A stretch of 64,000 nucleotides of DNA, taken from NCBI RefSeq assembly GCF_046293155.1, contig NZ_JBKBPQ010000014.1; one strand, given 5' to 3'. The position numbers and the translations under genes are program-made. A model generated the notes under the pieces. That model did no database searches, was not told the DNA's origin, and was given only the letters and a program-made list of their open reading frames with translations. Below, in pieces: positions 1-64,000 of this stretch. Origin of the DNA: Allosphingosinicella sp. (lineage in GTDB: Bacteria; Pseudomonadota; Alphaproteobacteria; Sphingomonadales; Sphingomonadaceae). The stretch's first letter is position 1. Each line of letters opens with the position of its first letter.

Positions 1-257
1 AGGATCAGCTCGGTGCCTTCCGGCCGCAGCAGCTTGCGGTAGGCGTCGTCCAGAGCTTCGGTCGGGAGCTTCGGGTTGAGCCGCGCCAAAGCATCTCGTA
101 CGCGGCGTTCCAACATCACTTGTTCATAGGTTGCCCGTTCGGCGTCCGCTTCACCCGGAGCGATCTCTGCGCCATTGACGACTTGCCAGCCGACGCTCTC
201 TAGCCAGGCTAGGGCCGCCTGTTCGACGACCGATTCCGTGACGCCCCGGTCCGTCAT
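1..257 (-). CDS. hsdR: Type I restriction enzyme R subunit, N-terminal fragment (continues beyond window)
   Basis: My own translation from the ATG at 257 (minus) gives MTDRGVTESVVEQAALAWLESVGWQVVNGAEIAPGEADAERATYEQVMLERRVRDALARLNPKLPTEALDDAYRKLLRPEG, the typical HsdR N-terminus. The ATG overlaps the upstream stop (ATGA, 254-257). This gene is not in the ORF track because it runs off the window edge. Confidence 0.7.
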   Translation of the reverse strand, partial: MTDRGVTESVVEQAALAWLESVGWQVVNGAEIAPGEADAERATYEQVMLERRVRDALARLNPKLPTEALDDAYRKLLRPEGTELI

Positions 258-958
258 ACTTGAGCCTCCTCATCGGCTGGCGCCACGGTATCGGCATTGT
301 TGCCGTCGAATTCTGCGAGGTAGATGCGATAGGTCTCGGGCTCCATTCGGAATAGGACCTCACTCGCGCGAAACTCGACTTCAAAGACGCGGACCGGCCC
401 GAAAGTCTCGTCAACATGTTCGTTGAAGGCGCCGTTGTCGTCAAAGCTTGGACCGACGGCCGGCGGTAGCGTCCGATCCTGCCGGTGCACGCGATGAAGA
501 AAGCCTACGATGGCATCGGCGGCCTCGGCAGCGAGCAACGCTTGAACAGCTTCCATCACCGGGCGCGGCTCACCCGATCCGTGAGAGGCGAAGCCACACT
601 GGTTGCGCAGCTCGCATATTCCTTGAACGGCCGTGCTCAGACCGGAAAGCGTCTGGACCAAGCTCTTGCGCACCTCGGCCGCGTCGCTCGCGGTGGCGGG
701 CAGGAAGGGCAGATTCTGCGTGGCGGATTTGAATAGCTTCGGCAAATCGTCGGTCGAATCAAAAGCGACCGCGCGTTCGCCCAATACGGCGCGGCAGGTG
801 CTCTCGACCAGCGTTTTGGCGAGATCGAAGGCGAGGCCGGGGTTCTCGACCACGGCCTGCTCGATGCCCTTGACCTGTTCCTCGATATGCGCGAGGCCCG
901 CAGCCATGGCGTCTCGGGCGCCGTGCATGACGAATGGCTGGGGCGCGGGCGCGGCCAT
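254..958 (-). CDS. Abi_C-like (abortive infection C-terminal domain) protein embedded between hsdS and hsdR
   Basis: Internal ATG at 958 of ORF 254..1270 (MAAPAPQPF...) shares one nt with the hsdS stop (TGATG). The motif ICELRNQCGFASHG resembles the lRN..G.gHG hallmark of Abi_C as I recall it. The stop overlaps the hsdR start. Confidence 0.65.
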   Translation of the reverse strand: MAAPAPQPFVMHGARDAMAAGLAHIEEQVKGIEQAVVENPGLAFDLAKTLVESTCRAVLGERAVAFDSTDDLPKLFKSATQNLPFLPATASDAAEVRKSLVQTLSGLSTAVQGICELRNQCGFASHGSGEPRPVMEAVQALLAAEAADAIVGFLHRVHRQDRTLPPAVGPSFDDNGAFNEHVDETFGPVRVFEVEFRASEVLFRMEPETYRIYLAEFDGNNADTVAPADEEAQV

Positions 959-2286
959 CACAGCACCCGATCGAGGAAGGTCTCGGCGTCCTTTATGCGT
1001 AGTTCGCCGGAGATGAGCTTGGGCAGCAGCGTGTCGCGGAGTGCCGCTAGGGTCCGGGCTTCGCGCACTGCCGCGCTCGAACGCGCGAACCAGGGTTTCA
1101 CAGCGGAACCTAATGCAAGAAGAACTTGGGGCGTCGGTGACACGAATTGGAAGTGATTCAAAGCCGACGCTGGCACTCTTTGCCGTCCGCTCGTACCCGT
1201 CATGCCCTGTATGGCGAAATCGCGGAACCGTTGATCTCGCGCGAGCAGATAGCCTGCCTCTTCCGGCCAAGGTGCTTTTGGTCGCAGTACGATGTATTCA
1301 GTCGAGCCCCAGCCGATCTGACCATCCTGCAGAAAATCTACGAAGGCGGTCTTGCCGTTTTCGAGACAAGGTGTGATCCGCGCAACGAGGGTATCCCCGT
1401 TCGTGAACCTCATCCCTGAGCCGAACGGACGCTGTGCCACCTCATCCGGCGCGTGACCTTTCGTTGGCATATTCGCCATGTCGAGATAGGGCGCGGGCAG
1501 GTCCTTCTTCAGGGCGCGCGTTGGGTTGACTTCGAATACCTCGGGCAATCGAACAGACTGCCACCCCTCCGGAACCTCCCCGTGCTCGGTCTCCACCAAC
1601 CGGTCGGGGAAGAGGGCGGCGAGGTGCGGTGGGAGACCGGTGGCACGATCTTCTGCCTTGGCGCGGACGGGCTCAAAATCGATCAACCACGCCTTGAACA
1701 GCGCGCGCGCCATCGCCTCCAGCGTCGCACTCATCCTCCGGTTCAGTTCGATTTTGTCGTCCAGCGTCCCGAGGATATGCGCGATGGCGCGCTGTTCTGA
1801 GAGAGGGGGCAACGAGAGTTCGATTGTCCGTAGATAGCTTACGGGACGCGCAATGGAGGGGACTCCGACTTGAGACGCGTTCGCGAGTAGTTTGTGACGC
1901 CCTTCAGGTGTCTTAAAAAATGCGACAATGAATTCGGGACACGCCACCTTCTGATTGGGGCGTAGGTAAAATTGACGCTGCGAGATAATGTAACGAACAA
2001 ATTTCGACTCTCGGGGGATATATGCGACTTGGCCAATGTTGCCAGCATGTGTGAAGATCACATCTCCACGCTGAACATTGGCCCTTGCAAGGCGGTTTGC
2101 GTGTTCTTCCGATATAAAATTGTATCCGACTTCGTCGTTGAGCCTCTGCCCCTGCAAGTGCTGACCGCTGATAACAGGAATTCCGTCATCGACAAATGTC
2201 TCTACTTTGATCGAAGAGCCAAATGGGCCCATTGCGACGTACTCCGCGATCTCCTCAATAGTTACCTCTCGCCACTCACTCGCCAT
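958..2286 (-). CDS. hsdS: Type I R-M specificity subunit
   Basis: Two target recognition domains flank the conserved [27 protein letters not shown]... central and C-terminal helices. The likely start [13 protein letters not shown] at 2286 overlaps the hsdM end by 11 nt. Confidence 0.9.
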
Positions 2287-4111
2287 ACCCAAGCTCCCGC
2301 AGATTGGCGGCGATGGCGGCATCCAGCCTCGCGGCCTCTTCCTGCTGCGCGCGCAAATCGGCGACCAGCCGTGCCATCTTGTCAGCGAATGGCTCGTCGT
2401 CTTGCTCCGCAGCCTCCGCGCCGACATAGCGACCGGGGGTCAGCACATGTCCGTGCTTGCGGATTTCCTCCAGCGAGGCGGCCTTGCAGAAGCCGGGGAT
2501 GTCCTCGTAGGCCGTGAGACCATCGACCGACTCCGGCGGCACGTCCTTCTCGCCGCGCCAGAGATGATACATGCCGGCGATCCTGGCGATGTCCTCGTCC
2601 GACAGGTCGCGATGGGTGCGGTCGACCATGAGGCCCATCTTGCGCGCGTCGATGAACAGCACGTGTCCACGTCGGTCGCGGAACTTGTGGTTCTTGCGGT
2701 CGCGGGCGAGGAACCAGAGACAGGCCGGAATCTGCGTCGAATAGAAGAGCTGCCCCGGCAGCGCGACCATACAGTCGACGACGTCATCTTCGATTAGCTT
2801 CTTCCGTATCTCGCCTTCACCCGACTGGTTTGAAGACATCGAGCCGTTCGACAGGACAAAACCCGCGACGCCCGTCGGCGCGAGGTGATGCACGATGTGC
2901 TGGACCCACGCGAAGTTTGCGTTCCCCGCAGGCGGATCACCGTATTGCCAGCGCTTGTCGCCCCGAAGACGCTCCCCGCCCCAGTCGGAGATGTTGAAGG
3001 GCGGGTTTGCGAGGATGAAATCGGCCTTTAGATCGGGGTGACGGTCGTTGTGGAACGTGTCGCCATGGGCGATCTGCCCGTCGATCCCCCGAATGGCGAG
3101 ATTCATTTTCGCCAGTCGCCAGGTCGTGTAGTTCGACTCCTGGCCGTAAATCGAGATGTCGGCCTTTGCCTTGCCGCCGTTACCATTGCCGTTTGCGTGG
3201 GCACGGATGAACTCCATGGACTGGACGAACATGCCGGACGAGCCGCAACAGGGGTCGTAGACCCGGCCGCGATAGGGCTCCAGCATCTCGACCAGCAACT
3301 TGACCACACAGCGTGGCGTGTAGAACTCGCCGCCTTTCTTGCCTTCGGCGCTGGCAAATTGGGACAGGAAGTACTCGTATATCCGGCCGAGCACATCCTT
3401 CGCCCTGGCTTCGGCATCGCCGACCTTGATGTTCGAGATCAGGTCAATCAGCTGGCCGAGCCGAGTTTTGTCTAGCGCCGGGCGCGCGTAGTCCTTGGGC
3501 AGCACACCTTTCAGAGCGGAGTTATCACGCTCGATGCCCGTCATTGCGTCGTCAACCAGCTGCCCAATGGTGCTCTGCCGGGCTTGCGCCTTGAGATGTG
3601 CCCAGCGGGCCTCAGGCGGCACCCAGAAAATATTCGCGGCCCGGTACTCGTCCGGGTCCTCCGGATCGGCTCCCTGATCCTGTTCCGCTTCGAGCTTGGC
3701 GTGCATCTCCTCGAAGGCGTCGGAAATGTACTTGAGGAAGATGAGTCCGAGGACGACGTGCTTATATTCCGCCGCGTCCATGCTGCCGCGCAGGGCATCC
3801 GCCATCCGCCAGAGCTCGGCCTCGTAGCCGACGTTGGCCGCCGAAGTGTTGGGGCGGGCAGCACGTACTTTTCGGTCAACCTCGGCGGCCTTCGCGGCAG
3901 CCGGGAAGCCCTCACCCTCCGCAACAATGGCGACAGAGCCGCCACGCCCACGGCCAGGCACGATTGCGCCATCGTCAATCAGCGCCTGCCTGACCTCTTC
4001 ATATAGGGCTTCATCCCAGCCGAGGGTCTCGCGCAGCTTTCCATTTCCGGCCGAGCCGCCGAGCTCAGCCAATACCTCGACAAACCTGTCTCTCTGCGCC
4101 TGCTCAGCCAT
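2276..4111 (-). CDS. hsdM: Type I R-M N6-adenine DNA methyltransferase subunit
   Basis: 611 aa with the NPPF catalytic motif ([12 protein letters not shown]) and an AdoMet-binding region ([12 protein letters not shown]). AAGGGGG RBS upstream of the ATG at 4111. Confidence 0.95.
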
Positions 4112-4121
4112 GCTGCCCCCT

Positions 4122-4304
4122 TCAATCCTGCTTCAGCTTCATGGCCGCCGCTGCTTCCAGCGCCTTCAGCCGTTCGTATTCCTCGACCGACAGTACGACC
4201 ACGACCGGCCGCCCGTGCTTGGCCACCGCCACCGGCTCGGCGCGGGCGAGGTCGATCAGTCGACCGAAGCCATACTTCGCGTCTTTTGCGCTCAGGGTCT
4301 GCAT
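4122..4304 (-). CDS. Phd/YefM-family antitoxin-like protein with no cognate toxin gene
   Basis: [50 protein letters not shown] is a typical Phd/YefM fold sequence. An alternative upstream start lies at 4340. The stop is 10 nt before the hsdM start. Confidence 0.7.
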
Positions 4305-4389
4305 GCGACTCCCCGCCTTGCGCCGAGCAGTTTTGGCCAATTTGGCCCAATTAGCAATGCCTAAGCGCAGATTGGCCGGGATGACGGCG

Positions 4390-4797
4390 CTAGCTGGGCA
4401 GGAAAGCTTGGTACTGCTCGGTCCAACTCAGTGGAAACGGCCCCATCAACGCCGCAAGCGAGAGTCGAGGTGGCTGCCTTCCGTCGAGAATCGCCTCGAC
4501 GATGTCCGGGGCCAGCAGGGTCAGGCGCAGGACCCGGCACAGATAGGACTGGTTGATCTTCTCCGCTTCGGCCAGTTCGGTCACCGAGGCGAATCGGCCG
4601 CTCTCCATGAGGCGCTTCCAGCGGTGGGCCCGGGCGATTGCCTTGACCATGGTGTTGTCGACGCGCGGGCGGGGCTGGCCCCAACCCGCCCCGTCGGGCG
4701 TGACCACCTGCTTGCGCCCGCCGCGCTTCCTGACGGTCAGAGGCACACGGACCGTTAGCGTCCGCCCGTCATCGGTGGTGGCGTCACCGGCTCTCAT
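4390..4797 (-). CDS. Small HTH-like protein co-transcribed with the serine recombinase (function unknown)
   Basis: The ATG at 4797 forms an ATGA overlap with the recombinase stop. Contains TELAEAEKINQSYLCRVLRLTLLAPDIVEAILDGRQP, an HTH-like segment seen next to recombinases. Confidence 0.55.
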   Translation of the reverse strand: MRAGDATTDDGRTLTVRVPLTVRKRGGRKQVVTPDGAGWGQPRPRVDNTMVKAIARAHRWKRLMESGRFASVTELAEAEKINQSYLCRVLRLTLLAPDIVEAILDGRQPPRLSLAALMGPFPLSWTEQYQAFLPS

Positions 4798-6125
4798 GCT
4801 GCCCTCCACGGATTGTCGGCCATGCCGCCAAGCTCATGGACCAGACGAGCCAGCCCATCGACTCGGAGGCGGATATCGACGCCTCCCTCTCCGACGTCGA
4901 CGCGCTCGACAAGGAGCTGGACGACGCGCGCCTGCTCGGCCGGGAACAGCTCGTCCCACAGCGGGTCCAGCCCTTCCAAGGCTTCCCTGACCTCAGCCTC
5001 GGACAGACCATCGATCTCGGGTCGTGCCGATCGCCATGTGCCGACGATCACCTCCGGGGCCCGGAGGAGGCCGCGCAGCTGGTCGACAACCGCGCCCTCG
5101 ATCTCAGCGGCGGGCACGCGCCCGACCGGGCAGGCATCGGCGCCGCGCTTCAGGACCGACTGGCTGACATAGTAGCGGTAGAGCTTGTCGCCGCGTCGCG
5201 TGTGCGTCGGCGTCATGGCGCAGCCGGTCGGCCCGAAGATGAGGCCCTTGAGCAATGCGGGTGTCGCGGCCCGTGTCCGGCCCGCGCGCACCCTCGGGCT
5301 CTCGCGCAGGATTCCGTGCACCTTGTCCCACAAGGCGCGCGTGATGATGGCATCGTGCTCGCCGGGATAGGCCGTCCCCTTGTGCACGGCGTCACCGATA
5401 TAGACCCGGTTGTTGAGCAGCTTGTAGAGGAAGCCCTTGTCGACGAGTCGTCCGCGCCGCGTCCGCACGCCCTCGGCCGCGAGCGCCCGGGCCAACGCGG
5501 TCGCCGAACCCACCTCGACGAAGCGCTCGAAGATCATCCGGACCGTCGCGGCCTCGGCATCATTGATCACCAGCTTGCGGTCCCTGACCTCGTAGCCGAG
5601 CGGCACGAAGCCGCCCATCCACATGCCGCGTTTGCGCGAGGCGGCGATCTTGTCGCGGATGCGCTCGCCGATCACCTCGCGCTCGAACTGGGCGAAGCTG
5701 AGCAGGATGTTGAGCGTAAGCCGCCCCATGGACGTCGTGGTGTTGAACGACTGGGTCACGCTGACGAAGGTGACCCCGCCGCGATCGAACACCTCGACCA
5801 GCTTGGCGAAATCCATCAGCGAGCGGCTGAGCCGGTCGATCTTGTAGACGACGACCACGTCGATCCGACCGTCCTCAATGTCGGCGAGCAGGCGCTTCAG
5901 CGCAGGCCGGTCCAGCGTCCCGCCCGAGAAGCCGCCGTCATCATAGGGCTCGGGATAGAGGACCCAGCCTTCGGGCTTCTGGCTGGCGATATACGCTTCG
6001 CAGGCCTCGCGCTGGGCATCGAGGCTGTTGAACTCCATCTCCAGCCCTTCTTCCGTCGACTTGCGCGTATAGACCGCGCAGCGCAGCTTTCGGATGGATT
6101 TGGCGGATGCGGGTGATTTCGTCAT
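4794..6125 (-). CDS. Large serine recombinase (prophage integrase)
   Basis: N-terminal resolvase catalytic domain (RCAVYTRKSTEEG..., VVVYKIDRLSRSL) plus recombinase and zinc-ribbon-like C-terminal domains. The start MTKSPAS at 6125 overlaps the DUF2924 stop (ATGA). Confidence 0.95.
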   Translation of the reverse strand: MTKSPASAKSIRKLRCAVYTRKSTEEGLEMEFNSLDAQREACEAYIASQKPEGWVLYPEPYDDGGFSGGTLDRPALKRLLADIEDGRIDVVVVYKIDRLSRSLMDFAKLVEVFDRGGVTFVSVTQSFNTTTSMGRLTLNILLSFAQFEREVIGERIRDKIAASRKRGMWMGGFVPLGYEVRDRKLVINDAEAATVRMIFERFVEVGSATALARALAAEGVRTRRGRLVDKGFLYKLLNNRVYIGDAVHKGTAYPGEHDAIITRALWDKVHGILRESPRVRAGRTRAATPALLKGLIFGPTGCAMTPTHTRRGDKLYRYYVSQSVLKRGADACPVGRVPAAEIEGAVVDQLRGLLRAPEVIVGTWRSARPEIDGLSEAEVREALEGLDPLWDELFPAEQARVVQLLVERVDVGEGGVDIRLRVDGLARLVHELGGMADNPWRAA

Positions 6126-6574
6126 GCTTGGCCTCGCCGGTTCTTGAGGCCGAAAAAGACCCAGCCGTTCCAGCGCGTCCCGGTGATGGCGCGCGCGATG
6201 GCGGAGAGCGAGCGGTAGGGACGCCCCTGCCATTCATAACCGTCGTTCAGCACCGTGACCGTGTGCTCGACGCCCTGCCATTCGCGGATCAGCCGCGTGC
6301 CGGCGATCGGCTTGTCGTCGGCGCGGATCCGGCGCAGCACGATGTTGCCGCCGTCGAGCTGCTCGCCCAGAGCTTCGAGGCGCTCGATCGTTGCGGGTTT
6401 CAAACCGCCATAAGCCAATTCCTGGATCCGATAAGCGAGCCGGCTTTCCAGGAAGCGCCGATTGTAAGGCGGCGCCTCCGTGTCGAAGAGTTCGCGCCAC
6501 TGCTTCTTGAGGTCAGGCGTCGGCGTCGTCTTCAATGCGGCCAGCCGAGCCAGGACGGTGTCTGTCATGGTCAT
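6122..6574 (-). CDS. DUF2924 protein (serine-recombinase accessory protein)
   Basis: LKKQWRELFDTEAPPYNRRFLESRLAYRIQELAYGGL ... WQGRPYRSLSAIARAITGTRWNGWVFFGL matches DUF2924 as I recall it. The start at 6574 overlaps the upstream small-ORF stop. Confidence 0.8.
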   Translation of the reverse strand: MTMTDTVLARLAALKTTPTPDLKKQWRELFDTEAPPYNRRFLESRLAYRIQELAYGGLKPATIERLEALGEQLDGGNIVLRRIRADDKPIAGTRLIREWQGVEHTVTVLNDGYEWQGRPYRSLSAIARAITGTRWNGWVFFGLKNRRGQA

Positions 6575-6786
6575 GCGTCTCCTTTGCAAATTGGAGTTCC
6601 ATGACCGCTCCGGTCGGGCGAGAAGTGAAGGCAACTTTCTCCGCGGTCGCCAGATACTTGCCTTGACTGGCGTGCCTTAAGCCGAACCAGCCCGCGCGCA
6701 AGAATCCTGCAGACCTCCCCGATTCGCTCGTCCGGCGTCATATGCCCGGGGTGGATCGGGTTCGGCATGTCCATCGCAGAGATCAC
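6571..6786 (-). CDS. Small ORF (71 aa) heading the recombinase operon
   Basis: Its stop overlaps the DUF2924 start (ATGA at 6571-6574), which supports translation. No family recognised. Confidence 0.4.
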   Translation of the reverse strand: MISAMDMPNPIHPGHMTPDERIGEVCRILARGLVRLKARQSRQVSGDRGESCLHFSPDRSGHGTPICKGDA

Positions 6787-6925
6787 CTAAGGGATTGGAT
6801 TCCCTTGGCCTCTACTCACGGTGCGGACGGTCCGTCCCAAGGCGATGGCTTTTGAATCGACTCCACCAAGCATTTGCGATAAGAACGTAAGATGAACAAA
6901 TGCGAGGCAATTATGGGCGGCTGAG

Positions 6926-8173
6926 ATGGCTAAGAACCTGAAGAAATTCGTCAATCCCAAGTTTACCCGAACCGTCGATCTCGGCCTGCTGGGCCGCCTG
7001 TTCGAGCGCCACGGCGATGCCCTGAACGGGCTGGACCTTGGGGTCTTCAGGGGCGAGGCCGCGCAGGACGAGGCACGCAGCGCCGTTCAGGATTTCTTCG
7101 CGGGGCCGGAAGAGAACTATCCGGAAGGGCTCGTCGCCGACCTGCACCGGATCGCCGAGATCGGCAACGCGGCAGGCCTCGACATTATTCTTCAGCAGGC
7201 CGCGCGGCTCGGGATCCGCGTGACACCCGAAGCGAAGGATGACGAGCCGGAGGTTCACCAGGATCCCAAGCACGTCGCCCTGCGCGTCTTCCTCGATCAT
7301 CCCGACGTCTTTGACGCCGCGTCGGACATGATGGCGCTCATGGCGCGCACGTCGCTCGCCGAGTTCGTGGGCCGCGACGAAGGCGTCGAGGCGATCATGG
7401 ATGATCGCGCAAAGGCCGAATTCGAAACCGCCGCCGCCGCGATGTTCGAACAGGATCTCCGCAGCAATTATTGCCGCGCCGGCTGGTATGACGATGCCGA
7501 CGAACTCGTCCTGGTGATCGAGCATGGCTCGCCGATCACCACGACCGACGTCCTGCAAAAGGACCAGAAGCGCGTGATCAGCTTCCGCGCCGCCGAACAC
7601 GCGGTGCTGTCCTACAACTCCACGTCGGGCCTGTTGAAGATCGGCGGCGTGGCGAAGGCGCGCCGCGCCGATCTCGCGGAACTGTTCGCCGACAAGATCC
7701 TGGGCAAGCCCGAATTCTTCGCCGGCGATGACGCCCAGAACCTCTACACGCTCGACCCGGTGCAGCGCGCGGGCTTCGGCTTCGCGTTCAACCATGATTT
7801 CGATCCGGGCATCCAGCGGGTCCAGATCACCGAGGTCCAGGTCGACCGCGTCGGCGCCGATCCGAAGACCGGCGAGACACGAACCTTCTACTCCTATGTT
7901 GCGCGCGACGGACGCGACAATGCCCTGGCCAGGTTGGGCGAGATGATGCGGGGCGCTCGTCTCGGGTCGGATTGGCGCCTCAACCACATCGTCATCCGCG
8001 TCCATTTCGCGACCGGCGGCAAGTCGGCGAAGAAGGTGACCATCAAGCTGAAGCCGCCGGCCCACGCCATGTTCAAGCGTCAGCAGTTCGAAGGCCGGAT
8101 CATGACGCTCCTTCGCCGCAACGGACTGCTCAATGACCGAGACGCTGCCCAGGCTGCTGTTGCGGCTGAGTGA
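6926..8173 (+). CDS. Unknown 415-aa protein (cassette gene A)
   Basis: Protein-like composition and G/C-rich third positions on the plus strand. No motif I can assign. Confidence 0.7.
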   Translation: MAKNLKKFVNPKFTRTVDLGLLGRLFERHGDALNGLDLGVFRGEAAQDEARSAVQDFFAGPEENYPEGLVADLHRIAEIGNAAGLDIILQQAARLGIRVTPEAKDDEPEVHQDPKHVALRVFLDHPDVFDAASDMMALMARTSLAEFVGRDEGVEAIMDDRAKAEFETAAAAMFEQDLRSNYCRAGWYDDADELVLVIEHGSPITTTDVLQKDQKRVISFRAAEHAVLSYNSTSGLLKIGGVAKARRADLAELFADKILGKPEFFAGDDAQNLYTLDPVQRAGFGFAFNHDFDPGIQRVQITEVQVDRVGADPKTGETRTFYSYVARDGRDNALARLGEMMRGARLGSDWRLNHIVIRVHFATGGKSAKKVTIKLKPPAHAMFKRQQFEGRIMTLLRRNGLLNDRDAAQAAVAAE

Positions 8174-9113
8174 GGCGGGCGATCCCGCAATTCTATGGGG
8201 CCGACAGGCGGCGCCTCATGCCGGGCGCGATTTCGAGCGGCTGCTCGATCATGGCGTCCTGGTCGAGCAGGCGCCGGCAACGGAATGGGATGTGTGCCCC
8301 GCGTGCGATTGCGGTCTCGACGCGCGGCCCATCCATCAGGTCAACGGGCGACACATCGCGGTTTGTCCGACGGACCGGCGCAACGACGTCGTTCTCGGCG
8401 CTGACGATCTGCGGAGCTTTCGGATTCATCCCTCCGCGCTGGTCCGCGAAATCGCCATGGCGTCCGGGTTCGGAGGCAAGCCGACGCCGGTCGCGGCGGG
8501 TGTCTGGCATCTGGGGGAAACATCGAATCAGCGGGCGCTGTTCCTCGCACTGTCGCAGGATGCAGTGCTTCAACCGGGATTGATCGGCCTGATGCGTTCG
8601 GTCGCCCGGTCATCACCCATCACGGTGATCGCGCCGGCGATGGCTACAGATGACTGGGCGCGCTTGGTCGACGGAGGGCTTCATGTTGTCGCTGGATCGC
8701 ACTGCATTGCTTGCGATGGGACTGCACCTGGATTGTCGATCGATCAGTCCAAACTGGAATCGCAACCGAGCTTGGCGCCCCGATTGGTGATTCAACGCGC
8801 CGCCAAGACGGTATCGCTCGACGGAATGCCCAAAACCCTTTCCGATCAGGAATTCCAGCTGCTGGTCCTTCTGGCGGAACATGCGTTGAAGTCGCCCGCC
8901 ATCGTCGAGAATCGTGCGATCGAGGCGCATATCTGGGGAGCGAGCATCCATAGGATTTCGTCGCAGGTGCGCGAGCCCGTGCGCGCGCTTCGGGATGCGC
9001 TGGCTCGCGGCAGCGCGGATGCTACGTCCGTACGCGCATTGATCGAGAATCGGCGAAATCCGAACGGCTACCGGCTGGCTCTGCCTCCGGAGGAAATCGA
9101 ATTGATCAAGTAG
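8133..9113 (+). CDS. Cys-cluster plus OmpR/PhoB-type winged-helix DNA-binding protein (cassette gene B)
   Basis: CPACDC-x17-C cluster near the N-terminus. The C-terminus (LSDQEFQLLVLLAEH..IVENRAIEAHIWG..VRALRDAL..NPNGYRL) resembles a trans_reg_C domain. No receiver domain. The start overlaps gene A by 41 nt, so the start is uncertain. Confidence 0.65.
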   Translation: MTETLPRLLLRLSEAGDPAILWGRQAAPHAGRDFERLLDHGVLVEQAPATEWDVCPACDCGLDARPIHQVNGRHIAVCPTDRRNDVVLGADDLRSFRIHPSALVREIAMASGFGGKPTPVAAGVWHLGETSNQRALFLALSQDAVLQPGLIGLMRSVARSSPITVIAPAMATDDWARLVDGGLHVVAGSHCIACDGTAPGLSIDQSKLESQPSLAPRLVIQRAAKTVSLDGMPKTLSDQEFQLLVLLAEHALKSPAIVENRAIEAHIWGASIHRISSQVREPVRALRDALARGSADATSVRALIENRRNPNGYRLALPPEEIELIK

Positions 9114-9141
9114 CCGCTGGTGAACGCAGCAGGAGGGAAGC

Positions 9142-9855
9142 GTGGCCGATTTCGGCACCGATGAAGGCGGTGGTTTCAACGCCATTAGCCGATCCTACAA
9201 GAACGATCCGACAATTGAGCACTATGTAAAGCTGCGGCGCGAAAACCCGGACGCCGAAATCGAAGTGTCTGTTGTCGGCGGGATGGACCAACTGATGTTC
9301 ATGGAGCCTGAACTCAGAAAGTTCGGCTTCGATCCTCAAATTGTTGCCGGCGTCTTGGATGCAGACCCTGAGGCGATAAGTGCGCTCTCGTTGCAGATCA
9401 TGGAAAGAATGATTGAAGCTCGGGATCTCGCCCGATCAGGTCAGACCCACCTGACCAGACGCGGTTTGGTCGTCCCTGACAAGCTGATCAATTGGCTAAT
9501 CGCATGCATGCTGGATTCCTTGAGCTGGACTGACGAGCTTTACATGCCAAGGGATCTTATCGTCCTGATCCGCGAGCGCTTGGGCGGATCCAACCTCGAA
9601 TACGAACAGGCGTCCGCTGCCCACCAGAAGCGATGGTCCGCGATCATCGTCGGTGGTCAACTCAAGGCACGGGGGATCGAGCCAAGCTTCAGAATGCTCG
9701 CCAAAATTCTCAAGGTTTCTCCCACCACCGTCATGCGCTGGTTCCCGGATGGCGAGTTCGAGGAGGAAATCGCGCGGGTATCCACCTGGTTCGACGAGAA
9801 CGGCCAGATGCGAAGCCTCTCGGACATCACCCGACGACCGTTGCAAACGAAATAA
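9142..9855 (+). CDS. Unknown 237-aa protein with C-terminal HTH (cassette gene C)
   Basis: GTG start. HTH-like SFRMLAKILKVSPTTVMRWF. Visibly lower GC than its neighbours. Confidence 0.6.
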   Translation: MADFGTDEGGGFNAISRSYKNDPTIEHYVKLRRENPDAEIEVSVVGGMDQLMFMEPELRKFGFDPQIVAGVLDADPEAISALSLQIMERMIEARDLARSGQTHLTRRGLVVPDKLINWLIACMLDSLSWTDELYMPRDLIVLIRERLGGSNLEYEQASAAHQKRWSAIIVGGQLKARGIEPSFRMLAKILKVSPTTVMRWFPDGEFEEEIARVSTWFDENGQMRSLSDITRRPLQTK

Positions 9856-10047
9856 GCTGCGCAACACCTAAACCGTCAGTCAAACCTGCGGCGCCGATGG
9901 ATATCGGCCAATCGCAGGAAGTCTCCGGTGATCGCGGGCCAAGCATACCCACACTTCGCCCACATCATCACCACGTCGTGCCCACCTATTCTGGCCGGCG
10001 CATCGGCAACCTGCGGACATCACGAACGATGACCGAGGCGTTGACCG

Positions 10048-10623
10048 ATGCATTCTTCTATTTCCCGAGACGACCTTCAGATCCTTCTTCATGAGGCGGA
10101 CATCGCCGCCCGCCGCCTCGTCCGCCAGCTGCGGCTTCCTCGCGCCGATCTCGACGATGTCCGCCAGGACCTGCTCGTTGATCTAATAGCCCGGCTTCCC
10201 GCCTACGACGCAGATCGCGGCACGCTCGGCGCCTTTGCCGGCGCCATCCTCACCAACAGGGCGACGCGCATCGCCAACAAGGTGAAGCGGGAGCGCCGGA
10301 TGTATGGCGCGACGCCGATCTCGCTCGACGAGGCCATTCCCGACAGCGACGGGCTGACCCGCGGCGATCTCATCGCCGAAGCCGATGGGCTGTCGGCGCT
10401 CTTCGGCCAGCCCGTCGACGCATTCGCCACCGCCGAGGAGCGTCTCGATGTCGAGCGCGGTCTTGGCTCGCTCGAACCCGCCGACGGCGCTCTCTGTGCA
10501 GCCCTCTCCCGCACCACCGTCGATCGCCTTGCCGCGAGCGGGCATGGCGCCCGCAGCAGCCTCTACCGCCGCGTCAAGGACATCCGCCTTGCCCTGACGG
10601 CGATCGGCGTCCGGGCCGCGTGA
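10048..10623 (+). CDS. ECF-type sigma-70 family factor, prophage-encoded
   Basis: Region 2-like DLDDVRQDLLVDLIARLPAYDADRGTLGAFAGAILTNRATRIANKVKRERR and region 4-like HTH SSLYRRVKDIRLAL. Confidence 0.7.
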   Translation: MHSSISRDDLQILLHEADIAARRLVRQLRLPRADLDDVRQDLLVDLIARLPAYDADRGTLGAFAGAILTNRATRIANKVKRERRMYGATPISLDEAIPDSDGLTRGDLIAEADGLSALFGQPVDAFATAEERLDVERGLGSLEPADGALCAALSRTTVDRLAASGHGARSSLYRRVKDIRLALTAIGVRAA

Positions 10624-10657
10624 GACGGTTCGGCGAGCGCGTGAGTAGGAGCCCATC

Positions 10658-10999
10658 ATGAACGTCATTGCATCCAGATTCCCCGCTGTCCGGAAGCCGC
10701 TCACCGAGATCGATCTCTGCGGCTGGGTCGGTCAGGCAGCACCCGGCGACATCCTCGAATATCACCGTGGGTTCCTCGCGCTCGACACCATGCCGCAGGG
10801 CACGCGCCTTGCCGAACGGGAGCGGGCGGAACTCGCCCGCGTCGCGCGCCGCGCCTGGTGGGCGGCCGAGCGCGGATTGATCCATCTCGTGCAGCGTCGC
10901 CACCGGTCGGATGATTACAGCTATCTGGCCATCGCCCGCCCGAAGCCGAAGCAGGCCTCGGTATCGCTGTCCACCCTACTGCTGGCGGAGGTGGCGTGA
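10658..10999 (+). CDS. Hypothetical phage early protein
   Basis: ORF in the co-directional early operon. Its stop overlaps the next start. Confidence 0.5.
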   Translation: MNVIASRFPAVRKPLTEIDLCGWVGQAAPGDILEYHRGFLALDTMPQGTRLAERERAELARVARRAWWAAERGLIHLVQRRHRSDDYSYLAIARPKPKQASVSLSTLLLAEVA

Positions 11000-11493
11000 T
11001 GGCACCAGCTCGTAGCAACCGCCCCAGCCTCGACGACATCCGCACCATGCCGGTCGGCGAAATCGCAAAGCTTCCGGCGGAGCATCTGGCGCTGCTCCAG
11101 GAGGATGCCGACGCCGCCCTGGATGCCGCCAAGCGGCTCAAGGAGTGGCTCGAAGGCGCGATCGCGCTTCGCTACGCCGACGCGGCAGCGACGGTGCGCC
11201 GGGCCGAGGGCAAGGACACCGGCCTCGTCCGTTTCGAGGACGGCGCCGTCGTCGTCGCGGCCGATCTCCCGAAGAAGGTCGACTGGGACCAGTCGCTGCT
11301 CGCCGCACTCGTCGAGCGGATCCGTGCGGGCGGGGAGAACCCGGCCGATTACGTCGACATCGGCTTCAAGGTCCCCGAGCGCAAATACACCGCCTGGCCC
11401 ACCGCCATCCGCGAGGCCTTCGCCGCCGCCCGCACGGTGCGGACCGCCAAGCCGACCTTCCGTCTCACCATCAAGTCCGAGGATACCCGATGA
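10999..11493 (+). CDS. Hypothetical phage early protein
   Basis: GTGATG start region overlaps the upstream stop. Protein-like composition. The stop overlaps the next ATG (ATGA at 11490). Confidence 0.55.
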   Translation: MAPARSNRPSLDDIRTMPVGEIAKLPAEHLALLQEDADAALDAAKRLKEWLEGAIALRYADAAATVRRAEGKDTGLVRFEDGAVVVAADLPKKVDWDQSLLAALVERIRAGGENPADYVDIGFKVPERKYTAWPTAIREAFAAARTVRTAKPTFRLTIKSEDTR

Positions 11494-11789
11494 CCAGCTC
11501 TGCTGCCCTGACCGAGATCCGCAAGCGCCACTACGCGCTCGAAGCGCTGCCCGACACCATCGTCATTCCCGTGCTCGGCGAAATCCGCCGCGAACAGGTC
11601 GTCAAGCCGATCGAGGACGCCACGCTCGACGATATCGCCTTCGCCTTGCTGGGTGTCGAAGCCGAGTTCAGCGCGGTCGGCGACCGCCTGCACGCTCTGC
11701 GCAAACTCTATGGTCTTGCCCGGCAGGCGGGCGCGCGCGGAAGCGAGTGCGCTCTTGATATGGCGTCACGCGACGCTGGAGGCCGCTGA
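11490..11789 (+). CDS. Hypothetical phage early protein (99 aa)
   Basis: Internal ATG of ORF 11145..11789 (MTSSAALTEIRKRHYALEAL...), coupled at both ends. Confidence 0.5.
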   Translation: MTSSAALTEIRKRHYALEALPDTIVIPVLGEIRREQVVKPIEDATLDDIAFALLGVEAEFSAVGDRLHALRKLYGLARQAGARGSECALDMASRDAGGR

Positions 11790-12622
11790 TGGCGCTGCGC
11801 ATCGTCAGCGCCGACGAACGGCTGTCCGCGGCCGGCGCCAAGACCACCATGGCGATCTTCGGTCCGAGCGGCGTCGGCAAGACGTCCTTGCTGAAATCGC
11901 TGCCGCCGGCGGAGACGCTTTGCATCGACCTCGAGGCCGGCATGAAGTCTGTCCAGGACTGGCCCGGCGACAGCATCCCGGTGCGCACCTTCGCCGACGC
12001 CCTCGACATCGGCTGCCTCGTCGGCGGGGTCAATCCGTCCGCCGACCCGAGCGGCTTCTTCTCCGAGGCGCATTACCAGCATCTCAGGGAGAGCTATCCG
12101 GATCTCGTTCAGATGATCGCGGGCAAGCGCATCATCTTCGTCGACAGCATTACCGATCTCACGCGCCAGGCCATGGCCTGGGCGAAGACCCGGCCCGAGG
12201 CCTTCTCCGACAAGACCGGCAAACCCGACACCCGCGGCGCCTACGGGCTGCTCGCCCGCGAGGTCATCGGCCTCCTGAAGCACCTGCAGCACGCGGAGGC
12301 GAAGACCGTGATCTTCGTCGGCATCCTCGAACGCGTCACCGACGAGTTCAACCGCACGACCTGGCAGCCGCAGATGGAAGGCGGCAAGGCCGGTCGCGAG
12401 CTTCCCGGCATCGTCGATCAGGTCATCACCATGAGCCTGTTCGTGCGCGACGGGGACGGCTGGCGGCATGAGCCCGAGCGCGGCGAAGAACGCCGCCTCG
12501 TCTGCCGCGCCGGCAATCCCTTCGGCCTGCCGGCGAAGGATCGCAGCGGCCGTCTCGATGTCACCGAGCCGCCCGACCTCGGCGCGCTGCTCTCCAAGAT
12601 CAACGCAACCCGGAAAGGATGA
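11789..12622 (+). CDS. AAA-family (Sak4/RecA-like) phage ATPase
   Basis: Walker A GPSGVGKTS, Walker B-like IIFVDSI. Usual position upstream of a DUF669-type SSB. Confidence 0.85.
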   Translation: MALRIVSADERLSAAGAKTTMAIFGPSGVGKTSLLKSLPPAETLCIDLEAGMKSVQDWPGDSIPVRTFADALDIGCLVGGVNPSADPSGFFSEAHYQHLRESYPDLVQMIAGKRIIFVDSITDLTRQAMAWAKTRPEAFSDKTGKPDTRGAYGLLAREVIGLLKHLQHAEAKTVIFVGILERVTDEFNRTTWQPQMEGGKAGRELPGIVDQVITMSLFVRDGDGWRHEPERGEERRLVCRAGNPFGLPAKDRSGRLDVTEPPDLGALLSKINATRKG

Positions 12623-12628
12623 CGAGCC

Positions 12629-13372
12629 ATGAGCTTCGACATGAACGACGCCGAGCCGCAGAAGAGCGGCGAACGGATCCCCGACGGCACCTTCGCCAAG
12701 GTCACCATGACCATCCGGCCGGGCGGGACCGACGGCCAGAGCGAGATCGACCGGGGGCTGCTCAAGGCCTCGAACGCGCCCGGCAGCGACGTGCTGATGG
12801 TGGATGCCGAGTTCACCGTCGCGGAGGGTCCGCACGTCCGGCGCAAGTTCTGGCAGATGTTCACCGTCTCCGGCGGCAAGGTCGACGAGCACGGCGTCTC
12901 GATCGGCTGGAAGATTTCCAAGGGCAGCTTCCGCGCGATGATCGACAGCGCGCTCGGGCTCGATCCGCAGGACATGAGCGACGCGGCGAAGGCGAAGCGG
13001 ATCCTGCGCGGTCTGGCCGACCTCAACGGCATCACCTTCGTTGCCAAGATCAAGGTCGAGCCCAGCGACGATCCGCGCTACGGCGACAGCAACAAGCTCG
13101 ACCGTGTGGTTCTGCCGATCGAACCCGAATGGCGGAAGGTGATGGACGGCGAGGTCCTGGCGCCGAGCCCCAGCACCCGCGCGCGGCCGAAGGCTGCATC
13201 GCCCGCATCGCCCGCAGCTCCGGCCTGGGGGCAGCCCGCCGCATCGCCGCCCGCGAGCGCTGCCCCGGCCTGGAGCCGGCCGGCACAGCCGGGCACGGCT
13301 CCGGCAACGGCCCCGGCAGCCGCACCTGCAGCGACGCCGGCCCCGAGTGGCCCGGCTTGGCTCAACACCTGA
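12629..13372 (+). CDS. DUF669-like phage single-strand DNA-binding protein with Pro/Ala-rich tail
   Basis: Synteny with the AAA ATPase. The N-terminal domain resembles DUF669 (from memory, unverified). Low-complexity P/A tail. Confidence 0.6.
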   Translation: MSFDMNDAEPQKSGERIPDGTFAKVTMTIRPGGTDGQSEIDRGLLKASNAPGSDVLMVDAEFTVAEGPHVRRKFWQMFTVSGGKVDEHGVSIGWKISKGSFRAMIDSALGLDPQDMSDAAKAKRILRGLADLNGITFVAKIKVEPSDDPRYGDSNKLDRVVLPIEPEWRKVMDGEVLAPSPSTRARPKAASPASPAAPAWGQPAASPPASAAPAWSRPAQPGTAPATAPAAAPAATPAPSGPAWLNT

Positions 13373-13377
13373 CCGTC

Positions 13378-13605
13378 ATGACGGCCGATGAGTGGCAGGC
13401 GCACGTCACGCGCGAGGCAGCGAAGGCGATGGGACAATGGCTCGAAGGACGCGGAAGGCTTCACCAGCCCATCGCCGCTCTCACGCTCCCCGAACTGGAA
13501 GCCATGGCGGCGAACGCGATCGCGCGGTTCATCGTCCTGGCCTCACACCGGATCAAGGATCAGCCGGACGACGCAGAGGACCTGACCCGGCTCTTGCTCG
13601 GGTAG
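13378..13605 (+). CDS. Hypothetical small phage protein (75 aa)
   Basis: Internal ATG of ORF 12619..13605 (MTADEWQAHVTREAAKAM...). Confidence 0.45.
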   Translation: MTADEWQAHVTREAAKAMGQWLEGRGRLHQPIAALTLPELEAMAANAIARFIVLASHRIKDQPDDAEDLTRLLLG

Positions 13606-13607
13606 CC

Positions 13608-13961
13608 GTCTGCGCCGTCTGCGGACGTCAGGCGCGGGGCTTCGGCTACGTCCACCAGCTGCGCTGGGACCGCTTTCCTTACCACCGCTTCTGCTCGATG
13701 CGCTGCCTCGATGTCGGCGCGGCGCTCGCCAAAAGGAACAACGGGATGATCGACAAGACCGACATGGAGACCCGAGCGATCAAGGAGGCGCGCCGGTTTC
13801 TCGCCGAGACGCTCACCGAGCTCGACCTGATGGCGCCGTTCTACGACCGGAAGCCGGAAGAGATCGACCGCATCATCGAGGCCTGCGTCGACGGGTTTCA
13901 GGAATCGATGCGGCGCCAGGCAGCCGCCCGCGACCCGCTCGACGACCCGATTCCCTTTTGA
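13608..13961 (+). CDS. Cys-rich (CxxC...CxxxC) small phage protein; start codon unresolved
   Basis: VCAVCGRQARGFGYVHQLRWDRFPYHRFCSMRCLD looks like a zinc-binding motif. There is no ATG/GTG/TTG between the upstream stop (13603-13605) and this motif. Confidence 0.4.
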   Translation, partial: VCAVCGRQARGFGYVHQLRWDRFPYHRFCSMRCLDVGAALAKRNNGMIDKTDMETRAIKEARRFLAETLTELDLMAPFYDRKPEEIDRIIEACVDGFQESMRRQAAARDPLDDPIPF

Positions 13962-13969
13962 GGTGGCGC

Positions 13970-14740
13970 ATGGGAATCGATCTCAACCACGGCTCCGGCT
14001 TTATCTATCGCCGCGTCGGCCACGCGATCAGCGTGTCCGATCGGGTCAATGCCCTGATCGATGCGGCGCTCGTCGCACGCAATTGCCGGCAGGCGCCGCG
14101 CAATTATCTCGGAGGCAGTCGGATCGGCGAGCCCTGCGCGCGCAAGCTCGTCTACGAGGTGACCCATACGCCCAAGGATGAGGGACGGGATTTCGACGGC
14201 GCGATCCTGCGCATCTTCGACGCCGGCCACCAGTTCGAGACGCTCTCCATCTGCTGGCTGCGCGGCGCGGGCTTCGACCTTCGCACCGAGCGCGCGGACG
14301 GCGGACAATTCGGGTTCGAGACGGCGGGCGGGAGACTGCGCGGCCACATCGACGGCGTGATCGTCGCTGGCCCCGATGTCGGTCTGCACTGGCCCGTGCT
14401 CTGGGAGCACAAGGCGCTCAACGCCAAATCCTGGAACGACCTGGTCAAGCGTGGCTTGCGCGCCTCCAAGCCGGTCTACTACGCACAGGTCCAGCTCTAC
14501 ATGGGCTATCTGGAGCTGGAGACCGCCCTCGTCACGGCGCTCAACAAGGACACCGAGGCGCTCCACCACGAGGTGGTCGGGTTCGATCCGCCCTTCGCGC
14601 AGGCGCTCTCCGACAAGGCCGTCGATATCCTGCGCGCCGTGGAAGCTGGCGAACTTCCACCGCGGATCGCCGCAGACCGAGATTTCTATCTCTGCCGCAT
14701 GTGCGCCTATGCGGAGCGCTGCTGGGAGGGCGAGCGATGA
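13970..14740 (+). CDS. PD-(D/E)XK (Cas4/RecB-like) exonuclease
   Basis: GHIDGVI...WEHKALN nuclease core and C-terminal Cys pair (CRMCAYAERC). GAGGTGG RBS before the ATG at 13970. Confidence 0.8.
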   Translation: MGIDLNHGSGFIYRRVGHAISVSDRVNALIDAALVARNCRQAPRNYLGGSRIGEPCARKLVYEVTHTPKDEGRDFDGAILRIFDAGHQFETLSICWLRGAGFDLRTERADGGQFGFETAGGRLRGHIDGVIVAGPDVGLHWPVLWEHKALNAKSWNDLVKRGLRASKPVYYAQVQLYMGYLELETALVTALNKDTEALHHEVVGFDPPFAQALSDKAVDILRAVEAGELPPRIAADRDFYLCRMCAYAERCWEGER

Positions 14741-16017
14741 GCTTCATCCCGTCGCAGCAGCAGGCGGCGGCAATCGCCGCGATCGAGGACTGGTTTCGGC
14801 ACGGCACGCGCAATCAGCAGGTGTTCCGCCTGTTCGGTTACGCAGGAACGGGCAAGACCACCATCACACGGCATGCAATCGGCGAGCTCGGTCTTGAACC
14901 GATGGATCGCACGGGCGGCTCGGGCGGCGTGCTCTATGCCGCCTTCACCGGCAAGGCGGCCCTGGTGATGACCCGGAAGGGAACGCCAGCCTCGACGATC
15001 CACAGCCTGATCTACAAGGTCTCCGAGGCGACGCCCGAGGAGATCGAGCGTGTCACCCGCGAACTGGAAACGCTTCGCGGCGGCCTGCGCGCAATGCGAC
15101 CGGCCGAGCGTTCCTTCGCGGAGACCCAGATCCGCCGCCTCGAGCTCCGGCTCGCCGACATCCATCAGCCCCGTTTCATTCTGAACGAACAGTCGCTGGT
15201 CCGCGACGCCGACCTGATCGTGCTCGACGAGGTCTCCATGGTCGGCGCCGAAATGGCGAGCGATCTGCTTGCCTTCGGCAAGCCGATCCTGGTGCTCGGC
15301 GACCCCGGCCAGTTGCCGCCGATCAAGGGCGACGGCGCCTTCACCGACGCCGATCCAGACGTGATGCTGACCGATATCCATCGCCAGGCGGAGACCAGCG
15401 CGATCATCCGTCTCGCCACGCTCGCACGGCAGAGCGTGCCCATTCCCTACGGCGAGCACGACGACTTCGTCTGGAAGATGCGGCGCTCCGACATCGGCCC
15501 ACATCAGTTCCTCAAGGGCGGCCAAGTGATCTGCGGCCGCAACGCGACGCGGCTCTTTCTGAACACCGCGATGAAACAGGCGGCCGGCTTTCCTGACGCT
15601 TACCCGCGAGGTCTCGGCGAGAAGATCATCTGCCTCAAGAACCGGCACGATCTCGGTCTCGTCAACGGCATGTTCCTCGACCTTTCGGACATCCGCGACG
15701 AAAGCCCGCTCGCGTTCAGCGCATCGGTGCGCACCGAGGACGGAGCGAGCGTTCCCGGCCGCCAGTGGTTCTACAAGGGCCATTTCGACGACCACGTCGC
15801 CCACGACGCCGAGCGCCTGCGCCGTGATTGGCGCGACATGCGGGGGCTTGTCGAGAGCGTCTGGGGCTACGCCATCACCTGCCACAAGGCCCAAGGGTCG
15901 CAGTGGGAGAACGTGATCGTCTACGACGACGGCCTTGGGCGGACCGCCGAGGACCGCGCCCGCTGGCTCTACACCGCCATCACGCGCGCGGAGCAAGGGC
16001 TGGTGATCCTTGATTGA
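14737..16017 (+). CDS. RecD/Dda-like SF1 DNA helicase
   Basis: Walker A GYAGTGKTT, DEVSMV, and a C-terminal YAITCHKAQGSQW motif. ATGA overlap at 14737. Confidence 0.9.
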   Translation: MSFIPSQQQAAAIAAIEDWFRHGTRNQQVFRLFGYAGTGKTTITRHAIGELGLEPMDRTGGSGGVLYAAFTGKAALVMTRKGTPASTIHSLIYKVSEATPEEIERVTRELETLRGGLRAMRPAERSFAETQIRRLELRLADIHQPRFILNEQSLVRDADLIVLDEVSMVGAEMASDLLAFGKPILVLGDPGQLPPIKGDGAFTDADPDVMLTDIHRQAETSAIIRLATLARQSVPIPYGEHDDFVWKMRRSDIGPHQFLKGGQVICGRNATRLFLNTAMKQAAGFPDAYPRGLGEKIICLKNRHDLGLVNGMFLDLSDIRDESPLAFSASVRTEDGASVPGRQWFYKGHFDDHVAHDAERLRRDWRDMRGLVESVWGYAITCHKAQGSQWENVIVYDDGLGRTAEDRARWLYTAITRAEQGLVILD

Positions 16018-18937
16018 CTTCAACGACATCGCACCCGCCAGAACGCCCGCGGTCCATTACGATCTCGACGCCATCGTGGCTGGCCTGCGTGACAGGACCG
16101 GCGCCTGGGTGCCGCAGCACTTTCCGAACGGCCGTCGCTACGGCGACGAATGGCGCCTCGCCAACATCAATGGTGCTGCGCCGCGAAAGAACGGCTCCTG
16201 CGTGATCACGCTCAGAGGCGAGCACGCCGGCGACTGGATCGACTTCGACGGCGGCCAGGGCGGCGGACCGCTGAGCACGCTGGAACAGGCGACCGGCCTC
16301 AAGGGTCGCGACCTCTTCGCCTATGCCGCGGATCTGGTCGGATGGTCGGCCGCGGCGCCAGCCAGGCGCGAACCCTCGGCGGCTTCCGCGAAGCCGGAGA
16401 AAGACTCTGCCCGAGAAATCGAGATCATCCTCTCGCGGGCCCTCCCGATCGCCGGCACACCGGGTGAGGCCTATCTGCGCGCACGAGGACTGACGGTCCC
16501 GCCACCGTCCGACCTCCTGTTCCATCCGGATCTGGCGCATTGGGATACGAGGACTGGTTTCCCGGCCATCGTCGGCCTGGTTCGCGACCGCGCCGGCAGC
16601 GTGGTTGCCCTGCACCGCATCTACCTGCGGCCGGATGGGGCGGCGAAAGCCGAGGTCGAAAAGCCGAAGAAGATGCTGGGCCGGGTTGGCGGCGGCGCGG
16701 TGCGCCTGGCCTCGATCGGCGACGATGCTGTCCTTGGTCTCAGCGAAGGCATCGAGACGGCGCTCGCCGTGATGACGGCCTGTCCGGGCATGGCGGTATG
16801 GGCGACGCTCTCGGCCACCAATCTCGAACAGGTCGTCCTGCCACCAGATGCCCGGCGTGTCGTTCTGCTCGCCGACCACGATGCGTCGGGCGCTGGCCTT
16901 CGTGCAGCCGAGGCGGCGGCGCGGCGTCTCCTCGCGGAAGGCCGCAGCGTCGCCATCGCCCTACCGCGGGCGGAAGGCGAGGATTTCAACGACGTTCTGC
17001 TGCGCAACGGCGCGGGCGCGGTCCGCCAGATCATCGATGCGGCCGAGCCTTGTGCAGTGGCGGATGGCACGGATGCGCAGGATAGCGCCCGAAACCGCCC
17101 GATCGGCTTCGTCGAGCCCCAGGGGCGCTTGCCGCAATTGCGCGCCGACGAGGGCGATCTCGCCCGCGCCCATGCTCGCAGCTGGGGTTTGCTGCTCGCC
17201 TCGAACAACACGCCGTGGCTCTTTCGCAGCGGCGGCATGCCGACATGGGCCGTGCACGACGATGACGGCCTGCCCATGGCCCGGCCGGTCACGGAAGAGC
17301 GCCTGCGCCACATGCTGGCCAAGCTCGCCGATTGGCGGCGTCTGGCGCGCAACGGCGATCTCGTTCCCGCGCATCCGCCGACGCCGCTCATCAAGTCGCT
17401 GCTGGCGACGCCCGATCCCGGCCTGCCGGTCCTGGCGGGGATCGTCACCACGCCGGTCTTCGGCCGCAATGGCGCCCTCCTTACCGAGCCTGGCTACCAC
17501 CCCGATGCGCGGCTGCTCTACCAGCCGACACCAGGCTTCGCCGTGCCGCCGGTGCCGGAGCGCCCGTCGCCGGCGGAGATCGCGACCGCGCGCAGTCTCA
17601 TCGTCGACGACATGCTGGGCGAGTTCCCCTTCACCGGCCACGCGGAGCGGGCGCATGCCGTTGCCTTGATGCTGCTCGGCTTTCTTCGCGCCATGATCGA
17701 CGCGCCGACGCCGCTCCACCTGATCGAGAAGCCGACGCCCGGCACCGGCGCGACCCTGATGGTCGACGCGATCGCGACCGTGCTCACCGGCGTCGGCGCC
17801 TCGGTCATGACGGAAGGCCGCGACGATGAAGAGTGGCGCAAGCGCGTCACGGCGAAGCTCCGCCAGATCCCGTCCCTCGTGCTCATCGACAATCTGCGCC
17901 ATCCCCTTGACTCATCCGCGCTCGCGGCCGCCCTGACCGCTCCCTATTGGGAGGATCGCATTCTCGGCGCGTCCGAGATGACGCGATTGCCGATCCGCTG
18001 CGTCTGGATCGCGACCGGCAACAATCCAGAATTCTCCAACGAGATGGCGCGCCGCATCGTGCGCATCCGCCTCGACGCCCGGGTCGATCAACCCTGGCGG
18101 CGCGAGGGGTTCCGCCACCCCGATCTCATGAGCTGGGTCCGCGCCAACCGGCCGCGCCTCGTCACGGCCTGCCTTACGCTGTGCCGGGCCTGGATCGCCG
18201 CCGGCCGTCCACGGGGCGCGCGCATGATCGGCAGCTACGAGAGCTGGTCGCGCATCATGGGCGGCGTCCTCGAGGTCGCCGGGATCGAAGGGTTTCTCGC
18301 CAATCTCGACGAGATGCTGGCCGCTGCCGATGGCGAGGGCGCGATCTGGCGCAGCTTCGTCGGCGCCTGGTGGGACCGCTTCGGCACGGCGGAGGTCGGC
18401 ACCGGCGACCTCTATGAGGTGGCGTTGGCCTGCGAGCCGCCGTTGCCGCTGGGCACAGGAGGCGACCGGTCACAGCGCACACGGCTCGGCAAGGCGCTCG
18501 GCCGCATGCGGGACCGGGTGTTCGATATCGACGGCCGCAAGATGCGCGTGCGTACGCTGGGCGTCTCCCATCAGGCCAAGCGCTGGCAGCTCACGATCGA
18601 AGGGGAACGTGGGGAACGTTTCCCGCAGGGGGTCGAGGCTCAAGCCGGGGAACGTTGTGGCCAAGAGGGGAACGTCGAAAACCAACGTTCCCCGGCCCAA
18701 CCCCTTGAAACAGAAGGCTCCGGGGAACGTGGGGAACGTGGGGAACGTTTTTCAATACTAACGCATGCGCGCGGCTGCACCCGCGCGATAGAGGATCGGG
18801 AACAACGTTCCCCATGTTCCCCACCTTCCCAAAACCTCGCTTCTTCAGAGGCTTATGGCGGGGAACATGCGGGGGAACGGCCTTCCTCACGTTCCCCGGA
18901 CGGCGCTGCGCCCAATTGGCTGAAGGAGGTGCTCTGA
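16010..18937 (+). CDS. Toprim-domain primase fused to a P-loop helicase-like domain
   Basis: Toprim region (LGLSEGIETALAV...LLADHDASGAG...GEDFNDVL) and P-loop KPTPGTGAT. TTG start. The C-terminal roughly 110 codons run through the iteron array. Confidence 0.85.
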   Translation: MIDFNDIAPARTPAVHYDLDAIVAGLRDRTGAWVPQHFPNGRRYGDEWRLANINGAAPRKNGSCVITLRGEHAGDWIDFDGGQGGGPLSTLEQATGLKGRDLFAYAADLVGWSAAAPARREPSAASAKPEKDSAREIEIILSRALPIAGTPGEAYLRARGLTVPPPSDLLFHPDLAHWDTRTGFPAIVGLVRDRAGSVVALHRIYLRPDGAAKAEVEKPKKMLGRVGGGAVRLASIGDDAVLGLSEGIETALAVMTACPGMAVWATLSATNLEQVVLPPDARRVVLLADHDASGAGLRAAEAAARRLLAEGRSVAIALPRAEGEDFNDVLLRNGAGAVRQIIDAAEPCAVADGTDAQDSARNRPIGFVEPQGRLPQLRADEGDLARAHARSWGLLLASNNTPWLFRSGGMPTWAVHDDDGLPMARPVTEERLRHMLAKLADWRRLARNGDLVPAHPPTPLIKSLLATPDPGLPVLAGIVTTPVFGRNGALLTEPGYHPDARLLYQPTPGFAVPPVPERPSPAEIATARSLIVDDMLGEFPFTGHAERAHAVALMLLGFLRAMIDAPTPLHLIEKPTPGTGATLMVDAIATVLTGVGASVMTEGRDDEEWRKRVTAKLRQIPSLVLIDNLRHPLDSSALAAALTAPYWEDRILGASEMTRLPIRCVWIATGNNPEFSNEMARRIVRIRLDARVDQPWRREGFRHPDLMSWVRANRPRLVTACLTLCRAWIAAGRPRGARMIGSYESWSRIMGGVLEVAGIEGFLANLDEMLAAADGEGAIWRSFVGAWWDRFGTAEVGTGDLYEVALACEPPLPLGTGGDRSQRTRLGKALGRMRDRVFDIDGRKMRVRTLGVSHQAKRWQLTIEGERGERFPQGVEAQAGERCGQEGNVENQRSPAQPLETEGSGERGERGERFSILTHARGCTRAIEDREQRSPCSPPSQNLASSEAYGGEHAGERPSSRSPDGAAPNWLKEVL
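18602..18897. repeat. Iteron-like array: 13 copies of GGGGAACGT (7 perfect direct, 3 perfect inverted, 3 one-mismatch variants)
   Basis: Direct copies at 18602, 18611, 18647, 18667, 18722, 18731, 18740. Direct variants at 18860 and 18872. Inverted ACGTTCCCC at 18685, 18805, 18889, and a variant at 18814. An AT-rich TTTTTCAATACTAA lies at 18748-18761. Confidence 0.9.
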
Positions 18938-19043
18938 TGAGCATGCTCCGTCATCTCGACCGTCTCCTGGCTGCAGCAACCGGTCCGCCGCGATGGGCCA
19001 TCGGTGTGAAACGAACCTTTGCTCGCGCTTCCTGGAGACATTC

Positions 19044-19583
19044 ATGATTTCGACCATCGAAACCGGCTCCGCCGAAGCGGGGCTCATCACATTCCGTCCG
19101 CATCCGGCTCATGCGCATCGCGCCATTCTCAGCCTCGATCTCGGCACCACGACTGGCTGGGCGTTGCGCAGCCATGACGGCCTGATCACGAGCGGAACGG
19201 TCTCGTTTCGACCGAGCCGCTATGACGGCGGTGGCATGCGATACCTTCGCTTCCGAAGCTGGCTGGACCAGATCGCTGCCGACGCCGGCGGTCTCGCGGC
19301 GATCTATTTTGAGGAGGTTCGCCGGCATGTCGGTACCGATGCGGCCCATCTCTATGGCGGCTTCCTGGCGACGCTGAGCGCCTGGTGTGAGAGCCAGGCG
19401 ATCGCCTATCAGGGCGTTCCGGTCGGCACGATCAAGCGGCACGTCGCCGCCAAGGGCAACGCCGACAAGGCCGCCGTCATGGCCGCCGTTCGTGCCCGCG
19501 GCTTTTCGCCCGCGGACGACAATGAAGCCGACGCCATCGCCATCCTGCTCTGGGCCGTTGAAACCGAGGGAGGTGTGCGATGA
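19044..19583 (+). CDS. RuvC-like Holliday junction resolvase
   Basis: LSLDLGTTTGWA and DNEADAIAILLWA acidic catalytic motifs. Start at MISTIE. Confidence 0.85.
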   Translation: MISTIETGSAEAGLITFRPHPAHAHRAILSLDLGTTTGWALRSHDGLITSGTVSFRPSRYDGGGMRYLRFRSWLDQIAADAGGLAAIYFEEVRRHVGTDAAHLYGGFLATLSAWCESQAIAYQGVPVGTIKRHVAAKGNADKAAVMAAVRARGFSPADDNEADAIAILLWAVETEGGVR

Positions 19584-19837
19584 GCGGGGAGACGATGCTC
19601 AAACGTGCCGCGTCGGTCGTCGCCGAGCGCCGTAAGATATACGGCGAACCGGCCGCCGCGATGGCCGTGGTCGCCAGACGCTGGTCGATCACGCTCGGCC
19701 GGCCCATCACGCCGGCGGAGGTCGTGCTCTGCCTCATCGATCTGAAGCTGGCGCGGCTCGGGCACGATCCGAAGCATCAGGATTCGATCCTCGACATCGC
19801 CGGCTATGCAGCGGTGCTGCAGGAGGTCGGACGATGA
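19580..19837 (+). CDS. Conserved small phage protein
   Basis: ATGA-coupled ORF. Family not confidently recalled. Confidence 0.5.
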   Translation: MSGETMLKRAASVVAERRKIYGEPAAAMAVVARRWSITLGRPITPAEVVLCLIDLKLARLGHDPKHQDSILDIAGYAAVLQEVGR

Positions 19838-20034
19838 GGTGGCTGCCGAAAGGATATGGCGGCGAACGCCGGTCGGCCGAAGAGGTCAAGCGGGAAGGCT
19901 GGCGCGAGCAGGGCCTCCTCGTCGTCAGCCCCACCGATCCGCGCCTCACCTGGCCCGAGCGAGAACTCGTTCGCCAGCTCGGCGAGAAGCTCTATGGCGG
20001 ACGGCGCCAGCCGACGGAGCAACGGCATGGCTGA
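19834..20034 (+). CDS. Hypothetical small phage protein
   Basis: ATGA overlap with the upstream stop. 66 aa. Confidence 0.4.
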   Translation: MRWLPKGYGGERRSAEEVKREGWREQGLLVVSPTDPRLTWPERELVRQLGEKLYGGRRQPTEQRHG

Positions 20035-20467
20035 TTGGACTCGCGAACAGGTCGAGGAGCGGCTGATCGAAGCAGCCGATGTCATGAAGCGCCTGCCCGA
20101 GGTTCGGGTGCAGGGCTACTTCTCGGTGTGGCCGAAGATCGTTCACGAGTTCGCTGATCTCGTCGGTCAGGAGCCGCCGCGCATGAAGCGTCCGCCGCCC
20201 TTACCCGACGCCATCAGCCGCATGGAGGTGACGCTGCCCTGGCTGCGATGGCTGGAGCCCGACGATGCCCGGCTTGTCTGGGCACGCGCGGAGGGCACGC
20301 CGTGGAAGCCGATCTGCTGGCGCTTCGGGATCTCCCGCGCCACGGCGTGCCGCCGCTGGGAGTACGGCCTCAGCGTCATCACCTGGAAGCTCAACGGACA
20401 GAAAGTGCCGGCGAAGCGTTCGCGCGCTTTCCTCGTCGACCGCGTTCGGTCGTCAAGTTCCTTTTGA
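20027..20467 (+). CDS. Phage protein with C-terminal HTH-like segment
   Basis: Internal ATG at 20027 (MADWTREQVEERLIEAADVMKRLPE...). WRFGISRATACRRWEYGL is HTH-like. Confidence 0.55.
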   Translation: MADWTREQVEERLIEAADVMKRLPEVRVQGYFSVWPKIVHEFADLVGQEPPRMKRPPPLPDAISRMEVTLPWLRWLEPDDARLVWARAEGTPWKPICWRFGISRATACRRWEYGLSVITWKLNGQKVPAKRSRAFLVDRVRSSSSF

Positions 20468-20601
20468 TGCGTGAGACAATTTTCGCTGAGACATTTCCCG
20501 GCGAGACACAGATCGGAGATTTGGGCTAGTTCTCGGGTATGCTCGGGCGAGCCGCGTGCGGACGCGGTTTCGAGATCTTCCGCACCCGAAAGAACACCCG
20601 G

Positions 20602-20967
20602 TCAGGCGGCGTTGCGGGGAGCGACCTCCTGCTCGATCTTGCGCCGCGTGGTGCGGTCGGCAACATCGAGATCGTAGCGAGCCTGCAGATTGATCCAGAA
20701 CTCCGGCGATGTGCCGAAATAGCGCGCGAGGCGCATGGCCGTGTCGGTCGTGATCGCACGCCGCCCAAGCACGATATCGTTGACCCGCGAGCGTGGCGCC
20801 TTGATCGCGTTGGCGAGTTCGTAGGCGCTCATCCCCAACGGAGTCAGGAACTCGTCACGCAGGATTTCTCCCGGATGGACCGGCGGCAGACGGCGGCCCG
20901 TCGTCACCTCCGAGAAATCGACGATGCGCCTGTCGAGATCCTCACGCTTGATGGTCATGGTCATCAC
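20602..20967 (-). CDS. higA: HigA-family antitoxin (XRE HTH)
   Basis: PVHPGEILRDEFLTPLGMSAYELANAIKAPRSRVNDIVLGRRAITTDTAMRLARYFGTSPEFWINLQ is canonical HigA. Confidence 0.9.
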   Translation of the reverse strand: MMTMTIKREDLDRRIVDFSEVTTGRRLPPVHPGEILRDEFLTPLGMSAYELANAIKAPRSRVNDIVLGRRAITTDTAMRLARYFGTSPEFWINLQARYDLDVADRTTRRKIEQEVAPRNAA

Positions 20968-20970
20968 TCC

Positions 20971-21252
20971 TCAGTGGTAGTCGACAATCTCGACCTCCCA
21001 CGCCTCGTTGTCGCGCCAGACAAAACAGATCCGCCACTGGTCGTTGACGCGGATGCTATGTTGACCCTGCCGGTCACCGTGCAGCGCTTCCAGGCGATTG
21101 CCGGGCGGCACCCGCAGATCGTCCAGCAGTGTGGCCGCATCGATCGCCAGCAGCTTGGCGCGAGCCCGCCGCTGGATTTGCTGCGGCAGGTCGCGGACGG
21201 CGTAGCCAGCGAAGATCGCCGCTGTGCGTTTGTCGGCAAAGCTCTTGATCAC
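20971..21252 (-). CDS. higB: HigB-family toxin (RelE/ParE superfamily)
   Basis: MIKSFADKRTAAIF...LEALHGDRQGQHSIRVNDQWRICFVW is canonical HigB. Toxin-first gene order. Confidence 0.9.
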   Translation of the reverse strand: MIKSFADKRTAAIFAGYAVRDLPQQIQRRARAKLLAIDAATLLDDLRVPPGNRLEALHGDRQGQHSIRVNDQWRICFVWRDNEAWEVEIVDYH

Positions 21253-21616
21253 GGCAAAGCGTAACGCAAAACGGGACGTCCTGTCAAGCGGGACGCTCTG
21301 CCTTACGGTACGGCGTTAATATCAACGAACTCAGAGAGATAGCGGTTCCTCCCTGGCCGAAATCGTATGCTGGCGGCAATGGCGCGATGCTTGCCCAGTG
21401 ACGGCGCCGAAATAGGCCATTTCGTTTCGCCCGCATGCCTGGCCTCGTGAAATCAAACACTTGGGCGTCTGCGCGCCTCGGCGATGGCGAAGCCGCCGGC
21501 TGGGGGCGTTTCGTTTCGAGCGCATCGGCGAAGCGGCACTGGTTTCGCCGGCACAGCGCATCGACGGGCTTCGCGACCGCCGGATCAGATCCTTCACCTA
21601 TCGCACCGGACCGACC

Positions 21617-22939
21617 ATGGACGTCGTCGAAACGCCGATCGACAAGCTCGTGCCCTATGCCCGCAACCCGCGGCGCAACGAGGAGGCTGTCGCCACGGTC
21701 GCCGCCTCGCTGGCCGAGTTCGGCTGGCGTCAGCCGATCGTCGTCGACGAGGACATGGTGATCGTCGTCGGCCACACCCGCTACGAGGCGGCCAAGCGCC
21801 TCGGCATGACGAGCGTGCCGGTGCATGTCGCACATGGCCTTACGCCGGCGCAGCTGCGCGCCTACCGGCTGATGGACAACCGCTCGCATCAGAATGCGAG
21901 CTGGGACGACGAGCTGCTCAAGCTCGAACTGGCCGATCTGAAGCTCGACGATTTCGACCTGGCGCTGACCGGTTTCGAGGACGACGAACTGGCCCGTCTC
22001 CTGGCCGAGGCGCCCGTCGAGGGGTTGGTGGACGAAGACGATGTTCCGGAGCCGCCCGCCACGCCCGTCACCCGCCGCGGCGATCTCTGGATCCTCGGGG
22101 ACCACCGCCTGCTCTGCGGAGATTCGACCTCGGCCGAGGACGTCACCCGCCTGATGAATGGCGAACGCGCCGCACTGTTCGCGACCGATCCGCCCTATCT
22201 CGTCGACTATGACGGCACCAACCATCCGACGAAGAAGAACGCGTCCGCCCGCGCCAAGAAGATCGCGAACAAGGATTGGTCCGAGGACTACATCGAACAG
22301 AAGCACTGGGACGATTCATCCCAGGGGCCGCAGTTCTATGAGGCCTTCATGCAGGTCGCCATCGACCGCGCCATCAAGGAGGACGCGGCCTGGTATTGCT
22401 GGCATGCCTCGCGGCGCCAGACGATGCTGGAAGCCTGCTGGTCCAAGTTCGACGTGCTGCATCACCAGCAGATCATCTGGGCCAAGAGCCGTCCGGTGCT
22501 CACGCGCTCGATCATGCTGTGGGCGCACGAGCCGTGCCTGTTCGGCTGGCGCTCGGGCAAGAAGCCGCGCGTCAATCGCGAAGGCTTCGAGAACTGGCCG
22601 ACGACGGTGTGGTCCATCCCGTCGAGCGAGATCGAGACGCGTGAGCATCCGACCTCGAAACCGGTGCGCGTGTTCACGTTGCCGATGGAGCTGCACACCG
22701 TGCCGGGTGAGATTTGCTACGAACCGTTCTCCGGCTCGGGCTCGCAACTCATCGCAGGCGAGCGGACGGGGAGACGCGTCTTCGGGCTTGAGCTCTCCGA
22801 GACCTTTTGTGACGTGATCGTCAACCGCTGGCAGGCCTTCACCGGGAAACCGGCAAGGCTGGAGGGCGAGAATCGCAGTTTCGACGAGGTGAGGACCGAG
22901 CGCGTCGGCACTCGCGACAGCGATCAGGACGCCGCATGA
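21617..22939 (+). CDS. ParB-like nuclease domain fused to DNA methyltransferase (orphan MTase)
   Basis: The N-terminus (LVPYARNPRRN...IVVGHTRYEAAKRLG) is ParB-like. The MTase domain has a DPPY motif (FATDPPYLVDY) and a C-terminal FSGSGS AdoMet motif. Confidence 0.9.
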   Translation: MDVVETPIDKLVPYARNPRRNEEAVATVAASLAEFGWRQPIVVDEDMVIVVGHTRYEAAKRLGMTSVPVHVAHGLTPAQLRAYRLMDNRSHQNASWDDELLKLELADLKLDDFDLALTGFEDDELARLLAEAPVEGLVDEDDVPEPPATPVTRRGDLWILGDHRLLCGDSTSAEDVTRLMNGERAALFATDPPYLVDYDGTNHPTKKNASARAKKIANKDWSEDYIEQKHWDDSSQGPQFYEAFMQVAIDRAIKEDAAWYCWHASRRQTMLEACWSKFDVLHHQQIIWAKSRPVLTRSIMLWAHEPCLFGWRSGKKPRVNREGFENWPTTVWSIPSSEIETREHPTSKPVRVFTLPMELHTVPGEICYEPFSGSGSQLIAGERTGRRVFGLELSETFCDVIVNRWQAFTGKPARLEGENRSFDEVRTERVGTRDSDQDAA

Positions 22940-23157
22940 AGCAGTCGCGCCGAATGTCCCTGATCGAGGCGTTGAGCAATGTCGCGATCGGTTACGGCGT
23001 GGCCGTGCTGACCCAGATCGCGGTCTTCCCGCTGTTCGATCTGCAGGTGTCCCTGAGCGACAATCTGTTGATCGGCGCGCTGTTCACGCTGGTATCCGTG
23101 GCGCGCAGCTATGCCGTGCGGCGCATGTTCGAGAGGATGCGCTCTTGGAATGCATAA
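22936..23157 (+). CDS. Small two-TM membrane protein
   Basis: ATGA overlap with the MTase stop. Hydrophobic segments. Confidence 0.5.
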   Translation: MKQSRRMSLIEALSNVAIGYGVAVLTQIAVFPLFDLQVSLSDNLLIGALFTLVSVARSYAVRRMFERMRSWNA

Positions 23158-23209
23158 GCGAAACGCCGCCGCCCATGGCGGGCAGCGGCGGCTCAGTGAG
23201 GACGGCGTG

Positions 23210-23455
23210 TCAGCGGGTGGGCGTTCCGAGCAGCTTCGCCCGGAAGTCGGCGCGCACCGGCCGGCTCTCGCCAACGGTGCGGCCGGCCCGGAGCGCGCCG
23301 GCACGGCCGACAAAATAGAAGCCGACCTGCTCGCCGGTTTCCCGGCGCGTTCGCGTGAGGACCGTGTAGCGGGTCGAGCGTGCATCAGCGATGATCGCTT
23401 CGCCTCGGTGCTGCAGGGCGGCGACGAGACGGTCGTGGATGGTGATCCTTGCCAT
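23210..23455 (-). CDS. Hypothetical small protein
   Basis: ORF downstream of the DUF3489 gene on the minus strand. Confidence 0.4.
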   Translation of the reverse strand: MARITIHDRLVAALQHRGEAIIADARSTRYTVLTRTRRETGEQVGFYFVGRAGALRAGRTVGESRPVRADFRAKLLGTPTR

Positions 23456-23459
23456 AGCC

Positions 23460-24005
23460 TCAGCCCTCCCGGCTGAGGCGGTAAACCCGACCGCGTCCGT
23501 CGACCTTCTCGGAGGTCACATCGAGCCCGAGCTTCTTCTTGAGCGCCCCGGCGATGGCGCCACGCACGGTGTGCGGTTGCCAGCCGAATGCGGCAGCGAT
23601 TTCGGCGATGGTTGCTCCGTCTGCTCCCTGCAGCATGGCGATCAGCTGGGCCTGCTTGCTGCCTTCGCGGGCATTTGGCTTCGATGGCGTCTTGACGGCA
23701 GCATGATCGCTTTGCGTCGACTCCGCAGCGTCACGCGGGGCCTCCGGCTCGATGCCGATGGCGGCGAGCCCGTGCTCGGTGATCGCGAGTGTGACGCCGT
23801 GGCCGTCGCCGGTCTCGCGCCAGATGTGTTCGCCGATGCGCGTGTCGGCATCGATCTCTTCGAGCAGGCCCTGCTTGAGGAGCGAAGCAATCACTTTCTG
23901 CGCTGCGCCGCCCTTGAGGTTCCTCGGGAGCGGTAGAGCCAGCATGTTCGCGCGCTGCGCGGCGGCGCTGAGGACGATCGTCTGTGTGTCGGAAAGTTTG
24001 GTCAT
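23460..24005 (-). CDS. DUF3489 protein
   Basis: MTKLSDTQTIVLSAAAQR... and QLIAMLQGADGATIAEIAAAFGWQPHTVRGAIAGALKKKLGL, duplicated winged-helix-like units typical of DUF3489. Confidence 0.7.
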   Translation of the reverse strand: MTKLSDTQTIVLSAAAQRANMLALPLPRNLKGGAAQKVIASLLKQGLLEEIDADTRIGEHIWRETGDGHGVTLAITEHGLAAIGIEPEAPRDAAESTQSDHAAVKTPSKPNAREGSKQAQLIAMLQGADGATIAEIAAAFGWQPHTVRGAIAGALKKKLGLDVTSEKVDGRGRVYRLSREG

Positions 24006-24107
24006 GGGGCAATCCTTCTTCAGGAGAGGCTCGCGACCATCGCGGACCTTCTACTGCCCCGAGCCCCGAGGGCGAGCCCATCGGGGCGAAGGCGGGAAGC
24101 AGTGCGC

Positions 24108-24329
24108 CTAATCGGCGTGCTCGCCCTCCTTGAAGGCTGCGTCGGTAATGCGCTTCAGGAGTTCGGCGTAGTGGCTGATCGTTCCGACGTGGCCCCAATT
24201 GATCTCGTCGGGGCTGGTGTCGAAATGGTCGTCGCTCAGCGCCTTGATGCGCTCCAGCATCGCGTCGATCTCCGCCTTCTTGGCGACGAAAGCGTCGAGT
24301 GCGGAAGCGGTGTTTCGGGACTTGGTCAT
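24108..24329 (-). CDS. Hypothetical small protein
   Basis: 73-aa ORF with protein-like composition. Confidence 0.45.
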   Translation of the reverse strand: MTKSRNTASALDAFVAKKAEIDAMLERIKALSDDHFDTSPDEINWGHVGTISHYAELLKRITDAAFKEGEHAD

Positions 24330-24477
24330 GGCGGTCTCCAGCGCTTGATGGTGACCCCATACAGGCTCTGATCGGCACCCTCATCAAGTCGATAAGTGCA
24401 TCATTTCATTGCCTTTTTCTGCAGTGATGGCGGGGCTCCCGACATGACCTGATCTTGCCCGGGAGCGGCCCCCGTTC

Positions 24478-25047
24478 ATGGCGACCAATACCCAACCGAT
24501 CGCGGTCATTGCCCGGCTCCTGGACCTGACCGAAAGGCGGGTCCAGCAGCTGGCGCGCGACGGGATCATCCCTGCGTCAGCCCGCACCGGCCCCGAGCGC
24601 GGGCGCTACGATCTCGTCGGCACGGTGCGCGGCTATGTGCGCTACCTACGCGAGCTGGCGACGCGGTCGCAGACGGGCGCCGCCGATTTCGGTGTCGAGC
24701 GCGCTCGGCTGATCAAGGCCAAGGCCGATCTCGCCGAAATGGACGCAGCTGTCCGGCGCGGCGACCTCTTGCCGGCCGCTCAGGTCGAGGAGGCGTGGAT
24801 CGCCGTGCTGGCCCGCCTGCGCGCGCGTCTGCTGGTTCTGCCCGACAGGCTGGCGCCGCTTGTCCACGAGGAGACCACCATTGCCGGCACGCGCGCGCAG
24901 ATCCGCGACGCGATCACCGAAGCGCTCGCGGAACTCGCCAGCCTCCCGGCCATCGCCGTTGATGCTGAAGGGGCCGGCGCGGCTGGCGCAGGCGACACGC
25001 AAGGCGCTGACGATCCTGGCGCCGCCGCCGACCCTGACGATCAGTGA
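24478..25047 (+). CDS. Terminase small subunit (Nu1-like HTH)
   Basis: N-terminal HTH (IARLLDLTERRVQQLARDGIIP), located immediately upstream of the GpA terminase. Confidence 0.7.
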   Translation: MATNTQPIAVIARLLDLTERRVQQLARDGIIPASARTGPERGRYDLVGTVRGYVRYLRELATRSQTGAADFGVERARLIKAKADLAEMDAAVRRGDLLPAAQVEEAWIAVLARLRARLLVLPDRLAPLVHEETTIAGTRAQIRDAITEALAELASLPAIAVDAEGAGAAGAGDTQGADDPGAAADPDDQ

Positions 25048-26938
25048 GTGGGCCGACGCCAGGCGCCGCCTGAGTTCCGAAGCCAGCGCCGAGCCCGGCC
25101 GCTGGCGCACCGAGCGGGCCATCTACCAGCGCGGCATCATGGACGCGATCTCCGATCCGGCGGTCGAAAGCGTCGTCGTGATGTCGTCGAGCCAGACCGG
25201 CAAGACGGAGGTGCTGCTCAACACCGTTGCGTTTCACATCGACCAGGACCCGGCGCCGGTGATGGTGGTGATGCCGACGGAACGGGATGCCGAGACCTGG
25301 TCGAAGGACCGTTTCTCGCCGATGGCGCGCGATACGCCCTGTCTGCATGGGAGAATCTCGGATCCGAAGTCGCGGGACGGGTCGAACAAGATCCTGCACA
25401 AGAAATTTCCCGGCGGGCATCTGACCATCGTCGGCGCCAATGCGCCGTCGGGCCTGGCCAGCCGGCCGATCCGCATCCTTCTGTGCGACGAGGTCGACCG
25501 CTATCCGTTCAGCGCCGGCGCCGAGGGCGATCCGGTCAATCTGGCGAAGAAGCGCACCGTCACCTTCTGGAACCGCAAGATCGTCCTGGTCTCGACGCCG
25601 ACCATCCGTGGCGCGAGCCGGATCGAGACCGCCTATGCCGAAAGCGACAGGCGCCGGTTCTTCGTGCCGTGCCCGGAATGCGGCGAGCATCAGACGCTGG
25701 TCTGGGAGCGGGTTCGCTGGGACCGCGATGCAGATGGCGCCCACCGGCCGGAGACCGCGCGATACCAATGCCGCCATTGTGGCGCGCTTTGGAGCGACGC
25801 CGAACGCTGGGCCGCCGTGCGCAGGGGCGAATGGCGGGCCGAGGCCCCGTTCGACGGCATCGCCGGCTTTCACCTGAACGAGGTCTATTCCTCCTGGGTT
25901 CGTCTGGAAGCCATGGTGCGCACCTTTCTGTCGGCGAAGGATCACGGCGACGAGGCGATGAAGACCTTCGTCAATACATCTCTGGGCGAGACATGGGTCG
26001 AAACCGGGGAAGCGCCGGACTGGCAGCGGCTCTACGACCGCAGGGAGAGCTGGCCGGCCGGCACGGTGCCGATGGGCGGCTTGTTTCTCACCGCCGGCGC
26101 CGACGTCCAGAAGGATCGCATCGAGGTCGATGTCTGGGCATGGGGGCGCGGGCTGGAGAGCTGGCTCGTCGACCACATCATCATCGAGGGCGGCCCCGAA
26201 CATGCCGCCGCATGGTCCGCGTTGGACGGTCTCTTGGGCCGCAACTGGCCGCACGCCTCTGGGGTGGCGATGGGCCTGTCGCGCCTCGCGATCGACACCG
26301 GCTTCGAGGCGCCGTCGGTCTACGGCTGGGCCCGGCGCGCCGGCTTCGCGCAGGTGGCGCCGGTCAAGGGTGTCGAGGGTTTCAATCGGGCGAGCCCGGT
26401 CTCCGGGCCGACCTATGTCGATGCGACCGCCGGCGGCAAGCGACTGCGGCGCGGCGCGCGGCTGTGGTCGGTCGCGGTCTCGACTTTCAAGGCCGAGACC
26501 TATCGCTACCTCCGGCTCGAACGGCCGACCGACGAGGAGCGTGCCGGAGGCGCGCGCTTTCCCGCAGGGACCATCCACCTGCCGGCTTGGGCCGACAGCG
26601 AGTGGTGCAAGCAGTTCGTCGCCGAGCAGCTGGTGACGGTGAAGACCAGGCGCGGGTTTCAGCGGCTCGAATGGCAGAAGCTGCGCGAACGCAACGAGGC
26701 GCTGGACTGCCGGGTCTATGCCCGTGCCGCCGCCTGGATCGCCGGCGCCGACCGCTGGGGCGAGGAGAAATGGCGCGATCTCGAACGCCAGGTCGGCTCG
26801 TTCGATCCGAGCAACACAGCGGCGCCAGAGACCACGGCCTGTGACCCCGGCACGCCAGAGATCGCCTCCGCGGGTCTGGTGCGACGAGCGCGTTCCCGGC
26901 GCGGCCGACGGGTGTTCACGCCAAGCTATCTGAGTTGA
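24962..26938 (+). CDS. Terminase large subunit, lambda GpA family
   Basis: PPPTLTISEWADARRRLSSEASAEPGRWRTERAIYQRGIMD and Walker A SSSQTGKTE. The start at 24962 is uncertain and would overlap terS by 86 nt. Confidence 0.93.
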   Translation: MLKGPARLAQATRKALTILAPPPTLTISEWADARRRLSSEASAEPGRWRTERAIYQRGIMDAISDPAVESVVVMSSSQTGKTEVLLNTVAFHIDQDPAPVMVVMPTERDAETWSKDRFSPMARDTPCLHGRISDPKSRDGSNKILHKKFPGGHLTIVGANAPSGLASRPIRILLCDEVDRYPFSAGAEGDPVNLAKKRTVTFWNRKIVLVSTPTIRGASRIETAYAESDRRRFFVPCPECGEHQTLVWERVRWDRDADGAHRPETARYQCRHCGALWSDAERWAAVRRGEWRAEAPFDGIAGFHLNEVYSSWVRLEAMVRTFLSAKDHGDEAMKTFVNTSLGETWVETGEAPDWQRLYDRRESWPAGTVPMGGLFLTAGADVQKDRIEVDVWAWGRGLESWLVDHIIIEGGPEHAAAWSALDGLLGRNWPHASGVAMGLSRLAIDTGFEAPSVYGWARRAGFAQVAPVKGVEGFNRASPVSGPTYVDATAGGKRLRRGARLWSVAVSTFKAETYRYLRLERPTDEERAGGARFPAGTIHLPAWADSEWCKQFVAEQLVTVKTRRGFQRLEWQKLRERNEALDCRVYARAAAWIAGADRWGEEKWRDLERQVGSFDPSNTAAPETTACDPGTPEIASAGLVRRARSRRGRRVFTPSYLS

Positions 26939-26948
26939 GACCGAGACC

Positions 26949-27161
26949 ATGACGCTTGAGGACATGATCGCGCGCCGCGATGCGCTGCTCGCCGCCCGAT
27001 GGCGCGGCGTGCGCACCGTCGAGGTCGAGGGGCGCCGCATCACCTATGCGAGCGATGCCGAAATGGCGGCCGCCCTCGGCGATCTCGAACGTCGGATCGC
27101 CGAGGAGCAAACCGGCGCGCGCCGTCGCATCGTTCGCACGACGGCAAGCAAGGGGCTCTGA
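26949..27161 (+). CDS. gpW-like head-tail joining protein
   Basis: 70 aa, between terminase and portal as in lambda. Confidence 0.65.
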   Translation: MTLEDMIARRDALLAARWRGVRTVEVEGRRITYASDAEMAAALGDLERRIAEEQTGARRRIVRTTASKGL

Positions 27162-27164
27162 CCC

Positions 27165-28640
27165 GTGTTGGAATCGATCACACGGTGGCGCCGCCGCATC
27201 GGCGCTCTGGTGGGCGGCTTTGAGGCGGGACAGGGAAGCCGAAGGCTGCGGCACTTCCAGCCGAGCCGTGCGCATCTCAACACGCTGATCGCCGCCGCCG
27301 GCGCCGACATCACCGCGCGCGCCCGCTGGCTCGTGCGCAACAACGGCTATGCGGCGAACGCCATCGAGAGTTGGGCCGGCAATGTGGTGGGCGACGGCAT
27401 CAAGCCGTCGTCCCTGATCGCCGATGCCGATCTCAAGGCGCGCGTGCAGCGCCTCTGGCTCGACTGGACCGACGACAGCGACGCCGAAGGCTTTACCGAT
27501 TTCTATGGTCAGCAGCGGCGCGCCGCGCGCGAGGTGTTCATCGCCGGCGAGGTGTTCTTCCGCTTCCGTCCGCGCCGGCCCGAGGACGGGCTCATGGTGC
27601 CGCTGCAGCTGCAGATGATCCCCTCCGAGATGCTGCCGCTCTCGCGCAATGAGCAGGTGGCGGGCGGCAGTGTCATTCGCCAGGGCATCGAATTCGACCG
27701 TATCGGCAGGCGTGTGGCCTACCACTTCCTGCGCCGCCATCCCGGCGACGTGACCGATCCGGGCCTCTCCGGCGAGACAGTGCGGGTGCCGGCGTCCGAG
27801 GTCATCCACGTGATCGATCCGGTCGATGCGGGGCAGTTGCGCGGGATTTCCCGCTTCGCGCCGGGCATCGTGAAGCTATTCCTGCTCGACCAGTACGACG
27901 ATGCCGAGCTCGACCGGAAGAAGGTCGCGGCGATGCATGCGCTCTTCATCACCACGCCGGCGCCGGCGGAGCCCTTCGACATTGCCGAGAGCGACGAAGG
28001 CGGCGAGCGGACGATGGATCTGCAGCCCGGCCAGATCGTCATGCTGGAGCCGGGCGAAGAGGTGCAGACCTCGGCGCCGGCGGATGTCGGCCAGACCTAC
28101 GAGCCGTTCCAGTACCGCACGCTGCTGCAGGTCTCGGCGGCGCTCGGCATTCCGTATGCGTATCTGTCGAACGACATGCTGAAGGCGAACTACTCGAACT
28201 CGCGGCTCGCGCTCCTCGAGTTTCGCCGCCGCATTGAGGCCTACCAGCACTCGGTCATGGTCTGGCAGATCTGTCGACGGGTCTGGGCGCGATGGCTCGA
28301 TACGGCGGTCATGGCGGGCGCGATTGCCTTGCCCGATTACGAACAGAAGAGGCGCATTTATCTCGGCTGTTCCTGGCTGCCGCCCAAATGGGACTGGGTC
28401 GATCCGCTGAAGGACGCGCGCGCCGAGATCGAACAGATCGAGGCGGGGCTGAAGAGCCGGACGCAGGCGCTCGCCGAGCGCGGCTATGACGCCGATCAGG
28501 TCGATGCCGAGATTGCTGCGGACCGTGCGCGAGAGCGTCAGCTTGGCCTCTCCTTCGGCAGCGCATCCTCCGACCCCACGCTGCTGAACGATGCTCAGGC
28601 AGCACCAGCGGACAACCAGGCGAACGTCGCCGCCGACTGA
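27165..28640 (+). CDS. Portal protein, lambda family
   Basis: ARARWLVRNNGYAANAIESWAGNVVGDGIKP and overall length. GTG start. Confidence 0.93.
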   Translation: MLESITRWRRRIGALVGGFEAGQGSRRLRHFQPSRAHLNTLIAAAGADITARARWLVRNNGYAANAIESWAGNVVGDGIKPSSLIADADLKARVQRLWLDWTDDSDAEGFTDFYGQQRRAAREVFIAGEVFFRFRPRRPEDGLMVPLQLQMIPSEMLPLSRNEQVAGGSVIRQGIEFDRIGRRVAYHFLRRHPGDVTDPGLSGETVRVPASEVIHVIDPVDAGQLRGISRFAPGIVKLFLLDQYDDAELDRKKVAAMHALFITTPAPAEPFDIAESDEGGERTMDLQPGQIVMLEPGEEVQTSAPADVGQTYEPFQYRTLLQVSAALGIPYAYLSNDMLKANYSNSRLALLEFRRRIEAYQHSVMVWQICRRVWARWLDTAVMAGAIALPDYEQKRRIYLGCSWLPPKWDWVDPLKDARAEIEQIEAGLKSRTQALAERGYDADQVDAEIAADRARERQLGLSFGSASSDPTLLNDAQAAPADNQANVAAD

Positions 28641-28647
28641 GGTTTTC

Positions 28648-29964
28648 ATGACCGTTTCTCAACCGCTGCTCGCCCGGTTCGGCGGCCGGCCCTTGGCGAT
28701 CGCCCCGCGAGCGCTCGACGGCCTGCTCGCCGCCGGCCCAATGCTCGATACACGCCAGGCCATGCATACGGCCCGCGATGCGCCGCCGGTGGCGAGCCAT
28801 TCCGTTACCGGTCCCGGCATCGCCGTGGTGCCGATCCTCGGACCGTTGGTGACGCGTGGCGACTGGCTCACCAGTCTTCTGGGCGCCAGCGACTATGGCG
28901 AAATCGCCTCCGCCGTGGAAGCCGCGCTGGCCGATCCAGCCGCGCGGGCCGTGTTGCTGGAGCTGGACTCGCCGGGCGGCGAGGTCGGCGGTCTCTTCGA
29001 CCTGGTCGATCGCCTCGTGTCGTTGCGCGAAGCCGCGCAGAAGCCGCTCTGGGCTGTCGCGAGCGAAAGCGCGCTGTCGGCTGCCTTTGCCATCGCCAGT
29101 GTGGCGGACCGCCTTTACGTCACCCGGACGGCGGAGGTCGGATCCATTGGTGTCGTCGCCATCCATGTCGACGAGAGCGTCGCCGACGTCATGGCCGGCC
29201 TCAAATGGACGCTCGTTCACGCGGGCGACCGCAAGATCGAGGGCAATGCCCACGAGCCGCTCTCGGATACGGCGTTGTCGGCGATCCAGGCGGATGTCGA
29301 CGCGCTCCATGCCGACCTCGTCACCCTGGTGGCGCGCAATCGGAACATGAGTCCCGACGCCGTGCGCGCCACCGAAGCCGCGATCTATCGGGGTCAGCGC
29401 GGCATAGACGCCGGCCTCGCCGACAAGCTCGGCACTGTCGATCTCGCTCTTGTGGATCTCGCCAGGGCGCTGGACCCGCCACGCCTCATTGCGGGCGCAT
29501 CGCAACGTGCCCGCGCTCATCAACCTTCAAGGAGAAAGACCGCAATGACAGTAAAACCCGACCTCAACCCGGCTGCCGAAGACGCGGCTGTCGAAGAGAC
29601 GAACGCGTCCGATCCGGAAACTCTCGGAACGCCGCAACCAGCGGCGCCCGCCGCGCCGCCGGAGGCGACGGAGGCGCAGACGGATCAAACGGCCGAGCGG
29701 CTGCGCGCCGAATATGCGGAGATCGCCGCCATCGCCGCCCAAGGCGCCCGGCTGGGCGTCGCCATCGACGCCGCCGACGCCATGGCGAAGGGGGTGGCGC
29801 CGCATGCGCTGCGAAGCTCCATCCTCGACGCCCTCGCGGCACGCGCCGAGGCGAGCTCTGTCGTCGCCGTGGCGCCGTCACTAGCCGGCTCGCCGGCCTC
29901 GAACGGCGGCGAAAGCCCCATCGTGCGTCGTGCGCGTGAGCGCGCCTCGGCCAACCGCAGCTGA
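28648..29964 (+). CDS. S49 (ClpP-like) head maturation protease with scaffold-like C-terminus
   Basis: LELDSPGGEVGG ... SAAFAIASVADRLYVTRTAEVGSIGV. Confidence 0.9.
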   Translation: MTVSQPLLARFGGRPLAIAPRALDGLLAAGPMLDTRQAMHTARDAPPVASHSVTGPGIAVVPILGPLVTRGDWLTSLLGASDYGEIASAVEAALADPAARAVLLELDSPGGEVGGLFDLVDRLVSLREAAQKPLWAVASESALSAAFAIASVADRLYVTRTAEVGSIGVVAIHVDESVADVMAGLKWTLVHAGDRKIEGNAHEPLSDTALSAIQADVDALHADLVTLVARNRNMSPDAVRATEAAIYRGQRGIDAGLADKLGTVDLALVDLARALDPPRLIAGASQRARAHQPSRRKTAMTVKPDLNPAAEDAAVEETNASDPETLGTPQPAAPAAPPEATEAQTDQTAERLRAEYAEIAAIAAQGARLGVAIDAADAMAKGVAPHALRSSILDALAARAEASSVVAVAPSLAGSPASNGGESPIVRRARERASANRS

Positions 29965-29981
29965 CGACAAGGAGGATCATC

Positions 29982-30371
29982 ATGACCATTCTCACCATGT
30001 CGCCGACCCTCGGCGACCTGCTCAAATACGAGCTCAATGCGAGCTACTGCCGCGAGGCTGTGACCCTCAAGGCTGACACGAACTACGCGCTCGGATCCGT
30101 CCTCGGCCGGATCACCGCCTCGGGCAAGTACCGCCTGTCGCCGGACGCCGAGGTCGTCGGAGACGAGGGTGCGGAGGTCGCAACGGCCGTCCTGATCGAG
30201 GCGGTCGACGCGACGGCTGGCGACAGGACCGGCCTCGTCGTCGCCCGCGGCCCGGCGATCGTGTCCAAAGCGGCGCTCGTCTTCGATGCCTCCGTCGATG
30301 ACGCGGCCAAGACGGCCGCCAAGCACGCCGAGCTGAGCTCTGCCGGCATCGTGCCGCGCGACACCGCCTGA
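29982..30371 (+). CDS. Head decoration protein (gpD-like)
   Basis: 129 aa, immediately upstream of the gpE-like capsid gene. Confidence 0.7.
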   Translation: MTILTMSPTLGDLLKYELNASYCREAVTLKADTNYALGSVLGRITASGKYRLSPDAEVVGDEGAEVATAVLIEAVDATAGDRTGLVVARGPAIVSKAALVFDASVDDAAKTAAKHAELSSAGIVPRDTA

Positions 30372-30400
30372 TCCACGCTCGTCAGGTCCAATCCGTCACC

Positions 30401-30432
30401 GGCTCCGAGGCGTCCGCCTTCGGGGCCTTTTT
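30401..30432 (+). terminator. Intrinsic terminator-like hairpin between the decoration and capsid genes
   Basis: GGCTCCGAGGCG-TC-CGCCTTCGGGGCC (one mismatch, one bulge) followed by TTTTT. Confidence 0.5.
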
Positions 30433-30465
30433 CATGCCCGTTCCATCCCAAGGAGATCCGACATC

Positions 30466-31488
30466 ATGGTCGCCATGATCAACCCGTTCGACGCGGGCGG
30501 CTACTCGCTCGCCGAGATGACCCAGGCCATCAACATCCTGCCCAACGTCTATACCCGGCTCGGGCAGATGGGCCTCTTCCGCTTCGAGGGCGTGACCCAG
30601 CGCTCCGTCGTCATCGAGCAGGCCGAAGGCGTGCTGAACCTGCTGCCCACCGTGCCGCTGGGCGGCCCCGCCACCGTCGCCAACCGCGACACGCGCTCCA
30701 TGCGCTCCTTCACGGTGCCGTGGATTCCCCACGACGACGTGATCACGCCGCAGGACATCCAGGGCGTGCGCGGCTTTGGCGTGGCCGACGCCGCCGATCC
30801 GCTCGCCACCGTCATGGAGCGCAAGCTCACCCGCATGCGGGTCAAGCACGCCCAGACGCGCGAGTACATGGAGGTCAACGCGTTGCGCGGCATCGTCAAG
30901 GACGGCGCCGGCACCACGCTCTACAACTACTTCACCGAGTTCGGGCTGGCGCAGCTGGAGACGGACTTCGTGCTCGGCACCGCCGGCACCCAGGTTCAAG
31001 GCAAGGTGCGCGACGTGCTCAGGAAGGTCGAGACCGAGCTCAAGGGCGAGACCATGACCGGCGTGCTGGCGCTGGTGAGCCCGGAGTTCTTCGACAAGCT
31101 GATCGGCCACGCCAAGGTCGAGGAGGCCTACAAGTACTATTCCTCGACCGGGGCGCAGCCGCTGCGCGAGGATACCCGCCGCCGCTTTCCCTTCGCCGGT
31201 ATCCTGTTCGAGGAGTACAACGCCACCGTCACGCTCTCGACCGGCGCGACGGAAACGCTGATCCCCTCTGGCGAGGGCATCGCCTTCCCGCTCGGCACGC
31301 TCGACACCTTCGTCACCCACGGCGCGCCCGCCAACCTGATCGAGACGGTGAACACGGTCGGACTGCCGATCTACGCCCGGCAGATCGCTCGACCCGACGG
31401 CAGCGCCATCGAGGTCAAGACCGAGGCCTCGATCCTGCCGATCAACAAGCGTCCGCGTCTCGCCGTGCGCATCTTCTCCAGCAACTGA
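30466..31488 (+). CDS. Major capsid protein, lambda gpE family
   Basis: 340 aa. N-terminal FDAGGYSLAEMTQAINILPNVYTRLGQMGLF is typical of this family. Confidence 0.93.
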   Translation: MVAMINPFDAGGYSLAEMTQAINILPNVYTRLGQMGLFRFEGVTQRSVVIEQAEGVLNLLPTVPLGGPATVANRDTRSMRSFTVPWIPHDDVITPQDIQGVRGFGVADAADPLATVMERKLTRMRVKHAQTREYMEVNALRGIVKDGAGTTLYNYFTEFGLAQLETDFVLGTAGTQVQGKVRDVLRKVETELKGETMTGVLALVSPEFFDKLIGHAKVEEAYKYYSSTGAQPLREDTRRRFPFAGILFEEYNATVTLSTGATETLIPSGEGIAFPLGTLDTFVTHGAPANLIETVNTVGLPIYARQIARPDGSAIEVKTEASILPINKRPRLAVRIFSSN

Positions 31489-31490
31489 GC

Positions 31491-31805
31491 ATGAGCATCT
31501 TTGCAGAGGCGATCGACGACCTTTTCGCCGATCCCAATCTCGCGCGGGATGCCGCCTGGCGTGCAGGCGGCACGGGTGCGCCGGTGACCGTCCGGATTGT
31601 CTTGCGACAGCCGGATCGTGTCGAGAGCTTCGGCGAGACGCGCATCTGGAGCGAAAGCGTCATTGGCGATGTGAGAACGCACGACGCCCCGAGCCTGGCG
31701 GAAGCAGACGTCTTCGAAATCGACGGCGCCGACTACGTAATCCAGGGAGAGCCCGTGCGCGACAGCGAACGCCTTGTCTGGACCGTGGAGCTGAGACCGG
31801 CATGA
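31491..31805 (+). CDS. Head-tail connector/adaptor-like protein
   Basis: Internal ATG at 31491, 3 nt after the capsid stop. Assigned by synteny. Confidence 0.5.
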   Translation: MSIFAEAIDDLFADPNLARDAAWRAGGTGAPVTVRIVLRQPDRVESFGETRIWSESVIGDVRTHDAPSLAEADVFEIDGADYVIQGEPVRDSERLVWTVELRPA

Positions 31806-32449
31806 GGCTGTCCGCGACCATCATCGGTGACCTTGGTCGCATCATGGCCGAGGAGGTCAAGGCGGCCGAAAAGGCTGTCACGGCCGGTGTCGGTGAGGCG
31901 GCGGAGGGACTCAAGACCGAGCTCAGAACGCAGATCACCAATGCGGGGCTCGGCCCTCGGCTGGCGCGCACCTGGCGGTCCGAGACCTTCCCCAAGGGCC
32001 AGAACAGCATCCGGGCGGCGGGGCTCGTCTGGTCGAAAGCGCCGGGCATCATTCGCATTTACGAAGACGGCGCCACCATCCGGTCGACCAAGGGTTTCTT
32101 CCTGGCCATTCCGACCGCTGCCGCCGGACGCTTCGGCGACGGTGGCCGCAAGATTACGCCCGGCGGATGGGAACGGCGTACCGGGCAGCGGCTGCGCTTC
32201 GTCTACCGGCGCCACGCTGCGTCTCTGCTCGTCGCCGACAACATGCGGGCGCGGACGGGGAAGTGGGGCGGATACGCCAGAGCCAGTGCCGCCGCTGTGC
32301 GGAGCGGGCGCGGCTTGGTGACCGTGCCGATCTTCATTCTGGTGCCGCAGGTGACATTCAGGAAGCGGCTCGATGTCGCCTCCGCCGCGAACACCTGGCA
32401 GGAGCGGCTGCCCGGCCTGGTCGTCCGCAACTGGGTCGATGGGCGGTAG
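31802..32449 (+). CDS. Head-tail joining / tail completion-like protein
   Basis: ATGA overlap. Assigned by synteny between the capsid and tail tube genes. Confidence 0.55.
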   Translation: MRLSATIIGDLGRIMAEEVKAAEKAVTAGVGEAAEGLKTELRTQITNAGLGPRLARTWRSETFPKGQNSIRAAGLVWSKAPGIIRIYEDGATIRSTKGFFLAIPTAAAGRFGDGGRKITPGGWERRTGQRLRFVYRRHAASLLVADNMRARTGKWGGYARASAAAVRSGRGLVTVPIFILVPQVTFRKRLDVASAANTWQERLPGLVVRNWVDGR

Positions 32450-32543
32450 CCCCGTCTTCGCCTTCTTCGCATCCCGGTGCATGTGCGCGCCGCACCGTGT
32501 GCGGAGAGATCACCTGCATTGGCCGCAAGTTTAAGGAAAACCA

Positions 32544-32978
32544 GTGTCCAGCCGCCGTGAAGCCATCCTCGGAGCCCTCTTCCAGACGCTCGACACCGCG
32601 TTGGCAGCGAACGTGCGTCGCAATGAAGTGTTGCCCGAGAAGGTGCCGGCATCCGGTCTCGTCATCCTGCGCGACGGCGATCCGGGCGAGCCGGACGTCA
32701 CACTCAATCCGCGCACGGAATTCTACGCCCACAGGGTCGAGATCGAGGTCTATGTGCTCCGCGATCCCACGGGCGGAGGCGAGGCAGCGCTCGATGCGCT
32801 TCTCGGATCGATCGGTGTGGCGCTCAGGATCGATTCGTCGCTCGGCGGGCTCGCCGAGAACCTGACGCCGTCGGCGCCGGAAACCGGAGCGCTGGCGATC
32901 GAGGGGGCGGCCCCGGTCCTCACCGCCCGGCTCGTCGTCACGGTCGAATACCTGGTGAGCGATCCGCTCACCAACTGA
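32544..32978 (+). CDS. Tail terminator-like protein
   Basis: GTG start with an AAGGAAAA RBS. Assigned by synteny. Confidence 0.55.
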   Translation: MSSRREAILGALFQTLDTALAANVRRNEVLPEKVPASGLVILRDGDPGEPDVTLNPRTEFYAHRVEIEVYVLRDPTGGGEAALDALLGSIGVALRIDSSLGGLAENLTPSAPETGALAIEGAAPVLTARLVVTVEYLVSDPLTN

Positions 32979-33000
32979 TCTTCAGGAACAGGAGTTATCC

Positions 33001-34272
33001 ATGCCCAAGGTGCGCGCTTACGGCGCGGACGCCACGCTGAAGGCTTGCCGCGAGGCGAGCTACGGCGTGGCTCCGCTCTCCGGCTATCGAAGCCTCGATT
33101 TCAAGTCGACCGATCTCTCTTCGGCGCAGCCGCTTGGGGACGACCCGCTCCTGGGGCGCGGACGCAACGCGCAGGATCCCTACCGGGGCCTCATCACCGA
33201 TGAGGGGCAGATCGATATCCCGTTCGATCTGCGCGGCACCGGCTTCTGGCTGACCGGCCTGTTTGGCGACCCCATGACGGCGGCGGTCAATGCCTCTGGC
33301 TCGATTTCCTTCGCGGCCAATCCCTCGCCCGGGGCGACCATCACGCTGGGTGGCACGGTCTGGACGTTCGTCTCCGGGACGCCATCGGGCGACGAGACGG
33401 AAATCCAGGCGACGGTCACTCAGACCCTCGATCAACTGGTCAGCGATCTGAATGCCTCTGCCGATGTTGAGGTGGCGAAATGCACCTATTCCCGGCCGAC
33501 CAGCACCCAGACGCTGGTGATCGTGTTCGACACGGCCGGCCCGAGTGGTAACAGCTTCACCCTTGCAGCATCGGCGGCGAGCGTGTCCGGCCCGACGCTG
33601 ACCGGTGGCGGCTATGCCCATGTCTGGGAGAGCGGCGCCGACGACATCCCGAGCTACACGATCGAGATCGGCCACCCCAAGCTCACGACGCCGGTGTTCT
33701 TCCGCCATCTCGGCACGGTGATGGAAAGCATCAATTTCGAGATGGGTCAGGAGGGACCGGCCAATGCTCGCCTGCAGCTCGTGGCGCAGGGCGAGGAACG
33801 TTTCGCGGCCACGGTCGACGGCAGCCCGGACGCCGTCTCGCTGCGTCGCTTCAGCCAGGGGCGCGGCTTCATCCGGCGTGGCGGATCGGCGCTGGCGGGT
33901 GTCACCGGCGGCAGTCTCACCTTCTCGAACAATCTCGAACGGGTGCGGGTGATCCGCGAGGACGGCAAGATCGAAGCGGCCGATCCGACCTTCGCGTCCG
34001 CCGAAGGCGCGATGTCGGTGCGCTTCGACGGCGCGACGCTGGTCGCCGAGGCCGCCAATGGCGATCCCGTCGCACTGGATTACGGCTTCACCTTCCCCGA
34101 GGGCTACGCGCTCCGCTTCGAGCTGCCGCGCGTCTTCCTGCCCAAGCCCAAATACGCCGTTTCCGGCCCCGGCGGGGTCGAGGCGAGCTTCGACTGGCGC
34201 GCCGCCTTCGACGACAGCGAGGGCACGATGCTGCGCGCGCATCTCCTGAACGACGTCACCAGCTACGCATGA
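33001..34272 (+). CDS. Major tail (tube) protein, enlarged
   Basis: Position immediately upstream of the chaperone and tape-measure genes. 423 aa. Confidence 0.6.
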   Translation: MPKVRAYGADATLKACREASYGVAPLSGYRSLDFKSTDLSSAQPLGDDPLLGRGRNAQDPYRGLITDEGQIDIPFDLRGTGFWLTGLFGDPMTAAVNASGSISFAANPSPGATITLGGTVWTFVSGTPSGDETEIQATVTQTLDQLVSDLNASADVEVAKCTYSRPTSTQTLVIVFDTAGPSGNSFTLAASAASVSGPTLTGGGYAHVWESGADDIPSYTIEIGHPKLTTPVFFRHLGTVMESINFEMGQEGPANARLQLVAQGEERFAATVDGSPDAVSLRRFSQGRGFIRRGGSALAGVTGGSLTFSNNLERVRVIREDGKIEAADPTFASAEGAMSVRFDGATLVAEAANGDPVALDYGFTFPEGYALRFELPRVFLPKPKYAVSGPGGVEASFDWRAAFDDSEGTMLRAHLLNDVTSYA

Positions 34273-34282
34273 GGCAAATCCT

Positions 34283-34732
34283 ATGATCCGTCTTGATCTC
34301 TCCCGCGAGCCGCGCTGGCTCGATCTCGGCCACGGCGTACGCCTGCGCGTGGGGCCGCTGACCACCGCACTCATGGCCGCCGCACGAAGCGACCCGGCCG
34401 TCACCAGCCTGCCGGAGGGGGCATCGAACGAGACCATCGCGGTTGTGATGGCCAAGGCACTCGCGCGGCTCGTGGTCGAGGACTGGGAGGGCGTCGGCGA
34501 CGCCGAGGGTACCCCTGTGCCGGTCACGCCGGAAGGGATCGATGCGCTGCTCGATATCCTGCCGCTCTTCGAGTCCTTCCAGCTGCGCTACGTCTCGAAG
34601 GGCCTGCTGCTGGAAGCGGAAAAAAACGACTCCGCGCCCTTGCCGAGTGGCATTTCAGCGGGGGCGACCAGTATTGCCGATCCTGTCATGTCAACACAGG
34701 GCGCATCTGCGGCGAGTGTCCAGCCGTCCTGA
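34283..34732 (+). CDS. Tail assembly chaperone (G-like, zero-frame product)
   Basis: Position before the tape measure gene. Contains the A_AAA_AAC slippery site. Confidence 0.75.
   Translation: MIRLDLSREPRWLDLGHGVRLRVGPLTTALMAAARSDPAVTSLPEGASNETIAVVMAKALARLVVEDWEGVGDAEGTPVPVTPEGIDALLDILPLFESFQLRYVSKGLLLEAEKNDSAPLPSGISAGATSIADPVMSTQGASAASVQPS
34621..34627 (+). promoter_or_regulatory. -1 programmed ribosomal frameshift heptamer A_AAA_AAC
   Basis: In the zero frame the sequence reads GAA AAA AAC (E K N). The -1 frame is open from 34627 to 34962. Confidence 0.7.
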
Positions 34733-34962
34733 ACCGCCCCGTCACGATCGAGGGCTTTCAGGTCTGGGATCTCGCCTTGCGGCTCACCGGACAGCTGCGC
34801 GTCGTTCCTGGCGCGGTCCTGGGGCTGGATATGACAGCGGCGCTCGCGATCGCCGAGGCGCTCGGGCTCAACACACTCATCTGCGCGGAGCTCTTGCCGG
34901 ACATCGAGGCAATGATGGTGCGCGGTCTCAATGCGCAAATGAAGGCTGAACACGATGGCTGA
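34627..34962 (+). CDS. -1 frame extension of the tail chaperone (GT-like fusion C-terminus)
   Basis: My translation RLRALAEWHFSGGDQYCRSCHVNTGRICGEC...MKAEHDG has no stop. The end overlaps the tape measure start by 8 nt. Confidence 0.65.
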   Translation, partial: RLRALAEWHFSGGDQYCRSCHVNTGRICGECPAVLNRPVTIEGFQVWDLALRLTGQLRVVPGAVLGLDMTAALAIAEALGLNTLICAELLPDIEAMMVRGLNAQMKAEHDG

Positions 34963-37447
34963 AAAAAGGGTGTCCGTGCGCCTTGCCGTCGTCGGCGGCC
35001 GCCAGGTTCGCGCCGAGCTGCAGGGCATCGGCGATGCGGGTGAACAGGGCATGCGGCGCCTGGCGCGCGAGATGGATGCGGCGAACACGCGGGTCGCTGC
35101 CTTCTATCGCCGGGTCCAGATTGCCGCCGCTGCGGCTGCAGCAGCGTTTGCAGCCGGCGCAGCGGCGATGATCCGCTCCGGCCTGCAGGTGATCGATAAC
35201 CAGGCCAAGCTTGCCGCCTCGCTCGGCACGACGGTGGAGAGCATCCAGGTGCTGGAGCGCGCCGGTGATCTGGCTGGCGTCTCCATGGGCGAGATCGAAC
35301 AGGCGACGATCCAGCTGACCCGGCGCCTGAGCCAAGCGGCAACTGGCACAGGCGCTGCCGTCAGCGCGCTCGAACGTCTGAGGCTGACCTCTCAGGAACT
35401 GCAGCGCCTTCCCCTCGACCAGCGCATCGCAGCCATCCAGGAGGCTCTCGCCCGTTACGTGCCCGAGGCCGAGCGTGCGGCGGTCGCCTCCCAGCTCTTC
35501 GGCGATCGCGCCGCGCTCACCTTCCTGCGCATCGACACGGCGACGCTCAGGACGGCGACGCAGGACGTGCGGGACTTCGGGGTCGTGGTGTCGCAACAGG
35601 ACGCGGCCCAGATCGAGCGCACCAATGACGCCATCTCCCGCCTCGGTCTGATCTGGCGCGGCCTGTCCAACCAGCTGGCTGTCGCCGCTGCCCCGGCGCT
35701 CGAAGCTGTCGCCAACGCGCTGGCGGCAATATCACGCACGACCGGTCCGCTCGGGCAGGCCATTCGGCTGCTGTTCGACAATCTCGGACGGCTTGCCTCG
35801 ATCGCCGCCGCCTTCGTCGGGCTGATGGCCGGGCGCTTCGTCGCCAGCATGGCGGTGGCCGCGGTCTCGGTCCGCGGGCTCGCCACTGCGCTCGTTTTCC
35901 TGCGCGGGGCGATCATCCGCACCGGCATCGGTGCGCTGGTCGTCGCAGCAGGCGAACTGATCTACCAATTCGGGCGGCTGGTGCAGGCCACGGGCGGCTT
36001 TGGCGCGGCGCTCAATCTGCTGGGCGACGTGGCGCGTGAAGTGTGGGATCGGATCGGCCTGCTCGTCGAGGTGCTGAAGAACCGGATTGCCGCAGCCTGG
36101 CTCGGCATTCAGGCGAACGTCGCCGACGCACTGCAAGGCGCCCTCGATGCCGTCGTCGCTTTCGGCAATCGGACCGTCAACGTCTTCCAGGGCGCGTTTG
36201 ACGCCATGGTGGCGATCTGGAGTCGACTGCCGGCAGCGATCGGCAACTTTGCCATCCGGGCGGCCAATGCGCTGATCGCCGCCGTCGAATGGATGCTGAA
36301 CGGCGCCACGCGCGGCATCAACGGCCTGGTGCAGGGAATTGGCGCCGCGCTTTCAGCGATCGGCATCGAGACCGAAATCAGACTCGTTCCGGATATCGAT
36401 CTCGGCCGGATCGAGAACCAGTTCGCGGGCGCCGCCGAAGGCGCCGGCGCGGCTGCGCGCGAAGCTTTTGCAGCCGCCTTCGAGACCGATGCGTTCCGTG
36501 TTCCGGATCTCGGGTTCTCCGCCTTCGCGGAGGATGCCCGCCGCGCCGCCGAGAGCGCCCGTGAAACGGCAAATGCGCTTGGTGAACTTGCCGGCGCGCC
36601 GCTGGAGTCGGTTGCCGCCCTCCGTGAGGCGATGGCTGGAGCGAACACCCAGATCGATGAGGCTGCTGCCGCGACGGAGCGACTTGACACCGCGTTCGGC
36701 GCGATCGGTGGCGGCAGTGGCGATGAGGCAGGTGATGGAGCGGGTGGGAGAGGCTCGGCAGGGCGCGCCGCCGCTGCCAGCCGCGAAGCCGGCCGGGAAA
36801 TCAAGGCGGCGGCTGACGAGGCCGCAACGGGCTGGGCCGCTGTCAGGGACGAGCTCGCGCGCTACGCCGAAGAGGCCGCGAATTGGGGCAAGGGTCTCGG
36901 CAATGCGCTCACCAGCGCGTTCCGGTCGGCCGAGGACGCTGTCGCGAAGTTCGTGACGACCGGCAAGTTCGACTTCAAGTCGCTCGCCGACAGCATCCTG
37001 GCCGATATCACTCGCGTCGCGCTGCGCTCGGCAATCCTCGGACCGCTCGCGAACGCGCTCGGTGGCATGGGCGGCGGCGGCGGGATCTTCGGCAATCTGT
37101 TCGGCGGCGGCGGCATCCTGTCGGGCGTTTTCCATTCGGGCGGTATCGTCGGCGCTCCCGCGCCGCAGCGGCTCGTGCCGGCGCTCGCCTTTGCCGGTGC
37201 GCCGCGTCTGCATGGCGGCGGCATGGCCGGTCTACGCCCCGACGAGGTGCCCGCCATCCTGCAGCGCGGCGAGATGGTGCTGTCGCGCTCCCAGCTCGCC
37301 GCGATGGGCTCGGCGCGCGAGACGCGCCCTCATGTCAATGTCCTGATGAACATCTCGACGCCTGACGCCAACAGCTTCCGTTACGCGCAAGGCCAGATCG
37401 CCGCCGACGCCGCCCGCGCCATGGAACGGGCGCGGCGCAATCTCTGA
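34955..37447 (+). CDS. Tail tape measure protein
   Basis: 830 aa, helical and Ala-rich with hydrophobic segments. N-terminus typical of tape measure proteins. Confidence 0.93.
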   Translation: MAEKRVSVRLAVVGGRQVRAELQGIGDAGEQGMRRLAREMDAANTRVAAFYRRVQIAAAAAAAAFAAGAAAMIRSGLQVIDNQAKLAASLGTTVESIQVLERAGDLAGVSMGEIEQATIQLTRRLSQAATGTGAAVSALERLRLTSQELQRLPLDQRIAAIQEALARYVPEAERAAVASQLFGDRAALTFLRIDTATLRTATQDVRDFGVVVSQQDAAQIERTNDAISRLGLIWRGLSNQLAVAAAPALEAVANALAAISRTTGPLGQAIRLLFDNLGRLASIAAAFVGLMAGRFVASMAVAAVSVRGLATALVFLRGAIIRTGIGALVVAAGELIYQFGRLVQATGGFGAALNLLGDVAREVWDRIGLLVEVLKNRIAAAWLGIQANVADALQGALDAVVAFGNRTVNVFQGAFDAMVAIWSRLPAAIGNFAIRAANALIAAVEWMLNGATRGINGLVQGIGAALSAIGIETEIRLVPDIDLGRIENQFAGAAEGAGAAAREAFAAAFETDAFRVPDLGFSAFAEDARRAAESARETANALGELAGAPLESVAALREAMAGANTQIDEAAAATERLDTAFGAIGGGSGDEAGDGAGGRGSAGRAAAASREAGREIKAAADEAATGWAAVRDELARYAEEAANWGKGLGNALTSAFRSAEDAVAKFVTTGKFDFKSLADSILADITRVALRSAILGPLANALGGMGGGGGIFGNLFGGGGILSGVFHSGGIVGAPAPQRLVPALAFAGAPRLHGGGMAGLRPDEVPAILQRGEMVLSRSQLAAMGSARETRPHVNVLMNISTPDANSFRYAQGQIAADAARAMERARRNL

Positions 37448-37458
37448 CGGGTCGACAG

Positions 37459-38061
37459 ATGAGCGGATTTCACGAGGTGGTGTTCCCGCCCGACATCTCC
37501 TACGGGGCGTCAGGCGGGCCGGGATATTCGACGACCGTGGTGACGACCGTGTCGGGGCATGAGCGCCGCAATGCCAACTGGGCCGCCGCGCGAGGCAAAT
37601 GGAACGTCGCGCATGGCCTCAAGAAGCGCGAGCAGGTCGCGGCGCTAATCGCCTTCTTCCGCGCCCGCAAGGGGCGCGCCTACGGATTCCGCTTCAAGGA
37701 CTGGACCGATTATCAGGCATTCGCGCAGGTGCTCGGCGTTGGCGATGGGGCCAACAAGACCTTCCAGCTCGTCAAGCACTACGCAAGCGGCGGCGAGATC
37801 GACACGCGCCTCATCGCCAAACCCGTGACCGGCACCGTGAAGATCTATCGCGACGGCGTCGAGGCAGTCACGGGCTGGACGGTGAACACGGCGACGGGGC
37901 TCGTGACCTTCACGACCGCGCCAACGTCGGGTGTGCAGGTGACGGCGGATTTCGAGTTCGACGTGCCGGTCCGGTTCGACAGCGATCAGATGGACATCAC
38001 CATCGAGACCTATCAGCTCGGCAGCTGGGGCCAGATCCCGGTGCTGGAGATCCGCCCATGA
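37459..38061 (+). CDS. RcGTA g12-like distal tail protein (DUF2460)
   Basis: MSGFHEVVFPPDISYGASGGPGYSTTVVTTVSGHERRNANW is the family signature. Confidence 0.85.
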   Translation: MSGFHEVVFPPDISYGASGGPGYSTTVVTTVSGHERRNANWAAARGKWNVAHGLKKREQVAALIAFFRARKGRAYGFRFKDWTDYQAFAQVLGVGDGANKTFQLVKHYASGGEIDTRLIAKPVTGTVKIYRDGVEAVTGWTVNTATGLVTFTTAPTSGVQVTADFEFDVPVRFDSDQMDITIETYQLGSWGQIPVLEIRP

Positions 38062-39638
38062 AGTCAACATCGACAGAACTCGCCACTCACCTGGCGGGCC
38101 CCGTGACCACGCTCGCCACCTGCTGGCGCATCACGCGTGTGGATGGGCGCGAGTTCTTCTTTACCGATCACGACCGCGACCTCGTCTTCGACGGCGATGT
38201 TTACAAGGCGAGCTCCGGCTATTCGCGCACGGCGATCGCCAACGATGCGAGCCTCAGCGTCGATAATCTCGACGTCGAGGGCGTGTTCGACAGCGTCGCC
38301 ATCACCGAAGAGGAGCTGCGCGCTGGTCTGTTCGATCAGGCAGAGGTGCGCATCTTCCTCGTCAACTGGGCCGATCCGTCCATGGGCGCGCTTCGCATGC
38401 GGCGCGGCTGGTTTGGCGAGGTGGTGCTGACCGAGCAGGGCGTCTTCCGCACCGAGCTGCGCGGCATGACGCAGGCGCTCTCCCAGCGTATCGGCGAGCT
38501 TTACAGCCCGGAATGCCGCGCCGATCTCGGCGACCCGCGCTGCAAGGTGCCGATCCATCCGCCCGAGATCCAGCGATCGACGTCCTACGCCGTCGGCGAT
38601 ACCGTCCGAGTACGGACCTCATCGGCGCTCACGACGATCGGCATTCCCTTCGTCAATCCTGGCTTCGACGCAGGCAATCTCTCCGGCTGGACCGTCGCCT
38701 CCGGTTCGGCGGCCGCCAAGACCACGAGCGGCGCGCTCGGGCCGAAGACCGGCACGCATTTTCTTGAAGGCGGCAATGTCGCCGGCTTCGAGCTGCGTCA
38801 GACCGTCGATCTCTCCCATGTTCTCGATGAGTCCATCCTCGATGCCGGCAACTACCGCCTGACCGTGGGAGGCTGGCGGGGCAATGGCGGCGGCAACACC
38901 GTCGATCAGGGACGGCTGCGCGTGCAGCTGCTCGATGAATTGGGCGCCGTGCTCGCCACGCCGCTCGACACCGGCAATGAGGCGATGACCGGCGTCTGGA
39001 CGCTCCGCCAGGTCGCTGACGCGCTGGTCCCGTCCGGCACCCGGCAGCTGCGCGTGATCTTCAACGGCACGAGGGTCAGCGGCTCAGTGTGCAATGCCGC
39101 GCTCGACGCCGTCAGCGGCTTCTTCACCGACACGACGACAGGCGTCGGCACAGCGACCGTGTTTGAGAATCGCATCTACCGCTGCGTCGGCGCGGGTACG
39201 ACGGCTGCTGACCAGCCAGCCTACGACACTTCCGTCGGCCAGCAGACCACCGACGGAACGGCCGTTTTCGCGGCCATGGAGTCGTGGAGCCGTGCCGGCA
39301 TCGTCACCGATGTCGTCGACCGGGCGGTGTTCACCGCATCGATCGACGAGCCCCGCGCGACCGACGGCTGGTTCGCCGGTGGCGTGCTGACCTGGGAGAG
39401 CGGGCCCAACGCCGGACGCTCGATCGAGGTGAAGGCGTGGACCCAAGCAACGGGCCGCGTCGAGCTGTTCCTGCCCATGGGCTACGCGATCCGGGTCGGC
39501 GACCTCTTCCGCATCCACCCCGGCTGCGACAAGCGCCTCGACACCTGCATCGCCCGCTTTGCCAACGTCCTCAACTTCCGCGGCGAGCCCTACGTGCCGG
39601 GGCAGGACGCCATGATGAGCTATCCCGATGCCCGCTGA
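38058..39638 (+). CDS. RcGTA g13-like hub protein (DUF2163 plus BR0599 C-terminus) with a roughly 240-aa insertion
   Basis: N-terminal LATCWRITRVDG..FFFTDHD. C-terminal FRIHPGCDKRLDTCIARFANVLNFRGEPYVPG. The central NPGFDAGNLSGWT... module is carbohydrate-binding-like. Confidence 0.85.
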   Translation: MKSTSTELATHLAGPVTTLATCWRITRVDGREFFFTDHDRDLVFDGDVYKASSGYSRTAIANDASLSVDNLDVEGVFDSVAITEEELRAGLFDQAEVRIFLVNWADPSMGALRMRRGWFGEVVLTEQGVFRTELRGMTQALSQRIGELYSPECRADLGDPRCKVPIHPPEIQRSTSYAVGDTVRVRTSSALTTIGIPFVNPGFDAGNLSGWTVASGSAAAKTTSGALGPKTGTHFLEGGNVAGFELRQTVDLSHVLDESILDAGNYRLTVGGWRGNGGGNTVDQGRLRVQLLDELGAVLATPLDTGNEAMTGVWTLRQVADALVPSGTRQLRVIFNGTRVSGSVCNAALDAVSGFFTDTTTGVGTATVFENRIYRCVGAGTTAADQPAYDTSVGQQTTDGTAVFAAMESWSRAGIVTDVVDRAVFTASIDEPRATDGWFAGGVLTWESGPNAGRSIEVKAWTQATGRVELFLPMGYAIRVGDLFRIHPGCDKRLDTCIARFANVLNFRGEPYVPGQDAMMSYPDAR

Positions 39639-40092
39639 GATCATTACCCCCGAGACCATCATACCCAAGACCGTCACACCCGAGACGGTCGTCGCCGAGG
39701 CGCGTGGCTGGCTCGGCGTTCCCTGGCGGCATCAGGGACGGAGCCGCTCCGGCATCGACTGCGTCGGGTTGGTGGTCTGCGTCGCACATGCGCTGCACCT
39801 GTCTGACTATGACAGCACTGGCTACAGCCGCCGCGCGCAGGGACAGGGTTTCGTCGAGCATTTTCGCGCGAACATGGACGGCGTCGCCATCCCCGATGCT
39901 TGTCCCGGCGACGTACTCGTCTTCGCCGACCAGGCCTATCCCTGCCACTGCGGCTTCCTGACCGAGCGGCTCGGGTATCCGCATTTGCTGCACGCCCATG
40001 CGACGCGCCGGCAGGTGATCGAGGAGCCCTATGCCGGCGAATGGCCGGACAAGATCAAGTTCGCCTTTCGCTTTCGCCAATCCGGATCCTGA
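39628..40092 (+). CDS. NlpC/P60 peptidase (RcGTA g14-like)
   Basis: GIDCVGLV catalytic Cys context and HCGF / HAH residues. Confidence 0.85.
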   Translation: MPAEIITPETIIPKTVTPETVVAEARGWLGVPWRHQGRSRSGIDCVGLVVCVAHALHLSDYDSTGYSRRAQGQGFVEHFRANMDGVAIPDACPGDVLVFADQAYPCHCGFLTERLGYPHLLHAHATRRQVIEEPYAGEWPDKIKFAFRFRQSGS

Positions 40093-40098
40093 TTTCTC

Positions 40099-43000
40099 AT
40101 GGCCATCCTCGTCGCAGTGGGCGGCGCCGCGCTCGGCTCCGTCGTCGGTCTCGGCTGGCAGGCCGGCTGGTTGGTGGGCTCCGTCGTCGGCAGCCTCTTG
40201 TTTCCCGCCAAGGGACAGAACGTCACGACCGAGGGTCCGCGGCTGGGCGATCTGACCGTCTCGTCCTCCGCCTACGGTGCGTCGATCCCGATCGGCTACG
40301 GCACGCTGCGCATGGCCGGCAACATGATCTGGTCGTCGGGGATCCGCGAGCAGCAGAACGTCACCCGCACCCGCTCCGGCGGCAAAGGCGGCGGCGGGCG
40401 CAGCACCCAGACCTCGATCAGCTATTCCTATTTCGCGTCGTTCGCGCTGAGCTTCGGCGAGGGCCCGGCCGAGGACGTGCTGCGCATCTGGGCCGACGGC
40501 AAGCTGATCTACGACAAGACCGGATCAAGCCCCGATGTCGCCAAATCGAACTTGCGCTTCCGTTTTCGTCGCGGCAGCGAGACCCAGTTGCCCGATCCGC
40601 TGATCGAGGCCCATGTCGGGCAGGGGCGCGCACCGGCCCATCGCGGGCTCTGCGTCATCATCTTCGAGGATCTGGCGCTCGCCGACTTCGGCAATCGAAT
40701 CCCGAACATCACGGCGGAGATCACCTATCGGCGGGCCGCGCAGCAGCCCTATCAGCTTCTGGATTTTATCACGACGGGCGAAGGCGGCTATTTCGGGTCC
40801 TACCAGATCAGCGACCTCGCCATCGACTGGCGCCGCGGCTACGGCTACTTCGTCTCGTCGAGCAGCAACGCCGAAGCCGCCGGCATCCGCCGCTTCAATC
40901 TCCGCACCATGGCGGAGGACCGTCAGGCGCGGATGACGGATGTTGCCGCCGCCACGCCCAACAACTTCCCGAGTACGCTGTTCTGCGGCGAGGACGGGCA
41001 CCTCTACCTAACGGTCGGCTCTGGCAACTCGCGGCCAATCATCCGCGTGGAGCCCAACGCGCTGAAAGAAGTGGGCCGCTTCGGCTTCACCAGCACCGGC
41101 CTTTCCAACACCACGACCCGCTTCGTGACGACGACCTGGTTGGGCATGATCTCGGCCTACGGGCCGTCCGGCCGCGTCGACTTCCTGGCTTGCGGCTCGC
41201 TCTTCAACGACATCGGCCTGCTGCGCGCCGACAGCATGGGCTACGTCTGGGGTGCCGGCCAGACGGTGACGGAATCCCGAGTAAGGGGCGCGATCGGCGG
41301 CGCCGTCGGCGAGGGTTATGGCGATGGCTGGATTCTGGCGAGCGCGACATCGAGCAATCTGAACCACACCAGCCTCGGGCTCTACCGCATCCGGGTTTCA
41401 GCCTTCGCGCAGTATGACAGTCTCACCGGCCAATCGCTCGGCGTCACGTTCGAAAAAGTGGCGAGCTTCACGCCTGCGCAGATCGAAGCTGGCGCGACGG
41501 GGTTCTACAGCGATGCGGGCGGACTGACCTACGACGCCACCGACGACAGCGTCATCTTCCAGATCACGATGTCGAACGGCGGCACGGCCGGTACGATCTA
41601 CGCGATCAAGTGGCGCGCCGACACCGGGATCGTCTGGAAGACGGCCGTCCCGCACAAGATCAACTACGAGGGCCCGTTCTTCGGCCAGAGCCGCTTGCGG
41701 GGCCAGCGCTGGACGCTGATGCGCTCGACGCGCGTCGTCCAGCTCGACACGGCAACGGGCGCCATCATGCTCAATGAGATCTGGCCCGGCGCGGTCAGCG
41801 AACAGGGCGCGCAGGTCTACGACGCCGTCACCGACACCCATCTGGTGCGCGGCAGTAGCGGCTGGGCCCGGCTGTTCCTCAATCGCGGCGGTGGCGAGGG
41901 TGAGGCGCTGTCGTCCATCGTCGCCGATCTCTGCGGACGCGCCGGCCTCGGGCTCGCCGACATTGACGTCGCCGAGCTCACGTCATCCGTGCCCGGCTAT
42001 GTGATCGGGCGGCAGACCACCGTGCGCGGCGCGATCGAGCCGCTGGCGCAGGCCTATTTCTTCGACGCCGCCGAAAGCGACGACACGCTTCGCTTCCGAA
42101 ATCGCGGGCGCGCGCCGGTCGCCACGATCCCGGCCGAATACCTTGTGCCGCTCGACAGCCAGACGGGCGAAAGCTGGCGCGAGCGCCGCACGCAGGAAGT
42201 CGAGCTGCCCGAGCGCGTCGCCGTCGTCTACATGGACCGCGACGCCGACTATCAGCAGGGCACGCAGAGCGAGAAGCGGGCATCACTGCCGCTGCCCACC
42301 ATGCATTCGCGCAACCAGGCGAGCCTCGAGCTCGCGCTCGCCATCGACGCCACAACGGCCAAGCGAATCGCCGCCAAGACCCTCTACAGCGCCTGGATCG
42401 AGCGCAGCGCCTACGAGGCCGAGCTGCCGCCCGACTGGCTGCGCCTCGATCCGACCGACGTGGTGGATGTGGTGTTCGCCACCGGTTCGACCTTCCGGAC
42501 GCGGATCAACCGACTAGATGTCGGCGCGGATTTCTCGCTGGCGATGAAGGGCGTCTCGGAGACCGCCGCCACCTACGTCTCCTCGGTCGTCGCCGATGGC
42601 GGTTCGGGCAAACCCATCCAGCTGGTGGGCGCGAACGCCGCCACGCGGCTGATCCTGCCCGACCTGCCGCTTCTGCGCGATGTCGATGACGCGGGCGGCG
42701 CCGGCTCGCGCCTCTACTGTCTGATGGCAGGGTTCGGTGGCCCCGGCTGGCCCGGAGCCGCCCTCTACCGTAGCGCCGACGGCTCCGCGTGGGCGCAGGT
42801 CGGACGGGCCCTCAGCGAAGCCGCATGGGGCGCCACGGCGAATGCGCTGGGCAATCCAAGCTCACCGTTTGGCACCGATGAGGACAACAGCCTCACCGTC
42901 TTCATGACCACCGGCGGCGAGCGGCTGGAGAGCGTCACACAGGACGCCCTCGTCAATGGTGCGAACGCGGCGTTGGTCCTCAAAGCCAATGGCGAGCCCG

Positions 43001-43611
43001 AGATCATCCAGTTCCGCGAGGTTACGCTGAACCCTGATGGCTCCTACACGCTCACCGGTCTCTTGCGCGGTCGGCGCGGCACGGACGTCTTCGTCGATGG
43101 CCATGCGGCAGGTGAGGTCTTCGCGCTGCTTGATCCCGACGATGTCGAGACGCTGGTTACGGCGCTCGGCGATCTTGGACTGCCGCGATCCTGGCGTGCT
43201 GTCGGTTTCGGCACGCTGTTCGAGGATGCCGAGACACTCGTCCAGAGCCACTCGGGCCGCGACCTCAAGCCCTATGCGCCATGGAACGTTCGCGCCGTGA
43301 AGACCGGCAGCCCGGCGAACATCACCCTCTCCTGGATCCGCCGCACGCGCATCGGTGGCGAGCTGAAGGACGGGACCGGGATCGTCCCGCTCGGCGAGGT
43401 GAGCGAGGCCTACGAGGTCGATATCCTCGACGGTCCCGGCGGTGCGGTGAAGCGCACGCTCGCCGCGGCGAGCCCCAGTGTCGTCTACGCGAATGCCGAC
43501 ACCCTCGCCGACTTCGGCGCGGTGCCGGCCGCTCTGTCTGTCGCCGTCTATCAACTGAGCGCCGTCGCCGGGCGCGGCTTCCCGCGCGCCGTCACTTTGG
43601 AGGTTTCCTGA
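40099..43611 (+). CDS. Host-specificity / central tail fibre protein (RcGTA g15-like)
   Basis: 1170 aa. N-terminal GPRLGDLTVSSSAYGASIPIGYGTLRMAGNMIW signature. Confidence 0.9.
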   Translation: MAILVAVGGAALGSVVGLGWQAGWLVGSVVGSLLFPAKGQNVTTEGPRLGDLTVSSSAYGASIPIGYGTLRMAGNMIWSSGIREQQNVTRTRSGGKGGGGRSTQTSISYSYFASFALSFGEGPAEDVLRIWADGKLIYDKTGSSPDVAKSNLRFRFRRGSETQLPDPLIEAHVGQGRAPAHRGLCVIIFEDLALADFGNRIPNITAEITYRRAAQQPYQLLDFITTGEGGYFGSYQISDLAIDWRRGYGYFVSSSSNAEAAGIRRFNLRTMAEDRQARMTDVAAATPNNFPSTLFCGEDGHLYLTVGSGNSRPIIRVEPNALKEVGRFGFTSTGLSNTTTRFVTTTWLGMISAYGPSGRVDFLACGSLFNDIGLLRADSMGYVWGAGQTVTESRVRGAIGGAVGEGYGDGWILASATSSNLNHTSLGLYRIRVSAFAQYDSLTGQSLGVTFEKVASFTPAQIEAGATGFYSDAGGLTYDATDDSVIFQITMSNGGTAGTIYAIKWRADTGIVWKTAVPHKINYEGPFFGQSRLRGQRWTLMRSTRVVQLDTATGAIMLNEIWPGAVSEQGAQVYDAVTDTHLVRGSSGWARLFLNRGGGEGEALSSIVADLCGRAGLGLADIDVAELTSSVPGYVIGRQTTVRGAIEPLAQAYFFDAAESDDTLRFRNRGRAPVATIPAEYLVPLDSQTGESWRERRTQEVELPERVAVVYMDRDADYQQGTQSEKRASLPLPTMHSRNQASLELALAIDATTAKRIAAKTLYSAWIERSAYEAELPPDWLRLDPTDVVDVVFATGSTFRTRINRLDVGADFSLAMKGVSETAATYVSSVVADGGSGKPIQLVGANAATRLILPDLPLLRDVDDAGGAGSRLYCLMAGFGGPGWPGAALYRSADGSAWAQVGRALSEAAWGATANALGNPSSPFGTDEDNSLTVFMTTGGERLESVTQDALVNGANAALVLKANGEPEIIQFREVTLNPDGSYTLTGLLRGRRGTDVFVDGHAAGEVFALLDPDDVETLVTALGDLGLPRSWRAVGFGTLFEDAETLVQSHSGRDLKPYAPWNVRAVKTGSPANITLSWIRRTRIGGELKDGTGIVPLGEVSEAYEVDILDGPGGAVKRTLAAASPSVVYANADTLADFGAVPAALSVAVYQLSAVAGRGFPRAVTLEVS

Positions 43612-44909
43612 TGCCCAGCCCGAATCTGGCCGTGACTCATGTGGCGGCCGCCCAGAACCAGAAGGAGGTCACGATCAACGACGCGGTCGATGCCCTCGAC
43701 AACGCCATGAACCGGGCGCTGTCGCTGGCTATGGCCGACGCCAACGTGACGCTGACCAGCGCGCAAGCGAACCGCAACGGCCTGATCGTCCTCACCGGCA
43801 CGCTGACGGCTGCGCGCGTCCTGACGCTGCCGGCCAACCATCGCCGGCTCGCGATCCGCAACGCGACCAGCGGCGGCCAGGAGGTCCGCGCCAAGTATGC
43901 TGGCTCCGGCGCCGAGGTCATCATCGTGCCCGGCGGCACGGTGCTGGTGCAGGGCAATGGCAGCGATCTCTTCGGGGTCGGCGGCGGCGCAGGCACGCTG
44001 AACGACCTGACCGACGTTTCCGCTGGCGGCGCTGTCGCCAGCGACGTGCTCCAGTTCGATGGCACGGTATGGTCGGCAGGAGGCGTCGGCATCTTCCAGC
44101 GGGCGCTGCTGCCGTTTCGCGGCGCTCTTGTGCAGCGCACGACCGACATCGCCACGGTCAGCCCGCCGATCCAGATCCCGTGGCAAGCCTCCGTCTATGA
44201 CAGCGAAGGCTTCTGGGCGGGAGGGACGCCGGAGCGTCTGACGATCCCCCCGGGCTCCAGCATCACCAAGGTCAGGCTTCTCGGCTCTATCGCCATGAAA
44301 GCGAGCGCCACCACCGGCGGCGTTTATCTGACCTTCGACAAGAACGGCGCCGGAGAGCCGATCGGCGCCGCGCCTTACACCGTGCGCCAGGGCTCGTCCG
44401 GCTACACCAACAACGACTTCTCGACCTTCTCCGCGGTCCTGCCCGTGGTCGAAGGAGACTATTTCCAGCTCCGGGTGAACTTCACCAACAACAACTGGAA
44501 CTCCATCCTCGCCGGGGCACGGACCTGGTTCGCCATTGAGGTGGTCGAAACCCAGGATGCCGCCGACCCACCGGCCGACCTGACCGGGTTCAAGATGGGC
44601 CAGCCGAGCGCCGATGAGATCCTCATGCGGGTACCGATCGCCCGGCGCACGCGGATGAAGGTCGATCTTGCCGGCAGTCAGGGCGTTGCGGGAGCGGCGG
44701 CCACTGCGCAGACGGACTTCGACATCCGGCGCAACGGAACGAGCTTCGCCACTATGCGCTTCGCTGCGGCCGGAACCGTCGCCGATTTCATCGCTGCCAC
44801 CGAAACCGTGCTGGAACCGGGTGACGTCCTCAGCGTCATCGCCCCCGCAACGCCGGACGCAACCCTGGCCGATATCGGCTTCACGTTTGCCGGCACGCTG
44901 GTCGTCTGA
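43611..44909 (+). CDS. DUF2793 tail fibre-like protein
   Basis: MPSPNLAVTHVAAAQNQKEVTINDAVDALDNA is the family N-terminus. The ATG shares one nt with the upstream stop. Confidence 0.75.
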   Translation: MPSPNLAVTHVAAAQNQKEVTINDAVDALDNAMNRALSLAMADANVTLTSAQANRNGLIVLTGTLTAARVLTLPANHRRLAIRNATSGGQEVRAKYAGSGAEVIIVPGGTVLVQGNGSDLFGVGGGAGTLNDLTDVSAGGAVASDVLQFDGTVWSAGGVGIFQRALLPFRGALVQRTTDIATVSPPIQIPWQASVYDSEGFWAGGTPERLTIPPGSSITKVRLLGSIAMKASATTGGVYLTFDKNGAGEPIGAAPYTVRQGSSGYTNNDFSTFSAVLPVVEGDYFQLRVNFTNNNWNSILAGARTWFAIEVVETQDAADPPADLTGFKMGQPSADEILMRVPIARRTRMKVDLAGSQGVAGAAATAQTDFDIRRNGTSFATMRFAAAGTVADFIAATETVLEPGDVLSVIAPATPDATLADIGFTFAGTLVV

Positions 44910-44932
44910 AGCACCAGCCGAGGACCGCATCC

Positions 44933-45223
44933 ATGGACCGAAAACGCGACATCGGCAGGCTGATCGCCCTACCGAGCGAGGGGTTCGAGGCGCTGCTCGA
45001 ACGTGCCGCAGAGACCGGCGCACGTCGTGCTCTGCATGAGGTCGGGCTCGACGGGACGGACGCCGCCGAGGACATCCGCGATCTGCGATCGCTACTGGCG
45101 GGGTTTCGGCTGGCCAGGCAGACGGCCGTGCAGACCGCCGTTCGCATCATCACCACCGGCATTCTGCTCGCCCTCATGGCGGGCATCGCCATCAAGCTGA
45201 AGCTGTTCGGCAACGGCCCCTGA
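44933..45223 (+). CDS. Small protein with C-terminal TM helix (possible holin-like)
   Basis: 96 aa. TM segment IITTGILLALMAGIAIKL. Confidence 0.45.
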   Translation: MDRKRDIGRLIALPSEGFEALLERAAETGARRALHEVGLDGTDAAEDIRDLRSLLAGFRLARQTAVQTAVRIITTGILLALMAGIAIKLKLFGNGP

Positions 45224-45251
45224 CCGGCGCTTCCGATCCTCAACCCACCAA

Positions 45252-45273
45252 CCCGCCGTTCGGCGGGTTTTTT
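45252..45273 (+). terminator. Rho-independent terminator
   Basis: CCCGCC-GTTC-GGCGGG followed by TTTTTT. Confidence 0.8.
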
Positions 45274-45290
45274 ATGTGCGGAGACCACCC

Positions 45291-45965
45291 ATGACGACCA
45301 CCACCTTCAACCACTGGCGCGACGTGCCGACCGCCCGCTGGCGCTGGAAGAACTTCTCGCCTGCGGAGATCGCCTGCCGCGGCAGCGGTAGCTTGCGCAT
45401 CCACGAGGAGGCGCTCGACAAGCTGCAAGCCCTTCGCGATCGGCTGGGCAAGCCGCTGATCGTTCGCTCGGCCTACCGCAGCCCGGCGCACAACCGCGCC
45501 GTCGGCGGAGCGGCGCGCTCGAAGCATCTCGACGGCACGGCCTTCGACATCGCCATGACGAATCACGACCCGGTGGCGTTCGAGGCAGCGGCGCGCGAGG
45601 TGGGGTTCCTCGGGTTCGGCTTCTACCCGCGCTCCGGGTTCATCCATATCGACCTCGGGCCCGCACGGCAGTGGGGCGAACGGTTTCCGGTGCGGGCGAC
45701 GGCGTTCGCGGCAGAAATCCCGCTCGCGCGCGAGGCACTGGCCGACAGCCGCACCATGAAGGGCGGTGGAGCGGCTGGCGTGGCGACGTTGGGTGCTGCG
45801 GGCGTGGAGGTCGCGCAGAGCGTCCTGGCCGAGACCCAGTCCGCCATCCTGCCGCTCGTGCCGTATCTCGACACGGTTCGCTGGGTGTTCATCGCGGTCG
45901 CCCTCGGCGGCATCGCGGTCACGGTCTACGCGCGTCTCGACGACTGGAAGCGGGGGCGGCGATGA
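45291..45965 (+). CDS. Peptidase M15A-type endolysin with C-terminal TM anchor
   Basis: SAYRSPAHNRAVGGAARSKHLDGTAFDI ... GFIHIDLG zinc D-Ala-D-Ala carboxypeptidase motifs. C-terminal WVFIAVALGGIAVTVYA. Confidence 0.85.
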   Translation: MTTTTFNHWRDVPTARWRWKNFSPAEIACRGSGSLRIHEEALDKLQALRDRLGKPLIVRSAYRSPAHNRAVGGAARSKHLDGTAFDIAMTNHDPVAFEAAAREVGFLGFGFYPRSGFIHIDLGPARQWGERFPVRATAFAAEIPLAREALADSRTMKGGGAAGVATLGAAGVEVAQSVLAETQSAILPLVPYLDTVRWVFIAVALGGIAVTVYARLDDWKRGRR

Positions 45966-46219
45966 TCGGCGGGCTCCTCACCGGGATCGCCACGAGCCCA
46001 TGGATGCGGGCGGCGCTGCGCTACGGAGCCATCGCCCTCGCCGTTGTCCTGTTCCTGCTCGCGCTCCGGCGTTCTGGTGAGCGTGCCGGCCGCCTCGCCG
46101 AACGCCTCGAAATTATGGAGAAGGCCAATGACGTCCAACGCCAGATGCTCGACGCTGCGGCTCGCCGTCCTCGCGATCGCGATGAGCTTGCTGGGCGGCT
46201 GCGCGACGGGCGGTTCTGA
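45962..46219 (+). CDS. i-spanin-like protein
   Basis: N-terminal TM segment then a charged helical region. ATGA overlap with the endolysin stop. Confidence 0.55.
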   Translation: MIGGLLTGIATSPWMRAALRYGAIALAVVLFLLALRRSGERAGRLAERLEIMEKANDVQRQMLDAAARRPRDRDELAGRLRDGRF

Positions 46220-46388
46220 ACCGAGGATCGTCACGGTCTGCCCACCTGTTGTGGAGTACAGCCGCGAGTTCCAGGCCCGCGCTGCCGACGAACTTGATCT
46301 GCTGCCTGACGGGTCGGCGATCGCCGAGATGCTGAACGACTACGCCGTATTGCGGAATCAAGCTCAGGCTTGTCCGCGCAACAGCTAA
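46128..46388 (+). CDS. o-spanin-like lipoprotein, overlapping the i-spanin gene
   Basis: Lipobox LLGGC in the signal peptide MTSNARCSTLRLAVLAIAMSLLGGC. Starts inside the preceding gene in another frame. Confidence 0.6.
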   Translation: MTSNARCSTLRLAVLAIAMSLLGGCATGGSEPRIVTVCPPVVEYSREFQARAADELDLLPDGSAIAEMLNDYAVLRNQAQACPRNS

Positions 46389-46394
46389 GAATGC

Positions 46395-46853
46395 TCAGGC
46401 ACCATTCCACCATGAGTACGCGCCGACAATAAAGATGTAGCGCGCGCCCTTGCCGATTGAGACCAGCAAGACAAAACGCAGCAAGCCCACGCGTAATGCA
46501 CCGGCGACCACGGTCAGCGGATCGCCGATGACGGGCAGCCAAGACAGAAGCAACGACCAGATCCCGTAACGAGCATACCAATCGGTCGCACGTCGGTATG
46601 ACTGATCATCGACCGGGAACCAGCGGCGATCGCGGAATGCCGAGAAGCACCTGCCGAGTACCCAATTGACCAGCGATCCGAGCACATTGCCTGCCGTCGC
46701 GACAACAACCAAGGTCGCAGCCTCACCGCGTCCCATCACCAAGAGCGTCAGGAGCGCGGCCTCGGAAGACCCCGGCAGGAGGGTCGCCGAAGTGAACGCG
46801 CTTACGAAGAGGGCGGCATAGGCGGCAAGATCGGTTCCATTGTCTGCGACCAA
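46395..46853 (-). CDS. yqaA: YqaA/DedA-like membrane protein
   Basis: FVSAFTSATLLPGSSEAALLTLL and LLSWLPVIGDPLTVVAGAL motifs. Confidence 0.75.
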   Translation of the reverse strand: MVADNGTDLAAYAALFVSAFTSATLLPGSSEAALLTLLVMGRGEAATLVVVATAGNVLGSLVNWVLGRCFSAFRDRRWFPVDDQSYRRATDWYARYGIWSLLLSWLPVIGDPLTVVAGALRVGLLRFVLLVSIGKGARYIFIVGAYSWWNGA

Positions 46854-46898
46854 TTTGGTGAATATTTTTGCACGGCGCCAACTGCCTTCGCCGCGAAC

Positions 46899-47372
46899 TC
46901 AGCGGGGCGGGTCACTTCGCCGATTGATTTCCGCCTGTCGCGCCTGGATCACTGGTGGCCATCGACTCTTGATAAATGCGAGCACGGCCCAGATTTCATC
47001 GTCGGTCAGTCTGTCCCCATAGGCAGGCATGTCGCTCTCGTAGCCGGGCACGAGGGCCGCGACGCCGTCTTTGGTGATGCGAAACAGGACTTCGTCCGCG
47101 TGATGCCACGTGTGTCCGGTTTCATCGTGAGGAGGAGCGGGCAGACGGCCGTCGGACCGGCGGCTCTGCCAATCCGGCTGCCCCTCCAGATTCGTTCCGT
47201 GACAGGCGGCACAGTGTTCGCTGTAGACCCGTTCGCCCAACGCCACCTGGTTAAGGTCCGTCGGATCGGCCCGAACTGATGACGGCTGCTGACCAATCCA
47301 GCCGAGGAAGACGGCGACGAGCACCAGAGCAACGGCCGATCCAGTCCCGATGAGAATCGTCGTCCGCTTCAC
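46899..47372 (-). CDS. c-type cytochrome
   Basis: CAACH haem-binding motif and an N-terminal TM/signal segment. GTG start overlapping the upstream stop. Confidence 0.85.
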   Translation of the reverse strand: MKRTTILIGTGSAVALVLVAVFLGWIGQQPSSVRADPTDLNQVALGERVYSEHCAACHGTNLEGQPDWQSRRSDGRLPAPPHDETGHTWHHADEVLFRITKDGVAALVPGYESDMPAYGDRLTDDEIWAVLAFIKSRWPPVIQARQAEINRRSDPPR

Positions 47373-48253
47373 GGTGCTCCGAGCCGACGCCAGGTCCGGC
47401 CTCCGTCATCGCTGGTCAAGAGCTCGTTGTTCTGTGTTGAAGCGAACTGGCGCGATGCATTAGCGGGATCGGCAGCGAAGTGCAGCAGGTAACTGTCACC
47501 GAAGTCGTTGCTCAAAGCTTGCCAGGCGAGAGATGGCTCCTCTGCGCGCAGCAGGCCGCTGCCGAGCATGAACGCGTAAATCCATCCGTCCGACGCCGCT
47601 TCGATCATACTGGCCGGGCGGCGCAAGAGGTGGGCCGGCTGCCAGCTGCGGCCGCTGTCCTCGCTGACCAGGAGCCCCTGTTGTGTCGCGGCGTAGAGAC
47701 GCGCCGCATCAGTGGAAGAGGCGGCGATATCGATCAGGCCTTGCGGCGCCGGCCCGACGAGGGCCCAAGTTCTCCCGCCGTCGTGACTGACCTGGAGTCC
47801 CCCATGCACTCCGTAGATCACGCTCGGATCCGCCTTGCTGACGTCCATTTGATGAAAATCGACAGGTCCGCCGATGCCCGGTGACTGCATTGTCCAGGTC
47901 TTGCCGCCATCCGTCGATGCGAGGAAGCCGAGGTTGCCGCCGCGTGCCGGATGGCCACTCGCGTAGAGCCTTGTCGCATCGGTCGGGTGCGGCGTGAAAC
48001 CCATGAAGTCGTCCGGACGCTCAGAGACAAGTTCAACCGTTGCTGTATCGAGGCGCAGCACATGCAAGCCATGATGCGTGGCGATAAGCAGACGGTTGCT
48101 GTTGGCGCGATCGACTGCAAGCCCGTGAATGTGGGTGGATCGCAAGAGTTCGGTCAGCGGCATGTCCCGTTGCGCCTGAGCGGGTGCGACAAGGAAGAGC
48201 GCAGCAGCCACGAGCAGCATGGGGGAAACGTACCTTAACGGAAAAATAATCAT
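47369..48253 (-). CDS. BNR/Asp-box repeat beta-propeller protein (Ycf48/sialidase-like)
   Basis: Four SxDxGxTW boxes (STDGGKTW, SHDGGRTW, SEDSGRSW, SDDGGRTW) and a signal peptide. Confidence 0.75.
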   Translation of the reverse strand: MIIFPLRYVSPMLLVAAALFLVAPAQAQRDMPLTELLRSTHIHGLAVDRANSNRLLIATHHGLHVLRLDTATVELVSERPDDFMGFTPHPTDATRLYASGHPARGGNLGFLASTDGGKTWTMQSPGIGGPVDFHQMDVSKADPSVIYGVHGGLQVSHDGGRTWALVGPAPQGLIDIAASSTDAARLYAATQQGLLVSEDSGRSWQPAHLLRRPASMIEAASDGWIYAFMLGSGLLRAEEPSLAWQALSNDFGDSYLLHFAADPANASRQFASTQNNELLTSDDGGRTWRRLGAP

Positions 48254-48702
48254 GGTGCGTCTTTCCGAGGTGCCGTCCACCAGAAGGCAAGGACCGGCAG
48301 CACGATCCATTGGGCGACGGGTGACAGACCGGCGCCGATCACAGGGATGACTGGCATCAGGTCACGATAGGCCCAGGCTGCCCGAACCTCGATGTTGAGC
48401 CACTCGCTGAAGATCGTGTAGCCGATGCCGATCAGAACGGTGGCGAGCGCTACACGACGGTAGCCCACATGCGGCCACCGGCTATTTCCCAATAGGAATA
48501 ACGCGGCCACGAGAGCGGTCACCGAGATCAGAATGTCGCCACCGGTGCAGTGAACGGCTGCAAATACGATCTCGCGCGGACTGCCGGTTTCCCACAGCAT
48601 GTAGAGCGGCATATGGGCGAATTCCCAAATGAGATTCCCAACCGCCATGGCGATCAAGTAACGCCGGAGCACGTTCAGCCAGCCTGTTTCGACTGCGACC
48701 AT
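48250..48702 (-). CDS. Integral membrane protein, unknown function
   Basis: Multiple hydrophobic helices. Its start shares one nt with the upstream stop. Confidence 0.5.
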   Translation of the reverse strand: MVAVETGWLNVLRRYLIAMAVGNLIWEFAHMPLYMLWETGSPREIVFAAVHCTGGDILISVTALVAALFLLGNSRWPHVGYRRVALATVLIGIGYTIFSEWLNIEVRAAWAYRDLMPVIPVIGAGLSPVAQWIVLPVLAFWWTAPRKDAP

Positions 48703-50240
48703 CACGACGAAATCTCGACTTCGATGATGTCCGGGCTTCTTCGCGCATATTCCAAAGCATAAGCCAGCTCGCCCGAGGACTCGGCGTGGATATCGAGCAT
48801 CACCTGGCCTTTGTCGATCTCCTGGCCGAGGCTCACATTTATGAAGACACCCGCAGCCTTGGCCTCCGGTGCGCCAGCGAGCTTGGCGAGGCGCGCGAGC
48901 TTGCGGTTGTTGATGTGAACGATGCGTCCGGCACGCGGCGCGGTCAGTGGATGAACATGGGGCGCCTTCGGCGGCGTTCGCATTCCCCCCTGCGCCTCGC
49001 ATATGGCCTGGAACTTCTTCCACGCTCGACCGTCCGCAAGGATCGCGAGCGCCGCTGTTATTCCTTCCCCGCTGGCGACCTTCCCGCCGATCTCCAGGGC
49101 GGCGCCAGCCAATGTCGCCGACCGTCTGCGCAAATCATCGGGTGCATCCGGCGCGTCCCTGAGGACCGCGAGGACATCGAGCGCTTCCAGGGCGGGGCCT
49201 ATTCCGCGACCGACCGGTTGCGATCCGTCGGTCAGGATGCAATTGGCCGACAGACCAAAGCGCGACGCGACCGCGCTGATCCGATCCGCAAGGTGGCGCG
49301 CTGTCGCCTCGCTGCGGACCTTGGCGGTCGGTCCGACCGGAATGTCGATGACGACGTGAGTCGAACCGGCCGCGATCTTCTTGGACAGGACAGACGCGAT
49401 GAGCTGTCCCTCGGTATCGACATCCAGCTCGCGCTCTATGCGAACGAAAATATCATCGGCAGGGCTGAGATGCATCGCCCCACCCCAGGTGATGCAGCCG
49501 CCTTCGGCGTCCACCACGCGTCGGAGCGTCGCGATATCGAGGTCGACCGGAGCAAGTGTCTCCATGGCATCCGCGGTACCCGCTGGTGAGGTGATCGCAC
49601 GCGACGAAGTCTTGGGGATGACGAGCCCGTGGGCAGCAACAATCGCGACGACGATCGGAGTGGTACGGTTACCAGGAAGTCCGCCGATGCAATGCTTGTC
49701 GACCACGATCGGGGAATCCCAACCCAAGCGCTCGCCGACCTCGACCATGGCGCCCGTCAGATCGACGGTCTCCTGTTCGTCGAGCGGAAGAGCCGCGCTC
49801 GCCGTCAGGAAGGCCGCCAGATGAACATCCGTATAGCGGCGTGCGGCAACGTCCTTGACAATCGACCCGACAGCGTGCGCGTCGAGCCGGTTCCCGTAGA
49901 TCCGGCGGCGGATGCTGGCGAGGGATTCGAGCGTCGGCGCATGCGTGACGGTAACCTGCGCGTCCTCGTCGACGCCCAGGATCTGCCACGCGGTCTCTGT
50001 CAGGGCGATCTGGTCGATGGCGAGCAGATCGTCCCCTTCTATCTGGAACAGGGTTGCCTGCATCTCCCGCCCGTTGCTCGAAACCAGCACCTGCGATCTG
50101 GAAGCAAGACCTTCAGATCGGCAGACATGGCAGTCGGTCCGCATGATGACCACCGCCTGGTGCTGCGTGTGCAGGCGAAGACGTTTGGCGCGGAGCGGCG
50201 GTGGACCGGAGAATTCGGTCGATGTGTGACTTTGAATCAT
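48702..50240 (-). CDS. Thymidine phosphorylase family protein (AMP-phosphorylase-like subgroup)
   Basis: VDKHCIGGLPGNRTTPIVVAIVAA and TSSRAITSPAGTADAMETL motifs, plus the extra N-terminal domain. Confidence 0.85.
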   Translation of the reverse strand: MIQSHTSTEFSGPPPLRAKRLRLHTQHQAVVIMRTDCHVCRSEGLASRSQVLVSSNGREMQATLFQIEGDDLLAIDQIALTETAWQILGVDEDAQVTVTHAPTLESLASIRRRIYGNRLDAHAVGSIVKDVAARRYTDVHLAAFLTASAALPLDEQETVDLTGAMVEVGERLGWDSPIVVDKHCIGGLPGNRTTPIVVAIVAAHGLVIPKTSSRAITSPAGTADAMETLAPVDLDIATLRRVVDAEGGCITWGGAMHLSPADDIFVRIERELDVDTEGQLIASVLSKKIAAGSTHVVIDIPVGPTAKVRSEATARHLADRISAVASRFGLSANCILTDGSQPVGRGIGPALEALDVLAVLRDAPDAPDDLRRRSATLAGAALEIGGKVASGEGITAALAILADGRAWKKFQAICEAQGGMRTPPKAPHVHPLTAPRAGRIVHINNRKLARLAKLAGAPEAKAAGVFINVSLGQEIDKGQVMLDIHAESSGELAYALEYARRSPDIIEVEISS

Positions 50241-51595
50241 AGGTTGAACACCTGATCCTGCCGGGGGACGGTTGCGTCCCATCCGAGATCTCTGTCGATG
50301 CGCACGCGCAGGGCCTCGCCGGCGTCAGACTCCCCATGAACAATGAAGGTGCGCGCAGGCGCGTGGCGGAATCCGGAAAGCCACCGCATCAGCTCATTCG
50401 AGTCTCCGTGCGCCGAGAGAGCGGGCAGATCGGCGAGCTCTGCCACAACCGGTATCCACTGTCCGTGAATCTTGACCTCGCGGGCGCCCTGCAGCATGGC
50501 CCGTCCACGCGTGCCGGCGGCTTGAAAGCCGGAAAACAGGATGGTGTTCTTCTGATCGGGTGCAAAGGCTTTGAGGTGGTGGAGAACACGGCCACCGGTT
50601 GCCATGCCGCTGGCCGAGATCACCACCTTCGGATACGGGTTCGCGGTAATTGCCTTGGAGCCTTCGACGTCCCTTGTATAGGTGGCGATCCCGCAGATCG
50701 CGTCGCATTCCTCCGGCGAAAGCCGGTGATCGTCGCGATGGGCGTGAAGCAGGTCCGTCGCGCTGATCGCCATCGGGCTGTCGAGATAAATTGGGACTTT
50801 TGAAAGCCGGCCCCCCGACCTCAGCTGCCATAGATGATAAAGCAGCGACTGCGCCCGGCCGACCGCGAAGGCCGGGATCACGACGGTCCCGCCGCGTCGA
50901 ACCGTGCGCTCGACAACGGACCCCAGCAGCTCCGTTGGATCGCCCGGTTCATGGGTGCGGTCGCCGTAAGTCGATTCAATGACGACGTAGTCGGCCTCGG
51001 ATACCGGTTCCGGGTCATGCATCACGGGATCGCCGTAGCGGCCGAGATCACCCGAAAAGACGATGCGTTTGCCGCCCCAGTCGATATCGGCGGTGGCAGC
51101 ACCCAGGATATGGCCCGCACGCCTGAACATCAGGCTCGCCCCGCCCGGAAGTTTGACTACGTTGCCAAACGGCACTGCCGAGAAGCGTTCGAGCGCGCGT
51201 TCCGCATCGTGAACGCCATAGAGCGGCAGAGCAGGTTTGTGTTTGGAGAAGCCTTTCCGGTTAGCATACTCCGCATCCTTTTCCTGGAGATATCCGCTGT
51301 CCTTGAGGATCAGCTCTGCAACATCGCGGGTCGCGTCCGAGGCGAAGATGTTGCCGCGGAAGCCGTCCCTCACGAGCTTCGGCAAATAGCCGGAATGGTC
51401 GAGATGCGCGTGCGTCAGAACGACGGCATCAATGCTCGAGGGCTTGACTGACAAAGGCGTCCAGTTCAGTTCACGCAGATTCTTGAGGCCCTGGAAGAGG
51501 CCGCAGTCGATCAGGATCCGCTTACCATCATGGGTGAGCAGATGTTTCGAGCCGGTGACGGTGCCAGCACCGCCGAGAGATGTGAGTGTGAGCAC
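50237..51595 (-). CDS. MBL-fold beta-CASP hydrolase (RNA-metabolising family)
   Basis: LTHAHLDHSGYLP motif, overall length, and a beta-CASP C-terminal region. Confidence 0.88.
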   Translation of the reverse strand: MLTLTSLGGAGTVTGSKHLLTHDGKRILIDCGLFQGLKNLRELNWTPLSVKPSSIDAVVLTHAHLDHSGYLPKLVRDGFRGNIFASDATRDVAELILKDSGYLQEKDAEYANRKGFSKHKPALPLYGVHDAERALERFSAVPFGNVVKLPGGASLMFRRAGHILGAATADIDWGGKRIVFSGDLGRYGDPVMHDPEPVSEADYVVIESTYGDRTHEPGDPTELLGSVVERTVRRGGTVVIPAFAVGRAQSLLYHLWQLRSGGRLSKVPIYLDSPMAISATDLLHAHRDDHRLSPEECDAICGIATYTRDVEGSKAITANPYPKVVISASGMATGGRVLHHLKAFAPDQKNTILFSGFQAAGTRGRAMLQGAREVKIHGQWIPVVAELADLPALSAHGDSNELMRWLSGFRHAPARTFIVHGESDAGEALRVRIDRDLGWDATVPRQDQVFNL

Positions 51596-51731
51596 GGTGG
51601 TTCTCTATCGCGAGTTGGGGTGATTGTGCTTTGTGCCGGCGCTTCCGCTGAGGCGACGTCCGGAGCGATGCCGTTCGGCTGGCGCGGTGAAAGTGGCGGG
51701 GCAGATCGCCAGGCGTCTTGCAGTGAGTTGC

Positions 51732-52037
51732 CTAGGAGAAGACCCTGAAACCGAGCACGACGGCCAAGCCGGCCAGGATAAGCCAACATGACCAGTAGAG
51801 CGCCTTCATCCAGACGGCTTCCGGTCGTCCGAGATCGCGCTCGGTCACGTGCTTGTCGTACATGCCCCATCCATGCATCAGGGCTCCCGTGACCACCACG
51901 TACAGAGCCAGATCGGCAATGTAAGGTGCGGCCATCGCTCCCAGCCCAAAGCCGAGGAGGCCAGCACCAAAGGAAGACGCCAGTTCTGCTCGTTTCAACC
52001 GAGAATTGGACGCCACAGCGGGTTCGGGTTGCTTCAC
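51732..52037 (-). CDS. Small three-TM membrane protein
   Basis: Hydrophobic 101-aa ORF. Confidence 0.45.
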   Translation of the reverse strand: MKQPEPAVASNSRLKRAELASSFGAGLLGFGLGAMAAPYIADLALYVVVTGALMHGWGMYDKHVTERDLGRPEAVWMKALYWSCWLILAGLAVVLGFRVFS

Positions 52038-52064
52038 TGGCGGTTCTCCTGCGGGGCTTTGGCA

Positions 52065-53096
52065 TCATCGACCGGCCGTCCACGGTGGAGCATCGCTGGC
52101 TGGAAAGGAGTCGAGGCCTGCGCGCTCCACTTCATCGAGTGGTTCGGGTGGACGACGATGACGAATGATGTCCTCTTGGCTTTCTTCGGCGGATGCGATC
52201 GCCCCAGCGATAAGCGGCGCAAGCCGGACAGCGTTGCTCTCATGCGGAATGGAATCGCTTGAGACGATCCGGTCGGCAAGCGCCTTCAGCCTCTGATAGG
52301 AATCATCCGCGAACACACCGTGGACAACCGCGCAGAGGGGTCTCTGGAAGCCGCCGAGCGGCAGTTTCCGGGCGGCTTCGATCAGGGTGTGTCCGGACGA
52401 AGCGATGTCGTCGATAAGGATTGGACGGTGAGCTTTCCATTGCGAAAGGTCCGGGAGCTCAACATCGACGCTGCGATCACCGTGCCGAACCTTGCGTAGC
52501 ACGGCATAAGGCGCGCCTATGCGGTTGGCGATGGCAGAGACCCACTGTTCGCTTTCCTCATCGGGCCCAATGACCAGAGGCCTCTCGATCTCGGCGGCAA
52601 TCCAGTCGGCGAGCAGCGGTGCGGCGTGCAACGTGAGAGTAGGAATCGTGTAGAGTTCCGCGAGTGCGGAGTAGCGATGGAGGTGCGGATCGACCGTCAC
52701 CAGCCGGTCGAAGCTCGAAGACAGAAGTCGCGCAAATGTTTTTGACGTTATGGCCTCGCCAAGCTGGAAGCGTCGATCCTGGCGCATATAGGAGAGATAG
52801 GGCGCGATCAGCGCGACCTCGCGTGCTCCAAGGGCGCGGACAGCATCCGCGGCAAAGACGAGCCGTAGGAAGCCGTCATCTGGCCGAGCGAGCGTGCAGA
52901 CGAGGTACACCGGCCGATCAGCGACATCGGAAAGAACCCGGACATACGTCTCTCCGTCGGGGAAGCGCCGAGTTTCAAGCGCGCCCAGCTCCCATCTGCC
53001 TGCCTCGACCAGCCGGCGGGCGAATATTTCGTTGCCCGGAAGCGGAAGAATCACTCGCCTATCGGAATTGGCGGACGCTCGAAGATTGCTGCTCAT
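52065..53096 (-). CDS. Ribose-phosphate pyrophosphokinase-like phosphoribosyltransferase
   Basis: RRFPDGETYVRV, VTVDPHLH and the PRPP loop ILIDDIASSGHT. The ATG overlaps the ATPase stop. Confidence 0.85.
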   Translation of the reverse strand: MSSNLRASANSDRRVILPLPGNEIFARRLVEAGRWELGALETRRFPDGETYVRVLSDVADRPVYLVCTLARPDDGFLRLVFAADAVRALGAREVALIAPYLSYMRQDRRFQLGEAITSKTFARLLSSSFDRLVTVDPHLHRYSALAELYTIPTLTLHAAPLLADWIAAEIERPLVIGPDEESEQWVSAIANRIGAPYAVLRKVRHGDRSVDVELPDLSQWKAHRPILIDDIASSGHTLIEAARKLPLGGFQRPLCAVVHGVFADDSYQRLKALADRIVSSDSIPHESNAVRLAPLIAGAIASAEESQEDIIRHRRPPEPLDEVERAGLDSFPASDAPPWTAGR

Positions 53097-55204
53097 TTGT
53101 GCCGCCTGTAGGAGCGCAGAAACTGGGCGTTGATGGCAACGATGACGGTGCTAGCGGACATGAAGACCGCGGCCACGGCGGGCGTCATCATGAAACCGGT
53201 GCCGAAGGTGATGCCGGCCGCCATCGGAATGGCGACGGTGTTGTAGCCCGTCGCCCAGATCAGGTTCTGCACCATCTTGCGATAGGTGGCACGAGAGAGT
53301 CCGAGGATCGCACCCACATCACGCGGGTCGCTTCGGACCAGCACGACGTCGGCGGATTCCACCGCGACGTCGGTGCCCGCACCGATGGCGATTCCGAGAT
53401 CGGCCACCACCAGTGCAGGCGCGTCGTTGACCCCGTCACCGACCATGGCAACGGAGAGCCCCCGCGCTTGCAGTTCCTCGATCTTCTGCGATTTCTGATC
53501 CGGCAACACCTCAGCGAAATACTCGGTGATGCCAAGTTCTTCCGATACCGCCTTCGCGACGCCCTCGGCATCGCCGGTGAGCATTATGGAGCTGATCCCG
53601 AGCGACTTGAGTTCGGCGACGGCCTCCTTGGATTCAGGGCGGACAATATCCGCCAATGCGAAGAGGGCGCGCGGCGTGCCGTCCCGGACGAGAACGACTA
53701 CCGTCTTGCCCTGGGCTTCCAGCCGTTTGAGGCTGTCATGAACGATTGCATTGCCCTGCCGCGAGAGATGGCCGGGGCTGACGATGCGCACGTCCTGCCC
53801 ATCTACCTTGGCGACGATGCCTTCGCCGGTGATGTTGCTGACGTCACTGGCCTTGGGGATGCTCAGGTCGCGGTCCCTCGCCTCGGCGACGATTCCATGG
53901 GCGATGGGGTGCTCGGACTGGCTCTCGGCGGCGGCCGCGTAGGCCAGCTCCTCGTTTTGGTCGCCATCGCCGAGCAGCACGATGTCGCTCACACCGAAGC
54001 GGCCCTCGGTGAGCGTGCCCGTCTTGTCGAAGACGGCGGCGTTGAGATTGCGCGCCCGCTCGAACGCGGCGCGGTCGCGGATCAAGAGCCCGTTGCCCGC
54101 CGATAGCGATGTGCTCACCGCGACCACGAGTGGAACTGCAAGGCCGAGCGCGTGCGGGCAGGCGACGACCATCACCGTCACCATCCGTTCCATCGCGAAT
54201 ACGAGCGGAGCGTCCAGCACCAGCCACCAGACGAAGAGCGTTCCGAAACCGACTGTGAGCGCGATATAGGTCAGCCATGAAGCCGCGCGGTTGGCGAGGT
54301 CCTGGGTGCGGGAGCGGGTGGCTTGTGCCTTCTTCACCAGGTCGATCACTTGCGCCAGATAGGTGGCGTCCCCGGTTGCGGTCACTTCGATAGTCACAGC
54401 GTTGGCGCCGTTGATCGCGCCGCCGATTGCGGTTGCCCCGACAGTCTTGGAGACTGGCCGGGACTCGCCGGTCAGCATCGCCTCGTTGAAGCCGGATGAG
54501 CCTTCGATGATCTTGCCGTCCACGGGCACCTTTGCGCCCGGCCGGACCAGCACGCGGTCACCCGGCTTTAAGGCCGCGATCGCAACCTCGTGTGTCGTAC
54601 CGTCAGCGTCGATTTTTGTCGCACTGTCTGGGAGAAGCCGGACGAGTTCCTCCAGCGCCCGCGACGCCCCCATCACCGAACGCATCTCGATCCAGTGACC
54701 GAGCAGCATGATGGCGATCAGCGTCACCAGTTCCCAGTAGAATTCCTCGCCCGGGAAGCCGAAAGTAACCGCAGCAGAGAAGAAATAGGCGGCGGAGATC
54801 GCGAGCGCGATCAGGGTCATCATTCCGGGCTGCCCCTTGCGCAGCTCGGAGGTGAAGCCCGTCAGGAACGGCCATCCGCCATAGACGTAGGCGACGCTCG
54901 AGAGCACGAACAGGACGTACCGGTCCCCTGGAAAGGCCAGGGCCTCCGCGATGCCGAACCAGTGCTGGATCATCGGCGAGAGCAGGAGGACCGGAGGTGT
55001 CAGAATGAGGGTGACCCAAAAGCGGCGCCTAAAATCGCCCACCATGGCCGCATGATCATGACCGCCGTGCCCCGCATGTTCGGAATGTGTCGAGCCGCCA
55101 GCTGCAACAATCGCGCGCTGGGTCGTCGGGGCGTGACCATTCCCATCACCGTGCGCACGGTGATGATGATGTTGGGAATGAGTGGTTGGCTGGTCGGCTG
55201 TCAT
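53093..55204 (-). CDS. copB: Heavy-metal P1B-type ATPase, CopB-like (CPH motif, His-rich N-terminus)
   Basis: HSQHHHHRAHGDGNGH N-terminus, a TM CPH motif (VVACPHALGL), DKTGTLT and GDGVNDAP. Confidence 0.95.
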   Translation of the reverse strand: MTADQPTTHSQHHHHRAHGDGNGHAPTTQRAIVAAGGSTHSEHAGHGGHDHAAMVGDFRRRFWVTLILTPPVLLLSPMIQHWFGIAEALAFPGDRYVLFVLSSVAYVYGGWPFLTGFTSELRKGQPGMMTLIALAISAAYFFSAAVTFGFPGEEFYWELVTLIAIMLLGHWIEMRSVMGASRALEELVRLLPDSATKIDADGTTHEVAIAALKPGDRVLVRPGAKVPVDGKIIEGSSGFNEAMLTGESRPVSKTVGATAIGGAINGANAVTIEVTATGDATYLAQVIDLVKKAQATRSRTQDLANRAASWLTYIALTVGFGTLFVWWLVLDAPLVFAMERMVTVMVVACPHALGLAVPLVVAVSTSLSAGNGLLIRDRAAFERARNLNAAVFDKTGTLTEGRFGVSDIVLLGDGDQNEELAYAAAAESQSEHPIAHGIVAEARDRDLSIPKASDVSNITGEGIVAKVDGQDVRIVSPGHLSRQGNAIVHDSLKRLEAQGKTVVVLVRDGTPRALFALADIVRPESKEAVAELKSLGISSIMLTGDAEGVAKAVSEELGITEYFAEVLPDQKSQKIEELQARGLSVAMVGDGVNDAPALVVADLGIAIGAGTDVAVESADVVLVRSDPRDVGAILGLSRATYRKMVQNLIWATGYNTVAIPMAAGITFGTGFMMTPAVAAVFMSASTVIVAINAQFLRSYRRHK

Positions 55205-55327
55205 TCTACCTGGTCCTGCAGTGGGCGTTGGTCGGAACCGCTCGCTAATCAGCGGAAGCCATGGACTTCTGTTGTCAGCATGGGCGCCCGCAGACGTTTA
55301 GCGCCTGCGGGCGAAGGCTTGGCAGAT

Positions 55328-55969
55328 TCAGTCTACTTGGCGCACCAGACCGGGATAGCGGTTGAAGGCGAGCTTCTGGACCAACGAACCGTCCACGGTC
55401 ACAATTTCTGCAGTGATGCTTCCGTCGCCAGCCGTATCCAACGCGCCGAGCCTCAGGCGTGGATTGCCAAGGCTGGTCAGCTGCTGCTCCAGGAGCGTCC
55501 TGACGCGGTCCTCTGTCATCTCTTCCGGTGAGCCAAGCGGCGTTCCGAGAAGGGTGCCCTGACTGCCCATCATGCCGGGCATGCCCATTCCTGCCTGACC
55601 AGCCATCATCATTCGCATCATCGGGCACATCATCATTCCGCCCATCATCGGCATTTGACTCTGGCCCATGCCACCTTCTGGCATCCCTCCGCCCTGCATT
55701 CCGCCCATCATGCCGGGCATGCCGCCCTGGCCCATCATCCGCTGCATCATTTGCATCATCTCGGGCGTCATCATGCCCATGCCGGGCATGCCGCCTTGCA
55801 TGTCAGCGGGAGGCGTGGCGTCTCCTGTGGGCGCAGCCGGAGCTGACTGGGTTTCCGCCGGATGGTGCGCGTCGTGGTCTTGGGAATCCGTTTGCGCTAG
55901 TGCGGCGGTTGCTGAGCCTATGAACAACAGGCCGCCGAATAGAACGGAAAGGGCTTTATTTGATTTCAT
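55328..55969 (-). CDS. Met/Gly-rich periplasmic protein (putative Cu(I) binder)
   Basis: Signal peptide MKSNKALSVLFGGLLFIGSATAALA, then about 100 aa of GMPGM/MGGM repeats and a globular C-terminal domain. AGGAG RBS. Confidence 0.7.
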   Translation of the reverse strand: MKSNKALSVLFGGLLFIGSATAALAQTDSQDHDAHHPAETQSAPAAPTGDATPPADMQGGMPGMGMMTPEMMQMMQRMMGQGGMPGMMGGMQGGGMPEGGMGQSQMPMMGGMMMCPMMRMMMAGQAGMGMPGMMGSQGTLLGTPLGSPEEMTEDRVRTLLEQQLTSLGNPRLRLGALDTAGDGSITAEIVTVDGSLVQKLAFNRYPGLVRQVD

Positions 55970-56013
55970 GGCTTGTACTCCTGGTTGTGATGAGAGGTTT
56001 GGAGGCTGCGCGG

Positions 56014-56670
56014 TTACGCTGCCTTGCGAGTTGACAGATTGCTCAACCGCGGCAGAAACGCAGGTACGCTTCTGGCATAGCGGCGGTATTGGTCCCCGAA
56101 TGCCTCCTCCACCTCGCGCTCCTCGCGCTTTGCGAGGCGCCAGTACATAACAAGCAGGACCGGCAGCATCAGGCCGGTGACTAGGGTCGGCCATTGCAGG
56201 AAAAAGCCGATCATGATCAACGCAAAGCCGGCGTACTGAGGATGGCGCAGACGCGCATATGGGCCTGTGGTCGCCAGTCTTCCCTCGCGCTGGGCTTCAT
56301 GCAGAACACGCCAGGCCGTGGCGATAAGGATGAAGCCACCGCCGATGAAGACGAAGCTGAGCAGGTGGAAAGGCGACCAATGGGGATCCATCGACCAGCC
56401 GAAGATCGCGGGCCATAAATGGCCGGCGTCGTGGGACATCGGATCCAGCGCCGGAAACCGGGTGCCGAGCCAGCCGGCGAGCAGATAGAGGGTCAGCGGA
56501 AAGCCGTACATCTCGACGAAGAGCGCCACGATGAAGGCCGAGAATGCGCCCAGCGTTCGCCAATCACGCGCCGTCTTCGGCTTGAAGAAGCTGAAGGCGA
56601 ACAGGATGAAAATGCCCGCATTGACCACCACCAGAAGCCACAGGCCGTAAGCGGGAAGATCACCGTTCAT
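56014..56670 (-). CDS. Isoprenylcysteine carboxyl methyltransferase (ICMT)-family membrane protein
   Basis: GPYARLRHPQYAGFALIMIGF motif. Multi-TM. Confidence 0.8.
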   Translation of the reverse strand: MNGDLPAYGLWLLVVVNAGIFILFAFSFFKPKTARDWRTLGAFSAFIVALFVEMYGFPLTLYLLAGWLGTRFPALDPMSHDAGHLWPAIFGWSMDPHWSPFHLLSFVFIGGGFILIATAWRVLHEAQREGRLATTGPYARLRHPQYAGFALIMIGFFLQWPTLVTGLMLPVLLVMYWRLAKREEREVEEAFGDQYRRYARSVPAFLPRLSNLSTRKAA

Positions 56671-56989
56671 GGCGTCCTCCGCCGTGTCCGCCATGCCCCC
56701 GATGCATGAAGAAGTGCATGCCGAGGCAGATGGCCAATGGGAGCAGAAGCGGCAGGGCGCCGAGGACGTGGGCGCGATGTTCGATCCAGAGGAATAGCCC
56801 ACCGACAGCTAGGAACACGCAGAGCGCAAACCCTGCTGGCGTGTTCAGAAACGGCCGTTTGCGACCCTCGTCCGAATTTGAGGTACCAGGTGAATATTCG
56901 TGCCGCGTCATGATTTTCTGCCCTCCAACCTGGTGCGCTTCATGAGCATCGAGTTGACGCCTATTTGTTTGTACAGTGCTGTCGTTCAT
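56660..56989 (-). CDS. DUF2933-like small membrane protein with His-rich C-terminus
   Basis: LAICLGMHFFMHRGHGGHGGG tail. The start is uncertain (56989 or 56911). Confidence 0.6.
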   Translation of the reverse strand: MNDSTVQTNRRQLDAHEAHQVGGQKIMTRHEYSPGTSNSDEGRKRPFLNTPAGFALCVFLAVGGLFLWIEHRAHVLGALPLLLPLAICLGMHFFMHRGHGGHGGGRHER

Positions 56990-57103
56990 GTCTGGCTCCT
57001 CAGCACCCTATCTTACTTCTGTTCTACTATAAGGACCCACGCAACAATGGCAGGACAGGTAATCATGACCGGTCTCCCTCGATTGGCTGACCCTGTGCCA
57101 TGC

Positions 57104-58234
57104 TCACTCTTGCGGTGGTCGATAGGTGATGCCGTTGGGTCCGCGGCCAACGGAAAAGTTTGTGACGACTTCCCCTGTTGCGGCATCGATGGCGGACACC
57201 GTCCCCTCGACGATGTTGGTGACGAATGCCCAGGCGCCGTCGCTGCTGACCACGACACCATGAGCGCCCATCCCTGTGCGGATGGTGTCGACGAGCATTC
57301 CGCTCGAAACATCGATCACCGACACGGTGTCGGCAGGCTCGGCGTCGGTGCCCTGGTTTGCGACATAGACAAATCGTCCGTCGGGCGTCGCGTAGACTTG
57401 GATGGGGTTCCGACCAACCTCGATCGTTCCGACCAGACTCCGCGAAGCGGTGTCAATCACGGCGACGCGGTTCTCATCGCGCAGCGAGACGTAAACCTTG
57501 GTCCCATCCGGCGTGAATCCCACCTGAACCGGCGTGGTGCCGACAGGGATACGCGCGAGTTCCGTGAACCCGTCTGCGTCGATGACGGAAACCGTCCCAT
57601 CCTGCACGTTGGCCACGTAGACCTCGCGCCCGTTCGGGCTCATCCGAAGCCCGTGCGGGTAACGGCCGGTGCCGATGGTCGCGATCAGCGTTCCTGCAGC
57701 AAGATCCACAACGCTGACCGTGTTGTCGCCGGCGTTCGTGACAAAGGCCCGCTCGCTTCGCGGGTCGGGGATGACATGCGCTGGATGGTCGCCAACAACA
57801 ATCTCTGTGGCCGGCTTGGCGCCTAGCCCGGTGGTATCGAGGATCAGCAAACGCCCCCTGGCGTCGTTTGCGCCATGCGCATTGCCGCCATGAGCGTGCC
57901 CATGCCCATCCGCGGCCGGTTCCCCAACCGCCAGAAGCCGTTTGCCGTCGGCCGTGATCTGCACATTGTGCGGTGAGATGGAGATTGGGACGGTTGAGAC
58001 GTGCCCACCGGCGAGATCGATGGCGCTGATGGAACTGCCGTGCTCGTCAGCGGTGTAGACGAAAGCGCCTTGCTGCCACGGCGAACTCTGCCCCTGAGCA
58101 GCGGCAACGCCCGAGAGCATCAAGGCTGCCGCGGCAAGCGCCAGTAATCCCAGCTGCTCAAATAGGCCATGATGCGCCGGAAGTGCTGGCGTTTTGTTTC
58201 GGAGGTATTTCGAAGCGAAGCTTTGCATTGCCAT
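57104..58234 (-). CDS. YVTN-family beta-propeller repeat protein, secreted
   Basis: Repeated ...V.V.N..D.TVSVID... units and a signal peptide. His-rich loop GHGHAHGGNAHG. Confidence 0.85.
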   Translation of the reverse strand: MAMQSFASKYLRNKTPALPAHHGLFEQLGLLALAAAALMLSGVAAAQGQSSPWQQGAFVYTADEHGSSISAIDLAGGHVSTVPISISPHNVQITADGKRLLAVGEPAADGHGHAHGGNAHGANDARGRLLILDTTGLGAKPATEIVVGDHPAHVIPDPRSERAFVTNAGDNTVSVVDLAAGTLIATIGTGRYPHGLRMSPNGREVYVANVQDGTVSVIDADGFTELARIPVGTTPVQVGFTPDGTKVYVSLRDENRVAVIDTASRSLVGTIEVGRNPIQVYATPDGRFVYVANQGTDAEPADTVSVIDVSSGMLVDTIRTGMGAHGVVVSSDGAWAFVTNIVEGTVSAIDAATGEVVTNFSVGRGPNGITYRPPQE

Positions 58235-58248
58235 GACTCCGATCTGGC

Positions 58249-59754
58249 TCAGGATTGATATTCCAGGGTGGTCATCATTCCGCCCGCCATGTGGTAGAGG
58301 TGGTGGCAGTGCAGCGCCCATTTGCCGGGGTTGTCGGCGTCGAAGGCGATGGTGACGCTTCCCCTCGTGGGCACGAGCACGGTGTCGCGAACTGCTCCGG
58401 CGATGCGTTCGCCATTGATCGCAACCACTTGGAAGTGATGCCCGTGCAGGTGCATCGGGTGGGCCATGGTGGTCTGGTCGTTGAAGGTGATCTCGACCCG
58501 CTCGCCGGCGCGCACGTCGAGCGCAGTGTGATCGCCGTGAGCAGCGCCGTTCAGCAGCCAGACGTACCCCGGCGCCTCGGTGATGGTGACGGTATGACGG
58601 CGGTCCGCCTCCCGCAGCGCCAAGGGCTGCGTGGCTATTAACTTGCGTTCGAGCGCCAACCCGACCGGTTGGACAGCCTCCGCGGCTTCGCCGGCAGTTC
58701 TTTCGACGGTGCCGCGTGATGTCGCCAGAACAAAGCCCGTGCGCGCCCGTTCGCCTTCCCGTACGGCAAAGACGGGCCACGCCCCTTCGCCCGCTGGTAG
58801 GTCGAGGAGAATGTCGAGACGTTGAGCGATTGCGAACTCAAAGCGCCGCCCGGTGACCGGAGCGACCGGCATGCCGTCAACAGCCACCAAGCGACCTTCG
58901 AGCCGACCCAGGTCCAGCCAGAAATTTGTTGCCGTGGCGCCGTTGATCAGACGCAGGCGGACCCGGCCGCCGCGTTCGACACGGAACACCTCCGGGTCGT
59001 CCAAGGTCCGGTCGTTGGCGAGGAAGGCGTCGTAGTCCACGTCGTGCAAGTGCGCCATGCCAGCGCCCATGGTGCCGTGGTCCATGCCGCCATGACCGGT
59101 GCCGTGATCCATGCCGCCCATAGGCATAACGGTTTCCATCATGCGCTGCAGGAGGCCGGGACTGTGCTGTGTCGCCCAATGTCCGGCGGTGCTGTCGCCG
59201 CCGCCCTTGAGCCCGGTAAGAATCTCGTCGGGGTCCCGGAACGTGAAATCGTGGAACAGAACCACGATGTCCTGCGTGTCCTCACCGGCTTCGGCGGGGT
59301 CGCGCACGATCAGCGGCGCCGCCATCAGGCGCTGCTCCTGAAGGCCATGGTGGGAGTGCATCCAGTTGGTGCCGGGCCGGTCGAGCGGGAAGTCGTAGTC
59401 GTAGGCTGCTCCGGGCGCGAGCGGCGGCTGCGACAGGAGAGGCACGCCATCCTGCTGCCAGGACGGGGTAAGTCCATGCCAATGGATGAGCGTTTCTTCG
59501 TCGAGACGGTTCTCAAGCCGAACCCGGAACCGCTGACCGGCTTCCGCAACGAGGCCATGGGTGCCATTGGGCTGGGTAAGGCTGAAGACGGTGGCTGCGC
59601 GCCCCTTCACCTCGATCACTCGGGTATCGACCTGAATGGTAGTAATGGCGGCGGCTCGGGCGGGACGGGTTGGGATCAGCAGCGACGGAACGGCACCAAG
59701 CGCACCGATGGCGGCGGTGGACGCCAGAAACTGGCGACGAGACATTGAATGCAT
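58249..59754 (-). CDS. Multicopper oxidase (CopA/PcoA-like), Tat-exported
   Basis: SRRQFL twin-arginine signal. HWHG, HSHH and HCHHLYHMAGGMM copper-ligand motifs. Confidence 0.95.
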   Translation of the reverse strand: MHSMSRRQFLASTAAIGALGAVPSLLIPTRPARAAAITTIQVDTRVIEVKGRAATVFSLTQPNGTHGLVAEAGQRFRVRLENRLDEETLIHWHGLTPSWQQDGVPLLSQPPLAPGAAYDYDFPLDRPGTNWMHSHHGLQEQRLMAAPLIVRDPAEAGEDTQDIVVLFHDFTFRDPDEILTGLKGGGDSTAGHWATQHSPGLLQRMMETVMPMGGMDHGTGHGGMDHGTMGAGMAHLHDVDYDAFLANDRTLDDPEVFRVERGGRVRLRLINGATATNFWLDLGRLEGRLVAVDGMPVAPVTGRRFEFAIAQRLDILLDLPAGEGAWPVFAVREGERARTGFVLATSRGTVERTAGEAAEAVQPVGLALERKLIATQPLALREADRRHTVTITEAPGYVWLLNGAAHGDHTALDVRAGERVEITFNDQTTMAHPMHLHGHHFQVVAINGERIAGAVRDTVLVPTRGSVTIAFDADNPGKWALHCHHLYHMAGGMMTTLEYQS

Positions 59755-59841
59755 GTGGACTGCTCGCTTCGGAACGTGACGGACGAATTGGGCCGATCGG
59801 CCCCTACCGTTAACCCGACGTGCCGGACGAGGCCGTCGGGC

Positions 59842-60246
59842 TCAGGCGTTCAGAGAGAGCTTTGGAGGGCGGAATTGGGTTGTTGGCGCGCGGCTAAGAT
59901 GAACGTCTTCGGACTGAGTTGCCGACGATTGCGTATCCAGCGGCGTAATCAAGGCCAACGCTGGCAACAGCGGGACGCAGAAGCAACATCCCCCGGCCAT
60001 GCTGCAGGCGGTACTGTGGGCCTGGCTATCATGTTCGGGACAGCAGGGTTCATTATCGGCATCCGGGCTTACAGAGGCAATTTCATGCGAAAGCGATGGT
60101 GCGGATGCGGCGTGTTCCCCCATCTGGACATGAGCGAGGCCTGAGGTCGAGAATGCAAGAACCAGCAGCAGCACGAGACAACGCCAAAGGCCCGACGTCC
60201 GGAGACTCGGAGCCTTTCCGCGTTGCCGTGCCTCAAACTGCTGCAC
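59842..60246 (-). CDS. Small Cys-rich secreted/membrane protein (possibly DUF2946-like)
   Basis: GTG start, hydrophobic N-terminus, CC...C...CCFC cysteines, upstream of the oxidase. The family assignment is a weak recollection. Confidence 0.35.
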   Translation of the reverse strand: MQQFEARQRGKAPSLRTSGLWRCLVLLLVLAFSTSGLAHVQMGEHAASAPSLSHEIASVSPDADNEPCCPEHDSQAHSTACSMAGGCCFCVPLLPALALITPLDTQSSATQSEDVHLSRAPTTQFRPPKLSLNA

Positions 60247-60406
60247 CCGAAACCCTTTTCAGTTGCTCGACACCCGAAACAATTTTTCTTCTAGCAAATC
60301 GATCCCGGGTCCGCCTTGACCTGAATCAATGCAGCTTCCGTCCGTCGAACAAGGATTCGATATTCCTACGAGGCACAAGAATCGAGCAGATTGTGGTGCT
60401 TCAGCT

Positions 60407-61291
60407 ATGACGGTTGGCACCGCCCTGCGCCTCCTGGCAGTCATGATGCTGTGGGCCTCCTGCTTTCCCCTTATCACCATCGGTCTCGATCTAGCGCCCC
60501 ATATCGCCTTCGCGGCTTTGCGCGCCGCGGTTGCCGGCCTATGCCTGATCGTACTCGGGGCGCTCTGCGGTCGTCCAGTGCCCGACGGTGGTTGCGCCTG
60601 GATCCTGATCGTAGTGGTCGGGCTCGGGGCGACAAGCATGGGCTTCCTCGGTATGTTCCACGCGGCCGAGTTCATTGCGCCGGGGCTGGCGACGGTTATC
60701 GCTAACGTGCAACCGATCATCGCGGCGCTTCTCGCAGGCGTCTTCCTGGGCGAACGTCTCGATGCCATTGGAAAGATCGGGCTGGTGGTGGGATTGGCCG
60801 GCATCGCGGTGATCGCCTGGCCCGGCCCCGCCGCAGACTATGTTGAGGGTTACTCCCTCGGAATCGCCTACGTCGTACTTGCCGCTATAGGTGTCGCCGT
60901 AGGCAATATCGCCATGAAGCGTCTCACCGGCCAGGCCGACCCGATCATGGCGATGGGGTTTCAATTGCTCATCGGGGCGGCACCTTTGGCGCTCCTGTCG
61001 GTGCAGTCAGAAGATGTAACGTTGCTGAAATGGTCGACGGAGTTCGTCCTCATCCTCGCGGCTCTCTCGATCCTCGGATCATCGCTTGCGTTCTGGCTCT
61101 GGTTCGAGGCGCTGGAGCGCGTCGATCTCAACCGGGCGAATGCCTTTACGTTTCTGGTGCCGATTTTTGGGCTGATGATCGGCGCGGCCTTTTTTGGTGA
61201 GCGTCTCGAAACGGTCCAGGTTGGAGGTGCCGTCCTGGTGTTGACCGGGATTTTGTTGGTACAGCGAGGCGCCGGTTCAAGCGTCCGCTAG
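60407..61291 (+). CDS. DMT (EamA) family transporter
   Basis: Ten hydrophobic helices in two EamA-like halves. ATG at 60407. Confidence 0.85.
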   Translation: MTVGTALRLLAVMMLWASCFPLITIGLDLAPHIAFAALRAAVAGLCLIVLGALCGRPVPDGGCAWILIVVVGLGATSMGFLGMFHAAEFIAPGLATVIANVQPIIAALLAGVFLGERLDAIGKIGLVVGLAGIAVIAWPGPAADYVEGYSLGIAYVVLAAIGVAVGNIAMKRLTGQADPIMAMGFQLLIGAAPLALLSVQSEDVTLLKWSTEFVLILAALSILGSSLAFWLWFEALERVDLNRANAFTFLVPIFGLMIGAAFFGERLETVQVGGAVLVLTGILLVQRGAGSSVR

Positions 61292-61475
61292 GTACCGTGC
61301 ATGCTCACCAAGAGGGCGTTCTGGGCCAAGAGCCGTCTGAGGATGTGGATCGCACTTGCTTGTACGGGGCCAGCAACCGACCCACTTTCGTGAGATACTT
61401 CCCCGGCTTCTGGCGACAGCGGGCGCAGAAGCCATAGCCAGCATAGCGCCGCGCTAGCGGCGTCAGGAGAAGCAG

Positions 61476-62528
61476 ATGAGCCACGCGAAAATTCGGGTTG
61501 CGGTCAACGGCTATGGCGTGATCGGAAAGCGCGTCGCCGACGCCGTGATCCGGCAGGACGATATGGAACTTGCCGGGGTGGCAGACATCAGTCTCGACTG
61601 GCGACCGCGCATGGCGACGCACAAGGGCTTCCGCCTTTATGCGGCCACCGACGAACATGCGGCGGCGATGCGGAAATCAGGTCTCGACGTGGCGGGAAAC
61701 CTTGATGATCTGCTCGGGGCGAGTGATCTGGTGGTTGACTGCACCCCGAAGCGGATCGCGGCGGTGAACGTCGACGTCTATCGCCAAAGGGGCATCAAGT
61801 TCATCCTCCAAGGCGGCGAGAAGCACGAGGTAACCGGACACTCCTTCGTCGCCGAGGCGAGCTATTCCAGTGCGCTGAACCGGGAGAGCACGCGCGTCGT
61901 CTCCTGTAACACCACATCGATCGTCAGAACCCTTAGGGTGTTGAAGCAAGCCGGCCTACTACATCGTGCGCGAGGGACGCTCCTGCGGCGGGCGACGGAT
62001 CCGTGGGAAAGTCACCTAGGCGGGATTATAAATACCCTCGTCCCTGAGCCCGAGATTCCAAGCCATCAGGGGCCGGATGCGCAGAGCGTCGACCCCGACC
62101 TCGATGTCATCACCATGGCGGTCAAGGTGCCGGAGACCTTGGCGCATCTGCATTATTGGTCGGTGCAGTTGACCCGGCCGGCGGCCAAGGAGGAGGTGCT
62201 CGATGCCTTTGCCGCATCGTCCCGCATCGCCCTGATCCGCATGGATGCCGGGTTGACGGCCCTCAACACTGTCAAGGAACTCATGGCCGACCTTGGCCGG
62301 CCGCATGACAATCTATACGAAGTGGCGCTGTGGTCGGACATGCTGAAAGTCGAGGGGGACGAATTATTCTACGCGTACATGGTCGATAATCAGGCGATTG
62401 TCATCCCGGAGACGATCGACGCGATCCGGGCATTAACTGGAACCATTAGCAGCGCCGAAGAATCCATTGCCAAAACTGATGTAGCGCTGGGGATAGGTCT
62501 GCTGGCCGAAACGCTCGGGCAACGATGA
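61476..62528 (+). CDS. gap: Archaeal-type (class II) glyceraldehyde-3-phosphate dehydrogenase
   Basis: KIRVAVNGYGVIGKRVADAV Rossmann N-terminus. The active site VVSCNTTS is the class II signature, versus SCTTN in bacterial class I. Confidence 0.85.
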   Translation: MSHAKIRVAVNGYGVIGKRVADAVIRQDDMELAGVADISLDWRPRMATHKGFRLYAATDEHAAAMRKSGLDVAGNLDDLLGASDLVVDCTPKRIAAVNVDVYRQRGIKFILQGGEKHEVTGHSFVAEASYSSALNRESTRVVSCNTTSIVRTLRVLKQAGLLHRARGTLLRRATDPWESHLGGIINTLVPEPEIPSHQGPDAQSVDPDLDVITMAVKVPETLAHLHYWSVQLTRPAAKEEVLDAFAASSRIALIRMDAGLTALNTVKELMADLGRPHDNLYEVALWSDMLKVEGDELFYAYMVDNQAIVIPETIDAIRALTGTISSAEESIAKTDVALGIGLLAETLGQR

Positions 62529-62562
62529 TGGAAGGCTGTTCGACCTGGATGCAGCACTGGTT

Positions 62563-63849
62563 TTGTCATCAATGAGCGATCCTGATCCCACTTCCTCTGG
62601 TCCAGTTCGGAGCCATTCCGATCGGCTCAATCAGAACTGCTTTTGCGTCACGCTCGACCGAGGGTCGCTTTGCGAGGCGCTGGAGCACGAGGTTAGCGAT
62701 CCAGCATTCTGCGAGACTTTCATCCGCCCCAAGGCGCACTTGTTCTCGAACGTGCCGGTGTTTCTTTCAGCCACAGAGGTGGCCGAGATGCAGAAGGTGG
62801 TGGCCGCTGCCGAAACAACGGCTCGTCTCCCCGCATATCAAGCCGCGGTTCTCGCCTGGGCGCCTGAAATCTCGCAGCAGGACCACGGCCCGGTTGGTGC
62901 GATGATGGGCTACGACTTCCATCTTGGCGAAAACGGTCCCCGGCTAATCGAGATCAATACCAACGCCGGCGGGGCATTCCTCAATGCCCTTCTTGCAAGG
63001 GCGCAGCGCAAGTGTTGCGCCGAAATGGACATGCCACTGACGCCGCACACTTTTGAGGACGCGGCGTTTCGCATGTTTCAGGACGAATGGATGCGCCAGC
63101 GGGGAGCCGGCGCCGCATGTCGGATTGCTATCGTCGACGACATGCCAGAGGAACAGTATCTCTACCCTGAGTTCGTGCTCGTGCGGCAAGTTCTGGCCGC
63201 GCGAGGCGTGGACGCGATTATCGCGGATGCCAGCCATCTTCGCTATGAGGCCGGGCGGCTCAGCATCGAGGGGAAGCAAATAGACCTCGTGTATAACCGC
63301 GTGACCGATTTCGCGTTTGATCAGTCAGAGCACAGGGCGCTCCGAGAGGCCTACCGGGATGGCGCGGTGGTCGTGACGCCGAATCCGCACAATCACGCCC
63401 TGCTAGCCGACAAGCGCAACCTTTCGCTGCTCTCCGATCCGGCACTACTCGAGTCTTGGGGCTTGCAACCAGAAATTATTGCGCATCTCCAAGGCGTCCC
63501 GCGCACTGTCCTTGTCACCCCAGAGAACGCCGACGAACTCTGGATGTCGCGTAGGGACCTGTTCTTCAAGCCGACGGGCGGACATGGCGGAAAGGCAGTG
63601 TACCGCGGCGACAAGGTGACGAAAGGCGTCTGGTCAGAAATCGAGCGGGGCGGCTACGTTGCCCAGACGTTGGCCCGGCCGAGCGAGCGCATGATAAGGA
63701 TCGACGAGGCGCCGCAGGCGCGCAAAATGGATGTTCGGCTGTATACCTACGACGGGCGGGTGCTTCTGGTGGCGGCGCGCCTCTACCAAGGCCAGACCAC
63801 AAATTTCAGGACGCCAGGGGGCGGGTTTGCTCCAGTGTTTGTGGTCTGA
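62563..63849 (+). CDS. ATP-grasp-like protein (glutathionylspermidine-synthase / circularly permuted ATP-grasp-like)
   Basis: GYDFHLGENGPRLIEINTNAGG and the C-terminal RLYQGQTTNFRTPGGGFAPVFV resemble that superfamily. Assignment is tentative. Confidence 0.55.
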   Translation: MSSMSDPDPTSSGPVRSHSDRLNQNCFCVTLDRGSLCEALEHEVSDPAFCETFIRPKAHLFSNVPVFLSATEVAEMQKVVAAAETTARLPAYQAAVLAWAPEISQQDHGPVGAMMGYDFHLGENGPRLIEINTNAGGAFLNALLARAQRKCCAEMDMPLTPHTFEDAAFRMFQDEWMRQRGAGAACRIAIVDDMPEEQYLYPEFVLVRQVLAARGVDAIIADASHLRYEAGRLSIEGKQIDLVYNRVTDFAFDQSEHRALREAYRDGAVVVTPNPHNHALLADKRNLSLLSDPALLESWGLQPEIIAHLQGVPRTVLVTPENADELWMSRRDLFFKPTGGHGGKAVYRGDKVTKGVWSEIERGGYVAQTLARPSERMIRIDEAPQARKMDVRLYTYDGRVLLVAARLYQGQTTNFRTPGGGFAPVFVV

Positions 63850-64000
63850 CCGTCTCGTTCTCGATGTGGTTGGAGTTGGATAATCGGAGAGCGTGGTCCT
63901 TCCGGCTGCTTTTCCTCAGTCGTGGCCCGGTTCTCAAACAAAAAAAGAATGGGAGCGGTTATGGATCAGCCAGATAATCAACATCACATGACGCACATGG

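What the first reader, a model, noticed from the sequence alone, without database searches (positions are those of the whole stretch)
6926..9855. Unrecognisable three-gene cassette next to the integrase module: candidate novel defence or lysogeny-control system
Three co-directional ORFs of 415, 326 and 237 aa sit at the prophage end beside the recombinase module. That is the classic slot for prophage accessory or defence cargo. The first two overlap by 41 nt and the third follows after 28 nt. I cannot place the 415-aa protein in any family: no Walker A, HTH, nuclease or transferase motif that I recognise. The 326-aa protein joins a CPACDC-x17-C cysteine cluster to a C-terminal OmpR/PhoB-type winged helix (LSDQEFQLLVLLAEH..IVENRAIEAHIWG..VRALRDAL..NPNGYRL) and has no receiver domain. 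The 237-aa protein ends in an HTH (SFRMLAKILKVSPTTVMRWF). From about 8700 to 9855 the G+C content drops. My hand counts of two 60-nt stretches gave about 53-57 percent, against what looks by eye like the mid-60s in flanking phage genes. Third-position G/C bias also weakens, which suggests separate acquisition. No CI/Cro-type repressor pair is recognisable elsewhere in the prophage (only HigA), so the cassette could instead be an unconventional immunity switch.
Basis: partly seen in the sequence, partly recalled or inferred. Interest (0 to 1): 0.75.

Follow-up and report, generated by a model that had tools for sequence, protein, structure and literature searches.

The report
SOS-gated prophage early-control operon
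The three unknown genes are not a defence cassette: the first two are the conserved, probably DNA-damage-triggered master-control genes of a large uncharacterised family of alphaproteobacterial prophages, and only the third is swappable cargo.

Summary
The ORFs, the 41-nt overlap, the 28-nt gap, the Cys cluster, the winged helix, the HTH and the G+C dip are all real. The "accessory/defence cargo" reading fails for ORF1 and ORF2. Both sit in the same place (integrase | ORF1-ORF2-[slot]-sigma-like gene) in about 130 related loci across Alphaproteobacteria.

An alphaproteobacterial LexA box (GAAC-N7-GAAC, 6883-6897) lies 29 nt upstream of ORF1. It is exact in 111 of 124 loci, although spacer and flanks diverge.

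ORF2 is an atypical OmpR/PhoB-type regulator: an invariant 4-Cys N-domain, a degenerate receiver-like fold and a wHTH. Four 11-nt-phased CCCAC repeats (9948-9985) sit at a fixed distance upstream of the sigma-like gene. Their sequence covaries with the ORF2 recognition helix: R/K goes with CCCAC, small residues with CCCAT/G, and a different helix with GAGGA.

ORF1 has only a fold-level resemblance to the RdgC/RexA/CENP-N DNA-binding scaffold.

ORF3 occupies a truly variable slot that holds a PADLOC candidate defence gene or a subtilase in relatives. It came in with the ORF2 DNA-binding half as a low-GC mosaic block (about 8645-10047).

Best model: host LexA gates ORF1-ORF2, and ORF2 then switches on the phage sigma factor. 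This is a new variant of LexA-controlled lysogeny.

The parts
6883..6897 (+). Predicted host LexA operator (alphaproteobacterial SOS box, GAAC-N7-GAAC = GTTC-N7-GTTC on the other strand), 29 nt upstream of the ORF1 ATG
   Evidence: Only 3 matches in the window (1.74 expected). Exact box 31-63 nt upstream of ORF1 in 111/124 related loci, with 7 more at one mismatch and 49 distinct 15-mers; arms invariant while spacer and flanks vary. Motif identity taken from PMC9578287 Table 1.
6926..8173 (+). ORF1, 415 aa. Core gene of the prophage family with no sequence family. Acidic N-terminal helical domain plus alpha/beta domains; basic C-terminal part (pI 9.9). RdgC/RexA/CENP-N-like fold.
   Evidence: 302 homologues at E<=1e-3 in the word-indexed search, the best 120 being 54-95% identical. 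924 clusters at 50% identity. AF2 model pLDDT 81, pTM 0.70. Foldseek top hits: RdgC 2owl (E 1.8e-4, prob 1.0), CENP-N/Chl4, RexA 8twq (E 0.06), phage RdgC. No sequence-level signal to RdgC or RexA. pI.
8133..9113 (+). ORF2, 326 aa. Atypical OmpR/PhoB-type regulator: small winged-helix-like N-terminus, invariant 4-Cys cluster, degenerate receiver-like domain, C-terminal wHTH (residues ~215-326 = 8775-9110). Overlaps ORF1 by 41 nt.
8295..8366 (+). Codons of the invariant Cys cluster C55-x2-C58-x-C60-x17-C78 (presumed Zn-binding or redox site)
   Evidence: Invariant in 39 diverse homologues. Lies in the beta-hairpin region of the AF2 model.
8645..10047 (+). Low-GC mosaic block: ORF2 C-terminal (DNA-binding) half + ORF3 + the regulatory region upstream of the sigma-like gene
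   Evidence: Alignment with near-identical phages L008 and L011. Identity breaks at ~8645 (ORF2 codon ~171) and resumes at the sigma-like gene's ATG, 10048. GC/GC3 drop.
9142..9855 (+). ORF3, 237 aa. Accessory gene in the variable slot, with a C-terminal HTH (residues 182-206). The family also occurs as orphan chromosomal genes.
   Evidence: Present in only 19 of ~130 related loci, always behind ORF2 allele A. Found standalone in the Rhizobium etli chromosome, at an island end and in other chromosomal contexts. HTH supported only weakly.
9885..9918 (+). Conserved hairpin just after the ORF3 stop codon (CCTGCG..GCCGAT-ggat-ATCGGC..CGCAGG); possible transcript end or processing signal
   Evidence: Conserved in ORF3-carrying loci L001, L022 and L037, with a compensatory change GCCGAA/TTCGGC in L022. 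No T-tract; not called by the terminator scan.
9948..9986 (+). Four direct repeats with 11-nt period (CCCAC, CCCAC, aCCAC, CCCACC): predicted ORF2 binding array (pho-box-like)
   Evidence: The only such run in the window. An equivalent array is present in most related loci, with its last unit 66-68 nt from the sigma-like gene's ATG in 76 of 86 loci. The repeat sequence covaries with the ORF2 recognition helix.
10003..10033 (+). Conserved core-promoter-like element tCGGCAnnCT (10003-10012), then an imperfect palindrome GaCATC-N6-GATGAC (10016-10033) and an SD sequence ahead of the sigma-like gene
   Evidence: Consensus of 63 non-redundant upstream regions anchored on the last repeat. Sequences listed.
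10048..10623 (+). Probable phage sigma-70-family (ECF-like) factor, the predicted target gene of ORF2
   Evidence: Pfam Sigma70_r2 E 4.5e-5 (23.6 bits against a 24-bit cut-off). TIGR02989 5.8e-6. Family profile against PDB: all top hits are sigma factors (sigma-H at 6.5e-4, SigB, ECF sigmas).
4794..6634 (-). Context: large serine recombinase (4794-6233) and DUF2924 gene (6122-~6574/6634), divergent from ORF1
   Evidence: Pfam Resolvase, Recombinase and Zn_ribbon_recom; DUF2924 at E 7e-52.

Best explanation
ORF1 and ORF2 are the first genes of the rightward (lytic) transcription unit of a widespread, uncharacterised family of alphaproteobacterial temperate phages. Together they form its induction switch.

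Step 1 (sequence shown, binding inferred). In the lysogen, host LexA sits on the GAAC-N7-GAAC box that overlaps the ORF1 promoter and keeps the operon off. DNA damage removes LexA.

Step 2 (fold, site architecture and covariation shown; binding and sign inferred). ORF2 is a phosphorylation-independent OmpR/PhoB-type regulator. It binds head-to-tail to four 11-bp-phased CCCAC repeats whose last unit overlaps the -35 position of a promoter with no recognisable -35 element. From there it activates the gene for a phage sigma factor, which in turn drives later genes.

Step 3 (weakest step, inferred). ORF1 is translationally coupled to ORF2 and has an RdgC/RexA-type DNA-binding fold. It may act as ORF2's partner on DNA, or as a modulator of RecA/LexA that commits the switch.

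ORF3 is not part of the core switch. It is accessory cargo in the variable slot between ORF2 and the sigma-factor promoter. It was acquired together with one ORF2 DNA-binding allele, and its function is unknown (an HTH protein; possibly a regulator or an exclusion gene).
For: Core status and synteny: integrase(-) | ORF1-ORF2-[slot]-Sig-p113 in 66 + 65 loci and in a remote relative.

LexA box: exact in 111/124 loci, with 49 sequence variants and invariant arms, at -31 to -63 from the ORF1 ATG. The motif equals the published Caulobacter SOS box.

ORF2 identity: profile hits to OmpR/PhoB DNA-binding domains at E 1e-7. Foldseek hits to full-length response regulators and to the PhoB-pho box complex.

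Repeat array: unique in the window, at a fixed distance from the Sig ATG even where 0.9-2.9 kb of cargo is inserted.

Covariation: the helix residue before D/E is R in arrays where 115/115 units are CCCAC, and K where 16/16 are CCCAC. With A/G/S/N the units are mostly CCCAT, CCCAG or CCCAA. A wholly different helix goes with GAGGA x4.

Mosaic exchange moves the ORF2 DNA-binding half together with the repeat region.

Sig resembles sigma factors.

ORF1-ORF2 linkage: the 41-nt overlap is conserved, the recombination breakpoint spares the ORF2 N-domain, and one 755-aa ORF1+ORF2-like fusion exists.

ORF1 fold: RdgC, CENP-N/Chl4 and RexA hits in two libraries. These form one recognised DNA-binding fold group (PMC11077077).

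Precedent for the logic: GIL01, where host LexA represses and a phage activator acts at -35 (PMC6182141).

No repressor-type domain appeared in the other prophage ORFs scanned.
Against: No experimental data. LexA binding, ORF2 binding and the direction of regulation (activation or repression) are all inferred.

The allelic diversity of the ORF2 DNA-binding domain is also what an immunity repressor would show.

The simple sigma-70 consensus scan found no promoter at either site.

Many loci are close relatives, so the counts overstate independence. The covariation classes fall in a limited number of lineages.

The ORF1 fold match has low TM scores (0.3-0.4), and there is no sequence-level similarity to RdgC or RexA.

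Sig scores just under Pfam's cut-off.

Two relatives (L021, L090) lack the LexA box.

I did not scan every small ORF of the prophage for a conventional repressor.
Confidence: 0.55

Rival explanations
1. Immunity (lysogeny-maintenance) operon. ORF1-ORF2 are expressed in the lysogen. ORF2 is the prophage repressor that sits on the four repeats and blocks the sigma-factor promoter. ORF1 plays a RexA-like accessory role beside the repressor, as in lambda cI-rexA.
For: The ORF2 DNA-binding domain and its cognate repeats come in many alleles and are exchanged as one block between near-identical phages, as in heteroimmune phages. The last repeat overlaps the -35 position, which suits occlusion as well as activation. 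No CI-type repressor was found elsewhere. ORF1 shows a RexA/RdgC-like fold next to a regulator.
Against: A LexA operator on the promoter of a maintenance repressor would raise the repressor level on DNA damage, which is the opposite of induction. The genes are co-directional with, and head, the lytic unit rather than diverging from it. ORF2 has no autocleavage (S24) domain or other recognisable inactivation route. OmpR/PhoB-type arrays of direct repeats at -35 are typically activating (established knowledge; the PhoB-pho box complex 1gxp is among the hits).
Confidence: 0.2
2. One reading: the three genes form a novel anti-phage defence (or toxin-like accessory) cassette carried as prophage cargo.
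For: Location near the integrase end and lack of annotation. The slot that holds ORF3 carries a PADLOC candidate defence gene (PDC-S36, E 2.8e-128) in L066 and a subtilase in L040. ORF3 is compositionally foreign and occurs as a solo gene elsewhere.
Against: ORF1 and ORF2 are invariant in all related phages and have dedicated conserved cis-elements tied to the phage's own sigma-factor gene. None of the three hits PADLOC. Cargo varies in the ORF2-Sig slot and to the left of the integrase, not at ORF1-ORF2. At most ORF3 alone could be a defence or exclusion gene.
Confidence: 0.07
3. Excision control: ORF1 (and/or ORF2) is the recombination directionality factor for the neighbouring serine integrase, made on SOS induction.
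For: Strict adjacency and divergent arrangement with Int-DUF2924 in nearly all loci. SOS-timed expression is what an RDF needs. Known serine-integrase RDFs are diverse and unannotated (established knowledge).
Against: ORF1 homologues with their LexA box also sit next to tyrosine integrases in L109 and L112. The ORF2 DNA-binding specificity tracks repeats at the sigma-factor gene, not at att sites. The ORF1 fold suggests non-specific DNA binding rather than the known RDF types.
Confidence: 0.1

Closest known systems
Bacillus thuringiensis tectivirus GIL01 lysis-lysogeny switch (host LexA + gp7 repress P1/P3; phage activator gp6 binds over the -35 of the late promoter) - PMC6182141, PMC4551915
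   Same: No dedicated CI-type repressor is recognisable. Host-type LexA operator on the early promoter. A phage-encoded DNA-binding activator is predicted to act at the -35 region of the next promoter in the cascade.
   Different: Different phage type (integrated, tailed, serine integrase) and host phylum. Single direct-repeat alphaproteobacterial SOS box. The regulator is an OmpR/PhoB-type protein, not a LexA homologue. No gp7-like co-repressor identified. The next tier is a sigma factor. Nothing has been tested experimentally here.
PhoB/OmpR-family response regulators on tandem 11-bp direct repeats (pho box; PDB 1gxp), and atypical or orphan members such as GlnR and RitR
   Same: wHTH fold (TM 0.7-0.85). 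Four direct repeats with 11-bp phasing, the proximal one overlapping -35. Receiver-like fold without phospho-acceptor chemistry, as in atypical response regulators.
   Different: Extra N-terminal ~115 aa with an invariant CxxCxC-x17-C cluster. No conserved Asp and no cognate kinase. Phage-encoded. Pfam score below the gathering cut-off.
RdgC / lambda RexA / Iml3-Chl4 (CENP-L/N) DNA-binding fold group (PMC11077077)
   Same: The ORF1 model's best structural matches in PDB and BFVD are RdgC, CENP-N/Chl4 and (more weakly) RexA. Basic C-terminal domain. Like RexA, it is encoded beside the phage's switch regulator.
   Different: No sequence similarity (hhalign probability ~0.1%). Extra acidic N-terminal helical domain of ~140 aa. 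415 aa against 279-303 aa. No RexB-like partner seen. Predicted to be SOS-induced rather than expressed in the lysogen.
LexA-controlled antirepressor modules (coliphage 186 Tum, Gifsy/Fels-type antirepressors) - from established knowledge
   Same: A host LexA box gates phage induction genes instead of a self-cleaving CI.
   Different: Those phages still have a CI-like repressor that the antirepressor inactivates. Here no such repressor is evident, and the LexA-gated products are a transcription factor plus a DNA-binding-fold protein.

Membership tests
OmpR/PhoB winged-helix effector domain (Pfam PF00486 Trans_reg_C) - ORF2 | Sequence match to the family model above the curated cut-off | tested here: inconclusive
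   The window protein scores 22.6 bits against a 26.2-bit cut-off. Several homologues carry a precomputed PF00486 hit. The family profile hits ArlR, PhoB, KdpE and similar DNA-binding domains at E 1e-7 to 1e-3.
OmpR/PhoB winged-helix effector domain - ORF2 | wHTH fold (N-terminal beta-sheet, three helices, C-terminal hairpin wing) | tested here: met
   AF2 pLDDT 86. Foldseek hits to PhoB, GlnR, ArlR and YycF DNA-binding domains at TMt 0.70-0.85, rmsd 2.2-2.8 A.
OmpR/PhoB response regulators - ORF2 | Receiver domain with conserved phospho-acceptor Asp | tested here: not met
   Only a truncated receiver-like fold (alignments of 177-203 columns to full-length response regulators). No invariant Asp between residues 118 and 200 in 39 homologues. 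No kinase gene nearby.
OmpR/PhoB response regulators - ORF2 | Binds tandem direct repeats spaced about one helical turn apart | tested here: inconclusive
   A 4 x 11-nt array lies upstream of Sig and covaries with the recognition helix. Binding itself cannot be tested with these tools.
RdgC family (Pfam PF04381) - ORF1 | Sequence similarity to RdgC | tested here: not met
   No Pfam hit at E<=0.1. hhalign of the family profile against E. coli RdgC gives probability 0.1%.
RdgC/RexA/Iml3-Chl4 fold group - ORF1 | Shared two-domain alpha/beta scaffold | tested here: inconclusive
   Foldseek probability 0.99-1.0 for RdgC (PDB and BFVD) and CENP-N, but TM only 0.3-0.4 and rmsd 11-12 A over ~330 columns. 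RexA at E 0.06. No domain-wise superposition was possible.
RdgC/RexA fold group - ORF1 | Dimeric, non-specific DNA binding | not testable with these tools
   Only indirect support: the C-terminal 155 aa have pI 9.9.
Lambda Rex exclusion system - ORF1 | Paired with a RexB-type polytopic membrane protein and co-transcribed with cI in the lysogen | not tested
   Neighbours are a wHTH regulator and an HTH protein. No membrane-protein prediction was run. The LexA box argues against lysogenic expression.
Alphaproteobacterial SOS (LexA) regulon member - ORF1-ORF2 operon | GTTC-N7-GTTC direct-repeat operator in the promoter region | tested here: met
   Box at 6883-6897. Conserved in 111/124 loci with variable spacer. 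Motif as listed in PMC9578287.
Alphaproteobacterial SOS (LexA) regulon member | LexA binding and DNA-damage induction | not testable with these tools
   Needs EMSA, reporter assays or RNA-seq.
Known or candidate anti-phage defence systems (PADLOC-DB 2.0) | Any component matches a defence-system model | tested here: not met
   No hit for ORF1, ORF2 or ORF3 at E<=0.1.
CI/Cro-type immunity region | Divergent repressor/cro pair with HTH_3 (XRE) and usually an S24 autocleavage domain | tested here: not met
   All three ORFs are co-directional. No HTH_3 or Peptidase_S24 hit for ORF1 or ORF2. ORF3 family members give only scattered sub-threshold hits to many generic HTH models, among them HTH_3 in 7 of 45.
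GIL01-type LexA-maintained lysogeny | Absence of a dedicated phage repressor; LexA co-repressor (gp7-like) | tested here: inconclusive
   No repressor-type domain in the ~30 prophage ORFs scanned, but small ORFs were not scanned exhaustively. No search for a gp7-like protein.
Sigma-70 family - downstream gene 10048-10623 | Region 2 (and region 4) similarity | tested here: inconclusive
   Sigma70_r2 scores 23.6 bits against a 24-bit cut-off. TIGR02989 at 5.8e-6. The profile's PDB hits are all sigma factors, best E 6.5e-4. Region 4 not detected.

The most novel reading that the evidence does not exclude
A whole, widely distributed family of alphaproteobacterial temperate phages has no repressor of its own. 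Host LexA is the only lysogeny repressor. Induction is executed by a previously undescribed two-protein switch that turns on a phage sigma factor. The two proteins are an RdgC/RexA-fold protein and a Cys-cluster, phosphorylation-independent OmpR/PhoB-type activator. 'Immunity types' are then set by an Arg/Lys-versus-small-residue code in the activator's recognition helix and its 11-bp repeats.
Probability: 0.3. Interest if true: 0.75.

Novelty: new variant of a known kind. Interest (0 to 1): 0.55.

Why it matters
Lysogeny control in Alphaproteobacteria is poorly understood, and most of their prophages lack recognisable CI/Cro genes.

This module gives a concrete, testable wiring diagram: LexA box, then ORF1/ORF2, then an 11-bp repeat array, then a phage sigma factor. 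The diagram applies to a prophage family found from Rhizobiales to Sphingomonadales, Rhodospirillales and Acetobacteraceae.

It would assign roles to two large unannotated protein families; ORF1 alone has at least 900 clusters at 50% identity. It offers a natural amino-acid-to-base specificity series for an OmpR/PhoB-type domain. It also shows where these phages really carry swappable cargo, namely the ORF2-sigma slot and the region beyond the integrase.

For annotation, ORF1 and ORF2 should not be flagged as defence candidates.

Tried and rejected
- Family scans of all three proteins against Pfam, PHROGs, NCBIfam and PADLOC gave nothing beyond weak wHTH/HTH hits.
- tblastn of ORF1 against 50,697 GenBank phages: no match.
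- ORF1 family profile against PDB sequences: only noise.
- hhalign of the ORF1 family against E. coli RdgC and lambda RexA: no signal.
- Pfam on ten remote ORF1 relatives: none annotated.
- Rfam on 6400-10300: nothing.
- The sigma-70 promoter / intrinsic terminator scan gave no useful site.
- I asked whether the proximal repeat plus tCGGCA could be a promoter motif recognised by the phage sigma factor and reused elsewhere. There is no second copy in the window.
- I asked whether LexA boxes precede the standalone ORF3 homologues. There are none.
- Generic repeat finding in 6600-10100 did not reveal the 11-nt array. It only showed up on comparison across loci.
- ORF1 as a serine-integrase RDF: weakened by the loci with tyrosine integrases.
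- One Python call failed and was replaced by ORF-listing runs.

Full report

Yes. The window has three co-directional ORFs: 6926-8173 (415 aa), 8133-9113 (326 aa) and 9142-9855 (237 aa, GTG start). The first two overlap by 41 nt and a 28-nt gap precedes the third.

To the left, on the minus strand, lie a large serine recombinase (4794-6233) and a DUF2924 gene. Further left is a type I R-M pair, HsdM/HsdS. To the right is a typical phage early/replication module: sigma-like protein, Sak4/AAA_24, Cas4-type exonuclease, Dda-like helicase, primase, RuvC. An endolysin at 45276-45965 is followed by host genes. An IMG/VR viral contig with a 100% identical ORF1 starts at window ~4390. DNA similarity to close relatives starts at 4471/4472. 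The cassette is therefore at the left end of a roughly 42-kb prophage.

ORF1 hits no Pfam, PHROG, NCBIfam or PADLOC model. ORF2 gives only a sub-threshold Trans_reg_C hit. ORF3 gives only weak generic HTH hits.

The G+C dip is real. G+C is 0.55-0.56 at 9001-9750 against 0.64-0.70 around it. GC3 is 0.67-0.68 for the ORF2 C-terminal half and ORF3, against 0.75-0.89 for neighbouring genes.

**2. Core or cargo?**

All three proteins belong to large families of 'hypothetical' proteins. A profile search for ORF1 finds 924 clusters at 50% identity. No sequenced phage isolate in GenBank encodes ORF1.

I compared 66 loci (3 genomic plus 63 IMG/VR) and then 65 loci from GTDB species genomes. The order integrase(-) DUF2924(-) | ORF1 ORF2 [gap] sigma-like p113 ... 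holds in essentially every locus that extends far enough. A remote relative keeps the same synteny. The hosts span Alphaproteobacteria, including Bosea, Parvibaculum, Erythrobacter, Aurantimonas, Nitrobacter, Magnetospirillum and Roseomonas.

ORF1 and ORF2 are thus core genes.

ORF3 is present in only 19 of these loci. The ORF2-to-sigma gap is usually 100-136 nt, but in some relatives it holds other genes. These are a 289-aa PADLOC candidate defence protein (PDC-S36, E 2.8e-128), a 620-aa subtilase, and unknown proteins of 429 and 415 aa. That gap is a genuine variable slot, and ORF3 is its occupant here.

ORF3 homologues also occur as solo genes in ordinary chromosomal neighbourhoods, including the Rhizobium etli chromosome, and at the end of a tyrosine-integrase/AlpA island.

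**3. The low-GC stretch is a mosaic block.**

I aligned the window with near-identical phages that are 96-98% identical in integrase, ORF1 and the sigma-like gene. Identity collapses at ~8645, inside ORF2 at about codon 171, and returns exactly at the sigma-like gene's ATG (10048).

The exchanged block holds the ORF2 DNA-binding half, ORF3 and the region upstream of the sigma-like gene. Phages with the other block have a different ORF2 C-terminus (64-67% overall identity), no ORF3 and a 129-nt gap.

**4. A conserved LexA box in front of ORF1.**

The int-ORF1 intergenic region is conserved whichever ORF2 allele is present. It contains GAACGTAAGATGAAC at 6883-6897, 29 nt before the ORF1 ATG. This is GAAC-N7-GAAC, the direct-repeat SOS box of Alphaproteobacteria, listed as GTTCN7GTTC for Caulobacter in PMC9578287 Table 1.

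One box in the window would not be remarkable on its own: there are 3 matches against 1.74 expected. Its conservation is what matters. An exact box lies 31-63 nt upstream of ORF1 in 111 of 124 loci, and 7 more have one mismatch. There are 49 different 15-mers. The two GAAC arms are invariant while the spacer and flanks drift.

The box stays with ORF1 even where the neighbouring integrase is a tyrosine recombinase (L109, L112). Two relatives (L021, L090) have instead a CTTATAAT-type promoter.

Inference: the ORF1-ORF2 operon is repressed by host LexA and induced by DNA damage.

**5. ORF2 and its predicted target.**

The ORF2 family has an invariant C55-x2-C58-x-C60-x17-C78 cluster. Its N-terminal ~190 residues are well conserved, and its C-terminus comes in many alleles. 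The family profile matches OmpR/PhoB DNA-binding domains in the PDB at E 1e-7.

The AF2 model (pLDDT 86) matches full-length response regulators such as GlnR, KdpE, PhoP, PrrA and RitR over 177-203 columns. It matches isolated PhoB-type DNA-binding domains at TM 0.70-0.85. ORF2 is thus an atypical response-regulator-like protein: an extra N-terminal Cys-cluster module, a degenerate receiver-like fold without a conserved Asp, and a wHTH.

Upstream of the sigma-like gene, almost every locus has four direct repeats with exactly 11-nt spacing. In the window these are CCCAC at 9948 and 9959, aCCAC at 9970, and CCCAC at 9981. It is the only such run in the window.

The last unit lies 66-68 nt from the sigma-like gene's ATG in 76 of 86 loci, even when kilobases of cargo are inserted upstream. 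Three elements follow it at fixed distances: a conserved tCGGCAnnCT, a GTCATC-N6-GATGAC palindrome and the Shine-Dalgarno sequence.

The repeat sequence tracks the ORF2 recognition helix:
- Where the residue before the conserved D/E is Arg, 115 of 115 units are CCCAC.
- Where it is Lys, 16 of 16 units are CCCAC.
- Where it is Ala, Gly, Ser or Asn, the distal units are mostly CCCAT, CCCAG or CCCAA.
- The one allele with an unrelated helix has GAGGA x4 at the same spacing and position.

Taken together with the block exchange in section 3, this is strong comparative evidence that ORF2 binds this array in the head-to-tail manner of PhoB on pho boxes. Lineages are not fully independent, and binding is not shown.

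The last unit overlaps where a -35 element would be, and no -35 is recognisable. I therefore favour activation, but repression is not excluded.

The target gene is probably a sigma factor. Its Sigma70_r2 score is just under the cut-off, and every PDB hit of the family profile is a sigma factor.

**6. ORF1.**

The AF2 model (pLDDT 81, pTM 0.70) has an acidic helical N-terminal domain followed by alpha/beta domains. The last 155 residues are basic, with pI 9.9.

Foldseek against the PDB puts E. coli RdgC first (E 1.8e-4, probability 1.0), followed by many CENP-N/Chl4 chains and, more weakly, lambda RexA. Against viral models, a phage RdgC is among the top hits. RdgC, RexA and Iml3/Chl4 are described as one DNA-binding fold group in PMC11077077.

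TM scores are low (0.3-0.4), and there is no sequence-level similarity. I therefore treat this as a fold-level lead and not as family membership.

Several observations link ORF1 to ORF2. The 41-nt overlap is conserved. The recombination breakpoint leaves the ORF2 N-domain with ORF1. One 755-aa protein looks like an ORF1+ORF2 fusion.

The role of ORF1 remains the weakest part of the model. It could be a partner of ORF2 on DNA, a modulator of RecA/LexA as described for RdgC, or a RexA-like bias towards lysis.

**7. Mechanism and rivals.**

Best model (confidence 0.55): LexA keeps P(ORF1) off in the lysogen. DNA damage releases ORF1-ORF2. ORF2 turns on the phage sigma factor gene through the repeat array. 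ORF3 is passenger cargo.

This is the logic of phage GIL01, where host LexA maintains lysogeny and a phage activator acts over a -35 element (PMC6182141). Here it is built from different parts in a different phage and host group.

Rivals:
- ORF2 as an immunity repressor (0.2). Allelic diversity fits, but the LexA box and gene orientation do not.
- A defence cassette (0.07). This could hold for ORF3 at most.
- An excision factor (0.1). The tyrosine-integrase loci weaken it.

No conventional repressor domain appeared in the prophage ORFs I scanned. The scan was not exhaustive.

**8. Novelty and score.**

The individual principles are known: SOS boxes, OmpR/PhoB-type arrays and phage sigma cascades. 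The protein families, the conserved cis-architecture and the helix-to-repeat covariation appear undescribed. Literature searches for this combination found nothing relevant.

I rate it a new variant of a known kind, with interest 0.55. It is a well-defined, testable switch for a broad prophage family, and it is not a new defence system.

Noticed in passing
window 4472-7000 and loci L070-L083: Near-identical copies of this prophage (ORF1 96-100% aa, about 95% nt) occur in isolates of different alphaproteobacterial orders: Bosea minatitlanensis, Erythrobacter cryptus, Altererythrobacter lauratis, Sphingosinicellaceae M-36 and alpha proteobacterium BAL199. They also occur in several MAGs. This suggests an unusually broad host range or very recent spread.
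   Followed up: partly
window 958-4111 (HsdS/HsdM); L001 281-6359; L002 2991-6532; L018, L028, L034, L069, L073, L085, L125: Beyond the integrase, relatives carry different restriction-modification or methylase genes: HsdM-like at only ~30% identity, ResIII + N6_N4 MTase, and MmeI-like MTase. The real variable defence-cargo slot of this phage family seems to be to the left of the integrase, not at ORF1-ORF3.
   Followed up: partly
L066 8202-9071; L040 3604-5466; L030 8167-9456; L132 6280-7527: The slot between ORF2 and the sigma-factor promoter holds other cargo in relatives: a PADLOC PDC-S36 / NOV_C protein (E 2.8e-128), a 620-aa subtilase, and unknown proteins of 429 and 415 aa.
   Followed up: partly
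L021 and L090, 70 nt upstream of ORF1: Two relatives lack the LexA box. They carry a near-consensus -10 (CTTATAAT) at the same place, which may mean a LexA-independent variant of the switch.
   Followed up: no
window 10003-10033: A conserved tCGGCAnnCT lies at a fixed 22-31 nt after the last repeat. A GTCATC-N6-GATGAC palindrome then directly precedes the sigma-like gene's ribosome-binding site in nearly all loci. The function is unknown: core promoter, 5'-UTR hairpin or a second operator.
   Followed up: partly
window 9885-9918: Hairpin just after the ORF3 stop codon, conserved in ORF3-carrying loci, with a compensatory GCCGAT/ATCGGC to GCCGAA/TTCGGC change in L022. It has no T-tract.
   Followed up: no
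window 6789-6806: Palindrome AAGGGA-ttggat-TCCCTT in the int-ORF1 intergenic region, conserved among close relatives. It could be an operator for the divergent integrase/DUF2924 promoter.
   Followed up: no
protein P0478 (755 aa): A single long protein that looks like an ORF1-like N-terminus fused to a collinear ORF2-like C-terminus with a weak Trans_reg_C hit. It may be a genuine gene fusion that points to ORF1-ORF2 interaction, or a frameshift artefact.
   Followed up: partly
L109 and L112: ORF1 homologues (55-65% identical) with their LexA box sit next to tyrosine integrases instead of the serine recombinase/DUF2924 pair.
   Followed up: partly
window 4390-4809 (-) / 4141-4758 (+): A conserved small gene directly downstream of the integrase (130-152 aa in L001 and L002) overlaps a 205-aa ORF on the other strand. 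Homology to relatives begins at 4471/4472, so the prophage end or att site lies inside or near it.
   Followed up: no
window 21461-22939: A ParB_N domain fused to an N6_N4 DNA methylase inside the prophage.
   Followed up: no
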